From an uncultured Acidobacteriota bacterium (GTDB lineage: Bacteria > Acidobacteriota > Terriglobia > Terriglobales > Acidobacteriaceae): a stretch of 64,000 nucleotides of DNA. The stretch lies in NCBI GenBank assembly GCA_963713675.1, contig CAVQMV010000013.1, positions 2,375-66,374 of the forward strand, read 5' to 3'. The position numbers and the translations under genes are program-made. Positions 1-64,000 of this stretch are shown here, piece by piece (position 1 is the first letter of the stretch; each line of letters opens with the position of its first letter). A model generated the notes under the pieces. The model had not been told where the DNA came from. It ran no database searches and saw nothing but the letters and a program-made list of their open reading frames with translations.

Positions 1-509
1 ATCCGACTGCGGATCCAACGACCGATCCAACAGATAACTCGCAATTGCAGTCTGACCAGGCAACGGAGCAGCAGGCCGAGGCGCAGGAGAGCGCGGACGT
101 GAGCGCGGGCAACTACTCTGCGGCGTCGAACGATGCGTCCCAGGCGTACCAGGACTCGGAGACCGTGGCCGGCGAAGGCGGTCCGGATAACACGGACGAA
201 ACCTGGACCGCGCAACTGAACGAGAGCTGGGCCAACTCGGACCAGCAGACTGCCGATCAAGACGCAGCTACCGCCGACAGCTACGCCGCAGCAGGGTTTA
301 CCGATGACGCCCAGATGTACGCCGGCGACGCGCAGGGCGAAGAACAGACTGCCGACGCCAGCGCAGAAGAGGGCCAGTATGGCGACCCAGTTGGCCCCGA
401 AGCAGACGCGCCCACTGAGGAGGCGGCCGCTGACGAAGCGCCCGTCGATGATGCACCGGTCGACGATGCGGCCGCGGACGATACTACGGACGCTGACACG
501 TCGAGCTGA
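1..509 (+). CDS. C-terminal part of a highly acidic low-complexity protein (5' partial)
   Basis: Frame is open from position 3 to TGA at 507-509; Asp/Glu/Ala/Thr/Gln-rich with no Lys, Arg, His or Cys in the 154 aa shown. Confidence 0.6.
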   Translation, partial: PTADPTTDPTDNSQLQSDQATEQQAEAQESADVSAGNYSAASNDASQAYQDSETVAGEGGPDNTDETWTAQLNESWANSDQQTADQDAATADSYAAAGFTDDAQMYAGDAQGEEQTADASAEEGQYGDPVGPEADAPTEEAAADEAPVDDAPVDDAAADDTTDADTSS

Positions 510-554
510 AGGAAGACCGGAATTAAGGACGTAGTGACTCGGGGAAAAGTGCGG

Positions 555-848
555 CTACTCTCGCGCTTCGCTGGCGCGGGCGAGGCGGCGGTTCCGAAGC
601 CACTTGGCGAGGCCGAGTGTGAGGAGCAGTGCGCCGAAAGGCAGGCACATGAGCGCAACGATCAGCGCCAACCAGCCGGCGTTGGTGCTCGCGCCCAGAC
701 GCGAGTAGCCACCCAGGACGGTGACGAGTAGCAGAACGCAAAACAATCCCGCGCCGACCATCGAGCCGCCCCATTGGAGAAGCTGGCGGGTGCCGTCGTC
801 GGGCGGGGCCTGTCGATTTTCCTCAGCGTTCGCTGGGCGTGGCGTCAT
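555..848 (-). CDS. small two-TM hypothetical membrane protein
   Basis: 97 aa with two hydrophobic stretches; co-oriented directly downstream of the DUF420 gene. Confidence 0.65.
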   Translation of the reverse strand: MTPRPANAEENRQAPPDDGTRQLLQWGGSMVGAGLFCVLLLVTVLGGYSRLGASTNAGWLALIVALMCLPFGALLLTLGLAKWLRNRRLARASEARE

Positions 849-854
849 GCGCGC

Positions 855-1412
855 CTATCCTTTCGCCGCAGCCAACATGGCATAGACGATGACCCCGGTG
901 ACGGACACATAAAGCCAGATGGGGAACGTCCATCGAGCCACCTTGCGATGCGTGGGAATCCGCCCGGTCAGAGAGAAGAAGAAGGTGACGAGCACGAGCG
1001 GGAGGGCCACCATGGAAAGCAGAACATGGCTCACCAGTATGACCAGGTAGATGGTGCGCGCAAGACCGTGTCCGGGATAATGGCTCTCGCCGTGCAGCGC
1101 ATAATTTCCGACGTAGCAGACCAGAAACACCGTTGAAAACGCGAAGGCGGTAATCATGGCGCGGCGATGCGCCGCGATGCGGCGTGCGCGGACGAAGCGG
1201 TAGCCCATCAAAATTGCAATCGAAGCGCAGGCGTTCAGTATCGCGTCGAGCGCCGGCAGAAAGCTGAGCTCCTTGCCGCTCACATCCAGGGCGGGGTGAA
1301 CGTAAATCAGCCAGAAGAGAAAGGCCGAGGCCGCGGCGCTTATCAGGAGAATCGCGGCGATGGCCGGGCCCGTGCCGGAACGGGGAGCGGAGGTGGGTAT
1401 GGTGGTGGTCAT
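855..1412 (-). CDS. DUF420 family membrane protein (YozB-like, cytochrome oxidase-associated)
   Basis: HRRAM..AF..S..FLV.Y, SH..LS, HRKVARWTFPIWLYVSVTGV motifs; next to heme o synthase. Confidence 0.9.
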   Translation of the reverse strand: MTTTIPTSAPRSGTGPAIAAILLISAAASAFLFWLIYVHPALDVSGKELSFLPALDAILNACASIAILMGYRFVRARRIAAHRRAMITAFAFSTVFLVCYVGNYALHGESHYPGHGLARTIYLVILVSHVLLSMVALPLVLVTFFFSLTGRIPTHRKVARWTFPIWLYVSVTGVIVYAMLAAAKG

Positions 1413-1420
1413 ATCGTGCC

Positions 1421-2419
1421 TTACGATTTCGCGATGGCGCAGAGCATAAGCGTGGTGAAGAGCAGGGGCAGGTACAGCACGCTGACTTTGAGCAGGTCGC
1501 GGGCCAGCATGCGGCTTTCGTCTTCAGTTTTGGCGTGGAGAATGCGCGCGAAGCGGAGCGTGTAGGCGAGATAGACGAGGCCGAGCGCAGTGGCCGGAAT
1601 TGTGTAAAGCACGCCGGTCATGCCCAGGCGCCAGGGTGCGAGGCTGACGGGAATCATGAGCACAGCGTAGAAGACGGCTTCGACAACGGTGGACCATCCG
1701 TCGGGCTGGACGACGGGTAACACGCGAATGCCGGCGCGGGCATAGTCGTCGCGATACAGCCAGGCAATCGACATGAAGTGGGGGAACTGCCAGACGAAGA
1801 GGATGGCGAAGAGGGCGACGCCGGGCCACTCGATACGGTCGCGTGCCGCGGTCCAGCCGAGGAGGGGGCCCATGGCTCCCGGAAAAGCGCCGACGAAGGT
1901 GGCGAGCGAAGTGACGCGCTTGAGCGGCGTGTAAATGGCAACGTACGTGAAGGCCGTGAGCAGCGCCAGCGCGACGGTGAGCATGTTGGTGTAGAGAGCG
2001 AGCCAGACAGCTCCGAGGCCGAGAGCGGCGAGTCCGGCGATGATGCCGGTGGCAAGCGAGAAGCGTCCGGAGGCGAGAGGGCGGTTGGCGGTGCGCTTCA
2101 TGCGCGCGTCGGTGGTGCGCTCAAGGCATTGGTTCAGTGCGCCTGCGCCGGCGGAGACGAGGCCGATGCCAAAGAGGGCATCGAGCAGGCCGCGTTGCAG
2201 GGTGGAGATGCCCCACTGCATGGAGCCGAGATAGAAGCCACCCCAACCCGTGACGACAACGAGGCCGACGACTTTGACTTTGAAGAGCTCGCGGAGGTCG
2301 TGAATCAGCGTTGCGGTGGCGCCGGGTGACGGTGCGTGAATTCCATGCGCTTGCGGGGAGTATGCGACGTGGTTGGCGTCGAGATCAGCAGAGACAGCGG
2401 CCTGGGAGGAAAGAGTCAT
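1421..2419 (-). CDS. cyoE: protoheme IX farnesyltransferase (heme o synthase)
   Basis: UbiA-family motifs NQCLERTTDARMKRTANRPL, YTPLKR, GAFPGA, WQFPHF. Confidence 0.95.
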   Translation of the reverse strand: MTLSSQAAVSADLDANHVAYSPQAHGIHAPSPGATATLIHDLRELFKVKVVGLVVVTGWGGFYLGSMQWGISTLQRGLLDALFGIGLVSAGAGALNQCLERTTDARMKRTANRPLASGRFSLATGIIAGLAALGLGAVWLALYTNMLTVALALLTAFTYVAIYTPLKRVTSLATFVGAFPGAMGPLLGWTAARDRIEWPGVALFAILFVWQFPHFMSIAWLYRDDYARAGIRVLPVVQPDGWSTVVEAVFYAVLMIPVSLAPWRLGMTGVLYTIPATALGLVYLAYTLRFARILHAKTEDESRMLARDLLKVSVLYLPLLFTTLMLCAIAKS

Positions 2420-2604
2420 GAGGATGGCAGAAGAATCATGAGGCAGCGCGAGCGACGGGGCAGCGACCTTGATTTGATGATAACAAGCGCGGAGCGGGGC
2501 TCCGGAAACGGTGTGGAATCAGGTTGTTAACTGAGGTAATCTGCCGGTTTTCCACAATTCGGCGTACAATTTGCGGGAAGCGGGCTCCCAAGAGGACTTC
2601 CCCA

Positions 2605-5301
2605 ATGCCCAGGACGCTCTCACTAGTACGCAAAGAGAAGGTGAGTGGATCTGCGTCTCCGCTCGCCTCGAACGCGGAACTAGCCACTTTGATGGAGGGC
2701 ACTCACGATCCCATGTGGTCAGTGGGCCCGGACCACCGTCTTATCGCGTTTAACAAGGCCGCTTCCTCCTATATTGAGGAGACGTTTGGCATATCCGCGA
2801 TTTCCGGGGCGCTCGCGTACAACCCGCTGCGGTCCGAGCAGGCCTTCGTATGGCGGGATCGATACGCGCGCGCTCTTGCGGAGGGGACGTACCGCGCGGA
2901 ACAACTGATGCTCGACGGACGATGGTTCGAGTTCCAGTTGAATCGCGTAGTGCTGGACGGCCGGACGACAGGAGTGTCGGTCTTCAGCAAGGACGTTTCC
3001 AGGCGGAAGCATGCGCAGGATGGGTTGGTTGCAAGCGAGGCGCGCCTGCGAGAAGCCGAACGCATCGGCCTGTCGGGAAGTTCGGGCTGGGACGCGGACA
3101 ACGACATCACGACCTGGAGCGAAGGGATGTATCGCATCACGGGCCGCGATGCGAAATTGCCGGCCCCGAGCCACGCTGAGCGCGCGAAGATTTACACGCC
3201 GGAGAGTTGGTCGCGTCTGGATGCAGCGGTGCGGCGCTGCCTGGCTGGCGGAGAGCCCTACGACCTGGAATTGCAGATCGCGCGCGCCGATGGCGAATTG
3301 CGCTGGGTGCGCGCACGGGGTGAAGCGATCAAGGACGAACGGGGCCGCGTGCGCAGCTTATTCGGGACGTTGCAGGATACGACCGCACAGAAAGAGACCG
3401 AGTCCAACCTGCGCAACAGCGAGGAGCGGTATCGCGCCACCTTTGAGCAGGCTGCGGTGGGGATGGTGCACACGGGGTTTGACGGCCGTTTCTTGCGCTG
3501 CAATCCGCGCTTCGCCCAGATCGTCGGGTACCCTTCCGAGGAACTGCCGGGCATGACCTTCCAGCAGATTACCTACCCCGAGGATGTGGCTGTGGGCGTG
3601 AATGCCCTCGAGGAGGTGGTGGCAGGAAAGGTTGAATCCTTAGCCTGGGAAAAGCGCTACCTGCGCAAGGATGGCAGCATCACCTTTGCCCGCATCACGC
3701 TCTCGCTGCAACGGGACGCCGCGGGGAAACCGGCGCATTTGATCGCCGTGGTGCAGGACATCAATGCCCGCAAGGCTGCCGAACAGGCGATGCGCGATGC
3801 CGAACAGAAGTTCCGCGACATTTTTGAGGACGCTCCGGAGGGCATCTTCCAGACGTCGCCGCAAGGGAAGTCGCTGGCCTTGAATCCCGCCGGAGCGAGA
3901 ATGCTGGGATACGAGACCGCAGAGGAGGGCATGGCGGCAATTACCGATTCAGCGCGGGACGTGTGGCTGGACGGTGCCGAGCGCGCGCAATATGCCAGGC
4001 TGCTGGAAGAGACTGGCGCAGTTCGGGACTTCCAATGCCAGTTCAAGCGGCGCGATGGAACTCCCATCTGGATTTCGATGACGGCAAAGAGAATTACCGG
4101 TCCAGATGGAATGACGCTCTGCTACCAGGGCTTCTTCGAGGACATTACGGAAGAGAAGCGGCTCGCAGTCGCACTCGGAAGCAATCTGCGCGAGGTGAAG
4201 CTGCTGAGCGAGATCAACTCGGCGCGGCTGAATGCGAAAACGGAGCGTGACCTGCTGCAGGAGTATTGCCGGATCGTTGTAGAAGTAGGCGGCTACAGAA
4301 TGGCGTGGGTTGGATTCGCTGAAGAGAGCGAGGACAAGCGGATCGTTCCCGCAGCTCACTACGGCCATGAAGAGGGCTACATGCAGCTAGTGAATCTGAC
4401 ATGGGCCGATACCGAGCGCGGAAAAGGACCGACGGGAATGTCGATTCGCACCGGCAAGATGCATGTGGCGGAAGACATTCTGGCCGACCCGATCCTGACG
4501 CCCTGGCACACCGAGGCCGCGAAGCGCGGCTACAAGTCATCGATCGCGCTGCCCCTCAGGCTTGCGGATGGGAGCGTGGCGGCCCTGACGGCCTATGGAG
4601 CATCGAGCAGCGTGTGGACGGAATCGGAGCGCAGGCTGATGGAGCAGATCGCGCTCGACCTTGGCTTCGGCATCAGCTCGCTGCGCAATGAGATTGCAAA
4701 AAAACAGTACCAGGACGATTTGCGCGAGAGCCTGGAGCAAACCATTCTGGTGATCGCGGGAACGGTGGACCAGCGCGATCCGTACACGGCAGGACACCAG
4801 CGGCGGGTCGCGGACCTTAGCCGGCGCATTGGCGAAAAACTTTCGCTTTCCGAGGATCGCATTCATGGGCTGCACCTGGGCGCATCGATTCACGATGTGG
4901 GGAAGATCGGTATTCCGGCGGAGCTGCTGGCCAAGCCGGGACGCCTGAGCAAAATCGAGCTGGATCTGATCAAGGAGCATGTGATGCTGGGCTACGAGCT
5001 CATCAAGGATGTGCGCTTCCCATGGCCGATCAGAGACGTCGTGCTGCAGCATCACGAACGGCTCGATGGCTCCGGCTATCCGCAGGGGCTGAAGGAAGAC
5101 GCCATCAGTCTGGAGTCTAAAATTGTGGCCGTGGCGGACGTGGTGGAGGCCATGGGCTCGCATAGGCCGTATCGTGCGGCGTTGGGAATCGAAATCGCGC
5201 TTGAAGAAATCGAAGCGAAGAGCGGCACCCTTTTCGATGCCGCAGCCGTGGAGGCGTGCCTGCGCCTCTTCCGCAAAGAGGGATACAAGTTTCCGGACTG
5301 A
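2605..5301 (+). CDS. multi-PAS/GAF/HD-GYP c-di-GMP phosphodiesterase
   Basis: Several PAS/PAC repeats, GAF (YRMAWVGFAE..), DPYTAGHQRRV, HDVGKI, HHERLDGSGYP; start moved to ATG 2605. Confidence 0.9.
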   Translation: MPRTLSLVRKEKVSGSASPLASNAELATLMEGTHDPMWSVGPDHRLIAFNKAASSYIEETFGISAISGALAYNPLRSEQAFVWRDRYARALAEGTYRAEQLMLDGRWFEFQLNRVVLDGRTTGVSVFSKDVSRRKHAQDGLVASEARLREAERIGLSGSSGWDADNDITTWSEGMYRITGRDAKLPAPSHAERAKIYTPESWSRLDAAVRRCLAGGEPYDLELQIARADGELRWVRARGEAIKDERGRVRSLFGTLQDTTAQKETESNLRNSEERYRATFEQAAVGMVHTGFDGRFLRCNPRFAQIVGYPSEELPGMTFQQITYPEDVAVGVNALEEVVAGKVESLAWEKRYLRKDGSITFARITLSLQRDAAGKPAHLIAVVQDINARKAAEQAMRDAEQKFRDIFEDAPEGIFQTSPQGKSLALNPAGARMLGYETAEEGMAAITDSARDVWLDGAERAQYARLLEETGAVRDFQCQFKRRDGTPIWISMTAKRITGPDGMTLCYQGFFEDITEEKRLAVALGSNLREVKLLSEINSARLNAKTERDLLQEYCRIVVEVGGYRMAWVGFAEESEDKRIVPAAHYGHEEGYMQLVNLTWADTERGKGPTGMSIRTGKMHVAEDILADPILTPWHTEAAKRGYKSSIALPLRLADGSVAALTAYGASSSVWTESERRLMEQIALDLGFGISSLRNEIAKKQYQDDLRESLEQTILVIAGTVDQRDPYTAGHQRRVADLSRRIGEKLSLSEDRIHGLHLGASIHDVGKIGIPAELLAKPGRLSKIELDLIKEHVMLGYELIKDVRFPWPIRDVVLQHHERLDGSGYPQGLKEDAISLESKIVAVADVVEAMGSHRPYRAALGIEIALEEIEAKSGTLFDAAAVEACLRLFRKEGYKFPD

Positions 5302-5454
5302 TGCAACCCCGCTGAACAGCGGTCCCGCCCCCGCGCGCATTCCGCGCCACGCGCTCACTGAAAATTCTTTTGACACGGTTCTCTTGCGTGCTGTAGCGTC
5401 CGGAATTGGCGCTGCCTGCCCCCAAGGCAATTTCGAAGCGCCGGAGGTGCAAGT

Positions 5455-5760
5455 ATGCGCATGATGCTGCTGGCTCAGTTTCCCATTGAGCCGTTCAATA
5501 CCCTGGTCCGCAATGGAACTGCGGGTACGACCATCAAGAAAATTCTCGACGACATCAAGCCGGAAGCTGCTTACTTTGGCGAGCGCGATGGCAGGCGAGG
5601 CTGCGAGTTGGTAGTTGACGTGCAAAGTCCTTCGGACGTGCCGCGGCTCGCCGAGCCATTTTTTCTCGCGTTCAACGCCCAAGTGGAGTTCAGGGTTTGC
5701 ATGACGCCGGAGGACCTGGGCAAGGCGAATCTGGATGCGCTCGGCAAGAAGTGGGGCTGA
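5455..5760 (+). CDS. small conserved alpha/beta protein (GYD/dimeric barrel-like)
   Basis: 101 aa, coding-like codon use, RBS-like ggagg upstream; family assignment tentative. Confidence 0.7.
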   Translation: MRMMLLAQFPIEPFNTLVRNGTAGTTIKKILDDIKPEAAYFGERDGRRGCELVVDVQSPSDVPRLAEPFFLAFNAQVEFRVCMTPEDLGKANLDALGKKWG

Positions 5761-5812
5761 GCGAATTGGGTCGGAGCGCCGGCGGAGCCAAAGCAGGTCT
5801 TTTCCCTGAGTA

Positions 5813-5849
5813 CCCCCCGGTCCCCAAGTGCGAGGGACCGGGGGCACCC
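5813..5849. repeat. REP-like palindrome (GGGGCACCC family)
   Basis: ccccggtccc-caagtgcga-gggaccgggg hairpin ending in ggggcaccc, as in the other copies. Confidence 0.7.
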
Positions 5850-5948
5850 GCTTTAAGATGGGACACCGGCAACCGTAAGTGCGAGTCTAGGGGCCGGCGC
5901 TACATAAAGCGTGCCCCGAGGCGCGGCATGTAAAATGAAGTCAATCGG

Positions 5949-6737
<789 letters not shown>

Positions 6738-7076
6738 CCTTATGACCCTCTTGCGGAATTGCATCATTTTCGGCAATTTGGGAGTCTTATAAGTATCAGC
6801 CCGATAAAGGGTTTCCCCGAGGCGGGCTGGCGAGGTCGGGATGGAAGTCAGCCGGGCAAACGAGGCCGGCGGACGGCAAGGGGCGATGCAGATCGTTGAG
6901 GCAGACCTCAGGACCATCCAAGAGAGCTGTTCGGAGCTAGGGTTCTCATTTTTGAGGCCTCCGGCGGCGAAGCAACAGGAAGGGCGCGCGCAGCAGGGTC
7001 GAGGCCGGCAGAATCACCGGACGGCTAGTGGAGCGGGCAGCCTGGGACAAGCCCCGATGACGGGGGGGAGCACATC

Positions 7077-9545
7077 ATGTTCGAACGGTACACGGAGAAG
7101 GCGCGGCGCGTGATCTTTTTCGCGCGGTATGAGGCCAGCCAGTTCGGCTCACCATATATCGAGACCGAGCACCTGCTGCTGGGGCTCCTACGCGAAGACA
7201 AAGCGCTGACCAACCGCTTCCTGCGCTCGCACGCGTCAGTTGAATCAATACGCAAGCAAATTGAAGCGCACACCACGATCCGCGAGAAGGTGTCGACCAG
7301 TGTCGATTTGCCGTTATCGAACGAGTGCAAACGGGTGCTTGCCTACGCTGCGGAAGAAGCGGAACGGCTGGGCCACAAACATATCGGAACCGAACATTTG
7401 TTGCTGGGATTGCTCCGCGAAGAAAAGTGCTTTGCGTCGGAGATTCTGCAGGAGCGTGGATTGAAGCTGGCGCAGATTCGCGACGAGCTGGCACGCGTGA
7501 CGCAGGAGAAAGCGCCGCCGCAGCAGCGGCAGCGGGAATCGAGTCTGCTGGCGGAGTTCAGCCGTGACCTTACTCAAGCTGCAATGGATGGGCAGTTGGA
7601 TCCGCTGGTTGGGCGCGAAGGCGAACTGGAGCGCGCCATTCAAATTCTTTGCCGGCGCACCAAAAATAACCCGGTTCTGATCGGCGAGCCTGGCGTGGGA
7701 AAAACAGCCATCGTTGAAGGCCTGGCCCAGCGCATTGCCGACGGCGAGGTGCCGAGTTTCCTCGCGGACAAACGCGTGCTGGGGCTGGATCTCTCGCTGA
7801 TTGTGGCGGGAACCAAGTACCGCGGGCAGTTCGAGGAACGGTTGAAGACCATCATGAAAGAGCTGATGGAGAATCAGAACTCGATCGTGTTTATCGACGA
7901 GCTGCACACACTGGTGGGCGCGGGATCGGCAGAGGGTTCGCTGGATGCGGCGAATATTTTGAAGCCGGCGCTCTCGCGCGGCGAGATTCAGTGCATCGGC
8001 GCAACCACGCCGGCCGAATACCGCAAGTCGATCGAGAAGGACCGCTCGCTGGAGCGGCGCTTCCAGGCGGTGAAGGTTCCGCCGCCGAGCGAAGCTGACG
8101 CCATCAAAATCATCATGGGCATCAAGGACCGCTACGAGAAGTTCCACGCGGTGAGCTATACCGATGCCGCGGTCGAGTTCGCTGTTTCGCACTCGAGCCG
8201 TTACATTCCCGACCGCTTCCTGCCCGATAAGGCCATCGATTTGATCGACGAGGCGGGAGCGCGTGTGAAGCTGCGCCAGACCTCATTGCCTGAAGAGATC
8301 ACCGAGGTGCAGAAGCGGATCAAATTCATCGTGCACCGCATGGACTCGGCGATTGCGAATCACGAGTTCGAGAAGGCGCGGTTCTACTCGGACGAGGAGC
8401 GCAAAGAGCGTGAGAACCTGCGCGCATTGCGCGACAAGTACCATCTCGACGACTCGGCGGCGGGAATCGTTGGCCGCGAGGACATCGAGGACGTGGTGAG
8501 CCGGTGGACGGGCGTGCCCGTGACTAGCATCAAGGAAGAAGAGACGCAGAAGCTGCTGCGGGTTGAGGAAGAGTTACACAAGAGAATTGTCTCGCAGGAC
8601 AAGGCGATCTCTGCGCTGGCGCGAGCCATTCGCAGGTCGCGGGCCGGCTTGAAGAGCCCGCACCGGCCAATCGGTTCTTTTCTTTTTCTCGGACCGACTG
8701 GTGTGGGAAAAACAGAAGTGGCACGCACGCTTGCCAACTTCCTGTTCGGATCGGATAAGGCGCTGATCCGCTTCGATATGTCAGAGTACATGGAGAAGCA
8801 TTCGGTCTCCAAGCTGATCGGATCGCCCCCCGGGTACGTGGGTTACGAGGAGGGCGGCCAATTGACCGAACGGGTGAAGCGCTCGCCGTATTCGGTTGTG
8901 CTGCTGGACGAAATTGAGAAGGCGCACCCGGATGTATTCAACATCCTGTTACAGGTGTTTGAAGACGGGCAGTTGACCGACGGCTTGGGCAACACGGTGG
9001 ACTTCAAGAACACCATCCTGATCATGACCTCGAACATCGGCGCCAAGTACCTGGTAAAGGAGAAGAAGTCGCTTGGCTTCCACGGCGATGGTGAAGAGCA
9101 GATTAACGATGCTGTCGAAAAGAACGTTATGGCTGAGGTAAAGAAGGCGTTCAACCCTGAATTCCTCAACCGGCTCGACGAAACTATCCTCTTCCAGTCG
9201 CTCACGGATGCCGACCTTATCCAGATTGTTGAGCTTCTGGTGCAGAGCTTGAACGCCAACCTGGCGCAGAAATCGATCACGATTTCAGTGACCGACGACG
9301 CCAAGAAGTGGATTCTGGACAAGACGCTCGTCGACCGCAGTTACGGGGCGCGACCGTTGCGCCGTGCACTGCAGCGCTACGTCGAGGACCCGCTCTCAGA
9401 GGCGTTGATCGCTGGACAAATTCAGGACCGGCCGGCGTTCCTCGAGGTCTACCTCGACGCGAATCAGCTGTTCTATCGCCCGGTGAGTGCGGACGAGAAC
9501 GCGAGCGAGGAAAAAGCGGCTGGCGTATTGTTGTTCAGCAATTGA
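7077..9545 (+). CDS. clpC: ATP-dependent Clp protease ATP-binding subunit ClpC
   Basis: Clp_N repeats, [11 protein letters not shown] coiled coil, [28 protein letters not shown], ClpP-binding LGF loop. Confidence 0.95.
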
Positions 9546-9564
9546 TCTAGTGGAAAACCAAAGC

Positions 9565-9593
9565 AAAAAGCCCCCGATTTTCGGGGGCTTTTT
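9565..9593 (+). terminator. intrinsic terminator (bidirectional-looking)
   Basis: aaaaagcccccg-attt-t-cgggggcttttt after clpC. Confidence 0.85.
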
Positions 9594-9690
9594 GTGCCTG
9601 GTCGAGTGCTGGCAATTTCAATGACTTAGCAGCATATCGTTCGACGGCGGCGGGCAAGCGCCAAGCGAAATTGGATGGCCGTGTGGCACA

Positions 9691-10074
9691 ATGAAAGATG
9701 AGGTTTCGTTAATGCTGGCGAATCGTTCCAAAGATGCGTGGATCCTGGTGGCAATCGCGGCCATCACTCTGGCCTCTCTGGCTCGTGCCCAAGCCGGCGT
9801 CGAAAATGCAAAGGCGTACGCGTCACCAGTCATCAAGTTTTTTGCCGGAAGCCCTCTAACAGATGCGGCTGTATCGAAATCGACCGACCGGAATGTTGCT
9901 CACGCGTCGAACTACCTCGGTACGGCTCTGGATTTGTTTCCGGTATTGTTTGTCGGCTTGGTGTCGCCTCTCGACTTGCAGTCTGTTCGCTCGCTTCGAG
10001 CCATGGGCCGTGCGCTTCCCGCGCCAGATCTGTCCGTGTTGTTTCAGCGTCCGCCTCCCGTTTTGCTCGCGTAG
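9691..10074 (+). CDS. hypothetical exported protein
   Basis: 127 aa with N-terminal hydrophobic signal-like segment (ARAQA). Confidence 0.55.
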   Translation: MKDEVSLMLANRSKDAWILVAIAAITLASLARAQAGVENAKAYASPVIKFFAGSPLTDAAVSKSTDRNVAHASNYLGTALDLFPVLFVGLVSPLDLQSVRSLRAMGRALPAPDLSVLFQRPPPVLLA

Positions 10075-10203
10075 ATCGCCAGATCTTCATCCGGCACGCA
10101 CCAGCGCCGGGTTTTCACCACGCGCAGCAAGTTCATCCTGTGGCTTTTACTTGCGCACCAGCCAATGCGATGGACGCATTTACACTGAATAGCGGAGATT
10201 CCC

Positions 10204-13225
<3,022 letters not shown>

Positions 13226-13260
13226 GAACAGGGAATGGGGAGTAGCCAATAGGGAATAGA

Positions 13261-13299
13261 ACAAGGGGCGTGCTCAGTGCGAGCACGCCCCTTGTTTGT
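13261..13299 (+). terminator. intrinsic terminator between convergent secA and cpaE-like genes
   Basis: acaaggggcgtgctc-agtgc-gagcacgccccttgt hairpin followed by T-rich tract. Confidence 0.75.
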
Positions 13300-13354
13300 G
13301 TGTGGAATCTCTCGTTTTTCCAGTTCCTACCGGCTACCTTCCTATCCCTGTTTT

Positions 13355-14554
13355 CTATCGCAGGAAGCGGAAGAAACCGCGTTTTTCGCTTTTTTCAGCG
13401 TGCAGGCCCGTGGCCGTCTTTGCCATTTCGCGAATGGCGCGGGCGATACCGGAATCGCCGAGCACCATGGGCGTCGCGGTTTCGCGGGTGCGCCGGGCGG
13501 CGGCGTAGTCGTCGGGGACCTTCCACTGCGCGGGCCGAGTGAGCGCTTCATCGATTTTTCTTTCGTCGAAGAGCAAATCGCTGGGCTTGAAGCGATTGAG
13601 CACGATCTGCAGGGTCTGGTCACGCGTGAAGAAGAACTTCGTCACCATGCGGTTGGCGTTAAACAGCTCGGAGATGCCGACCTGCGTGATGAGGTAGAGC
13701 ACGGCGGACTTGTTAAAAAGCGAGGTGCCGAGCAAATCGATGCGCGAGCCCACGTCGGCCACCACGAAGTCATAGGCATCGCAAGCCACCGAGACCAGCC
13801 TGTCAATGGAATGGAGGGGCAACGGGTGATCGCTGAACTCAGAGGGCGAAGCCAGCACCGAGAGTCCTGTGCTGTGCTTGACCGCCATCTGAGTGAGCAT
13901 CCTGGCGTCGAGGCGGTCAGGTTGCTGCAGGGCGTTGACCACAGAGTATTCGGCCTTGATGCCGAGATTGATGGCCGCGTCGCCTAATGGAAGGCCGAAG
14001 TCCATCAGCAAAGTTTTGCCTTCGGATTCCTGCGCCAGCGCGAGCGCGAAGTTGGCGGCGAGCGTGGTGACGCCGCAGCCGCCCTTTGTTCCGAGAAACA
14101 CAAATAAGCGACCGGCCTCTTTCCCATCCTGGTTCGCTTCGGCATAGCGCTCGGCCGCGCGCTCCATGGCGGCAGCGAGCTCCACAGGGTCAATAGGCGT
14201 GGTAAAGAACTCGCGCGCGCCCGCGCGCATCAGGTGCACGGCCAGCTTCATGTCGGCTCGCGACGAGTAGGCCATCACATAGGTGCGCGAGATGGCGCTG
14301 AGATTCTCTGCCATGTCGAAGGCGAGGTCCTGGTCGCAGTCGACATTGAAAAGCACCACATCGTAAGGATCAGGAAGAATCTTCGCCAGCTCGCCAGCCT
14401 TTTCGGGGAAGAAGGGGATCTCTGTGATCTCGAGACTCTCCAGTCGCGAGAGTACGGCTACCGCGGCTTTGCGGCGCTGTTCATCGGCGTCGAGAATGGC
14501 GACGGTCAGGGAAATACTGTCCGGGGCGCCGGAACCCTTACTCTCATTGGGCAT
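13355..14554 (-). CDS. CpaE/TadZ-like receiver domain plus MinD-type ATPase (Flp/Tad pilus assembly)
   Basis: Degenerate N-terminal receiver, GTKGGCGVTTLAANFA, QIVLNR. Confidence 0.8.
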   Translation of the reverse strand: MPNESKGSGAPDSISLTVAILDADEQRRKAAVAVLSRLESLEITEIPFFPEKAGELAKILPDPYDVVLFNVDCDQDLAFDMAENLSAISRTYVMAYSSRADMKLAVHLMRAGAREFFTTPIDPVELAAAMERAAERYAEANQDGKEAGRLFVFLGTKGGCGVTTLAANFALALAQESEGKTLLMDFGLPLGDAAINLGIKAEYSVVNALQQPDRLDARMLTQMAVKHSTGLSVLASPSEFSDHPLPLHSIDRLVSVACDAYDFVVADVGSRIDLLGTSLFNKSAVLYLITQVGISELFNANRMVTKFFFTRDQTLQIVLNRFKPSDLLFDERKIDEALTRPAQWKVPDDYAAARRTRETATPMVLGDSGIARAIREMAKTATGLHAEKSEKRGFFRFLR

Positions 14555-14893
14555 AGTCTTTGAAGGTACTCCAAGAGAACATGATATTCCATTGCAATCC
14601 TTTCAAAGACTGGCGGGAGTGTACCAACGGTATTCCGGCCCGTGGGGGGCGCAGGCCACGGCGTGCGGGGTCCTGCATGGGACGGGCTCAACGCCAAGGC
14701 GCGGGACCGTGGACGAGGCGTATTTGTGCCTGCGCAGCCGAAAAAAAGACCGCTCCGCAAGGGATCGGAAAGTTGATTGCAGGACGGTTTTCAAATCCGC
14801 AAACCGGCGTCCCGGCGCGAGAAGCCAACCAGCCTGAGGGCGGCGCGACGCGGCAGCGAAAGGAAGGGAGGAGGGAGAGGCCGGTAGCTGGCG

Positions 14894-15478
14894 TCAGTGG
14901 GCGGGCTGGGACTTGGGAATGGCAGCGAAGGTTAGGTCCTGAGCGGTGCTCGCGTGTTCTTCGCGCCAGGCCTCGAAGAGGCGCCCGTAGCTGAGAGTCA
15001 CGTACTGGGCGGGGTCGACGCCGAGCCGGGCCGCGGTGCGGTCGATCCAGGCGGAAGAGCCCTCCAGCTCCGCGTAATCGCCGATTGGAGTCTCGTCGAT
15101 GACGCAGTGGCCTTCGCCGTCGGTCCACTCGGTGCGCCATTTCTCATAACGAAACGCAGCAACTAATCCAAGACTAAGAAAATACTCGGCGAGCGCGTCA
15201 CCGTCTGCGATGCCGGTCTCGGTTTCGACGCGGTGCTTGTGCAGGTCTTCGCCCAAGCCGGAACTCGGCAGGCCCTTGTGGGTCAGCGTCCAGCGGCCTG
15301 CGTAGCTGCGGATGCGGAGAATCTCGGTGCGCGCGCGCATTTGCCGGTCCGGCGTGTCGTAGAGCACGTTGCTCTCGAAGCTGCGCGGAGTTTCGAGGCG
15401 GAATTTCGCCGATTGGAGTTGCTGGGCCAGTGCGGCGAGGCCGGCGACACGAAACTTGATTTCGGTTTCAATCGGCAT
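14894..15478 (-). CDS. CYTH-domain protein (class IV adenylate cyclase-like)
   Basis: ETEIKF (ExExK), LRIR, LTHKG, YEKWRTEW, DETPIGDYAELEG; start moved to ATG 15478. Confidence 0.9.
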   Translation of the reverse strand: MPIETEIKFRVAGLAALAQQLQSAKFRLETPRSFESNVLYDTPDRQMRARTEILRIRSYAGRWTLTHKGLPSSGLGEDLHKHRVETETGIADGDALAEYFLSLGLVAAFRYEKWRTEWTDGEGHCVIDETPIGDYAELEGSSAWIDRTAARLGVDPAQYVTLSYGRLFEAWREEHASTAQDLTFAAIPKSQPAH

Positions 15479-15531
15479 GCGATGAATGAAGTATAAGCGT
15501 GCGGTGGGCCGTCGGCCGCTCACTCTGCGCC

Positions 15532-16017
15532 CTACGGCACAAGCCGTATCGCGGCGGGATGGTAATGCAACGTGACCGCGGCCCCGTGGCCTAGGCCGGC
15601 AATTGGCTCGGCGATGGCTTCGACAATCGTGGGAGGCTGAAAGTGGTCGGGCTTGGTGGCCGGGTCGGGAATGTAGAGCAACGCTTTGTAAAGCCGCTCT
15701 CCGAAGCCGACCTGCGCCGCGCTCAGGTAGAAATTTTCTGCGGGCATCAGATCGGTCCACTCGACGGAGCTGAGAAAAAACTCAGGCCCCAGGATTTGCA
15801 CGCGCCAGGGCGCCACGTCCAGATTCAGCGTGGCGGCGAGGAAGTTGCCGGAGAAGTACGCATCCAGATCGAGCCCTCGCGCGGCAAAGAATGGCAACTG
15901 CATGCGGATGGTGCCCATGGGAAAGCGCGTGTCGGCGGTGGATTGGCCGGAGGCAACTCCGTGGCCGCAGGCGATGACAGCCGAAACCTGGCGGAGTGCG
16001 GAAGATGCGTCGGGCAT
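15532..16017 (-). CDS. hypothetical protein with possible RibK-like (CTP-dependent riboflavin kinase) fold
   Basis: 161 aa from ATG 16017; GHGVASG..., LPFF..RGLDL..Y..., ATLNLD pattern. Confidence 0.6.
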   Translation of the reverse strand: MPDASSALRQVSAVIACGHGVASGQSTADTRFPMGTIRMQLPFFAARGLDLDAYFSGNFLAATLNLDVAPWRVQILGPEFFLSSVEWTDLMPAENFYLSAAQVGFGERLYKALLYIPDPATKPDHFQPPTIVEAIAEPIAGLGHGAAVTLHYHPAAIRLVP

Positions 16018-16091
16018 GGCAGAAATCTTACCGCAAGGCGCCTGGCGCGCGACGGCTGGTGCGGGCCGCGCGGAACGGCGACAATAAACAG

Positions 16092-17150
16092 GTGAAGACA
16101 CTGCATTTGATCGTAGATCCAGTACGCCTGGAAACGCGTGAGGCCGGCGAATCGCTGGATCGGGCCGCGGCGATTTTGCGCGCCGGTGGATTGGTAGCGC
16201 TGCCGACCGAAACGGTATACGGTCTGGGAGCGAACGCGCTCGACCGGGCAGCCGTGGAACGCATCTTTGCCGCCAAGTCGCGGCCGGCATGGGATCCAAT
16301 CATTGTGCACATTGCTTCAGAAGCGATGCTCGAGGACTTGGTGGAGGAAGTTCCGGCGGCGGCACGGCGGCTGATGGAGAAATTCTGGCCGGGGCCGCTG
16401 ACGCTTTTGCTGCGCCGCAGGCCGGCGGTGCCGGGCGTGGTGACCGCGGGCCGGCCGCTGGTGGGAGTGCGCGTACCTTCACATCCAGTCGCGCTGGAGT
16501 TGATTCGTCGCGCCGGCGTTCCCGTGGCGGCGCCAAGCGCCAACCGCTTCGGGCACATCAGCCCCACGACGGCCGAGCATGTTCTGGACGATCTCGACGG
16601 GCGGATTGATGCGGTGGTGGATGCGGGACCGTCGCAACGCGGCGTCGAGTCCACGGTTTTCGACCCGTCGACAATGGTGATCTACCGGCCGGGCGCGGTG
16701 ACGGCAGAGCAGATTCGCGCAGTGGCTGGGCCGGTGGAGATGTATCGAAGCACGGAAACGCTGCGCGACACTCCCGCGGAAGCGCTACCCTCGCCGGGCG
16801 TGGGTATCCGCCACTACGCACCGCGGGCGCGGCTGGTGCTGGTGGACGCGCCGCTGGAAGAACTCGGAACGCGGCTCGCAGAGATCGCGCGCGGAATTCA
16901 TGGCGAGAGGATCGGCGTGATGCTGCCGGACGGCGTGAATGTTTCGGAAAGGCTTGCGGAATGCCGCGTCTTTGCGTGGGGCGCATGGTCGAGACCTGAC
17001 GAGATGGCGCACGATCTCTATGCGGGACTTCGATCACTTGATCAGCAAGGGTGCACGGTGATTCTTTGCCCGTTGCCCGCGGCGAAGGGGATTGGCGCGG
17101 CGATTCGAGATCGACTGAATAAGGCGGGGACGAAGGCAACGAGAGAATAA
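16092..17150 (+). CDS. tsaC: L-threonylcarbamoyladenylate synthase Sua5/TsaC with C-terminal Sua5 domain
   Basis: LVALPTETVYGLGA, AKSRP..DPIIVH, APSANRFG, ESTV, SPG..RHYAP, AIRDRL; start at GTG 16092. Confidence 0.92.
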   Translation: MKTLHLIVDPVRLETREAGESLDRAAAILRAGGLVALPTETVYGLGANALDRAAVERIFAAKSRPAWDPIIVHIASEAMLEDLVEEVPAAARRLMEKFWPGPLTLLLRRRPAVPGVVTAGRPLVGVRVPSHPVALELIRRAGVPVAAPSANRFGHISPTTAEHVLDDLDGRIDAVVDAGPSQRGVESTVFDPSTMVIYRPGAVTAEQIRAVAGPVEMYRSTETLRDTPAEALPSPGVGIRHYAPRARLVLVDAPLEELGTRLAEIARGIHGERIGVMLPDGVNVSERLAECRVFAWGAWSRPDEMAHDLYAGLRSLDQQGCTVILCPLPAAKGIGAAIRDRLNKAGTKATRE

Positions 17151-17214
17151 GGTGTGAGTGTGAGTGTGAACTGGCCACTGATTACCCACACCCACACTCG
17201 CACTCACACCATCA

Positions 17215-17568
17215 TCATCCGTTGTCACCGAGCTTATACATGTACTTGATGGCGGATTTATAGATGAGGGTCCTGGTGCGGCCGCGGACCTTGATGGAGT
17301 TGCGGTCGTACCAGTCGATGCAACCGTCGATGCGCTCGCCGTCCTCGAGCACGATGACCATGGGCGTCTGCGACTGGATTTGCTTTTGCAGATAGAAGAG
17401 CTCGGCGTGGCGGTTGGGCGCGTCAATTTCGGTGGTATGCGCAGGAAAACGGTAGGGAAGCGGCGCGGAAAAGTTCTTGCGATTATGTGTGGGAAGGCGG
17501 CCAGGCTCGAAGCCTCGGGCTGGCGGCAGAACTGAGTGGATACTCACGGGGAACGACCCTCCCTTCAA
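17215..17568 (-). CDS. divergent Hfq-like Sm-fold protein
   Basis: Sm1-like PMVIVLEDGERIDGCIDWYD and Sm2-like TLIYKSAIKY; start uncertain. Confidence 0.75.
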   Translation of the reverse strand: MKGGSFPVSIHSVLPPARGFEPGRLPTHNRKNFSAPLPYRFPAHTTEIDAPNRHAELFYLQKQIQSQTPMVIVLEDGERIDGCIDWYDRNSIKVRGRTRTLIYKSAIKYMYKLGDNG

Positions 17569-17933
17569 AGAAGAACCAAAACGGCAAAGCCAGGCTCAGC
17601 GTGCTCCGAACATCCCGAAAGAACCCGCGCGCCCACCCCTCCATGCGACGCCAGCCTAAGAACCGCAGCTGCGCGGAGGCATCTTTTTCCCACTTGAAAG
17701 AAGCAGACGTACGTTCCGTATTGGCGGAAAACGGCGACCCGCCGTCCTTCTCTTCGTGGGAGTGCTCTTATCTGAAAAGATGCCTGGAGCCGATGTGGGG
17801 TTGCACCTATATTCTGCGTGGATTGTTGTGGCGCGTCAAGGGGCAAGGTAGGGAACAGGGAGTAGGGAATAGCCGATAGGGAAAAGCTGATAGCGAGCGG
17901 TCATTAGGGCGCTGTCTTTCTACTCCCTATTCC

Positions 17934-19037
17934 CTATTGGCTAATCCCTAAACTTACGGCCATGGCGTCCAGCGAGAGGGAGCGGAGCAGGTTTCGGCGC
18001 ATGCCTTGCTCCACCTGGACGAGGGCGCGGGCGGCGCCGTCGATCCAATCCACGGAAAGGCCTTCGGCGAGGCGGGCGATCTCGGCGGCCAGATCGACAT
18101 TGCGGATGAGCGCAGGGGTGCCGGCCACGACGAGCAGCATATCTTCCAGGAGGCTGCCGAGGGCACGGAGCAGATTGACGGTCTTCTCCTGCCCTTCGGC
18201 GCCGGCGCGGTAGGATTCCGTGGCGTGGAAGAGGTCGGAGTAGTCGGGCTCCCGTAGTGCGGTGCGCAGAATGACAAGAGCATCCTGACGGCCGGCGAGG
18301 TATACGTCGAGATCGAGTGCGAGGGCGCGGCCCACTGCGCCCTGGGCGAGGCGTGCGGCCAGGGTGCGCTGCTGCGGCCTGAGCTCTGGGCGGCGCTGAG
18401 CGAGAAGGGTCTCGAGATCGGCCGCGGGTAACGCGCCAAGGCGATGGATAACGGCGCGCGAGCGCGTGGTGGGCAGCAGTTCCTGCGGATTCTCGGTGAG
18501 CAGGATGAGCGTGGTGTGCTCCGGCGGCTCTTCGAGGAGCTTGAGAAGGCTGTTCGCGGCCTCCTTCATAAACGCCGATGAGGTGAAGATGGTGAAGGCG
18601 CGCTTGGCTTCGGCCGGCTGCCGGTAATACGCCATGTGAATGGCTTGGCGCACTTGGCCGAGCTTGATCATGAGCTGCGGCGGGTCGGGCGGAACGACAA
18701 GGATGTCGGGATGGGTCTGCACGAAGATGCGGGTCTCGCGCTTGTCGGTGTCGCGCATGTCGTCGCGGGCGGCGACGGCTTCGGCGACGAGCGCGTCGAG
18801 GTTGGCGGAGGCGGCGATGCGCGTGCAATTGCGGCAAACTCCGCAGAAGTCAGGCAGGCCATCGGATTCTGTGGGATTGAGGCAGTTGACGGCCTGGGCC
18901 AGCATGAGGGCGAGCGTGTATTTGCCCGCGCCGCGCGGCCCGGCGAGGATCATGGAGTGGGGAAAACGGCCGGCGCGCACGCTTTCGCGGAGGTGCGTGA
19001 CGGTGGCCGTGTTGCCGAGGAAATCTTGAAAGCCCAC
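17934..19037 (-). CDS. holB: DNA polymerase III subunit delta'
   Basis: ILAGPRGAGK, C..FCGVCRNC zinc module, HPD, AANSLLKLLEEPP, LLPTTRSR. Confidence 0.92.
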   Translation of the reverse strand: MGFQDFLGNTATVTHLRESVRAGRFPHSMILAGPRGAGKYTLALMLAQAVNCLNPTESDGLPDFCGVCRNCTRIAASANLDALVAEAVAARDDMRDTDKRETRIFVQTHPDILVVPPDPPQLMIKLGQVRQAIHMAYYRQPAEAKRAFTIFTSSAFMKEAANSLLKLLEEPPEHTTLILLTENPQELLPTTRSRAVIHRLGALPAADLETLLAQRRPELRPQQRTLAARLAQGAVGRALALDLDVYLAGRQDALVILRTALREPDYSDLFHATESYRAGAEGQEKTVNLLRALGSLLEDMLLVVAGTPALIRNVDLAAEIARLAEGLSVDWIDGAARALVQVEQGMRRNLLRSLSLDAMAVSLGISQ

Positions 19038-19210
19038 GGAAGAAGCTTAACAGGGAGCGAGGGAGAGGGTCGGCAAGTCAGCGAGTCAGCGAACTTCGCC
19101 CTGGCCAGGCAGAGCCGCGGCGCACGGCGCGGGCTTTAGAATGCACTTCTGGAAGTTTCGCGATTTTCGGGAGCGCGGGGCGAGCGCGAACGAGTGGGGG
19201 CGAAAGGCGC

Positions 19211-19831
19211 ATGGGACGGTTGAGGAACGAGAGCTTTGGTTTGTCGGCGGCGGATTTGCGGACCTTGCGCGCGCTGAAGACGCCGGCGCGGATCCAGAAA
19301 TTCATTGACGCGCTTACGTACCAGTACGCGGACACGGCTGGCTCGCCGCGGCGCGTGCTCCTTGAACGTAAAGGCCATTGCCTGGAGGGGGCGCTGCTGG
19401 CGGCCGCGGCGTTGCGCGTTGGTGGGCATCCGCCGCTGGTGATGGATCTCGAGAGCGTGCATGACGACGACCACGTGGTGGCCCTCTTCCGCGAACGAGG
19501 GCTGTGGGGCGGCATTGCCAAGTCAAACTTTGCCGGGCTGCGCTTTCGCCCGCCGGTTTACCGTTCGCTGCGCGAACTGGCGCTGAGCTACTTTGCGAGC
19601 TACTACAATTTGCGCGGCGAATACACGTTGCGCGCCTACTCGCGGGCCGTGAACCTGGCGCGTTTGGACCGCTGCCACTGGATGACCGCCGAAGAAGACG
19701 TGTGGTGCGTGGCGGAGGCACTGATTGCGGCGCGGCACTACGCGCTCGTCCCCGACAAGGTGACGCGGGCGCTGCCGCGGCTCGACCGCCGCAGCTTTGA
19801 GGCGGGGATGCACGGGCGGGTGATGCACTGA
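19211..19831 (+). CDS. conserved hypothetical protein, possible transglutaminase/papain-like fold
   Basis: GHCLEGALLAAA and DDDHVVALF give candidate Cys and His catalytic residues. Confidence 0.7.
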   Translation: MGRLRNESFGLSAADLRTLRALKTPARIQKFIDALTYQYADTAGSPRRVLLERKGHCLEGALLAAAALRVGGHPPLVMDLESVHDDDHVVALFRERGLWGGIAKSNFAGLRFRPPVYRSLRELALSYFASYYNLRGEYTLRAYSRAVNLARLDRCHWMTAEEDVWCVAEALIAARHYALVPDKVTRALPRLDRRSFEAGMHGRVMH

Positions 19832-19873
19832 AAAAACAGCGAGTCATCGAGTCGGCGCATCCCGGCCGATGCA

Positions 19874-20134
19874 TTCGTGCTGTCCCACCCTAAAGTCCGC
19901 CGCGCGGCGGCGAACTTTAGGATGGGGCACCCGGCCGGGATGCACGGGCGGGTGATGCATTGATAAGGCAGCGGAGTTGACGGAGTTGGAACGCCCCCCG
20001 CGCGATGCGTTCGTGCTATCCCACCCTAAAGCTCGCCGCGGCGCGGCGAACTTTAGGATGGGGCACCCGGCATAACGGCGAACTCCAGGACGGTGCACCC
20101 GGCATAACGGCGAACTCCAGGACGGTGCACCCGG
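19874..20134. repeat. BIME-like mosaic of REP-like palindromes
   Basis: Two full copies (19874-19932, 20010-20068), two tandem 32-bp degenerate right halves (20071-20102, 20103-20134) and a 23-bp duplicate of the upstream gene end. Confidence 0.8.
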
Positions 20135-20719
20135 AATGCGCCGGCGGTCTTATCTTCGCCGATGTCGATAGGCCTATCCCCCGCCCCCTAGCCCCCCTCC
20201 CGGATTTTTCGCGCAAAGTTGTCAAAGGCGGCCGGTTGCACCGCGGCACCGCCATAATGCCCCTCGATTGAGGCGGTCCGGGGCAAAATTCTCATGGCAA
20301 AGGGGTTGTGGTATGCCCCACGACCCTTCGCGGACTTCTTGTCCCAAAATGCGAACGCGGCGAACCTCTGTCCGCCGCGACGACGCCCACCGGACCGGAG
20401 GCCGCTTCTCTGCTGCCAAGACCAGTATGCGCCAGTCGAGGAAATAACCCGCACGGCCCGGCTGGAAAATTCTACGTGCTTTATAGGGTTTGAGATCAGC
20501 GGGTTAGGGGATTTCTGGGTGCGCTGGTTGAAGGTCTTGCGCTTGACAGCGACGGGGAGCAAGCCATCCCAGCGAGCGCAAACCGCTCGCTGGGGAACCC
20601 GGCAGGGAGCAAGAGCGCGATGGGAGCGAGGGAGCAGGAAAGACGGGGGACCGGGACGAGCGACCCAAGGGCCGTCTGGGAATGGGTCGGGGCAGCAGGC
20701 GGTAAATGCCGCGAAACGT

Positions 20720-20778
20720 GTCAACGACGCTTGACAAGTATTCGCGAGCGATGTAATGTTTACTTGTCATTTAGTAAA
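20720..20778 (+). promoter_or_regulatory. sigma70-like promoter overlapped by operator palindromes
   Basis: TTGACA (20731) -17 bp- TAATGT; TGACAAGTA-N20-TACTTGTCA and TTTACT-N8-AGTAAA inverted repeats. Confidence 0.65.
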
Positions 20779-20789
20779 GGGGACTTACT

Positions 20790-21194
20790 ATGTTCTGTTC
20801 AAGCAAGAATCCGGCGGTGCGCCGGTTTGCACGTTCGTGCTGGATGAGCGCTGGGTTGGTCGTAGTTCTCGCGGTGGCTGCTGCCGCGGTGTTTCGCCTT
20901 TGGCATTTGAAGGGCTTGCTGGCTTATCCGGTGGCTATTCTGCCCGCGCTTCCGATTTTGTGGGTGCTGATCGAGACGGGGCGGTTCCTGGCTGTCGAAA
21001 AAGACGAGTTCCAGCGCAATTTGCTGGTGCAGTGCCTGCTGGGCGGCATCGGCGGAACTCTGGCAACGACCACCGCATGGGGCTATCTGGAGGCGTTCGT
21101 GCATGTGCCGCACCTGCCAGCGATGTGGATCTACCCGATCTTCTGGCTCTTTGTGGTCATCGCCATGCCGGTGGTGAAGGCGAGATACAGATGA
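20790..21194 (+). CDS. multi-TM membrane protein (paralog of next gene)
   Basis: EKDEFQR.L.VQ..L.G.G.T, HVPH and terminal RYR shared with 21253-21663. Confidence 0.8.
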   Translation: MFCSSKNPAVRRFARSCWMSAGLVVVLAVAAAAVFRLWHLKGLLAYPVAILPALPILWVLIETGRFLAVEKDEFQRNLLVQCLLGGIGGTLATTTAWGYLEAFVHVPHLPAMWIYPIFWLFVVIAMPVVKARYR

Positions 21195-21252
21195 CGGCCG
21201 CGATCGCGTCGAATCGGCAATCCGACATTTTCAATCTGCAAAGGAATCCGTT

Positions 21253-21663
21253 ATGAGCCCATATGTCAGCAGTCCTGCAAGGTATCGATTCGAAGACCGT
21301 TTTCTCTTCTTCATCCTGCCGTTGATGTTACTTGTGGTGATGATGAAAGTTGGTTTGGACCACTTCCATATCCATCCAGCGGGAGTTTGGGCCGTTCTCT
21401 GCGCCGCGGTGGCGTCGTCGCCGTTTATCGCCATGATATTCAGCGTCGGGTTTTATCTGGCGGAAGAGAAGGATGAGTTTCAAAGAACTCTTTTTGTGCA
21501 AGCGATTCTTTGGGGCTTTGGCGTGACCGCGTGCGTGGCTGTCTTTTGGTTCATGCTCGGGACGTTCATCCATGTTCCGCACATGAATTTCGTTTTGGGC
21601 GAGATTTTGTTCCTTGCAGGGATGACGGTTTCAGGGGCAGTGTCGCGCTGGAGGTACAGATGA
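21253..21663 (+). CDS. multi-TM membrane protein (paralog of previous gene)
   Basis: Same EKDEFQR/HVPH/RYR motifs; ATGA overlap with the downstream HTH gene. Confidence 0.8.
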   Translation: MSPYVSSPARYRFEDRFLFFILPLMLLVVMMKVGLDHFHIHPAGVWAVLCAAVASSPFIAMIFSVGFYLAEEKDEFQRTLFVQAILWGFGVTACVAVFWFMLGTFIHVPHMNFVLGEILFLAGMTVSGAVSRWRYR

Positions 21664-21857
21664 AGAACCGCCTGAAGGTACTGCGCGCGGAGCGGGACTG
21701 GTCGCAGGCGGACCTGGCGGTGCGGCTGGAAGTTTCGCGGCAATGTGTCAACGCGATCGAGACGGGGAAGTTCGATCCCAGCTTGCCGCTGGCGTTCAAG
21801 CTGGCGCGGCTGTTTGGGATGAGGATTGAGGAGATTTTCGAGGACAGTGATCAGTGA
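21660..21857 (+). CDS. XRE/Cro-family HTH transcriptional regulator
   Basis: MKNRLKVLRAERDWSQADLA..LEVSRQ.VNAIETGKFDPSLPLAFKLARLF. Confidence 0.92.
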   Translation: MKNRLKVLRAERDWSQADLAVRLEVSRQCVNAIETGKFDPSLPLAFKLARLFGMRIEEIFEDSDQ

Positions 21858-22084
21858 TCAGTGGTCAGTGAGGGTTAGTGGTCAGTGATCAGTGATCAGT
21901 GGCCAGTGGATCAGTGGTCACGTGGTCAGAGAGCGATTGTGCGATCCACCCATATCGTTCGCCCGGGGCGAACGATAATGGATGGGGCACCCGACAAAAA
22001 TCAGAGCCGCAGGTCCTTCGACTCGTCCCGGCGCGCCGGGACTCGCTCAGGGTGACATCAGATTTTTACCGCTCAGGATGACAG
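21846..22084. repeat. heptamer tandem array (TCAGTGA/TCAGTGG) plus two REP-like elements
   Basis: Heptamers 21846-21928; GGGGCACCC-family palindrome 21944-21992; GGTCCTTCGACTCG..CTCGCTCAGG(G/A)TGACA-type element 22009-22084. Confidence 0.75.
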
Positions 22085-22101
22085 CGCAGAGGGTGGCAGT
22101 G

Positions 22102-23448
22102 TCACTTGCCGGTGTAGATCACATGCCAGATCGACCGTGAGCCGTCGTCGGAGACGAAGAGCGAGCCGTCTTGGCTACGGCGACGCCTACCGGCCGGCCC
22201 CAGACATCGCCGTCGCCTGGCCTACGAAGCCGGTGAGGAAGTCCTCGTACTCGCCGGTGGCGTGGCCGTTGTGCATGGGCAGGCGGATGACCTCGTAGCC
22301 GGCGCGCTGGGCGCGGTTCCAGGAGCCGTGCTCGGCGGCGAAGCCGTCGCCTTTGTACTTGGCGGGGAACTGCGAGCCCTCGTAGAAGATCATCTCCAGC
22401 GAGGCGAAGTGGGATTCACGAGAATGTCGGGCGTAATGACCTTTGACTTGAGCTCGGGATGCTTGCCTGCGTGGCGCGGGTCCTGCTGACCGCCGCCTGC
22501 GCCCATGTACCACCAGGGCCAGCCGTAGAAGCCGTCTTCCTGGACGTGGGTGATGTAGTCGGGCACGAGGTTGTTGCCCAGGGCGTCGCGCTCGTTGGTC
22601 GAGCACCACAGCTCGCCGGTGGTGGGATTGATGGCCTCGCCCACGCAGTTGCGCAGGCCGCAGGCGTAGACCTTGAGGAACTTGCCCTCGGGCGTGAACT
22701 CGAGCACATCGGCGCGGTGGAATTCCTCGGGATGGGTGTCGGCGTCGTCGACATTGGAGTGCGAACCGACCGAGGCGAAAGAGTTTGGTGCCGTCCTGCG
22801 AGAAGACCAGGTCGCGCGTCCAGTGGCCGCCGCCGCGCAGCCGTCCGCCGCCGGGCAGGTCGGCGAGGTGCTCCATCGGGGCCGCTCGCCTTCAGGTCGC
22901 CGTTCTTATACGGGAAGCGCACGATGCCGTCGGTGTCGCCGATATAGACCCATGCGGATGCGCGCCGTTGGGATAAAAGGCGATGCCGAAGGGCTGGTGC
23001 AGGCCCTCGGCGAAGACGGAGATTTGTTTCGGCTTGCCGCTCGGCGTCGACGCCGCGGAAGACCTTGATCTTGCCGGATTCGCTCTCGGCCAGGAAGAGG
23101 TCGCCGTTGGGAGCGGAGCGAATGCAGGCGCGGGTTGTCGAGGCCGGTGGCGTAGAGCTCCACTTTGAAGCCCTTGGGCGCGATGGGCCAGGCGTTGGCG
23201 GGGCGGGGAACGATGTTGGGGCCGTTGTCGACGGATTGCTCGGGCGCGGGAGCGGGCAGGTCGGCGACGGTCAGATGGCGGCGGATGCCGGGGGATTCGT
23301 GCGCGGCGTCGGTAAATGCGGCCTGGCCGGTGAGAACGGGAGGTTGCGCGGTTTGCGCTACGGCGACGGCGGGGCTGAGTGCGAGCAGCGCGCAGGCAAG
23401 GATGAAAAGACGATTCGAGAGCGGAGATTTTGGATTCTGGTGCAGCAT
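22102..23448 (-). CDS. PQQ-dependent sugar/sorbosone dehydrogenase family protein, split by several frameshifts
   Basis: Signal peptide, FKVELYATGLDNPR, GLRNCVG, NERDALGNNLVPDYIT, FYGWPW, AAEHGSWNR, IWHVIYTGK stop at 22102; motifs lie in different frames. Confidence 0.85.
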
Positions 23449-23622
23449 CGTTTCATGCAACCTCTCAGGGGATTCGATCTGAAAGAATGCGCGCGGAGAA
23501 CGGGGATGCGCGCGCAACGCTCTATTTCGATGCGCCGGGAGCGGAAAGCGATTTCACGGCCTGTCGCATTCATCCTTTGTTTCTTCACTCCTTCACTTTA
23601 TTCACCTCTTCACTCGCCTTCA

Positions 23623-24579
23623 CTATAGCCCGGTGAAAAAGCTGCCGGGGACCGTGGCCGTGACCACGACGCGCTCGCCGTGCTGCGTGACTTCGGCGGT
23701 TTCAAGCAATTTTGAGGCTGTTGTTGGCGGGGCTGGCGCCGAGCGGCGGGTAAAGCCACGGGCCAGGGTGACGAGCGTGGCCAGATCGGCGGCCTGGCTG
23801 GTGGCCGTCGCTTCAGAGGGCGCAATTTCTTCGACGCGCAGGTGAGGGCCGAGCGAATGCGCGTGCCAGCGCAGGCTGGCGATGATGGTCGAGTCGGGCT
23901 CGAGGGGCAGCGCCAGGCCGAAGATGTGGATGGCGCCGCTCTCGCTGAAGGGAAGGCCGATTTGGCCGACGCCCCAGGCGAGCGAGAGCAAAGGCACGTC
24001 GTGGTAGTGCTGCTGGAGCAGCGTGGAGCCGGAGAGCGGCCAGGCGGCGGTGCGATGGCGGTCGAGGATGGAGTGGATTTTTTCCGTGGTGGGGAAGTTG
24101 GAGGCGGCGATGGTGTCGTAGCCGATTTGCGCGACGCGGACGGTGCGGCCTTCAGAGGGAATGCTGTAGACGGTGTGCCCGGCGTAGGATTCGCGCGAAG
24201 TGGCGTGCGCGTCGAGCCACGCGTTCAAGCGCTGGCCGGTGATTTTGCCGACGAGGACCATGGAGTATGCAACCGGCCCGTTGGGTCCGCTGGGGTCGGG
24301 CATGCGGTGCAGGGCGATGGCCACCTGGTCGAGGTCGCGCTCGGGGTCGATGCCGATGGCGTCAATGAACTCCTGGTATTCGGCGGAGTGCTGGGGCGGC
24401 TTGAGCTCTTTGTGGAGGAAGGTGCGGATGGGCCGGAGATCGATGTAGATGATGCCGTCGGATTCGGGCAGCAGGCGCGCGGCCTCGGGCGGAGCTTTGG
24501 AGCGCAAGAAGACGGCGAGGGCCACCAAAACCAGGAGGGCGGCGACAATCAAAAGCGTTCTGCGCGTGCGTCGGCTCAT
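23623..24579 (-). CDS. hypothetical N-terminally membrane-anchored protein
   Basis: 318 aa, basic N-terminus plus one TM, coding-like codon use. Confidence 0.75.
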   Translation of the reverse strand: MSRRTRRTLLIVAALLVLVALAVFLRSKAPPEAARLLPESDGIIYIDLRPIRTFLHKELKPPQHSAEYQEFIDAIGIDPERDLDQVAIALHRMPDPSGPNGPVAYSMVLVGKITGQRLNAWLDAHATSRESYAGHTVYSIPSEGRTVRVAQIGYDTIAASNFPTTEKIHSILDRHRTAAWPLSGSTLLQQHYHDVPLLSLAWGVGQIGLPFSESGAIHIFGLALPLEPDSTIIASLRWHAHSLGPHLRVEEIAPSEATATSQAADLATLVTLARGFTRRSAPAPPTTASKLLETAEVTQHGERVVVTATVPGSFFTGL

Positions 24580-24653
24580 GCGTTACGGGCGCCCCAGGCC
24601 AGGAATTTCGGGGCGAATCTCGGACATGCATTCAGCATAGCGGACGGGAACCG

Positions 24654-25469
24654 CTATTTGACGACCGAGAAGGTGTACAACTTGCCGGAACCGGCACTGC
24701 CTCTGAGATCGAGCGCGTCATTCGGAGCCAGAAAAGCGTATTCCCCCGCACCCAATTCGCGGCCAAGGGTGACTTGGTAAACATGCGGCGCGAGTTCCGT
24801 GCTGGTGAAATCGACGGAGTCTTTGGCCTCACTGCTGGAACGATGAAATTCGCCGCCTGTCTCCAGGCGAAACTCCCGCTTTTTTTCATGGGCACGAAAT
24901 CGCACGAGGAGATAATCGCCGACGGAACTGCCTTCAGGCGTGTACAGAATGAAGCTGGCCGGAAGCATGAGCGTCAGCGTGCTCGACGCTCCATCGACGA
25001 TGGCATTCACGTCTCCCTTGATTTTGCCTTCCGTGGCGACTGACTTGACCACGCCTCCGGCCTTTCTTGTCACCGTTTCTGCAAGCACGATTTTCCAGCT
25101 TTCGTCTCTGGCCTGGAAGTAGACGCCGACGCCGTCAACGCCGTGCGGAATCTTCGAGGCAATCTCCGCAGCGCTGGGCGCAACGTCGCGCGAGGAGATG
25201 GGGGGAGCGGGTGCGGGCGGCGGCCCGGGTGCGGACTTCATCAGCACGGCCGAGATCACTTTGCTGTCGGCGCCTGCATTCCGCAGCGCATCCAGACCAT
25301 CCGCAGAGGTGTCGTATTTACCGGGAGACGCGTCGATAGTGTTGACGATCAGGTCGTCTGACAGGCCCGCCTTCAGCAATTTGATGACGGCGGCGTTGTT
25401 CATGTCCTCTTGCGCGAAGAGCAACGAGGCAATGGCCAGCAATGCCAGGGCTGGAAGTCTCTTGCGCAT
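24654..25469 (-). CDS. secreted protein: helical 'MNN..IK..KAGLSDDLI' domain, Pro linker, C-terminal beta domain (paralog 2)
   Basis: Signal peptide from ATG 25469; end-to-end similarity with 25683-26471. Confidence 0.8.
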   Translation of the reverse strand: MRKRLPALALLAIASLLFAQEDMNNAAVIKLLKAGLSDDLIVNTIDASPGKYDTSADGLDALRNAGADSKVISAVLMKSAPGPPPAPAPPISSRDVAPSAAEIASKIPHGVDGVGVYFQARDESWKIVLAETVTRKAGGVVKSVATEGKIKGDVNAIVDGASSTLTLMLPASFILYTPEGSSVGDYLLVRFRAHEKKREFRLETGGEFHRSSSEAKDSVDFTSTELAPHVYQVTLGRELGAGEYAFLAPNDALDLRGSAGSGKLYTFSVVK

Positions 25470-25682
25470 GCAGTTTCTCCTTGGGATCACGGCGATTGGG
25501 GTTGATGGAGCGCCGGGCATCAGGCACTCAAATGATCAACCCAAAGGTTGCTGCGGCAAGAGCGATTTTCTTCGGATGGTAGTCCCAGCGAAAGGTCCAT
25601 CCGCGCTGCGAATGGACCCTTTCCATTCAAGCCACATTGGAGCGCAGGGAAACTTTCCGGCGCTCCAATATGGCGCGACCCG

Positions 25683-26471
25683 TTATTCCATGACGCTTAC
25701 GGAGTAAATCTTTCCGCTGCTGCCCAGATTTGAGCTGCCATACGCTCCCGGAGGAAGCAGCCCATACTCGCCCTTGCCCAGGCTCTGCTGCAGCGTGATC
25801 TGGTAAACACGCGGTGCAATTTTGTTGGAGTCGAATGCAACCGCATCTCGGGTTGCGCCGCCGGAAACGTGCATCACGCCGCCGGTTACGGAGCGGAACT
25901 CGCGCGATGAGTGGTTGGTGCGCAGACGCAACAGTTGATACTCGGTAATCGCCGTGCCCTCGGGAACATAAACCGCCAGCACCAGCGGGAACGTCGCCGA
26001 GTTTTTGGCGTGCTCGCCCTGGATATGGCCGTTCAGATCGCCCTTGACGATTCCGTCGGTGGCAATGCTCTTCAGCACTCCGCCAGTCTTGAAGTTCACA
26101 ATTTCCGGCAGCAGCGGAGCCCACGCGCCGGTCTTGTCCTTGTAGTACACGCCCACGTCGTCGATCCCCGGCGGAAGCGTCGAGGCCGGGGCTACCGGTG
26201 CGGGTGGGGCGACAGCTGGTGGAGGGGGAGCCGTGGCTTTGGCAACAATAGCGGCAACCACTTTGTCGCTGACGCCGGCTGCCTTGAGGGCGATGATGCC
26301 ATCGGCGGAGGTGTCATAGGTTCCCGGCGACGCGTTGATGGTGGTGACTATCAAGTCGTCGGAGAGCCCTGCCTTGACCATCTTGATGATCGAGTCGTTG
26401 TTCATTGCCTGCTGCGCGGTGACAGCGAGGCAACACACGAGAAAGAAAACCGCAAACATCCACTTGCGCAT
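25683..26471 (-). CDS. secreted protein: helical 'MNNDSIIKMVKAGLSDDLI' domain, Pro linker, C-terminal beta domain (paralog 1)
   Basis: Signal peptide from ATG 26471; tandem paralog of 24654-25469. Confidence 0.8.
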   Translation of the reverse strand: MRKWMFAVFFLVCCLAVTAQQAMNNDSIIKMVKAGLSDDLIVTTINASPGTYDTSADGIIALKAAGVSDKVVAAIVAKATAPPPPAVAPPAPVAPASTLPPGIDDVGVYYKDKTGAWAPLLPEIVNFKTGGVLKSIATDGIVKGDLNGHIQGEHAKNSATFPLVLAVYVPEGTAITEYQLLRLRTNHSSREFRSVTGGVMHVSGGATRDAVAFDSNKIAPRVYQITLQQSLGKGEYGLLPPGAYGSSNLGSSGKIYSVSVME

Positions 26472-26670
26472 GGAGCTTCTCCTGACTGTTTTTGGAAGCA
26501 AGAAAAACGTTCAATAGGAAACATTGGCATGATCCACCCTGACGGGCGAATGCGCAAGGGCTTTCTGCGAGCGCGGGTGCGGCGTTACTTCGAGGAGGCG
26601 TGGTCGCAAGGGGCTCCGATTTCCATGCGATAATCGCCGCGAAACGCGAGGGCGGGGAGAACCGTGCGCA

Positions 26671-26713
26671 AGAAAACGCCCGCCGGGCACTGGGGCCGCG
26701 GCGGGCGTTTTCT
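26671..26713 (-). terminator. intrinsic terminator (bidirectional)
   Basis: agaaaacgcccgccg-13 nt-cggcgggcgttttct. Confidence 0.8.
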
Positions 26714-26730
26714 GGTTTGCGAAGCTTGCG

Positions 26731-26892
26731 CTACTGCGGGGTACGCACGTGATCGCCTTCCTGGAAGCCGGTGCCTGAGACAGGAACGCAGACCGAGGAC
26801 TTGGCGTCGACGTCGGTGGCCTTGACGAAGCCGACGGTGGTGGTGAGGCGGCGGACGGCTTCGAGCTGATCGCTCGCAGCCGCCCGCTCTGG
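26731..26892 (-). pseudogene. start-less 3' gene remnant (..VRRLTTTVGFVKATDVDAKSSVCVPVSGTGFQEGDHVRTPQ*), possibly the C-terminal domain of a CsgG/HfaB-type protein
   Basis: 53 sense codons plus TAG, strong GC3 bias, in the same frame as and directly after the TAG of 26893-28665, followed by a terminator; family guess from recall only. Confidence 0.55.
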
Positions 26893-28665
26893 CTATTGCA
26901 CGTCAGTTACCTTTCCATTCGTGAAGGTAACCTTCATGCCGTCGTAGTAATAGATAACCTTGGGGCCCAGGTTCGCCATCTTTTTGGGAGCACCCAAAGA
27001 CGCCTGCACCTGATCGGGCGTCTGGCCCATTTGGACCGATACGGGTGCGGCGGGAGCAGGCGGTGCGGCGCCGGCCGGGGCACTACCACTCGGCGGCGCA
27101 TCGCCGGTCGCTTCCTTCTCAGCCTGGTCGGCTTGCTGACCCTGCTGCTGAAGATCGGCTGTGTCCGTCGGATCGGGAGGGGGCGCAACGGATGCATACG
27201 CAGCCTCAGTAGGCGTACCCTGGGCCGAGGGCGGCGCTTGCGGGATTCCACCCTTACCCTGCTTTGCCTGCAATTCCTGGAGCCCCTGGTCGATGTTCTC
27301 CCGCATGTGGTTCTGCATCTCCTGCAGGTCGGTCAATTGCACGGTGACCGTATCGGAAGTGTGGCACTCTTTCCCGCCCTTGCTGGCCAGCACCACCAGG
27401 TTCACCGCCGTTGCGTTAGGGTCAGACCCGGGCTGCAGTTGCAGCGCATCGCCATCGCTGAGCCCGCATTCCTGTCCGCTGGCATCTACCACGTCCAGCG
27501 CGTCTCCCGCCACAAACACATGCGGATGGCCGTCGCCCAGCATGCGCGCAATCCCGCTGGAACCGGGGTCCGTATCCTGTTGCTGTGCGTTCTGTGCGGC
27601 TTCCTGATTCTCCAGGGCCAACTGGGCCCTCACCTCGTCGGCAATCTGCTGCTTTACCTCGGGCGTCATCTCTGGAGGGCCGCCTGCGGCCGACGGAGCG
27701 CCGTCTGTTTCGCCGGCCTCCTGATGCGCCGCGTAGGCTGCCTGCAGATCCTGGGAGATGATGTAGTCCGTCAGCCAAAACGAGGCTGAGGGGTACACCG
27801 GGTATGGCGCAAAGAATCCGCCGTAGTAGCCATACCAGGGACTACCTCCCCACCCCCACCCGTAGGCGATAGGCGTAGCCCACGGATTGTAAGCCCATCC
27901 GTAAAAGCCTCGGCCATAGTAAAAGCCCGGCGCGTAGACGTTCAAATACAGCCCGCGGTAGCCATAGCCACGGTAATAGCGGTTGTATTCGTGGCCATGG
28001 TAGTAGTAAGCGCGCCGGCCAAAATCGTGCCCGTGGTAACCGTACCCACGCTGCACATATCCCGGGCGGCCCCGCTCCGCAACCAGGCGGCCATGACCTG
28101 GGCGATCGACTGAGACTCTGCGGTTCCCATTCAGCCCATGGTGAATGTCCATCCCGCGTTTGGGGTCATGCACATCGCTCCTCGAGCCGTCAGGACGATT
28201 GCGAACCTCGCTGCCGTTGCGGGCGACGTGATCGTTGCTTCCTCTGGGTCCGGGTCCGCCCCCGATCGGCGAGTGGCCGCCGGCAGGACCGTGCGAACCT
28301 GGACCTCCCGGACCGCCGGGGTGGTTCCCGCCGACGGTGGTTGGCCCGTGCGTGGTCCCGCCGGTGGTTGGCCCGTGCGTGGTCCCGCCGGTGGTTGGTC
28401 CATGCGTGGTCCCGCCAGTGGTTGGCCCGTGCGTGGTCCCGCCGGTGGTTGGTCCATGCGTGGCCCCGCCGGAGGTCGGTCCGTGCGAGGTGGCCCCGCC
28501 GGCGCCTCCAGAAGGCTTTGGGGCGGCCGCCGGCTTGGGAGCCGGTGTCGCGGGCTTCTTTTGAGCGGCGGCTGCGGTTGCGAAGCAGCCCATGCCCAGC
28601 AGAGCGGCAAGAATCATTCCTGCCGAACCATTTCTCAAGGCATTGCGAAGAAATTGCATCGTCAT
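26893..28665 (-). CDS. large secreted repeat protein with Gly/Tyr/His-rich segment and C-terminal BamE/SmpA-like small domain
   Basis: Signal peptide, HGPTTGGTT repeats, GYGY/GWGW aromatic tract, C-terminal GQTPDQVQASLGAP..IYYYDGMKVTFTNGKVTDVQ. Confidence 0.85.
   Translation of the reverse strand: MTMQFLRNALRNGSAGMILAALLGMGCFATAAAAQKKPATPAPKPAAAPKPSGGAGGATSHGPTSGGATHGPTTGGTTHGPTTGGTTHGPTTGGTTHGPTTGGTTHGPTTVGGNHPGGPGGPGSHGPAGGHSPIGGGPGPRGSNDHVARNGSEVRNRPDGSRSDVHDPKRGMDIHHGLNGNRRVSVDRPGHGRLVAERGRPGYVQRGYGYHGHDFGRRAYYYHGHEYNRYYRGYGYRGLYLNVYAPGFYYGRGFYGWAYNPWATPIAYGWGWGGSPWYGYYGGFFAPYPVYPSASFWLTDYIISQDLQAAYAAHQEAGETDGAPSAAGGPPEMTPEVKQQIADEVRAQLALENQEAAQNAQQQDTDPGSSGIARMLGDGHPHVFVAGDALDVVDASGQECGLSDGDALQLQPGSDPNATAVNLVVLASKGGKECHTSDTVTVQLTDLQEMQNHMRENIDQGLQELQAKQGKGGIPQAPPSAQGTPTEAAYASVAPPPDPTDTADLQQQGQQADQAEKEATGDAPPSGSAPAGAAPPAPAAPVSVQMGQTPDQVQASLGAPKKMANLGPKVIYYYDGMKVTFTNGKVTDVQ
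28328..28497 (-). repeat. intragenic 27-bp tandem repeat (about 6 units, HGPTTGGTT)
   Basis: Unit cccgccggtggttggcccgtgcgtggt, contiguous and in frame. Confidence 0.9.
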
Positions 28666-28718
28666 CTCGTCCTCATTCCTTTTCCGGGGCCGCGCTCCTA
28701 TCCGGATGCGCGAGCGCT

Positions 28719-29543
28719 CTACTCAACGTTGCTGACTTTTCCGTTGGTGAAAGTCACTTTCATGTCCGAGTAATAGTAGATTTCCTTGGCGCCTATCTTT
28801 GCCATTTTGGTTGGTTGGCCGAAGGCAGCCGTTACCTGATCCTTGGTCTGGCCGAGGGCGATTGTAGGCGGGGGAGCATCGGCCGGCGGCGGGGGCGGAG
28901 CGATATCCGGCATTGGAGCGGGCGGCGCTGCCGGTGGGCGTGGCGCGGCGGCTGGGGCGGGTGGAGCTGCGTCGCCCTGCTGTGCTCCTCCGCCGGAATT
29001 GTCAGCGGGCTGAATGGAGAGCACCTCGGCAATGGTGCGCTGAAGGTCGTCCGCGGACGGGATAGAGTTCTTGGGGAAAGGGAATTTCAGCAAACCGTAG
29101 TAGCGAACATCGTTGAATGGATCGCTGTAGACGTTGAAAACAACTCCGTCCTGCTGAATGGTGATCGCTGTGACCCAGAATTTTTCGCCCGTGACAAACT
29201 TGCGCTGTGGGATGCCTGAGGTGGGCGCCGAGCCGGGAGCGCGCATCATCATGCCGCCCAACCCGCGCAACATGCTTCCGTTGCTCGTCTGGAGGTGCCC
29301 GTCCCTGTAGATGTTCAATGGGGGAACGCCGGTATCCGTGCTGTACATGACCAGCCCGTCCTTTTGGAGCACGAGTATTGCGCCGGCTGTGACCAAATCG
29401 CTCCGGTCGGCGGTGATCTTCGAGAGGGTGTATTGATCCGTGAGGCGCTTTTGAAGCTGATCGCTGTTCTGCGCGCTCGATACGGTCGCAGCGGTGGACG
29501 ATACGAACAGTAAAAGCGTCGCGAATCTTATGCTGAATTTCAT
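28719..29543 (-). CDS. secreted protein with Pro/Ala linker and C-terminal BamE/SmpA-like small domain
   Basis: Signal peptide from ATG 29543; C-terminal GQTKDQVTAAFGQP..IYYYSDMKVTFTNGKVSNVE matches that of the next gene. Confidence 0.85.
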   Translation of the reverse strand: MKFSIRFATLLLFVSSTAATVSSAQNSDQLQKRLTDQYTLSKITADRSDLVTAGAILVLQKDGLVMYSTDTGVPPLNIYRDGHLQTSNGSMLRGLGGMMMRAPGSAPTSGIPQRKFVTGEKFWVTAITIQQDGVVFNVYSDPFNDVRYYGLLKFPFPKNSIPSADDLQRTIAEVLSIQPADNSGGGAQQGDAAPPAPAAAPRPPAAPPAPMPDIAPPPPPADAPPPTIALGQTKDQVTAAFGQPTKMAKIGAKEIYYYSDMKVTFTNGKVSNVE

Positions 29544-29900
29544 ATGAACTTTCCTCGTCGGGAGGCGACAGGATTTTGGAGACAAGACCCCTGAGTGAAT
29601 GTGCGGGAGTATACCACGGTGCCGGAGCGGTGGTCATCAATACTATTTAAGGTTGAAATTTAAGGTTGAATTGGCGGTTGCCTCGCGAAAAAGGTCGCAA
29701 TGGAGCGTGGTGGGTCCCGGTTTGGCGGGGCACCCGGGGCCAAGCGGCATGGCCCGCTGCCAGACTCGTTTCTGGTTTTTTCCGCGTTTGCTCCGGGTGC
29801 GGCGGTGTGCTAACCTTGATTTCTGTGCCGTGTACGCGGAAAGTTGGAGTGTGTCCGCGCACTTTTCGGTGCCTCGGGGAAGGTTTCCGGTGGGAAACGA

Positions 29901-29976
29901 GCTGGCGTAGCTCAGCTGGTAGAGCATCTGATTTGTAATCAGAGGGTCGGGGGTTCAAATCCCTTCGCCAGCTCCA
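29901..29976 (+). tRNA. tRNA-Thr(TGT)
   Basis: Cloverleaf, anticodon loop TTTGTAA, GTTCAAA T-loop, encoded CCA. Confidence 0.97.
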
Positions 29977-30179
29977 CAAAAGGAAGCCGAAACGAGGGAG
30001 CCGAAGCGGCGAAAGTTTTCCGGCGCGAGTTGGATGAGCGCCGGGCCTGTCCTCCGCGGTGATCCCCACTACTGGCGCAGGCTCGTGATTCCGGAGTCCT
30101 CCGGAGGTTGCGGCGTGCGCGGAAGCGGGAAGGCGTAGCGGGTTTTTTGAGCGCGGTGCGGCGGAGAACAGGTGAATGG

Positions 30180-30268
30180 GCACAGGTGGCCGAGCGGTTA
30201 ATGGCAGCAGACTGTAAATCTGCCGCTCCTTGCGAGCTACGGAGGTTCGAATCCTCCCCTGTGCACCA
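30180..30268 (+). tRNA. tRNA-Tyr(GTA)
   Basis: GCACAGG/CCTGTGC acceptor stem, CTGTAAA loop, long variable arm, CCA. Confidence 0.97.
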
Positions 30269-30403
30269 GAGATGCAGGGAACAGGGATTAGGGAACAGGG
30301 AACAGTTGGTGTTGTGGAAAGTGAAGAGCTGAGCGGCTTTGGCCGGCACGGAACAAACTGAGAACTGTGAACTACGAACTGGGAACTGGGTTTGAGAGCG
30401 GCG

Positions 30404-30664
30404 ATGGGAACGAGCTTGGAGAACGGGAAGTTAGACCGCTCCGGCGCGGATCTGGACCGCAAGTTTTGGGTGGCCATGGCGATGTTTGCCGTTCTGGCCG
30501 TGTTGGTTTGGCTGACCATGGGCGAGGGCACGGTGCTCGTTTTTGGAAGGCCGGTGGAGTTAAGGCTGATTCCGCTGATCGTGATTGGCGGGATGGCCTT
30601 GCGTGCGGTGTTAGCCCGGCAGGCGGAGAAGATTCGGCGGTCGGGGGGAAAGAGCAGCCAGTAG
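30404..30664 (+). CDS. small two-TM membrane protein inside the tRNA cluster
   Basis: 86 aa from ATG 30404 with two hydrophobic helices. Confidence 0.65.
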   Translation: MGTSLENGKLDRSGADLDRKFWVAMAMFAVLAVLVWLTMGEGTVLVFGRPVELRLIPLIVIGGMALRAVLARQAEKIRRSGGKSSQ

Positions 30665-30777
30665 CCATTAGCCAGTAGCCAATAGCTCCGGTGTCGGCGG
30701 GTTGAGTGATTGAGGCTCGCGATTGAAGGATGGAGCTAAAAGCTACGGGCTACAAGCTACCGGCTTGGGTTTAGCGG

Positions 30778-30853
<76 letters not shown>

Positions 30854-30976
30854 GAAGAACAGTGAACAGTGGTCAGTGATCAGTGGTCAGAATGGCAGCG
30901 GCCGGGAAGGCTGATTCGGCTTCCGCAGGCAGGATGAAACTGATCACTGAACACTGACAACTGATCACTGATTTGG

Positions 30977-31051
30977 GCGGGAGTAACTCAGTGGTAGAGT
31001 CACAGCCTTCCAAGCTGTTGGTCGCGGGTTCGATCCCCGTCTCCCGCTCCA
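30977..31051 (+). tRNA. tRNA-Gly(TCC)
   Basis: GCGGGAG/CTCCCGC acceptor stem, CTTCCAA loop, CCA. Confidence 0.97.
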
Positions 31052-31173
31052 AAGACTAGCTGTTAATTTTCAGCTGTCAGTTTCGGGATTGATGGAACGA
31101 ACCGACGCGGCAAGGGCAGGCAGGAAAAAGCTGACGGCTGAGAGCTGAATGCTGGATTGAGGTCAGGGAATCG

Positions 31174-31482
31174 ATGTTCGAGCAGGCTGAGATCGCGGTA
31201 CAGGATGAACGGGGATTTGCGCAGTTGCACGCGCTGATTGACGCCCAGTTTGACGCGCGCGACGTAGAGGTTTTTCTGAATCGCGTGAAGAAGTCGAAGC
31301 TGCGCGTCCGGGATTATGAAGGCATTCTGGGGCGCGGACTGCTGGGCAATGATGCGATTGCGCTTTACCAGGCGCTGCCGGTGAGTGACCAGGGCCTGAC
31401 GCGCGAACGGTATCTGCGGTTGGTGGAAGCGGTGCCGCTGGAGTTGAGACAAAGGTATTTGAAAGTGTACGCGTATTACTGA
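31174..31482 (+). CDS. hypothetical protein
   Basis: 102 aa, coding-like codon use, RBS-like aggga. Confidence 0.75.
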   Translation: MFEQAEIAVQDERGFAQLHALIDAQFDARDVEVFLNRVKKSKLRVRDYEGILGRGLLGNDAIALYQALPVSDQGLTRERYLRLVEAVPLELRQRYLKVYAYY

Positions 31483-31554
31483 GAATCATGTGGTCAGTTC
31501 GAGCATGAGTTGGTGTGTGGTAAAGGCAATCGCAAGTGAAATTGGGGATGTGCA

Positions 31555-31785
31555 ATGAATGGGCTCGCGAATATTTGCAGCCACTGTCGCGCAACGAGGT
31601 TGGAGCCTGGCAAGGCCGAGCAAGCGTGGTGTCAGGTATGCGGTGGTAGTGGGTATGAATTGACCGATTCTGGATCTGAATTGAGAACATTTGTTATAGC
31701 GATGCTTCAGGATCGGCGGGTCAAGGATGCCGCGGTTGATTTTCTGCTTTCCGTTAAGCGGGACGCTGCGGGGTTGGAGAGTTAG
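31555..31785 (+). CDS. small protein with CxxC..CxxCxGxG zinc-finger-like motif
   Basis: CSHC and CQVCGGSG; lower GC than flanks. Confidence 0.5.
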   Translation: MNGLANICSHCRATRLEPGKAEQAWCQVCGGSGYELTDSGSELRTFVIAMLQDRRVKDAAVDFLLSVKRDAAGLES

Positions 31786-31833
31786 AGGCTATCTCGGGGT
31801 TGGATGGGCAATTGTTGTTTTCAGGGAGACTTT

Positions 31834-32133
31834 ATGCCGGTCGAGGAGCAAATCAACGAGAGGAAGCCCTTTGAAGATTTCTGTGAGGGATTCGCGCGCG
31901 CCTATAGGTCGGAAAAAAGCGTGATTCCGCATATTTTCTTGAAACCAGTTGCAGGTGCAGCTGTTTCCTCGCGGCAGAACATTGCAATCGATGTCGAGAA
32001 ACTTGACAGAGAAAGATCGAACGAATGGTTGGCGTATGTTCGTACTTCCTCGGCGAAGTTTCCGGACGTTGCGAAGAAATACCGAAAAGTTTTGGATTAT
32101 TGTGAGGGCGTCTGGACGAGCCTCAAAGATTAG
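31834..32133 (+). CDS. hypothetical protein
   Basis: 99 aa from ATG 31834 with gggaga RBS; lower GC. Confidence 0.5.
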   Translation: MPVEEQINERKPFEDFCEGFARAYRSEKSVIPHIFLKPVAGAAVSSRQNIAIDVEKLDRERSNEWLAYVRTSSAKFPDVAKKYRKVLDYCEGVWTSLKD

Positions 32134-32233
32134 GGCTAGTTCTTTGTATCAAGGTTTTTTGGGGCTGGAGCCGGACCGCCGGCGCCCCATGATGCAACAA
32201 GCAGTAAAGCGATGAAAGGGATTTAGGACTTTT

Positions 32234-33418
<1,185 letters not shown>

Positions 33419-33524
33419 GCGCTGGCCGCGCCGGGCGGACCGCCCTTCGGGCGAAAGGCAACGACGCGGCAAGCGGATTCTGATCGATGACAAGGGTTCA
33501 TTGATCGACTGAAGGGAACAGGCA

Positions 33525-33674
33525 ATGCGGGAAATTATCACGTTGGAATGCACGCAGTGCAAGGAGCGCAATTACTCGACTACGAAGAACAAGAAGACCG
33601 TCACCGGCCGTCTTGAGCTGAAGAAGTTCTGTAATCGCTGCCGCAAGCACCAGGTGCATAAGGAAGCGAAGTAA
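33525..33674 (+). CDS. rpmG: 50S ribosomal protein L33 (zinc-binding form)
   Basis: Manual translation [49 protein letters not shown]; below the ORF-track size cutoff. Confidence 0.97.
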
Positions 33675-33772
33675 AAGAACAGGCAATAGGGAATAGGGAG
33701 TAGGGAATAGAAAACGGGGCGTCGGTGCTCAGGAATCTACTCCCTACTGGCTACTTCCTATTCCCTGCATTC

Positions 33773-33848
33773 AGGGGCGTAAGCTCAATGGCTAAACTGT
33801 CGGTCTCCAAAACCGAACTTGGGGGTTCGAATCCCTCCGCCCCTGCCA
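33773..33848 (+). tRNA. tRNA-Trp(CCA)
   Basis: AGGGGCG/CGCCCCT acceptor stem, CTCCAAA loop, CCA; usual position between rpmG and secE. Confidence 0.95.
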
Positions 33849-33973
33849 AAGAACTTGGGAACAGGGAACGGGTTTCAGGGATCAGTTACGACAGCGCCGC
33901 GGTAAGCGAAGTCGCTGGCAGCGGCAAAGCGAACTGACACCTGGCACCTGAAACCTACAGAAGGATTGGTAGT

Positions 33974-34276
33974 ATGGCCACGAAAACAGCAGTCGAACGC
34001 AGCGAAGAACGGTCTGCCAAGCGGCAAGAGCCGGGCGCGCTGGCAGAGTTTGGGGGCGGTGCCATGAGCAAATGGAGAGAGTTTACCGACTTTCTGCGCG
34101 ACGTGCGCGCGGAGATGCGCAAAGTGGTTACACCCTCCTGGAAGGAAGTGAAGTCGACCACCGGCGTTGTCATCATCGCCGTGTTTCTGTTCGGCTTGTT
34201 CTTCTTTATCGTCGACGGACTGTTTAACCAGGGCATGCACGTGTTGCTGAAAAGTCTGGGCGGATTGCAGCAGTAG
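33974..34276 (+). CDS. secE: preprotein translocase subunit SecE
   Basis: FLRDVRAEMRKVVTPSWKEV plus one TM; synteny. Confidence 0.95.
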   Translation: MATKTAVERSEERSAKRQEPGALAEFGGGAMSKWREFTDFLRDVRAEMRKVVTPSWKEVKSTTGVVIIAVFLFGLFFFIVDGLFNQGMHVLLKSLGGLQQ

Positions 34277-34302
34277 AAGAGCAGCCCGGAATCGAGAGGG
34301 TA

Positions 34303-35016
34303 ATGTCAGACGAATTGGAACAACCCGCAAACGAGCAGGCCGAGGTACCAGAGCCCGCAGCGCAGTCAGCTGCCGCTGAGCCCGAGACCGTCGAGGCAAC
34401 GCCCGAGGCCGCCGCAGCCGGGTCCGGGGCCACGCCGGATGGGTCTTCTCCCGTGGCGCCGGAGGCCGCGCCAGAGCGCAATCCGCTTTTCAAGTGGTAC
34501 ATCCTGCACGCCTATTCCGGCTTTGAGCGCAAAGTGCGCGAGTCCATCGAAAGCCGCATCCAGGCTTTTGGATTGAGGGACCGAGTGGGCCGCGTGATGA
34601 TTCCCACCGAGCCGGTGACGGAGATTGTCAACGGCAAAAAGCGCACCGTGGAGAGGGTGTTTCTGCCTGGGTACGTTCTGGTGGAGATGGATCTCGACAA
34701 CAACCTGTGGCACGTGCTGAAAGACACGCCCAAGGTGACGGGATTTCTGGGCACCGGCGACAAGCCCGTGGCGCTGAGCGAAGAAGAGGTGAGTTCGATT
34801 CTCTTCCGCAGCGAAACCGCGAAGGAAAAGCCGCGGCTCAAGATCAAATTCGAGAAGAGCGAACAGGTACGCATCACCGATGGGCCGTTCGCCAACTTCA
34901 ATGGCGTGGTGGACGAGATTAACGAAGATCGCGAAACCCTGAAGGTGATGGTGACGATCTTCGGCCGCTCCACGCCCGTCGAACTGGAGTTCGGCAAGGT
35001 AGAAAAGATTGAGTAG
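34303..35016 (+). CDS. nusG: transcription termination/antitermination factor NusG with acidic Ala-rich N-terminal extension
   Basis: KWYILHAYSGFE, FLPGYVLVEM, KOW VRITDGPFANFNG, IFGRSTPVEL. Confidence 0.98.
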   Translation: MSDELEQPANEQAEVPEPAAQSAAAEPETVEATPEAAAAGSGATPDGSSPVAPEAAPERNPLFKWYILHAYSGFERKVRESIESRIQAFGLRDRVGRVMIPTEPVTEIVNGKKRTVERVFLPGYVLVEMDLDNNLWHVLKDTPKVTGFLGTGDKPVALSEEEVSSILFRSETAKEKPRLKIKFEKSEQVRITDGPFANFNGVVDEINEDRETLKVMVTIFGRSTPVELEFGKVEKIE

Positions 35017-35178
35017 TTGAAGCTTTCAGCAAGTAGCTTTCAGCTTCTAGCCGGTCGGGTTTTCTAGCTGCCGCCGGTTGCGAGCCAACGCGAAAGTTTC
35101 GACACCAAAATTTGCATCAGAACAACCGGCTAAGAGCTAAAAGCTAGAAGCTTAGAGCTGGTTTTGAAGGAACATACG

Positions 35179-35616
35179 ATGGCAACAGCCAAGAAAATTA
35201 CCGGCTACGTGAAACTGCAGATTGAAGCCGGCAAAGCAACGCCCGCGCCGCCGGTCGGCCCCGCGCTGGGTCAGGCGCAGGTCAACATCATGGAGTTCTG
35301 CAAGCAGTTCAACGCCAAGACGCAGAACAAGGAGATGGCCGGGCTGATTATTCCGGTCGTCATCACGGTGTACGCGGACCGCACTTTCAGCTTTATCACC
35401 AAGACGCCTCCGGCGGCGGTGTTGCTGAAGAAGGCGGCGGGCATCGACAAGGGATCGGGCACGCCCAACAAGGAAAAGAAGGGCAAAGTGACCGAGAAGC
35501 AGGTGCGCGAGATCGCCACGCAGAAGATGCCGGATTTGAACGCGGCGTCGATCGATGCGGCGGTCAAGAGCATCAAGGGAACGGCGCGCTCGATGGGGAT
35601 TGAAGTAGTCGGATAA
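35179..35616 (+). CDS. rplK: 50S ribosomal protein L11
   Basis: [35 protein letters not shown]. Confidence 0.99.
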
Positions 35617-35638
35617 GCGCGCGTTACAGTTTGCAACG

Positions 35639-35673
35639 AAGGCCCTTCGCGATGCGGAGGGCCTTTTGTTTTT
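35639..35673 (+). terminator. intrinsic terminator directly after rplK
   Basis: aaggcccttcgc-gat-gcggagggcctt followed by ttgttttt. Confidence 0.85.
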
Positions 35674-35698
35674 GCTGGACTACGGGCGATGACGGCGA

Positions 35699-37561
35699 TT
35701 ACGTCCCGGACGCTTCCATGCCCAGGATTTCGATTTCGAGGCCGCCGAAGTCGGGGTGGTCGTTTTCGCGGATACGATAGGCGAGGTCGATGCGGCTGCC
35801 CTGAGTGAGGCGGAGTTCCATGGCTCGTTCGGCCAGGTTCCAGCCGACGGCGCGAATGGAGCTGATGGGCGCGGGGCTGTTGGACGGACCGGCGGTGGGC
35901 TCATTGTCGATCAGGTTTCGTGCTATCCCTGGTCCCCAAATCGGGACCAGGGGCACCCCCAGCACGGCGAGTGACGGTGCGGGGTCCTGCGCGAGGTCGA
36001 GCGCGAGATGGCGGGCCTTCATGATGCGCGGCGCTTTGAGCAGGCGCGCGTTGCGCGCGAGGAAGAGCGGCTCGGCGTTGCCGTGGCCGAGCGGCTCGAG
36101 TTTCTTGAGCCATCCGGCGAGCACAGGCGTGATGCGGTCGAGCGGCAGCTCGGCGTGAATATGCAGAACGCGCTCGGGCTCGCGCGCGGCGAGGTGCTGC
36201 TCGGCATACGCGCGCAGGCGGCGCTTGAGTTCGGGAAGATTTTCCGCGGGGAGCGCGAAGCCCACGGCGAAGGCGTGGCCGCCGAAACGGGTGAAGAGAT
36301 CGGCGCAGGATTCGATGGCGGCGAGGAGGACAAATCCGTCGACGGAGCGGCCGGAGCCGTGAGCGATTTTGCCGTCGGGGCCATCTTCAATGCTGACGAC
36401 GATGGCCGGCTTGGCGGTGCGCTCGACGACGCGTGAGGCGAGGATGCCAATGACGCCGCGATGCCAGCCGTCGCCGTCGATGACGAGAAGGCGGTCGGCA
36501 GCGATTTCTGAATCGGACGCGAGGCGGGCTTCGATGATGGCAAGGGCGGCGGCTTCCACGTCGCGGCGTTCGCGGTTGAGCCGCTCTAATTTGTTTGCCA
36601 GCTCAGTGGCGCGGTGCGAATCGCGCGTGGAGAACAGCTCAACGACTTCGGAGGCGATGTCCATGCGGCCGGCGGCGTTGATGCGCGGCGCGAGGCGGAA
36701 GGCGACGTCGAAGCTGGTGAGCTGCTTGGCTGCGGGATCGAGCGCGGCGGCGGCAAAGAGCGCGCGGAGACCGGCGCCCATGGGACGGCGCAGCTCCTTC
36801 AGGCCAATCGCCGCGATGGTGCGATTTTCGCCGCGTAGCGGAACGGCGTCGGCGATGGTGGCGATGGCTGCCATTTTGAGAAAGCTGGGCAGGGTTTTTT
36901 CGCGCGCCCGCTCCGGCTCGCGGTGCTCGAGCAACGCTTGCGCCAGCTTGAGCGCGATGGCCGCGCCGCATAACGATTTTTCGGGGTACGGGCATCCCGG
37001 TTGGTTCGGATTCAGGATGGCGAGGGCGGCGGGAAGCGCATCGCCGGCGGCGGGCAAGTGATGGTCGGTGACGATTAAATCCAGACCAAGCCGCCGCGCA
37101 GTTTCCGCTTCGGCAAAGGCGCGCATGCCGGTGTCGACAGTGACGACGACGCGAACGCCTTCGGCGTGCGCCGCTTCCAGCACGCTCGATTGCATGCCGT
37201 AGCCTTCGCGGAGACGGTGCGGCACGTGGAAACGCACTTCTCCTCCGAGCATCTCGATGGCGATCTTGAGCAGGACGACGGCGACAGTGCCGTCCACGTC
37301 GTAGTCGCCGTAGAGTAGGATCGGCTCGCGCGCCGCGATGGCGCGTTCCAGACGGTCGACGGCCGCGGCCATGCCCAGCATGAGGAAGGGGTCGTGGAGA
37401 TGCGCGGGCTCGGGATTGAAGAAGGCGAAGGCTTCGGTTGGCTGGGTGATGCCGCGAGCGACTAGCAGCTCGGCGAGAACGAGGGGCAGGCGGGCTTCGT
37501 GAGCGAGAGCGGCGGATTCGTCAGGATGCAGCTCGGCGACGATCCAACGCTGGCGCGGCAT
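35699..37561 (-). CDS. recJ: single-stranded-DNA-specific exonuclease RecJ
   Basis: YGDYDVDG, PHRLREGYG, TVDTG, TDHH, APRINAAGR, GGHAFAVG, PLGHGNAEP; start moved to ATG 37561 (alternative 37624). Confidence 0.96.
   Translation of the reverse strand: MPRQRWIVAELHPDESAALAHEARLPLVLAELLVARGITQPTEAFAFFNPEPAHLHDPFLMLGMAAAVDRLERAIAAREPILLYGDYDVDGTVAVVLLKIAIEMLGGEVRFHVPHRLREGYGMQSSVLEAAHAEGVRVVVTVDTGMRAFAEAETARRLGLDLIVTDHHLPAAGDALPAALAILNPNQPGCPYPEKSLCGAAIALKLAQALLEHREPERAREKTLPSFLKMAAIATIADAVPLRGENRTIAAIGLKELRRPMGAGLRALFAAAALDPAAKQLTSFDVAFRLAPRINAAGRMDIASEVVELFSTRDSHRATELANKLERLNRERRDVEAAALAIIEARLASDSEIAADRLLVIDGDGWHRGVIGILASRVVERTAKPAIVVSIEDGPDGKIAHGSGRSVDGFVLLAAIESCADLFTRFGGHAFAVGFALPAENLPELKRRLRAYAEQHLAAREPERVLHIHAELPLDRITPVLAGWLKKLEPLGHGNAEPLFLARNARLLKAPRIMKARHLALDLAQDPAPSLAVLGVPLVPIWGPGIARNLIDNEPTAGPSNSPAPISSIRAVGWNLAERAMELRLTQGSRIDLAYRIRENDHPDFGGLEIEILGMEASGT
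35916..35959. repeat. REP-like palindrome inside the recJ coding sequence
   Basis: tttcgtgctatcc-ctggtccc-caaatc-gggaccag-gggcaccc shares both flanks with the intergenic copies. Confidence 0.75.
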
Positions 37562-37629
37562 TGCGCGTTGCGGCAATACAGGTTGTGCCGGGGCGGGCCC
37601 ATTTTCGGCGCGGGACGTGCTCACGCGCC

Positions 37630-38109
37630 TTACTCGTCCTCGTCGTCGTGCGAGTGCGTGTCGTCAATCACGATGTCGTGAAAGGCCTCGAGATTTTCCA
37701 GCAGCGACTGGTAGCGCTCGTACCACTCGGTGGTGGTTTCGTGCATAAAGACGATGCCCTGGTAGATGAAGCCGAGCTGGATGTAGCCGAGCTTGCCCGC
37801 GTACTTGCGCAGCCACTTGGCCTCGACCAGCTCCGCGGCCTCTTCATCGGGGAAGTTCATCTCGCCGGCTTCTTCGATGAGCGCGTCGAGTTCCTCGTGG
37901 TCGAGCGTCATCTCGCTGAAGGTGACGAAGGGAGAGCCCACGTGCTTGGCCATCTCCACAAAGTCCTTCCACGCGTCGATGTTGCCGTGGCCCTCCCAAA
38001 GAACTGAAGGAATGTCGTCGGTGACGTAGCCGGGGAGGCGGCGCATGCCATGACCCTCGATGAAGGCCACCATATCGTCTTTGAGCGAAAGTAAATTATC
38101 CGTACTCAT
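37630..38109 (-). CDS. conserved acidic hypothetical protein
   Basis: 159 aa from ATG 38109, coding-like codon use, co-oriented upstream of recJ. Confidence 0.8.
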   Translation of the reverse strand: MSTDNLLSLKDDMVAFIEGHGMRRLPGYVTDDIPSVLWEGHGNIDAWKDFVEMAKHVGSPFVTFSEMTLDHEELDALIEEAGEMNFPDEEAAELVEAKWLRKYAGKLGYIQLGFIYQGIVFMHETTTEWYERYQSLLENLEAFHDIVIDDTHSHDDEDE

Positions 38110-38205
38110 TGTTAGACACCCATTCTCGCAGATGGGGCCGGGGTGGGCATACGGGTTGTGGAAAGCCGCAAGAGCGCGCTCTGACCGAAAGCCTGCAGGT
38201 TGAGG

Positions 38206-38430
38206 TTTGTGCTCTCCCACATCTCAAAATCGAGATGTGGGGCAACCGCGTTATGTGCTGAGCTGAGGGAGGCGAGTCGAGGTTCGTGTCATCCCACCTT
38301 AACCGATTCGCGGAACACGCGAATCGGCGAAGATGGGGCACCCATTTTTGGTGTTGAGTTGAGAGACGTGGGTTGGGGTTTGTGCTCTCCCACATCTCAT
38401 CCGCCGCGGCGGACGAGATGTGGGGCACCC
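38206..38430. repeat. three REP-like palindromes (GGGGCACCC family)
   Basis: Copies at 38206-38247, 38283-38343 and 38379-38430, with conserved ends and variable hairpin cores. Confidence 0.8.
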
Positions 38431-38443
38431 GCGTTAGTCTGGA

Positions 38444-38833
38444 ATGAGCCGCACCGGAATTGATTGGACTGAGGAGGTTTTCCGCTTGCCCCCATTTGAA
38501 CGACACGTCTTTGTCTGTCACAACACTCGCCCTGCCGATGCGCCGCGACCCTCTTGCACACGCGACGGAACGAGCGCTCTGCACGCGCGCTTGCAGCAGC
38601 TTTCGCGCGAGGCCGGGCTGGGCGCGAAGGTGCGCATCAACAAGTCCGGCTGCCTGGACCAGTGCGAGCATGGGCCCACGGTAGTGGTGTATCCCGATGC
38701 GGTTTGGTACGGGCACGTGCAGCCGGAGGACGCGGAAGAGATTGTGACGGAGCACCTGGTGGGCGGGCGGCCGGTGGAGCGGCTGCGCCTTGCCGACGCG
38801 TGCGTGAATACCAAAAGCTGCCCGCATCGGTGA
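38444..38833 (+). CDS. thioredoxin-like [2Fe-2S] ferredoxin
   Basis: HVFVC..PSC, RINKSGCLDQCEHGP.VVVYP..VWY. Confidence 0.92.
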   Translation: MSRTGIDWTEEVFRLPPFERHVFVCHNTRPADAPRPSCTRDGTSALHARLQQLSREAGLGAKVRINKSGCLDQCEHGPTVVVYPDAVWYGHVQPEDAEEIVTEHLVGGRPVERLRLADACVNTKSCPHR

Positions 38834-39011
38834 AGCAGGGACCAAGAGAACAAGGGACCAAGGGACCAAGCCGCCCCAGCGAGCAAAGAGCGCTCGCCGG
38901 GGAACCCGGCAAGGGAGCGAGAAAGCGGGGACTCGGAGAAGGATTTGCCGGTGCAATGAAGGGGGCCTGCTGAAGTTGGAATAAAATTCCACGACAAAGA
39001 GGATTCCGGAA

Positions 39012-39794
39012 ATGTTGAACTCTGTGCCTGTTTCACGGCGGCGAGCCCTGTCGATCGGGGCTGGACTGGTGGCTGGCGCCGCGCTTCCGCCAGCGGCGTT
39101 CGCCCATGCGGAATTGAAGAAAGCGACGTTCGTTTTGGTTCACGGTGCCTGGCACGGCGGATGGTGCTGGCGGCGCGTCTCCGATCGCCTGACGGAAAAG
39201 GGCCACTATGTAGTGGCTCCTACACTCTCGGGCTTGTGCGAGCGCTCGCATCTGGCGTCCGATGCGATCGACCTTTCAACCCACATTGACGATGTTGCGG
39301 GCGAGATCCAATGGAAGGATCTCAATGGGATCGTGCTGGTTGGGCATTCGTATGGCGGGATGGTGATTACCGGCGTAGCTGAGAAGCTGCGCGACCGGAT
39401 CTCGGCGATCGTATATCTGGATGCCTTCCAGCCTGACGATGGCCAATCTTTGTATGATGCCCTTCACGTCGCAACGCCGGCGGTGAAGATGGTTCAGCCT
39501 CACCCTGCCGCCTATTTCCACGTGAACGAAAAGGACCAGGCGTGGGTTGACGGCAAGTTGACGCCACAACCCGCAAGAACCTTTACTGAGGAGCTGAAGG
39601 TAACGGGCGCTTACCAGAGCGTTTCCACGAAGGTCTACATTCGCGCGCCCCTCTTCCAGAATGTTGCGTTCGACCGAGCCCTGGAGCGGTGCCGCGCCGA
39701 TCGCACGTGGAAGACAGAGACTGTGACCTGCGGCCATGACGTGATGATCGATCAACCAGAAGTCTTGACCGCAATCCTCGAGAAGCTGGTTTGA
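39012..39794 (+). CDS. Tat-exported alpha/beta hydrolase (esterase family)
   Basis: SRRRAL signal, LVHGAWHGGWCW, GHSYGG nucleophile, GHDVM. Confidence 0.9.
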   Translation: MLNSVPVSRRRALSIGAGLVAGAALPPAAFAHAELKKATFVLVHGAWHGGWCWRRVSDRLTEKGHYVVAPTLSGLCERSHLASDAIDLSTHIDDVAGEIQWKDLNGIVLVGHSYGGMVITGVAEKLRDRISAIVYLDAFQPDDGQSLYDALHVATPAVKMVQPHPAAYFHVNEKDQAWVDGKLTPQPARTFTEELKVTGAYQSVSTKVYIRAPLFQNVAFDRALERCRADRTWKTETVTCGHDVMIDQPEVLTAILEKLV

Positions 39795-39816
39795 GTAGGT
39801 CCGCAAAGGAATTGCG

Positions 39817-42552
39817 ATGAAGCGCAGAGAGTTTTTGCAACTGGCTGGCGCCGCTTCCGCAGCGAGCGTGGCACGGGGTGCGATGGCGCAAGCCGTTCGC
39901 GGTATTGTCATCATGGTTGACACCAGCGACCCCGTGGCCGGTGCGGCGCCGGTACGGTGGGCGGCAGAACAACTGCGCGCGGCACTGACAGCCAAGGGTG
40001 CTTGGTGCCGTGTGGTTACGCCTCCGCTTCACGCGCGCGGAGCAGCATTTTATGTGATTGTGAACGCGACGGCCCTGACGACCTCCAGGAACGCTCCGCA
40101 CGCGGCCTTGGGAGCGGAGAGTTTTGTGCTGGCGGCCGGCCGCCAGGAAGGCGTACCGGCCACGATCGTCTCAGGGAGCGACGTACGGGGGTATGTATAC
40201 GGATTGTTGGAGTTGGCGGAGCGAGTGCAGTTTGGCGCGAATCCCGCGCAGGCGCTGCGCCTGACAAAGCCAATCGAAGAGAAGCCGGCCAACGAAGTGC
40301 GCTGCGTGAGCCGCTACTTTTGCAGCGAACTCGAAGACAAGCCGTGGCTGTACGACAGGGATTTCTGGCCTGGATACCTGGACGTGCTGGCCGCGAGCCG
40401 CTTCAACCGCTTCTGCCTTGGGTTTGGATTGGAGTACGACTTTCCCAAGGGTGTGACCAGCGACTATTTGCATTTTCCGTATCCTTATCTACTCGACGTG
40501 CCGGGGTACGACACGCAGGTACTACAACTGCGCGCGCCGGATGGCAAGGTGCTGGCGGCGCCGGTTCCGCTGAGCGCCGCGGAGCGCGAAAAGAATCTTC
40601 AGGCGCTGCAGTTTATTGCCGCGCAGACGGCGGCGCGGGGGTTGCACTTCCAGCTCGGCATCTGGACGCACGCTTACGAATGGACCGACAGCCCTAATGC
40701 GTATCACCGCATCGAAGGATTGACGCAGAGAGACGCACGCGAACTATTGCCGCGATGCGCTGGCGATGCTGCTGAAGCTGTGCCCGGAGATCCAGGGACT
40801 GACGATGCGCGTGCACGGCGAGAGCGGCATTCCCGAGGGCAGCTACGATTTCTGGCAGACGCTGTTCGCGGCCATCAAAGGATGCGGGCGCACGATCGAG
40901 ATCGACATGCACGCCAAGGGCGTGGACGAGAAGATGATCGACATCGCCGTGGCGACGGGCATGCCGGTGAAGCTGGGAGCGAAGTACTCGGCCGAGCATC
41001 AGAGCCTTGGCTATCAACAGGCCGACATTCGCGCGCTGGAGATTCCCAAGGCGGGGCACGCGGGCGAGGGGCCGTTCAGTTTGAGCTCGGGCTCGCGATC
41101 GTTTACGCGTTATGGGTACGCGGATTTCTTGAAGGCCGGCAGCCGCTACAAGCTGCTCTTCCGCCTGTGGCCGGGAACGCAGCGGCACTTGCTTTCAGCC
41201 GACCCGGAGATGGCGGCGGCGTACGGGCGGACGGCGCATTTTTGCGGCGCGGTTGGCCTGGATTTGATGGAGCCGCTGACGTTCAAGGGCAGGGAAGGGT
41301 CAGGGCAGGCGGGCGGCCGATGCGCGTATGCCGATGCGGCGCTCAATCCGAAGTACGATTGGGAAAAATTTGAGCTCTACTATCGCGTGTGGGGCCGCAG
41401 GCTCTACGATCCGGATGCAAATTCCGAGGCGTGGCGCCGCTGGATGCGGGCGCAATTCGGAGCGGCGCACGGTTCAATTGGAGACGGCTGTGGCCCATGC
41501 CAGCCGGATTGCTGCCGCTGGTGACTTCGGCGCATCTGCCGTCGGCATCGAATCACTCGTTCTGGCCGGAGATCAATACCAACATGCCGATCGTGATCGG
41601 CGGCGAGCCTTCGCCTTACAGCGACACGCCGGAGCCGAAGTGCTTCGGCACCGTGAGCCCGCTCGACCCGCAGACGTTTTCGACGGTCGAAGAGCATGGC
41701 GGAGATTTGCTGGCCGGAAGCCTGAATCCCAAGTACTCGCCGATCGACGTGGCGCAGTGGCTGGAGGATGCAGCGGCAGCAGCGAGCGATGCGCTGGACG
41801 CGGCGCGGCGGGGAAGTGTGGCGCGCCGTTCGCCCGTCTTCCGGCGGATGGAAGCGGATGTGCTGATCCAGGTGGGGCTGGGGCGGTTTTTCGCGTCGAA
41901 GATGCGCGCGGGCGTGTTGTACGTGGTGTTTCAGCAGTCGCAGGAACGGCAGGCGGGGCTGGAAGCGCTGGATCAGTATCGGATGGCGCGGGAGGCGTGG
42001 GTTGCGGCGGCGCAGGCGGCGGCCGTGTATCGCAGCGACATTACCTATGGAAGCACGCCGATGCGGCGCGGGCACTGGAGCGACCGGCTGGTGGCCATAG
42101 ACAAGGACATTGCGGCGCTGACGGCGCAGGTGCAGGCCGTGCCCGAGGACGCTGAAGCGACTCCGAATGTGCGGCGGGCGATCCTGGCGGCGACGGGTCG
42201 GCCGGTACTCCCCACGATCGCGTGGACCCATACACCGCCGGCGGTATTTCAGCCGGGGTCGGCGTTGGCGCTCGCGATCTCGGTTCCGCAACAGGTGCTG
42301 GTGCCGATTCTGACATCGGTTTTTCTGCGCTACCGGCACGTGAATCAGGCGGAGCGGTGGAAGCGGGTGGAGACGCAGGCGAACGAGACGGTGTACAGCG
42401 CGGAGATTCCGGCAAGTTACACGCAGTCGCCGTATGCGCTGGAGTATTGCTTTGAACTGCGCGCCAAGAATGGCGATGCCTGGATGGCTCCGGGGTTCGA
42501 TGCGGCGCTTTCGAGCCAGCCGTATTACGCGGTGATGCGCGGCGGCGCATGA
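39817..42552 (+). CDS. large Tat-exported glycoside-hydrolase-like protein, split by frameshifts (near 40730 and 41460-41510)
   Basis: KRREFL signal, GH20/GH67-like N-domain (GSDVRGYVYGLLELAE); contiguous segments in three ORFs. Confidence 0.7.
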
Positions 42553-42667
42553 GGCCGGGAATGTGGAGGCCGGCGGCCTGGATTGAGGCGGAGCCGGCGC
42601 AGACCAGGCATGCGGGCCGCGCAGTGTGTACACCCCCGGCCCGATGCGGTATCCTGACGTTTAGCCC

Positions 42668-42948
42668 ATGATTTTTTCCCGCGACTACATTGGGTATCTG
42701 GCCCGCCGCACGGTCAAGCACCTCATCGACGCCAAGATGATCACCACCAGCGATATGAAGGTGACCGAAGCGCGCGTTAATGCAGCGGCTTGATCGAAGA
42801 GCTTTCGCTCGAAGACCGCATCAACGAAGAGGTGCGCGTGATTCTCGAGGCGTACTCCGAGGAGATGCGCAAGAGCGGCGCGCAATATGCCGAGATGTTC
42901 AAGAAGGTGAAGACCGAGCTGGCCAAGAAGTACAAGGCGGTGCTATGA
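42668..42948 (+). CDS. DUF507 family protein (frameshift near 42785)
   Basis: Manual reading MIFSRDYIGYLARRTVKHL..EELSLEDRINEEVRVIL..MFKKVKTELAKKYKAVL. Confidence 0.8.
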
Positions 42949-43220
42949 GGATCAGCCGCGACAAGCTCAACAAGCTGGCCCACACCGTGGCCGACACGCT
43001 GGCCGAGATCGACCAGGTGGGGTTCCTCGAGGATCGCAACACCATCCGCCAGGAGGCGCGCAAGGCGCTGACGACGCTGCTCACCGAGGAGGCGCGGATC
43101 GACACGGCGGCGCGGCTGAAGATCGCCAACCAGCGCAAGATCATCCTGGAAGGCTCGCAGGAGTGGGAGATTCTCTACCGCAAGTACTACAACGATGAAG
43201 TGCGCAAGCTGGGGATCTGA
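42945..43220 (+). CDS. DUF507 family protein
   Basis: MRISRDKLNKLAH..EGSQEWEILYRKYYNDE; ATGA overlap with the previous paralog. Confidence 0.88.
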   Translation: MRISRDKLNKLAHTVADTLAEIDQVGFLEDRNTIRQEARKALTTLLTEEARIDTAARLKIANQRKIILEGSQEWEILYRKYYNDEVRKLGI

Positions 43221-43322
43221 GCGGCAGCTTTTGACTTGGGTCTGATCCTTTTGGTCCTGATCCAGGTTTTTGTTAAAGTAATCAAGTGGCCCGCATCCGC
43301 GGGCCGTCCCCGCACAAGTTGT

Positions 43323-43397
43323 GGCGCTATCGTCTAGGGGTTAGGACGTGAGATTCTCAATCTTAAAACCCGGGTTCGATTCCCGGTAGCGCTACCA
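43323..43397 (+). tRNA. tRNA-Glu(CTC), integration site
   Basis: GGCGCTA/TAGCGCT acceptor stem, TTCTCAA loop, GTTCGAT, CCA. Confidence 0.96.
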
Positions 43398-43410
43398 GAT
43401 ATTAAACGCT

Positions 43411-43436
43411 AAAGCCCGCTAAATCAGCGGGCTTTT
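43411..43436 (+). terminator. terminator supplied by the element downstream of tRNA-Glu
   Basis: aaagcccgct-aaatc-agcgggctttt. Confidence 0.75.
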
Positions 43437-43861
43437 CCTTTGCCCGAAAATCCTCCTAGCGCGTGTTTGGTCACAATAGCGCGTTCCGTGGTACACAGTT
43501 TGGTACACAGTCCATTTTGGCCCGTTTCCTCACCCGGCGGACTCCGGCGCTCGCCGATGGTTCGCCTCAGAACTCCTTCTACCGCAAAGCGGACACAGCG
43601 CAGGATGGGGCGCGGCGCAGGCGCACCGAGAGCGCATGTGAGCGATTGCAAGCCCTCTGCCCTGCCGTGAGGCATAGCTGGCGCGGTGAAGGCTCTGGAG
43701 CGGAGTGCAATATTGCACTGCTGGTCGCGTGGTTCTGGCGGGCCGTCCGGCCCGATTGCCCGAAGTTGTCCAGACCCCAGGGGTGTGAGGGCTTGGACGG
43801 CTTTTGATCGCTCACACGGCTCCAAAAAAATTTGGGAAATTGGGAGCGTAAGGTTGCAAGA

Positions 43862-44071
43862 TTAGTGCCGGCTTCTGCATTCGAGCAGTTTTTCGATGGC
43901 GATAGCGGAGATCACTGATTCTGCCGCCGGCAACGAGTTGAGGACTGTCGAGAGCAACCCCGAGTCGATGTAGCGGCGAACTGTTCGCGTGGAGCACTGC
44001 AAGTATGCGGCAGTCTGCGCCACGGTGAACCAATCGCGGTCTAGCGTTTGCGGCGCGGTTGCAGTGGGCAT
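43862..44071 (-). CDS. excisionase-like HTH protein
   Basis: DWFTVAQTAAYLQCSTRTVRRYIDSGLL; C-terminus possibly frameshifted. Confidence 0.75.
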   Translation of the reverse strand: MPTATAPQTLDRDWFTVAQTAAYLQCSTRTVRRYIDSGLLSTVLNSLPAAESVISAIAIEKLLECRSRH

Positions 44072-44192
44072 CTTTTCCCTCGGGCTGTTTTCCTATTCAT
44101 GTTCAGCAGATGTCAACAGATGGTCGTATAGAACGAGGCCATTTTTCGCCCGATTCGTGATGCAGATTCGTTTTCGAAATCCGGCGGCAGCG

Positions 44193-44408
44193 TTACAATC
44201 CCTTCAGCAGTTCCGAGAGCGTTGTTTCCAGAGCAGAGGCGATCTTGCTGAGGGTGCGCAGCCCCGGCTCGCGTGTGCCGCGCTCCAAGTCGGAGATGTG
44301 GACCTCGTGGACGCCGGACTGCTCGGCAAGGTCGATCTGCCGCCAGTTCCGGGCGCGGCGCAGCTTCCTGATCCGCTCGCCCGTCGCCGCACAGATGTCC
44401 TTTGCCAT
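44193..44408 (-). CDS. XRE-family repressor (C-protein-like)
   Basis: GERIRKLRRARNWRQIDLAEQSGVHEVHISDLERGTREPGLRTLSKIA. Confidence 0.9.
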   Translation of the reverse strand: MAKDICAATGERIRKLRRARNWRQIDLAEQSGVHEVHISDLERGTREPGLRTLSKIASALETTLSELLKGL

Positions 44409-44431
44409 GCGTCCATGATCGGGTTAGCCTT

Positions 44432-44449
44432 TGCGCTATATTTAGCGCA
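44432..44449. promoter_or_regulatory. operator palindrome between the divergent XRE and Sel1 genes
   Basis: TGCGCTA-TATT-TAGCGCA. Confidence 0.55.
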
Positions 44450-44500
44450 TACACTCTCTGGTGATTGGAAGGGCTGGCTATTATGCGTTTGAACGGGAAG

Positions 44501-45416
44501 ATGAGAGCACGATCCATCAGCCTATTGGTTGCGTTGCTGCTGCCAGCATTGGCGTCGGGGCTTGGGCGCAATCGAGCGATACGGCAGCAGTTCAAAACAA
44601 AGGCATCGACCCGGCATTACTTGCCAAGGCGGAAGCTGAGGAGATGCGATTGTGGAGTTATTCCTTGGCGTGCTTTATGAGCAAGGTAAAGGCGTTCGCC
44701 AAGATTACACTCAAGCAGCAACGTGGTATCGCAAGGCCGCGGTGCATGGCGACGCCGATGCGCAATTGTGTCTTGGCGCACTTTATGACTTTGGCCGGGC
44801 GTAACGCAAGACTACGCGCAGGCCGCCTTCTGGTATCTCAAATCTGCCGAGCAAGGCAACACCTTAGCGGAATTTCGTCTTGGCGACCTATATGGTCTTG
44901 GCCGGGGCGTGACGCAAGACCACGCACAGGCTACTGTCTGGTATCGGAAGGCGGCGGAAGAAGGATTGGCCGACGCGCAATGGCGTCTTGGATTTGAGTA
45001 CGAGACCGGCCAAGGCGTGACACAAGACTACGCGCAGGCTGCCGTTCGGTATCAGAAAGCAGCGGAACAAGGTGATGTCAATGCGTCAAATCGGCCTCGG
45101 AAGGCTGTACGAATGGGGAAACGGTGTACCGCAAGACTATGCGCAAGCCGCTAACTGGTATCTCAATGCTGCCGAGCAAGGTGATTCCTTAGCTCAGTGG
45201 AATCTCGGCTCACTCTATGACGAGCGCACGCAGAACTACGCAGAAGCCTATTTCTGGCTGGACATTGCCGCGTCAGAAAAGATCGATGGTGTCAAACCGG
45301 AGGACGTTGCCAGAGACCGAGACGAAGCCGCGTCTAACTTGACACCCGCCGATCTCTTGCGCGTACAAGAGCGGGCGCGGAAATGGTTTGAGGATCACCC
45401 CGCAAAGCCACAGTGA
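44501..45416 (+). CDS. secreted Sel1-repeat protein, several frameshifts
   Basis: Repeated G.GV.QDYAQA..WY.KAAEQG..AQ..LG..Y units across frames, ending EAYFWLDIAA..ARKW. Confidence 0.85.
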
Positions 45417-45522
45417 CCCGAACACGCCGCCCGAATGAGATAACATTTTCTTGAATCGGCTAGGGTAGCTCCCGAATGGGCAGGCTCTCCCGGCTTGCCC
45501 CGCCGATCTCTTCATAGCCGGG

Positions 45523-46008
45523 ATGCCACTCGGGAGGTGGCAAGTGTCGAAAAAAGCGGAGCACGAACTTGCGGCATTTCTGGCCGCATTGCCTGACTAT
45601 CAAAGGAAGTCATTTGAATCTGGCCTTTCCTCCCTTACTCAAGATGAAATGCAGCAATGGGCAGATTGGATAGCGCCCCCCAGCGAGCAATTCAGCGCTC
45701 TACAGCAAGAGTATTTCCGTTTGCTTCAGGCCGTTCCCGCAAGGCTAAGAGAATATGTGCAGCGAGAGCGGCGAGAGAATGACCGACTCTTCGGGTCCTA
45801 TCTACCAAAAATTCCAGAAGGCCGGCCGCGAAAGGATGCCCTAGCGAATGAGGCCGTAGAGTTAAAGAAAGCTGAATGTCTGTACTCACAAATTGCCAGG
45901 CGCCTGCATCTGATGCGCAGCGACGGCACACCAAAACGGCGAGCAGGTTCGCGGACTTCTCAAGTCCCGAAGACTCAAATCGCGCAACGCAGCAGCACCC
46001 CCGGATAA
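45523..46008 (+). CDS. hypothetical protein with probable C-terminal HTH
   Basis: GRPRK..A..L..YSQIARRL; C-terminus probably frameshifted. Confidence 0.55.
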   Translation: MPLGRWQVSKKAEHELAAFLAALPDYQRKSFESGLSSLTQDEMQQWADWIAPPSEQFSALQQEYFRLLQAVPARLREYVQRERRENDRLFGSYLPKIPEGRPRKDALANEAVELKKAECLYSQIARRLHLMRSDGTPKRRAGSRTSQVPKTQIAQRSSTPG

Positions 46009-46136
46009 AACTTAACGCGGGTTTCGTCCGTGGAAAATAACCCCTCGCACGAATTATCCGATTACACAGGACGCAATGCTGCGCTCACTCTAGCCAATAG
46101 AAACAATGCTGCGTGAGGCGTAGAGAGTAAGGGATC

Positions 46137-46318
46137 GTGACCAGCATCCAGACACACTCACACCGAAACAGGCAGCGCGATATGTGGGAATCAGCGAAGG
46201 GGCGCTCAGGTTGTGGCGCGCACAGGGCAAAGGCCCGGTGTTTTTTCGCTGTGGCGAAAAGCTGGTGCGGTATCGCCGCGTTGATTTGGACAATTGGATC
46301 AGGGAACGCTCTGAGTAG
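46137..46318 (+). CDS. second excisionase/AlpA-like HTH protein (frameshift in an AC run after the GTG start)
   Basis: Manual reading LTPKQAARYVGISEGALRLWRAQGKGPVFFRCGEKLVRYRRVDLDNWIRERSE*. Confidence 0.75.
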
Positions 46319-46339
46319 CCCGGCGGTCATCGAATCGCG

Positions 46340-47444
46340 GTGAGCACGGCGGACGCGATGCAAGAGATTGAGCGCTTGGCTGAGAATGGATGGCGGCTGC
46401 TCCCGTGCGCTCTGTGCAGGCAAGAATCCGCTGCTCAAACGCTGGCCCACATTGGCGTCATCCGATCTTGCGAGTTATCCGAGAGTGGGCCGTAAAGAAT
46501 CCAGAATGCAATTGGGGTGTAGCAACGGGGCCGGATTCAGGCGTATTCGTGCTAGACGTGGACGGCGAAGCAGGCAGGGCTTCGCTGGCCGCGCTAGAGG
46601 CACAATACGGCCAGTTGCCTGTCACCCTCGTTTCCCATACCGGGCGCGATGACGGCGGGCAGCACGATTGGTTCAACTACCCGGAGGAGCCGCGAGATAC
46701 GCGGCAGCGCTGGCAAACTGGGCGAAGGTTTGGATGTTCGCGGCGCGGGCGGATACGTGATTGTTCCGCCGTCCATCCATGAAACCGGGCGTACCTATCA
46801 ATGGAAAAACCCAGAACAATCCATCGCTGATGCGCCGAAATGGTTACTTGATCTAGCTAAGTGGCGAGACTCGAAGGGGCCGAAAATACGCCTTCAACTC
46901 GATTCGGTATTTTGGTTATGGGCAAGCGCAATGATGGGCTGACCCGGTACGCAGGCTGGTTACGGCGGAAGGGAGCGGAACTGCCAGAGTTGGAAGAGAA
47001 ACTGCTTGCCGACAATGCGCGCCGCTGCCAACCACCATTGGAGGAAACAGCAGTTCGCAAAATTGCAGCGAGTATTGCGCGTTACCCGGCGGGCGGCCCT
47101 GACCCTCTGGAAGGCGCATGGACGGCAGTTCTCAAAGAAACGCATACGCGCGGATACGAGCCAGTTCATAGCTCTTTCCCGCAATCTGCAAACGCGCACG
47201 GCCAGGACTCTCAATCGCTCTTCCGTTGGAACGGATTGGCGAACTGATGGGATGTGATTGGACTCAGGTCCGGCGCTGGAGAAAACGGGCCGTGAGCGAA
47301 GGATGGCTGCGGCTGACGGAGCGTTACATCCCGCATACGAAAGCAGCCCTATATGTTTTCAATGAGTGTCCCACTATGCCCGAATGTACCACTATCAAAT
47401 CAAACCCACTATGGTTTAGTGGGACAGTGGAGAAAAGGCTATAG
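46340..47444 (+). CDS. bifunctional primase-polymerase with PriCT-like and C-terminal wHTH domains, several frameshifts
   Basis: NWGVATGPDSGVFVLDVDG, TG..GG.H, DVRGAGGYVIVPPSIH, GKRND.L..YAG.LRRKG..N..CQPPLEE..V.KIA.SIARY. Confidence 0.85.
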
Positions 47445-47452
47445 TGGTACAT
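47367..47452. repeat. convergent CCACTA iteron cluster (candidate replication origin of element 1)
   Basis: tgtcccacta/tagtgggaca and atgtaccactat/atagtggtacat perfect inverted pairs plus a third cccacta. Confidence 0.6.
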
Positions 47453-47474
47453 TTGCTTTGCCAAAAGAATTTTC

Positions 47475-47503
47475 TTGCATCAACCTATCAAGTTAGGTAT
47501 ATT
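47475..47503 (+). promoter_or_regulatory. sigma70-like promoter for the small ORF and integrase
   Basis: TTGCAT-17 bp-TATATT; ACCTA-N6-TAGGT palindrome in the spacer; ATG 47510 lies 7 nt after the -10 box. Confidence 0.6.
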
Positions 47504-47509
47504 ATTCAC

Positions 47510-47866
47510 ATGAAGTGTCCCATTCACAAAGTCGAGCTAATCTGCTACTGCCCCGCTTGCCGTGGTGAGGTCACGAGCAAGCGCAAGGCGGCAACGTCCC
47601 GCGAGAACGGCAAGCTGGGCGGACGGCCAAAGGGCAGCAAGAACAAACCGAAGTCAGAAACCCAAAGGGAAGTGAGGCGCAAGAATGCTCTACAAACGCG
47701 GCAAAACCTGCTGGTACAACTTCCGATGGTCCATCAAACAGGCGGACGGGACGGTGGAGAGCTTCCGCATCCGGCAGTCTGCCAAGACGCAGAACAAGAA
47801 CGCTGCAAAGGACGTGGAAGAGGAACACCGGCGGGCGCTGAGGCTTGGCGAGATTCACCCGAATGA
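47510..47866 (+). CDS. small basic Cys-containing protein (CP.H..C.CPAC, SRENGKLGGRP); true 3' end uncertain
   Basis: ATG 47510; the last part overlaps the integrase in another frame and may be artefactual. Confidence 0.5.
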   Translation: MKCPIHKVELICYCPACRGEVTSKRKAATSRENGKLGGRPKGSKNKPKSETQREVRRKNALQTRQNLLVQLPMVHQTGGRDGGELPHPAVCQDAEQERCKGRGRGTPAGAEAWRDSPE

Positions 47867-48858
47867 TCCGTGGCCGAAAGCGGCAACGATTGGCCCGCCG
47901 ATCTTCCGCGCATTCGCCAAAGAATTCCTGCAATACGCCAAGACGCACACAAAGCCGGGAACGCACACGTTCTACAGCGTGTGCCTGGACAGGCTGCTGA
48001 CCTTCGCCGCGATCGCAGATGCCCCGCTGGACGCGATTACAGGCGAGACAGTGAGCCGATACGCACGGCATAGGCAAGAGGTGCCGGAGAATTCCGTTGT
48101 GACCGTAAACGGCGATCTGCGCACGTTGCGGCGGATTCTGCACCTTGCCGTGGAATGGGGCAAATTGGACCGCGTGCCCACCATCCACGAATTGCCGCAG
48201 TCCAAGGGCCGGGACCGCGTGCTGAGCTTTGCGGAAGAGGCAAAGTATCTGGCGAAGGCTTCCGACAATCTGCGGGATGCAGCGATTCTGGCGGTCGATA
48301 CCGGGATGCGCCCGAACAGTGAATTGTTCCCGCTGAAATGGGCCGATGTGGATTTGACAGAGCGCGCAGAATGCCCGCATGGAGTGATCCACGTTCGCCA
48401 AGGCAAGACGGACAGCGCACAGCGAAGCCTTCCCCTCACTCCGCGGGCTGCGGACGTTCTACAGAGGCGCAAGAAGGCGGCAGAGGCGAAGCCAAAGCAA
48501 TCCGCATTCGTGTTTCCGGGCGCGGGCATCTGCGGGACACATCACGTCTGTGCAGCATCCGCACAAAGCGGCAATTGAAGACGCGAAACTGGAGAGCTTT
48601 GAATTTTATTGCTGGCGGCACACGTTCGGAACCCGCGCCGCACAGTCCGGCATGGACCGTTTCACCCTGGCCCGCCTTATGGGGCATAGCTCGCCTTCCG
48701 TGGCTGGCCGGTATTACATCCACGTCACAGAGACACACGTTGCCGCCGGGTTCGGGAAGTTTGTCGAGTACCAGACGCACAACGTAGCAGAGGGATTGAA
48801 GCCGCGTTCCCGCAAGCAAGCGAAGCGGTCCAATGAGCGGCCTTTGCGCGAATCCTGA
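47685..48858 (+). CDS. int: tyrosine recombinase/integrase of element 1 (frameshift near 48535)
   Basis: N-terminal YKRG..W, SAM-like core, DTGMR, KT, YCWRHTF, LMGHS, RYYIH. Confidence 0.92.
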
Positions 48859-49103
48859 GCGCCCAAACAAACGAAGCCCCTCGTTTCCGAGAGGCTTCGT
48901 GGCAGTTCTGAGGAAAGGGTCAGTCTCACTTTGCTTTATGCGCCGACCTTACGCTGTGATGAAATCGGAGCGCTGTATTGGCGATCACATCCCGCTTAGT
49001 CAGTCAGCGATTTTTCGCGTGTTTTGCGGAAAGTGGTACACACTGCGGTACACAGTCTGGTCACAAATGGCTGTAAGCGATTGAATCCACTTGCTAGGCT
49101 GCT

Positions 49104-49150
49104 AGATTCTCAATCTTAAAACCCGGGTTCGATTCCCGGTAGCGCTACCA
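49104..49150 (+). repeat. attR of element 1 (duplicated 3' half of tRNA-Glu)
   Basis: Exact 47-bp match to 43351-43397; no D-arm, so not a tRNA gene. Confidence 0.95.
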
Positions 49151-49332
49151 ATTATCGCTCTAAGGAAGTCTGAGCAAGTCCAAAATAATCCATAAATTCA
49201 ATGTTTTCAACGAATCATTGATCTTGATTCGTCTGTGTGGGTCTGTTGACATCTGGGGTCAACTTGGGGCAACATTGGGGGCACGTGGTGGGTGACCACA
49301 ACAGAGTTGCCCCCATTTGATAGGCGACCAAA

Positions 49333-50548
49333 ATGTTGACCGATGCTAGAATCGCAAATCTAAAGCCGCAGCCCGAAAAACGAGTCCGGAAGTACGACGC
49401 GGGTGGCTTGTACGTTGAAATCGCTCCCTCTGGGAGAAGGTGGTGGCGCTGGAAGTATCGCTTTGCTGGGAAGGAAAAGCGGATTTCCCTCGGCGTCTAC
49501 CCGGAAGTTAGCTTAAAGGAAGCCCGCGACCTTCGCGACGATGCGCGCAGGCTTCTCCGCGATGGTATTGACCCCAGCCAGAAGCGTCAGGCCGACAAGT
49601 CCTTGCTGGCCGACCGCACTGCGAACACGTTTGAAGCGATTGCGCGCGAGTGGTATAGCAAGCGCTCTGAAGCTTGGGTTCCGGAGCACGCCAAGCGCGT
49701 CGTGAGCCGCATGGAGCGCGACTTGTTTCCCTTCCTCGGCGAACGCCCCATAGCGGCGATACAAGCGCCCGAGTTGTTGACCGTCCTTCAACGCATCGAG
49801 GCGCGAGGAGTGCGAGAGACCGTCCACCGCGCCCGAACAACCTGTGAGGAAATCTTTGCCTTTGCCATTGCAGCAGGGAAGTGCGACCGGAATCCCGCTG
49901 CGGATGTGAAGAAGGCTCTCGCGTCGAAGAAAAAGGCGACCCACTTTCCTGCTGTCACGGACCCGCAGAGGTTTGGCGAGTTGCTGAGAACAATCGACGG
50001 CTATAGAGGCTCTGCTACGGTTCGAGCGGCTTTGCGTCTTGCCCCGCTTCTTGTGGCGCGTCCGGGAGAGTTAAGGAAGGCTCGTTGGGCCGATGTTGAT
50101 CTGGAGGCCGCAGAATGGCGCTACATCGCGTCTAAGACCCACCAGAACCACATCGTCCCGCTGAGCAGACAGGCTGTTGAAATACTGAGCGATCTGCACC
50201 GGCTTACCGGCACTGGCGAACTCCTGTTCCCCGGTGCGCGGAGCGCCAAGCGCCCAATGTCCGACAATGCCGTTCTTGCGGCACTGCGACGCATGGAGAT
50301 TCCGGCTGACGTAATGACCGGTCATGGCTTCCGGGCTTCCTTCCGCACCATCGGCGAGGAGGTGTTGAAATTCCGTTCCGACTTGCTTGAGCACCAGCTT
50401 GCGCATGAGGTCAAAGACCCGAATGGGCGCGCATACAATCGCACTTCGGTTCCTGCCGGAGCGCCGCAAGATGATGCAGAAGTGGAGTGACTACTGCGAC
50501 CGTCTGAAGGCCGGTGGCGAAGTGGTTGAGATGCCGAAGCGTGCATAG
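49333..50548 (+). CDS. int: P4-like tyrosine integrase (frameshift near 50450)
   Basis: MLTD..I..LKP..K..D.GGLY..G.R.WRWKYRF.GKEK, RPGELR, HGFRASF, EHQLAH, AYNR; C-terminal LPERRKMMQKWSDY in the next frame. Confidence 0.95.
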
Positions 50549-50812
50549 TAAAAGCGCAGTTTAAGATTCTTGTTGCGACTGTCTGAAGAATCATGCTAAC
50601 GTCTCACAAGTTAACGTTGGAACGCGCCTGATGCGCGGACCAATGCGGATGTTGATTTCGGTGGGATACAGACCTCCCAATCAGGGATAAGCCACGACCC
50701 ATCGAAATCGGAATCAGCACCCTCGCGGGATACGTGCTCCCCACTCCTTGGGAATAAGCGGCGACTCGCCATTCAGGTTCAGTTGATCGAATGAACCTGA
50801 CGTGGAGAGTCT

Positions 50813-51043
50813 ATGTCTGCCCAAGGAGAGACTATGTCTGCACAACAGCCTGCTTCCTTCCTTCGTCTCCCTGAAGTTCTCCGGCGCGTCGGTCTGAGCC
50901 GCGCAACCGTCTACGCGCAAATCAAGCAGGGGTCATTTCCGTATCCCGTTTCTTTGGGTCCCCGTTCGGTCGCGTGGATCGACAACGAGATTCAATCGTG
51001 GATCGATGGCCGCATTTCGGCTGCTCGTGGCGGTGTGCAATGA
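50813..51043 (+). CDS. alpA: AlpA-family regulator/excisionase
   Basis: FLRLPEVLRRVGLSRATVY..IKQGSFP.PVSLGPRSVAW...EI..W; alternative start 50834. Confidence 0.93.
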   Translation: MSAQGETMSAQQPASFLRLPEVLRRVGLSRATVYAQIKQGSFPYPVSLGPRSVAWIDNEIQSWIDGRISAARGGVQ

Positions 51044-52464
51044 CCGCCCCTGAGATTGCCGGCACGGAGATCGCCGGGGCAGTTGGACTTGAATACGTGG
51101 CTCACGAGGAAACGGCAGAACTTCTTGAAAGCTGCCGCAATTGGATACACGGTTATGTCATCGTGTCAAACGATCAGGCAGTGGTTCTGGCATGTTGGTT
51201 ACTTCACACATATGCTTTCGATGCAGCGGAAACCACGCCGTACATTCACATCACTGCGCCGGAACGCGAATGCGGCAAATCGCGCCTCATGGAGGTTTTG
51301 GAGGCATTGGCTATGTCGCCAGTGAGGTCGAGCGGGATGACGCCTGCTGCGTTGGTGCGGTGTGTTGACGATAAGCGGGCCACGATTTTTCTGGACGAGA
51401 TGGACGCTCAGCTAGGGGGTGACAAGGAATACGCGGAGGCAATACGCGGAATCCTAAATGCTGGCTTTCGGAAAGGGGGGAAATTCTACAAGTGTGTCGG
51501 CAAGGAACACTCGTTGCGCGAGTTTGATGCTTACAGCCCCAAATGCCTCGCCGGTATTGGCAAGCTGTCAGGAACGATTGCCAGCCGGTCAATCACAATC
51601 GAGATGCGACGCAAAACCGCATCGGAGACTGTGGAAGCCTTTCGCATAAGGGAAGTGCAAGCGGCTGCTTTGCCCATTCGCGAGAGGCTTGAGGCTTGGA
51701 ACGAGTCGGGAATCTCCGGCCAACTTGAGATTATCCATCCGGCAGCACTTGACGGCTTGGGTGATCGCCAAAACGACATTGCCGAGCCTCTGCTCTGCAT
51801 TGCTGAGCTTGCCGGACCCGGTTGGACTGCGAGACTCTCTGCGGCGCTGAAGGCTCTATTTGAGGCCGATGCAAGCGCGGAGAACGTCTCCATGGGCGTC
51901 GCGCTTCTGTCTGACATTCGCGCCATTTTCAATGAGCAGGGAACGGGCAGGCTTTCGTCGGAGGTGCTGGCCGAACAACTCCGGGCGTTGGATGGTCGCC
52001 CTTGGGCCGAATGGTCCCACGGCAAAGGGTTCACCAAGAACAACCTTGCAAACCAGCTAAAGAAATACCGCATCCATCCTGACAAAAACCGCTATGGAGA
52101 GAAGTCGCTGCGCGGCTATCGACGGCAGGATTTCGAGGATGCATGGTCTCGCTATTGCCCTTCGCCTCCCTCATTTTCAAGCGGAACAATGGAACACGCC
52201 GCGTCATCATTGGCAGAAGTCCCATATTCAGAGCGGAACAGAAACGGAACAGAACTGGAACAACGGCAGAATGCCGCTCCGCCTGTTCCGGGTTGTTCCG
52301 ACTGCGTTCCAGTTGCAAATAGCGCATCAGACCTGCATGAACAAAGAGGTGTTCCGGTTGTTCCGGTTGAAAAGCCGGGAGACGAACAAGAGAGCCTTTT
52401 CCCGGCACTCGACGAGTCGAACAACACGTCCGGTGGAGGGCGTTTTCTTGACGTGGAGGTGTGA
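51040..52464 (+). CDS. DUF3631-containing replication protein (helicase-like)
   Basis: W.LHTYAFDA..TPYI.IT.PE.ECGKSRL, T.FLDE.D, I.SRSITI.M.R, DR..D..EPL..IA, GY.R.DF.DAW.RY. Confidence 0.85.
   Translation: MTAPEIAGTEIAGAVGLEYVAHEETAELLESCRNWIHGYVIVSNDQAVVLACWLLHTYAFDAAETTPYIHITAPERECGKSRLMEVLEALAMSPVRSSGMTPAALVRCVDDKRATIFLDEMDAQLGGDKEYAEAIRGILNAGFRKGGKFYKCVGKEHSLREFDAYSPKCLAGIGKLSGTIASRSITIEMRRKTASETVEAFRIREVQAAALPIRERLEAWNESGISGQLEIIHPAALDGLGDRQNDIAEPLLCIAELAGPGWTARLSAALKALFEADASAENVSMGVALLSDIRAIFNEQGTGRLSSEVLAEQLRALDGRPWAEWSHGKGFTKNNLANQLKKYRIHPDKNRYGEKSLRGYRRQDFEDAWSRYCPSPPSFSSGTMEHAASSLAEVPYSERNRNGTELEQRQNAAPPVPGCSDCVPVANSASDLHEQRGVPVVPVEKPGDEQESLFPALDESNNTSGGGRFLDVEV
52183..52364. repeat. 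convergent GGAACA/TGTTCC iteron array (candidate origin of element 2)
   Basis: Five GGAACA followed by four TGTTCC and one CGTTCC in the low-complexity 3' end of the DUF3631 gene. Confidence 0.65.
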
Positions 52465-52465
52465 C

Positions 52466-52870
52466 TTGCTGGCCACGGAAATCATCGACAAGATCACCAG
52501 TGCCGGGGGCCGGATATGGCTGGAGGATAACAAGGTCCGAGCGCGTCTGCCAGAAATCCTTCGGCATCTGGTGAACGTGATCCATGAGCATAAGCCGGAG
52601 TTGATGGCAGAACTTGCTAGGCGTCCGGCTATGCCTGCCGGTGTCCAGCTCATCCGCTGGGAGCCAAAGGCCGCGCCAGTCCGATTGTCGGAGTGCTCGG
52701 TGGCGGCGGACCCGGAGAAATTCATCCGCGCAACGCTGATCCAGTTGGACGCCCGACTGAGCGGGAAAGCCTTCTTCGACGGGGGATGAGGGTTGACAGG
52801 GTTGCTGGCCCGACTGAGGGCTTGCGGCTGCTATGTGGTCCTCGATGATCCCCGGAAAGAACTGCAATGA
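52466..52870 (+). pseudogene. small rep-associated protein (TubC-N-like start) interrupted by in-frame TGA at 52787
   Basis: TTG start with GGAGG RBS; ..FFDGG*GLTGLLARLRACGCYVVLDDPRKELQ* continues in the same frame. Confidence 0.5.
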
Positions 52871-52910
52871 CATCTGCGCACTGTAATATGGCTATTCGTG
52901 AGGTTGAATT

Positions 52911-53681
52911 GTGTCCGACGAAGATGAGTCCATCGTTCAAAGACCACGGGAAGCCTACGACATAGCGAAGTTACAGCAAGAAACAGAGTTCGAGAGGTTC
53001 CTCGAACATCCGCTGACTCAAGCTCTGGAAGCTCTGACAGGCGCGTTTGCGCTTGGCACAAAGCGCGCTGGCTTCGCTGCGGGTCGAATCGCCCAAGCCC
53101 TCATCAAGGGCAAAATGTACGAGCAATGTGCAGAAGAATGGCGGGAGTTGCGGGAAGCTGGCAAGATACCCGAAAACCTCGGCGAGACCGAGCACGGGCT
53201 GTACACGTGGGCAGAGCTTATGAAGATCATCGATGATGAGTGCCCAGATCGCGAAAGACTAGACGCGCTCAAAGCCGCATTCTACGCGGTCAACAAAGTG
53301 AAACAGAGTGATGAGGAAGTGATTGTTCAATACCAGCTATGGCAGGTCGCCAAGGAATTAAAATCGGGCGACATTCTGCTCTTGCGGTCGATGTATGCTC
53401 GCGTCAATGGCACTGTTGGGTCTCACTATCAAGAGTGGGTAACGGGGATGTTAAAGTCGTCAGGCTTAATGATTCCCGAATTGCTTGAGCGCCATGAAAA
53501 GCGGCTCTGCGAGTTCTCACTGATGACACCGCGCTTCGCTGTTGCGGGGGACTCGCAGCTTGGATACGAACGGAGTGGCATAAACGTCACGAACAATCGC
53601 CTGAGCCAACTTGGAGTTCGCCTCTGTCAAAACATCGGAAAGTACAAGATCGACTTGGCGAACGCCCAAAAGCCCAAGTAA
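52911..53681 (+). CDS. accessory protein, Abi-alpha/DUF4393-like
   Basis: Helical N-domain, QVAKELKSGDILLL, C-terminal wHTH-like RLSQLGVRLC; lower GC; intact. Confidence 0.55.
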   Translation: MSDEDESIVQRPREAYDIAKLQQETEFERFLEHPLTQALEALTGAFALGTKRAGFAAGRIAQALIKGKMYEQCAEEWRELREAGKIPENLGETEHGLYTWAELMKIIDDECPDRERLDALKAAFYAVNKVKQSDEEVIVQYQLWQVAKELKSGDILLLRSMYARVNGTVGSHYQEWVTGMLKSSGLMIPELLERHEKRLCEFSLMTPRFAVAGDSQLGYERSGINVTNNRLSQLGVRLCQNIGKYKIDLANAQKPK

Positions 53682-53749
53682 TCCAAATTTGGCCGCTACC
53701 GAGAGACGGTAATATGGCACTTTGAGAATGGAGCATGGTTTATGCGACT

Positions 53750-54027
53750 CTATCGGACACTCAAACCAAGCGAATGGGAGCCAGTTAAGAAGGAGATGGT
53801 TCAGGTTGGCAACACGCGGGAAACCAAAGCGCCTCAATGCCGATGTGCGTCAGGGAATCATCGCCCCGCGCCGCGAGCATTCGAGAAAGCCTGACAACAT
53901 CCACGAGCGGATTGAGCGGCTCGTCGCTGGGCCATACTGTGAACTTTTCGCTCGACAACTCCGGCCTAATTGGCATACATGGGGCAACCAGACAGATAAA
54001 TTTAGGCCGATTGATGGTGCCGCATGA
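53750..54027 (+). pseudogene. MT-A70 adenine methyltransferase C-terminal remnant
   Basis: LATRGKPKRL...V.Q.IIAPRREHSRKPD.I.ERIERLV.GPY.ELFAR..RP.W..WGNQ; N-terminal DPPW part absent. Confidence 0.8.
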
Positions 54028-54293
54028 AATGGCCGGAAGAACAAGTCGAAGTATTGAAAGCCCTGTGGTCTGACGGACGGTCGGCATCGCAGATCGCACA
54101 TGAACTGCATACTACGCGAAGCGCAATTCTTGGCAAGATTCATCGCCTGAGGCTGAACAACCGCGACCCATCAAAATCGCATTGTGTTTCGCGCCCACGG
54201 GCAGTCAGAGAAGTCGAGGAAGATGGGTCGGGAATTGAGTTTGAATACGGGCTGCCATGCTTTGTGCGCCATGCTTTAGAACTCGACGCTTGA
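54024..54293 (+). CDS. GcrA-like protein (N-terminal HTH only)
   Basis: MKWPEEQVEVLKALWSDGRSASQIAHELHTTRSAILGKIHRLRL. Confidence 0.8.
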   Translation: MKWPEEQVEVLKALWSDGRSASQIAHELHTTRSAILGKIHRLRLNNRDPSKSHCVSRPRAVREVEEDGSGIEFEYGLPCFVRHALELDA

Positions 54294-54670
54294 TGCCGCG
54301 CTCTTCGACAAGCCGCGCGCAACCCGAACGGCAATTGCAGGTCGCGGTAATGCACTTCCTTAAGGTCGCGGCACCGGATATTGAGGTGATCCACATTCCA
54401 AATGGAGGCTACCGCCGCAAGATCGAGGCTGCGCTTCTCAAAGGAATGGGTGTCAAGGCGGGTGTTGCCGATCTTCTGCTTCTATGGAAACCGGGGAGGT
54501 GCGGGTTTATCGAATTGAAGAGCGACCGCCGTCGGTGCCGGATTTCAGCGGAGCAGCAGGCATTCGGAATAAGGATGTGGGAGCGGGCGATCCCCTACGC
54601 GGTTTGCACGTCGATTGATGGTGTTTCGTCGGTGCTTAAATCTTGGGATGCGCCGCTTCGCGTCAGATAA
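54293..54670 (+). CDS. VRR-NUC (PD-(D/E)xK) nuclease
   Basis: E..LQ..V..L, HIPNGG.R...EA..LK.MGV.AGVADL, FIELK, S.EQ. Confidence 0.85.
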   Translation: MPRSSTSRAQPERQLQVAVMHFLKVAAPDIEVIHIPNGGYRRKIEAALLKGMGVKAGVADLLLLWKPGRCGFIELKSDRRRCRISAEQQAFGIRMWERAIPYAVCTSIDGVSSVLKSWDAPLRVR

Positions 54671-54686
54671 TGGGCTGCAGGTAGGA

Positions 54687-55013
54687 ATGGATTTTCATAA
54701 ACCGGGATGGACGCCTGCGAATGAAGTGTGTGTTAAGCACCGGCGCGTGCGTCGGCACCGGACGGGGAATCGGAGTCGTCGCAGACCTAAACGCGGGTAC
54801 GTTTTGACAGAGGTGATTCTCGATCACCTTACGGATTTTATCTGGCTAACGCCGAGAGAAATTACGGCAATTGTGGAACTGGTCCACGAAGATATTGAAG
54901 AGCATCGTGTGCTGGGGACCCTTTGGCACTTGGTGCGAATGGGTGAAGTCGAAAGACGCACCGATCCTGGAGAAGGACGATTGAACGCGGTGCAATTTAA
55001 GAAGCGGACATGA
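54687..55013 (+). CDS. small wHTH-like hypothetical protein
   Basis: WLTPREI..V..TLWHLVRMGEVER pattern. Confidence 0.5.
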   Translation: MDFHKPGWTPANEVCVKHRRVRRHRTGNRSRRRPKRGYVLTEVILDHLTDFIWLTPREITAIVELVHEDIEEHRVLGTLWHLVRMGEVERRTDPGEGRLNAVQFKKRT

Positions 55014-55085
55014 AGGGCGCGGGTTTATCCTAGGAATCAGAAAAATCAGGACTTCGTCGGGTTTTGATGAGAAAAGAGGGTCGAT

Positions 55086-55193
55086 TTGGCATCAGCGAGT
55101 AGCGGCGCGCCGGTAAAGCTGCCCCTTGGACTACGACAGGCATTCGAAAGCGGGGACTGTGTTCTTTTTCTCGGGGCCGGGGTCGGTTATCAC
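55086..55193 (+). pseudogene. SIR2-like gene stub (first ~35 codons)
   Basis: LPLGLRQAFESGDCVLFLGAGVG, then the frame runs into the antisense of the amidohydrolase. Confidence 0.6.
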
Positions 55194-55903
55194 TATAGCC
55201 GCTTCACATACTCCTGTGCGTCGAGCCATGGATATGGCTGGCGGGAGATCGACCATGTGTGGGAGATCTTAACGAAGACCCGCGGATAACGCGACAGCGT
55301 AATCAGCTTTTCGAGCTCCTGCGGGCGATCAATGGGGCAATCAGCCATGTGGTCGATCACGACGGTTAAATCGGGACATTGTTCGATCATAGGTGCAAGA
55401 TTGGGCATTCGCGTGATTGGCGCGTAAACCTGCATGGGAATCTTGAGCGACTCGGCGCGTTTCCACAGCGGCGGCATGAGAGGACCGTTGATCCAGTCGC
55501 CGCTTGCATCGGCAGTGGGGCTGATGCGCACGCCGTGAAAGCCCTGCTCTGTCAGACGGGAGAGTTCGTCAGGCGCAGCGGAATCAGTAGGATCGACGCG
55601 ACACACACCGCGAAACCAGGGAGCGTATTTCTTTATCGAATAGAGGCAGTAGCGATTGTCCCATTTGTAGCCAATGTACTGCGCAATCACCGTCCGCTCA
55701 ACGTCATTGGTTTTCATCAATTCCAGAGCCATCGCCGGAGTGCGGTTCTCCCCGGGCGGATTCTTGGTGCCTGCCGCCCACGGATAATGTGGGTCATTGA
55801 TCCATACGTGAATCTGGGCGTCGACGATACGGTATTTTGCCACTGGTGCTGAAACCGCCATAGCGAGGCCTGCAAATGCGAATTCCGGGCGAGTGATCGT
55901 CAT
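55193..55903 (-). pseudogene. amidohydrolase_2 family protein truncated at its C-terminus
   Basis: IVDAQIHVW, FHGVRI, VVIDHMA, VKISH; ends at YVKRL* without the usual FG..RLMW.SDWP segment. Confidence 0.7.
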
Positions 55904-56862
55904 AAGTAAATCGGTTCCAGTTTGTTCATTATGTACGCGCCGCATCGCAGAAAGTCAGCCAGCGGTCCCAACCGGGCGGTGTCGAGATCGACGCAGATCC
56001 ACCCGTGATAGTGAATGCCCTTCAAAATTCGATGGCATTCAGGGAAATTCACTTGCCCGTCTCCCAGGTCGTAGCTGCTGTTGAAGAAGCGAGCCTCCGC
56101 CGAGTCTTTGGGAAATACCTTCCCGTTCGGCTGCACCCAGTCTTTGCTCGGGGTCGTCCATTTCGAATCCTTATAATCCAGAAACCGGATGCGATCGTTG
56201 TAGCGGTTGAGCGTACCGACCACATCGCAACCTGCAAGGTTCAGATGGCACGTATCGGGCGAGAGGCCGAACAGCGTGGGATCGGTCATAGCCATAAAAC
56301 GATCGACCTCGTCCTGATTCTGAACCATCTGGCCCATGTGGTTGTGCAGCCCCGCCGTGAATCCCATCTCGCCGGCCAGTTCCCCGATCTGATTGCAGCG
56401 CTCACACAACTCGCGAAATGCAGCGGGTGTTTGCGTCGCCGGCAGATTGCGGTTGGGCGAAAACACCACGAGGTGATTGGCGCCAAAGTCGGCGAGAAAC
56501 TTCATGGCATCGCGAGCGCTCGAGAGCACAGCCTGACGCTGCGCAGGGTCGTGCAGTGCGCTGTTCCACGAGATCGTTACCACATTGAGGTTGCGCTTGG
56601 AGACCTCACTGAGCATCTGCGCGGGCGTCAAGTTGTAATCACTGAGGATGTGCGGAAAGCCGGCAAGGCGGACGCCGATAAAGCCCGTTTCCTGCATTAC
56701 GTCCAGCATCTCGGTAAAGGGAGAAGGAGGATAATATCTCCACAGCGCTTCAGATAACGCCCACTTGATATTTCGGTTTGCAGGTTTGTCGTCTTCGGCA
56801 TGGGCCAAACTCGTTGCCAGCATCGATAAAGCAGCTACAAATTCCCGGCGATTCATCCTCAT
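55900..56862 (-). CDS. exported sugar phosphate isomerase/epimerase (IolE/AP-endonuclease-2 TIM barrel)
   Basis: NRREF signal, GLHNHMG, PDTCHL, LDYKD, LGDG.VNFP, VDLD. Confidence 0.88.
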   Translation of the reverse strand: MRMNRREFVAALSMLATSLAHAEDDKPANRNIKWALSEALWRYYPPSPFTEMLDVMQETGFIGVRLAGFPHILSDYNLTPAQMLSEVSKRNLNVVTISWNSALHDPAQRQAVLSSARDAMKFLADFGANHLVVFSPNRNLPATQTPAAFRELCERCNQIGELAGEMGFTAGLHNHMGQMVQNQDEVDRFMAMTDPTLFGLSPDTCHLNLAGCDVVGTLNRYNDRIRFLDYKDSKWTTPSKDWVQPNGKVFPKDSAEARFFNSSYDLGDGQVNFPECHRILKGIHYHGWICVDLDTARLGPLADFLRCGAYIMNKLEPIYL

Positions 56863-57453
56863 GCGATTCCTTCAGACCCATCTCTAACTGGCCGGCCGCA
56901 TCAGCTACTGACACACCCAATCGCATCATAACGGCCCGAGGCACTGATTGGATCGACGACCGGGGCGTTTGTGGCAAGAACGGCCAATGCAGCTCACGCG
57001 CTGATCTGCTCGGCGCCGTTTATAGATGAGTGATGTGTTTATTTTGCTGTTTGGTAACGGGAGGTCGGCAAGTGTCCTGCAATCTGATGACCGAATAGGG
57101 CTGGTCGAAGAGAGACACAGCGGCGTTTTCCCGGATTCACTCTGCCTAGAGACCGTCAGCGCGCCGCTTCTACAGCACCAGAAAGGAGCCAGCTGACCGT
57201 TCCTTAAATTGGGAGGATTCCGGATTTCCTTGTGTCCGTCATCTCTTCTAGTTTCAATGATCTCCGTGCTTGCGGCGGCGGCAGGTATTTTTCAGATGGC
57301 TTATGCTATAGAATTTGTGTGCCAAGTGCGGCATCAGGTCTTTTGGGTTTGGGCAAAGTTGCTTCGGATCAAGGCTACCGCGGGCTACTTGGGAAGTACG
57401 TATCAAGGAGTTTGCGTATTCGCTCGGGCCTGGGCGTGTCGGGAGGAACTGGA

Positions 57454-58965
57454 TTGATTAACGCGGACCCTCAGAAATCCAGCGACACTAGTTCACTCAC
57501 TCCCAATCAATGTGAACAGCAAGTCCAACGAATCCTCAAGTCTGCTACCTTTCGAAACGCCGTCACATTGCAACAACTACTTCAATTCCTGACAGCGCGG
57601 GCCTTCGAGGGAGGCGCCGACGGTCTAAAGGAATATACCATCGGCGTGGAAGCCTTTGGCAGGCCGCAAGACTTTGATCCGAAGACTGACACAATCGTCC
57701 GGGTTCAGATCCATAGGTTAAGACAGAAGTTGACGGAGTATTACGAAGCAGATGGCAGTCGCGACCCTATATTAGTTGAGATTCCCAAGGGGCATTACCT
57801 TCCCACTTTTGAACCCATCGCAGACTCAGACAGAAATATTAATCGCGACTCTGGTCCTGAATTGAACACGGGTGTCCCAGCCGTAACACCTCAGATCGGG
57901 CCCAATATTTCGGGAGTTGGCTCAGTTGCAGGACTTGAGAAGCGCCGTCGCAGCCGGTCTTTCCTCGCCCGCACGACAATTGCAGCGGCGGCGGTGATGA
58001 TCGTCTTTGCGGCAGGCTTTCTGATCGGGCGAAAGCAATTAAGAAACGCTGCTGCTGGCATCCCATCGGTTGCTAGCGCGCAATTGGCACTTGGCAATTC
58101 TGCCGATCCAGTAAAGGCATTTTGGGCCAGCTTTCTCGGCAACGATTCGGCGCCTGTTATCGCATATCCGGATGCCGTTTTCCTTCTTGACGATTCGAAC
58201 GATTTATTCCGGTTCCGTCGTGGAGCGAGCGACGACCGAGGCGCACTTGTCGATCCACACTTGGCGCAGCAATTCGCCTCAAACCCTGGACTGGTTGCCA
58301 AGGCCGGCCAACTCTACTACGAGAATGGATACACAGGCGCCGGCGAACTCCAAGCTATCGCAATGTTGTCGAGTCTTTTTGGGCAGATGGGAGTGAAAGC
58401 AACAGTCAAACCCAGTCGAGACATCACCCCCGATGACCTCCGGCAACATAACGTAATTTTGCTTGGCTCCCCATTTCAGAATGTTGCGGTTGCTCAACTG
58501 ATTACCCAGGGAGATTTCAACTTCAAGAATCCGGACTCACGGCATGAGCAATGGAGAGCTCAGATCGTGAACGCCCACCCGCGAACAAATGAAGCTTCGG
58601 CGTACGGCACAGAGCGCGACCCCAGCACCCAGGCGTTGAGGGCGGATTATGGCCTGGTTACAATACAGTCCGGCGTTATTCCTGGCCGATACATCGCGGT
58701 ATTGGGCGGCTTAGACACAACTGGAACGGAAGGCGTCACTTTGTTCGCAACGTCAAGACCCGGAATAGAGGATCTCTCAAGAGTTCTGTCAGCCTCCGGG
58801 TCATCTGGAGAAAAAGGCGAAATGCCTCTGTTCCAAGCCCTAATTCGGGTCCGCCTGGAGAAGGGTTACGACGTACTCGGCGCAACCCTGGTAGCAGTGC
58901 ATGGACTTCCCCCGCAGAATGGACATGGGACCGGAGGCGCGGCTCCACAAACGCCAGCTCACTAA
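57454..58965 (+). CDS. transmembrane sensor: N-terminal wHTH-like domain, one TM, periplasmic domain
   Basis: RILKSATFRNA..L..LL.FL..KEYTIGVEAFGRP.DFDP..D.IVRVQIHRLRQKL.EYY..IPKGHY.P.F; TTG start 57454 with GGAGGA RBS. Confidence 0.85.
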   Translation: MINADPQKSSDTSSLTPNQCEQQVQRILKSATFRNAVTLQQLLQFLTARAFEGGADGLKEYTIGVEAFGRPQDFDPKTDTIVRVQIHRLRQKLTEYYEADGSRDPILVEIPKGHYLPTFEPIADSDRNINRDSGPELNTGVPAVTPQIGPNISGVGSVAGLEKRRRSRSFLARTTIAAAAVMIVFAAGFLIGRKQLRNAAAGIPSVASAQLALGNSADPVKAFWASFLGNDSAPVIAYPDAVFLLDDSNDLFRFRRGASDDRGALVDPHLAQQFASNPGLVAKAGQLYYENGYTGAGELQAIAMLSSLFGQMGVKATVKPSRDITPDDLRQHNVILLGSPFQNVAVAQLITQGDFNFKNPDSRHEQWRAQIVNAHPRTNEASAYGTERDPSTQALRADYGLVTIQSGVIPGRYIAVLGGLDTTGTEGVTLFATSRPGIEDLSRVLSASGSSGEKGEMPLFQALIRVRLEKGYDVLGATLVAVHGLPPQNGHGTGGAAPQTPAH

Positions 58966-59526
58966 GGCCAGGTCATGCCCCCGTTTGATTGTCGGTGTCA
59001 ACGCCATTCCGCAAATATGGTTTGACGGCTCCTCTGGGCTGCCCGTAAGGCTGCGCAAGATTCATATTGTCGGCCCAGTACTACGGGACCAGGAGCAGGC
59101 GATCCGGCAGCGGCACGGAATCGAGCGCACGTCCTTCGAAGAATCGAACGGAGATTTCCCCAAATTCCCGTGTAACACGCCATGTAACGTTTGCGAAACA
59201 TCCGCGAATATTGGCTGTAACCCTCATGTTTCAGATTCTCGTATCCCTCCCGTAACTAGCCAAATGCCGCACGATCCCACTATGGTGGCCAGCATCCTTG
59301 CAGGGCACCTTCAGCGAGGTACACACGTGTTCATAATCACGGTAGGCATCTCCGGCAACGCCCTATCCTCCGTATCGGGATGGAATGACTGGAGCCAGCG
59401 GGAACATGCTTCTCGCTCTCGAAGTTTTGAAGGAGTCGCATGGATCGCACCTTAGTCTGGACAAATCGGGCCGGAGCATTCGCAACCATGGAGTCGATAC
59501 GAAAAAGCAACGCCGTAGGAGGCTAT

Positions 59527-62500
59527 ATGCAATTGGGGAATTCCATCCACAATCGGACTGCCAAACACAAGTGGCCGGCGACTGTCCAAAGCAAACTTCT
59601 GGTACTCACTTTTCTGCTGGCAATCGTACCTGCGCCTTTGCCCAAGGCGTAAGCGGCCATATTATCGGCACTGTCCAGGATACAAGCAGCGCGGTAATAC
59701 CGAACGCACAGGTGACGATTACGAACCAGGAAACGGGTATTGTCACCCACACCAAATCGAACGCTGTCGGCGAATACCGCTCTGACAACCTACCTCCGGG
59801 CACCTATAGCGTCAAGGTCGAGGCGCCGGGCTTCCGCGATACGGTTTCTGCCGGCAATATCGTAACGGTTGATAGCAACAATCGTGTGGATGTCAACCTG
59901 CAGGTTGGCAAAGCGGATCAGACTGTGGAGGTGACTGCGGCAAATCCGCTTGTCGATACCACCGGTTCCTCACTTGGCGATGTGCTGAATGAGCACGACG
60001 TGCAGAGCCTCCCTCTCAATGGGCGCATCTTTTCACAGTTGATCGTCACCGTTCCCGGCGCCGTATCGAGCGGTTGGTCGAGTGCTCCGGAAGCGGCCGC
60101 AGGCGCGGGCGCGCAAACGGACATTACGGCATCGGTTAACGGCCTGCCCTGGGCAGGCACGACGTATACGCTTGACGGCGTGAGCGATATGGAACTGCTG
60201 AATGCCTTCGAGACGGTCACGCCACCACTGGATGCGCTCCAGGAAGTGAAGGCTTCAACTGCGAATGCCGATGCGACTGTAGGTGTTTATGGAGGTGCGC
60301 AGGTCAATGCTGTTGTGAAGTCCGGTACGAACAGATTTCATGGGTCGGCTTACGAATTCTTCCGCGATGACATGTTGAATGCAATTCAGTGGCATGCCAC
60401 TTCTAAAGCGCCAGACCGGGCCAACCAGTTTGGTGGGTCGTTGGGTGGTCCGATTATCCGGAACAAGGCATTCTTTTTTGGTGACTATCAGAGCCTTCAG
60501 TTGAACAACGGCGTCTACTACACCGGATACACGGTGCCGACGGACCTGATGAAGCAGGGATACTTTCTGACTAGCCAGTTCCCAGCGATCCTTGACCCTA
60601 TGACGGGGGCTACCTTTCCAATCGTAAGTTCGTCGGGTGGTCCGGCTTATCAAATTCCCACGTCCCGGTTCGATCCGGTGGCGGCGGCCATGGTCGGCGC
60701 GGCCAATATCTGGCCTGAACCCACTTCTCCCAGCCTTAGTGTCGCCAACTACACCGCGGCCAATTCGCAACCGGACGACACCAATCAGTTCGATGAGAAG
60801 GTCGACTATCAAATCAATGACAAGAACCGGATATTCCAGCGGGAGTCGTATCAGCACCGCGATCTGACCGCGCCATCCCCCGGTACTCGCTGGTTCCAAG
60901 TCGGCAATGTTAACGCGCAGAACCGCATGCACAACGCCGTCGTCGGCTACGATCACATCTTCTCGCCGCTTGCGACCAACGAGCTTCGTTTTGGTTTCAA
61001 CCGTTTTTACACGCTGGACTTTGGCAATGATTACCAGACCAATGAGAACACGACGCTGGGAATCCCAAATGGGAACGTCGATCAATTCCCAAATGCGACT
61101 GGAATTGTGGTGATCTCTGCCGGCAACATTGCTCAGACGGGCGCGCAGAGCTGGACAGATTCGCACCGCATCACAAATGTCTACCAGCTTACCGACAACT
61201 ATACAAAAGTTCTTGGCAAGCACACTTTTGTCTTCGGCGAAGACTACCGCCGGCTACAAGCGTCGCTGACCAATGCGAACCAGAGCGGAAACGGCCAATT
61301 CAATTTCACAACCGATTACACCGGAAGTTGCGCCGGCAACTCCAGTTGTTCCGGGGCAACGGGCGGCAATGAATTCGCCAGCTTCCTGCTGGGACTTCCG
61401 TCTTCGATCAGCCGCGGCTTCGTGAACACCGATCCCGCGACTCGTGCCAACCTTTGGGGCATCTATGGGCAGGACACCTTTCTTGTTTGGAGACAGCTGA
61501 CGCTGAATCTGGCCTTGCGCTGGGACGTTGTGACCCAGCCCGTGGACAAGTTCAACCGCCAGTCGAATTTCGATACGAATACAGGCCTGCTCGATATCGC
61601 TACTGGAAACAATCGCGCTCCCAATGTCGACAACACCTACGGCAACGTCGACCCGCGAGTCGGATTCTCGTACTCTCCGAATAATGGCAAGACCGCAATC
61701 CGCGCCGCCTTCGGAATCACCACGTTTACGGCAAATGGCGGTGGCATTGGAGGCAGCCTGGAGCGCAACTTCCCATTCTTCGAGCAGTACTCAGTAACCC
61801 AATCGACCGCTTACACTCCCTGGGCAACCATGGGTGCCGCCTCGGCTGTCAACCCGGCCTATGCAAGCTTCTATCATGGTCTGCCTACGTTCGTGCCGCT
61901 CACTACTTCGGCGCCAGTTACTCCGCAACCCGGCTCGAGCGTATCTTTGATGGCGTTGCACTTCCGTCCAGACAACGCGAATGCATGGAACTTTGGCGTT
62001 GAGCAACAACTCACGGCAACCACCGCCTTGAGCGTGACCTACGTTGGCACCAAGGGTCTGCACATCTTCCGGGAGCGGAATATCAACATTCCACAGCCGG
62101 GGCCGGGTGCGCAGGCGCCGAGGCGACCGTTCTACGCGCTAGCACCGAACGTCTCGACGCTCAACTATTACGGCTCCGACGGCAAGTCCAACTATGATGC
62201 ACTGCAGGTGGAATTCACCAAGCGGATGTCGCATGGTCTGGCTGGCCGCGTTGCCTACACCTGGTCGAAGGAACTCGACAATACGAACGTGTTCGACCCG
62301 CTTCCGGGTCAGGATCGCATGAACTATGGGGAAGGCAATGAGCAGGCTCCGAATGTGCCACAAAACTTTGTGGCCAGCCTTACCTACCAGCTTCCTTTTG
62401 GGCACGGTGCGATGTGGCTCGCTACCAGTCCCCGGACGGTCCAGACGATTGTCGGTGGATGGCAGGTGAGCACGATTACCATTCTGCAGGCTGGACAGCC

Positions 62501-62897
62501 GATGACGATCCACCTCACGTCGGACAATCTGAATAACGGCATGAACAACCGCGCCAACGCCGTTTGTCCTGGCGTGGAGACGCTTGGGAAGGTTTCGGAG
62601 TGGTTCAATACCAGTTGCTTCGCCACACCTGCGCAATATGTGATCGGCAACTCTGGATTGGATAAGGCAGTCAGTCCCGGTTATGTAGACTCTGACATCT
62701 CATTGTCGAAGACCGAAAGGTTCCACGATCAGATGGATCTTCGTTTGCAGGTTGATGCGTTCAACTCATTCAATCATGCATATCTCGGTCACCCGAACAC
62801 CACATGCTGCAGTAGCAGCAATGCCCTGTTTGGCGTAATCACCAGCGCAAACGGCCCGCCGCGCAATATCCAACTAGGAGCGCATTTCGACTTCTGA
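59527..62897 (+). CDS. TonB-dependent receptor with carboxypeptidase-regulatory-like N-domain (frameshift near 59630)
   Basis: IIGTVQDTSSAVIPNAQVTITN, KSGTNRFHGSAYEFFRDD, NQFGGSLGGPI, terminal PRNIQLGAHFDF; signal peptide in another frame from ATG 59527. Confidence 0.93.
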
Positions 62898-63145
62898 GAA
62901 GTGCATGCGCAATCCAGCCGGTGCCGATCGATTGGTGATTGGCGCCGGCCTGTATTCAAGGATCCACTCACTGCACCGTGTCGACAGCGTCGAGGAGTGC
63001 GATCGCATTCGAAACAACTCGATTGCGCATGAGTGAACCCGCAGGAACCAGAACCGCGTTCAATGCGATCGCAACACGCTCCCGCGACGAAGCGCGCGTC
63101 GGATGTTCCGCGTCGGGCAGGAACGAAGAAAGGGCAGAGTAGTGC

Positions 63146-64000
63146 ATGGATAGAAGAAGGTTTCTCGGAGTGGCGGTCGCAGCCTCTCTTGTAAATAGAT
63201 GTATGGGACTTGTGGGAATGCCGGTCCGCGCGCAGAACATTGGGCGCAGCCTGGTGCCTGCAAGGCCCTCAACGTCCCCAAATTACTGGTGCACGTGGGC
63301 CGCGCAGAATTATATGTACGGTCAGCATGAGGTGAAGCTTGACCCCGCGATCCTCGAGGGAGAGTCGGGAAGCAGGCTTGCCCATGAAGCGATGAACGAA
63401 GATGCTATTTTTGGCGCAACGGGGTGGGCCAATCTTTTCTTCGCAAGGGTTCGCTCCGACCTGTTCTTTCTTTTGGACGATGGCTGGGAATCGGGCGGTA
63501 CTTCAACTTTTGAAGTCAATACCCGGAAATTTCCGTCCTTCGCGGGTTCCTCAGAAGACCGTCTGAAGAAACTCAATCGCGCTATTCAAGATCGCGGCTG
63601 GCGCGGTGCAGGGTTATGGTGCAGGAACACGCCCGGTGGAGATGCGGATTACCGGCTCGAAAGCTTAAGCGCCTCAGCGGATATCCATTATTGGAAGGTC
63701 GACATTGGCGACCCCGGTTTCAATCTGATTCGCCTGCGCGATGCGTCGCGCCTCCCGCTCACGCTTGAGCACGTCCACGGCGAGATGCCCATCAATGGAG
63801 ACTGGAGAATGGATGGCCGGTTTGGTCCGCAATCTCCGAATTCGAGACGGATCGAGATTCTGAAACACACCGACGTCTACCGAACTTACGATGTGACGTC
63901 GATTCTCTCGCTGCCCACAACCCTCGACCGGACTGCCGCAATGCTGAAGGGTGCTGAAGGCGACTCGGAAACTCGAGGGCTATTGAATGTCGAGGACGAG
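63146..64000 (+). CDS. Tat-exported glycoside-hydrolase-like protein (GH27/GH36-type barrel; 3' partial)
   Basis: Manual translation MDRRRFL..PNYWCTWAAQ..FLLDDGW..GAGLW..YWKVD; open to the window end. Confidence 0.7.
   Translation, partial: MDRRRFLGVAVAASLVNRCMGLVGMPVRAQNIGRSLVPARPSTSPNYWCTWAAQNYMYGQHEVKLDPAILEGESGSRLAHEAMNEDAIFGATGWANLFFARVRSDLFFLLDDGWESGGTSTFEVNTRKFPSFAGSSEDRLKKLNRAIQDRGWRGAGLWCRNTPGGDADYRLESLSASADIHYWKVDIGDPGFNLIRLRDASRLPLTLEHVHGEMPINGDWRMDGRFGPQSPNSRRIEILKHTDVYRTYDVTSILSLPTTLDRTAAMLKGAEGDSETRGLLNVEDE

Follow-up and report, generated by a model that had tools for sequence, protein, structure and literature searches.

The locus lies in a 64,000-nucleotide stretch of DNA (hereafter the window) from an acidobacterial genome of 5.08 Mb, which is assembled in 32 contigs and 91% complete. 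A profile search returned a single recJ match in this genome, with rplK, nusG, secE and tuf as its neighbors; the same neighbors are present in the JGI contig described below. RecJ is the bacterial single-stranded-DNA-specific 5'-3' exonuclease and acts in DNA repair. The reading frame is open to a GTG at 37624, giving a protein of 641 residues (P0001), and the form starting at the ATG is the one found in public gene calls (Table 1). The protein scored 481 bits against TIGR00644 (recJ; cut-off 397) and matched the Pfam families DHH (PF01368), DHHA1 (PF02272) and RecJ_OB (PF17768), with a DHH motif at residues 187-189 and a GGH motif at residues 448-450. A Foldseek search with the RecJ model matched the solved RecJ structures 8y30, 5f55 and 2zxo over more than 620 columns, at full length. 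With the DHH and DHHA1 catalytic domains, their motifs and the RecJ OB domain all found, the product has the features expected of a RecJ and is assigned as such by prediction.

A REP-like unit is lodged antisense in the OB-domain loop of this gene. The plus-strand sequence of 35916-35959 is GTTTCGTGCTATCCCTGGTCCCCAAATCGGGACCAGGGGCACCC, and the repeat ends, TCGTGCTATCCC at 35918-35929 and GGGGCACCC at 35950-35958, lie where an earlier note on this DNA had placed ends shared with intergenic repeats. The note had also described the repeat as translated in frame within RecJ, and this was borne out: the copy contains no stop codon and the open reading frame is intact, the 71-nt unit encoding 25 residues (549-573) and the 38-nt hairpin 14 residues (556-569). 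Residues 555-570 read LGVPLVPIWGPGIARN in translation. The insert peptide includes the stretch HLALDLAQDPAPSLAVLGVPLVPIWGPGIAR. As RNA, the hairpin folds to about -33 kcal/mol on either strand. We built a covariance model (R1) from 47 other copies in the genome, excluding the recJ copy. In cmsearch, the recJ copy aligned with R1 along the entire model (positions 1-72 of 72; 60.4 bits, E = 6e-20); by this measure the recJ insert is confirmed as a true member of the intergenic repeat family. Note that the recJ copy is a singleton and that its flanks match the consensus weakly.

Table 1. Features at the recJ locus and repeat copies in the window.
Feature	Position	Strand	Description
recJ CDS	35699..37561	-	620 aa from ATG 37561; basis: ORF list, TIGR00644, Pfam
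RecJ OB-domain hypervariable loop	35858..35983	-	Residues 548-589, 42 long, between HLALDLAQD and IRAVGW
REP-like repeat, full unit	35908..35978	+	Antisense to recJ; encodes residues 549-573, APSLAVLGVPLVPIWGPGIARNLID
Hairpin core, GTGC-TAT-CCCTGGTCCC-CAAATC-GGGACCAGGG-GCAC-C	35920..35957	+	14 paired positions; encodes GVPLVPIWGPGIAR
Three family copies	38197-38269, 38274-38365, 38370-38450	+	Intergenic, upstream of recJ; cmsearch 73.7, 40.6 and 54.3 bits
Two intergenic copies, long-stem subfamily, same ends	19865-19954, 20001-20089	+	Pattern and cmsearch; cited in the earlier note

To look for the insert in independent assemblies, we searched a collection of 5.8 billion proteins with RecJ residues 535-600. 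This returned a cluster of three proteins at 90% identity: the protein itself (NCBI/ENA, 79.6-kb contig), a full-length protein from JGI 3300079084 (30.5-kb contig) and a fragment from JGI 3300074274 (2-kb contig). The JGI recJ DNA is 99.46% identical to that of the window; among 1863 positions there are 10 differences, of which 4 are nonsynonymous and 6 synonymous. Both JGI contigs carry exactly the same repeat unit as the window, and over the insert the three assemblies, which come from different samples, match at every base. Because independent JGI contigs of the same species contain the identical insert, it is not an assembly artefact; it is present in at least two strains. We therefore consider it scarcely conceivable that recJ is a decaying pseudogene, or the insert an artefact, with nothing translated. 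The draft state of the genome and a second repeat-bearing ORF (RACo-like, on contig C9) that looks frameshifted could be cited for such a reading, but it would have to accommodate an intact ORF with both motifs and all three domains in the sole recJ of the genome, the identical insert in three assemblies, and the fact that 6 of the 10 between-strain differences are synonymous. As judged from its reading frame and motifs, recJ shows no sign of decay.

The repeat family and its candidate transposases

Matches to the pattern GTGCTNTCCC-N(10-40)-GGGGCACC numbered 4 in the window, compared to 0 expected from 100 shuffles. Genome-wide, a looser regular expression returned 92 to 140 repeat copies, and R1 matched at least 147 times, on many contigs. 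The copies share a foot, GGTTC-GTGC-TnT-CCC ... GGG-GCAC-CCC, and a conserved 3' flank, ccttttCGTGCTGgGTTGAg. The consensus foot, GGTTCGTGCTnTCCC ... GGGGCACCCC, has neither a GTAG nor a CGTC tag. On this one common foot the inner stem-loop exists in several subfamilies, all with base pairing kept. In the 47-copy alignment, 99.2% of cells in the 14 pairs were paired, both sides had changed in 5 of the 14 pairs, and the covariation score of the stem was reached by none of 500 shuffles. The stem is thus kept paired by compensatory changes, as expected of a REP stem-loop, and the family likewise resembles REPs in being, by these counts, high-copy, dispersed and mostly intergenic. Within clusters the copies mostly follow one another head-to-tail on the same strand, at a period of ~76 nt; inverted doublets (REPINs) are not the main arrangement. 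The repeat does not correspond to any curated RNA family, since tRNAs were the sole Rfam matches in the window at gathering thresholds.

The family was present in 23 of 24 genomes of the same genus, Terracidiphilus, and in 0 of 16 genomes of the sister family in the same order. The region upstream of recJ, which holds three copies here (Table 1), is also repeat-bearing in close relatives (L031, L032, L119, L121 and L130).

The genome contains eight matches to Y1_Tnp (PF01797). Two of the eight (L116 and L117) were examined, and their products passed the model for REP-associated tyrosine transposases (RAYTs; NF047646) with 95.7 and 86.5 bits (cut-off 80). Copies of the family flank both genes; those at L116 are inverted with respect to each other, and those at L117 are direct. 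The genome thus has RAYT genes flanked by repeat copies, a mark of REP/RAYT systems. These observations support a system of the REP/RAYT type with departures, namely the absence of a GTAG/CGTC tag, the head-to-tail arrays and the several transposase genes. Because the foot is untagged, the arrays are head-to-tail and one RAYT gene has direct flanking copies, we can only infer that the repeat is mobilized by RAYT.

The loop in RecJ orthologues and the origin of the insert

We assembled 189 RecJ loci from other species, 29 of them from related genomes, 80 from contigs representing one genome per species and 80 from metagenome contigs. The alignment of orthologues that the earlier note had called for yielded the expected empty sites: searches by peptide, regular expression and covariance model found no repeat inside recJ at any of the 189 loci, where repeats were confined to the flanking intergenic DNA. 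Because the relatives possess the repeat family, its absence from their recJ genes represents a true empty state at the species level. In scans of genome and metagenome contigs, all hits came from other species (at most 88% amino acid identity), and no same-species empty-site allele was found among them or in the two JGI contigs. Within this comparison the insert is shown to be restricted to one species-level lineage, occurring in a single species among the 189 loci and our own, and is thus not the widespread, ancestral insertion that would have contradicted the earlier proposal.

The length of the loop requires a more differentiated reading. RecJ proteins of the sister family have a turn of 2-4 residues at this position, whereas within Terracidiphilus the loop ranges from 2 to ~40 residues of unrelated Pro/Ala/Ser-rich sequence. 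As these loops are long without the repeat, most of the "40 extra residues" of the earlier note represent ordinary loop expansion. The figure holds against other families but not within the genus, and the repeat accounts for ~13 of these residues net and 25 gross. The note had named equally long orthologue loops of unrelated DNA as evidence against its proposal, and this applies in part: orthologues do have loops of nearly this length that consist of unrelated DNA, and therefore the expansion of the loop as a whole is not due to the repeat.

In the nearest species (85-88% amino acid identity) the loop is 13 residues, or 39 nt, shorter than in the focal RecJ. A 77-nt segment stands where relatives have ~38 nt, with clean DNA homology resuming on both sides; the insertion therefore came with the loss, or the overwriting, of some of the earlier loop sequence. 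When the DNA was aligned pairwise with that of ten near relatives, neither unambiguous insertion boundaries nor a target-site duplication emerged. Compared with MITEs, which have terminal inverted repeats and a target-site duplication, the repeat consists of one hairpin, and no such duplication is visible at recJ in these alignments, which leave the insertion boundaries ambiguous.

The structural context was analyzed with an AlphaFold model of RecJ (mean pLDDT 75.5), in which residue numbers equal those of P0001 minus 21. The only long stretch with a pLDDT below 50 comprises model residues 530-565 (P0001 551-586), and in the C-terminal beta-barrel it separates strands E519-525 and E569-573. 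Residue 548, at profile position 61 of 107, is the last one covered by the Pfam RecJ_OB match. Because the insert sits in this low-confidence stretch between two strands, the repeat-encoded residues are predicted to form a disordered excursion from the OB domain; modeling of the loop had been suggested in the earlier note, and its outcome agrees with the proposal. Like Rickettsia palindromic elements (RPEs), the unit is, as far as the sequences indicate, in frame in an intact conserved gene and absent from the orthologues. Family membership, the open frame, restriction to one species and location in a loop modeled as disordered together support the view that the recJ insert behaves in an RPE-like manner.

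Thus, very probably, a REP-like unit of ~71 nt became lodged antisense in a tolerant, fast-evolving surface loop of the RecJ OB domain, as a lineage-specific and probably neutral event. The copy would have arrived by the mechanism that spreads the Terracidiphilus REP-like family, the most likely route being single-strand transposition by RAYT (IS200/IS605-like HUH enzymes). In the process the old loop would have lost ~38 nt, or had them overwritten, for a net gain of 39 nt. Retention may have depended on a simple filter, in which the length must change by a multiple of three, the frame must stay open and the site must tolerate insertion.

It is unlikely, in our estimate, that the loop was instead patched by ectopic recombination, gene conversion or template switching with another copy of the repeat. 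Such a route would account for the apparent replacement of ~38 nt by ~77 nt, which is not a clean addition, and for the lack of a visible target-site duplication. Three possible donor copies lie only 2.2 kb away, upstream of recJ, and the right flank of the recJ copy has CCCAGCACG, the inverse of the consensus CGTGCTGGG. A similar replacement-like situation is seen in mnmE (see below), where the repeat-bearing segment equals in length the unrelated segment of orthologues. However, the loop gains and loses indels often, so an insertion and an unrelated deletion fit equally well. Moreover, the nearby upstream copies belong to other stem subfamilies, the closest stem being on another contig (C2:21981), and the flanking homology that conversion needs was not seen. 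Arrival by the mechanism that spreads the family accordingly remains our preferred reading of the recJ insert.

Other intragenic copies of the repeat

We screened all copies defined by regular expression for long spanning ORFs and then analyzed GC content by codon position. Coding-like sequence on both sides was found for 3 of 140 copies, located in recJ, mnmE and a membrane-protein gene. A gene similar to mtaB is a further intragenic case, supported by orthologues. Overall, about 3-5 of 140 copies are intragenic. Other ORFs spanning repeats were rejected as intragenic cases on the basis of protein content and codon-position GC; among them were ORFs that were antisense or had been generated by arrays, and one spanning a copy that lies upstream of ftsY. 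The repeat-bearing RACo-like gene on contig C9 was noted for its apparent frameshift.

In mnmE the repeat (60.6 bits) lies in the G domain, between the NKSDL motif and STSALTGEGI. At this site the mnmE gene of a relative (G017) carries a tandem pair of copies (61.1 and 27.2 bits), and other mnmE orthologues have an unrelated segment. The mtaB-like radical-SAM gene has one covariance-model match in the inter-domain linker and a second copy, defined by regular expression, that gives the insert SWSPTHSAEKSGMDGAR. A like insert (WSPTH..MDGA) is found at the same position in G003 and G004, and more than 20 other orthologues are without it. With the family also in frame in mnmE and the mtaB-like gene, both here and in relatives, the parallel with Rickettsia is stronger than had been claimed.

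The encoded peptides differ by gene, with GVPLVPIWGPGIAR in RecJ, GAPGLDFETGESS in MnmE and SWSPTHSAEKSGMDGAR in the MtaB-like protein. The genes read the repeat in different frames and orientations, and for this reason there is no common peptide. Read by hand, the consensus unit is open, or almost so, in five of its six frames. Varied frames and a mostly open consensus fit a passive filter, in which in-frame, stop-free insertions at tolerant sites are retained.

These findings also bear on exaptation, in which the hydrophobic peptide LAVLGVPLVPIWGPGIA would give RecJ a new contact, or the hairpin, in the mRNA or DNA of recJ, would regulate expression or bind a repeat-recognizing protein. The strength of the hairpin is compatible with such a role, and replication and repair genes are reported to be frequent hosts of intragenic REPs (PMC3733652). 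The two strains also have the same unit while 10 other positions of recJ differ between them; however, 10 differences in 1863 nt predict only ~0.4 per 71 nt, so this identity is uninformative. The ~189 other RecJ sequences do without the insert, the segment is modeled as disordered, and the copies in other genes give unrelated peptides, which argues that no common product is selected. We consider exaptation very improbable. The insert is most likely a neutral passenger, translated as ~25 extra residues, and not an adaptation, as far as can be judged from sequence comparison.

A broader proposal is that REP-like repeats in Terracidiphilus are a recurrent engine of loop growth in housekeeping proteins, acting at preferred coding sites. 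The same coding sites are occupied across species: the mnmE site holds one copy here and two in G017, and at one of the mtaB-like sites G000, G003 and G004 have an insert that closer relatives lack. Long loops rich in Pro, Ala and Ser across the genus, that of RecJ among them, could then derive from earlier insertions of the repeat that have since decayed. No decayed repeats were detected inside the RecJ loops of other species with either the covariance model or the regular expression, and a repeat-derived origin of the whole loop is therefore unsupported so far. We regard the proposal as speculative and rather doubtful. If it is true, insertion would either be targeted to particular coding hairpins or motifs, or repeats would be gained and decay again and again at tolerant sites; this would parallel the over-representation of intragenic REPs that has been reported for DNA-repair genes. 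Should the same-site recurrence in mnmE and the mtaB-like gene reflect targeting, the genus would offer a good natural setting in which to study hairpin-driven variation in protein length.

Independent of this proposal, the repeats have practical consequences for annotation. They inflate loops and break profile matches, as seen with RecJ_OB, whose match ends at the insert, and they create many spurious "hypothetical proteins" in acidobacterial annotations.

Comparison with known palindromic repeats

Palindromic repeats inserted in frame into genes are best known from Rickettsia, where they were described as RPEs (Ogata et al. 2000, as outlined in PMC10969869 and PMC3733652). According to these accounts, RPEs resemble the present case as selfish palindromes that lie in frame in housekeeping genes, give rise to additional peptide segments on translation, are absent from orthologues and occupy sites tolerated by the fold. 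The first-described RPEs, as presented there, are ~150 bp long with a conserved peptide per family, whereas the unit found here is ~72 nt with a hairpin of 37-57 nt; the recJ repeat family thus differs from RPEs as defined by a length of 100-150 bp and a family-specific peptide in one frame. The hosts differ as well, a free-living soil bacterium with a 5-Mb genome here as opposed to the reduced, intracellular Rickettsia. The parallel with Rickettsia drawn in the earlier note accordingly holds for the in-frame position, the restriction to one species and the disordered loop, but the phenomenon is not confined to Rickettsia (PMC3733652).

With the REP/REPIN-RAYT systems of Pseudomonas and Enterobacteria (Nunvar 2010, PMC2817692; Bertels and Rainey 2011, PMC3116915), the family shares its nature as a high-copy imperfect palindrome, a conserved foot, a variable stem with compensated changes and RAYT genes flanked by repeats, here with NF047646 matches above the cut-off. 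In contrast to these systems, Y1_Tnp matches number eight instead of one, REPINs do not predominate, and one foot is common to several stem subfamilies.

The closest precedent for intragenic copies is provided by the GTAG/CGTC REPs, which occur inside genes in several phyla, many of them in replication and repair genes (Di Nocera, De Gregorio, Rocco 2013, BMC Genomics 14:522, PMC3733652). Both are short palindromes of a high-copy, mostly intergenic family that lie in frame in known genes and add ~10-30 residues. The present family differs in its untagged foot (TTCGTGCTNTCCC ... GGGGCACCC), its acidobacterial host and its head-to-tail arrays with a 76-nt period. For Acidobacteria, that study describes only TIR-associated tyrosine transposases, and recJ is absent from its gene list. 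We found no report of REPs inside acidobacterial genes in the literature searched, in agreement with the earlier statement that such insertions are not described for this lineage.

In conclusion, the phenomenon itself is already known, and what is new here is the repeat family, the host phylum and the target gene. The in-frame translation of selfish palindromes is thereby extended to an untagged family in the free-living soil phylum Acidobacteriota, and recJ is added to the repair genes with such inserts.

Repeat copies within mnmE and an mtaB-like gene

In the source genome (G000, genus Terracidiphilus), the repeat copy in mnmE lies between the NKSDL motif and STSALTGEGI. Apart from G000 and the relative G017, mnmE orthologues carry at this site an unrelated segment of similar length.

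In the G000 mtaB/miaB-like protein, one repeat-derived segment lies in the linker C-terminal to the UPF0004 domain and the other, at a second site, reads SWSPTHSAEKSGMDGAR. A WSPTH..MDGA insert is common to the second site of the related genomes G003 (L225) and G004 (L226) and is absent from closer relatives, which points to either a hot spot or gain and later loss. In other species, the orthologues from G009 (L231) and G001 (L237) hold different inserts in this first variable linker, whose peptides include HGFSRAEE and GFSPYIRPEQMRGASA. As these inserts appear to derive from a different acidobacterial repeat family, coding loops may be colonised by more than one family.

Coordinates of the repeat copies, transposase genes, arrays and tracts (C, G000 contig; L, extracted locus)
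Feature	Location	Strand
mtaB/miaB-like radical-SAM methylthiotransferase gene, two in-frame repeat-derived segments	C20:15255-16832 (L224)	
Repeat copies of this gene	L224:2659-2733; C20:15982-16029	
mnmE (tRNA modification GTPase), in-frame copy of the REP-like family found in recJ	C19:101872-101909 (L199:2544-2615)	minus
mnmE of G017, two tandem REP-like copies, same site as in G000	L217:2362-2519	
Multi-pass membrane protein gene, candidate intragenic copy	C19:70544-70592	
RACo-like gene, candidate intragenic copy between ferredoxin-like and ASKHA parts	C9:12866-12921	
RAYT gene, NF047646 above cut-off, repeat copies on flanks	C17:375451-376095 (L117)	
RAYT gene, NF047646 above cut-off, repeat copies on flanks	C29:152560-153087 (L116)	
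Repeat arrays	C21:87526-87953; C11:6037-6360; window 38197-38450	
Heptamer-like tracts	window 30266-30307, 33671-33722, 13224-13271, 17840-17898, 21837-21908	

Further candidate intragenic copies

The multi-pass membrane protein had no Pfam match; codon composition is coding-like on both sides of its candidate repeat copy. Along the frame of the RACo-like gene real and nonsense sequence alternate, suggesting that this gene is frameshifted or a pseudogene.

Transposases, tracts and repeat orientation

The whole G000 genome contains eight Y1_Tnp (PF01797) matches, unusually many for genes of the REP-associated tyrosine transposase (RAYT) type. Short heptamer-like tracts (GGGAACA, GGGAATA or CAGTGAT units), unrelated to the REP-like repeat of recJ, recur intergenically around the tRNA and tuf-secE-nusG cluster.

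Head-to-tail arrays, with the units on one strand, are frequent among the REP-like repeats, and their period is either about 76 or about 143 nt. Within the window every copy lies on the plus strand, and along G000 contigs orientation is maintained in long same-strand blocks. Together, these patterns hint at a strand or transcription bias in repeat orientation.
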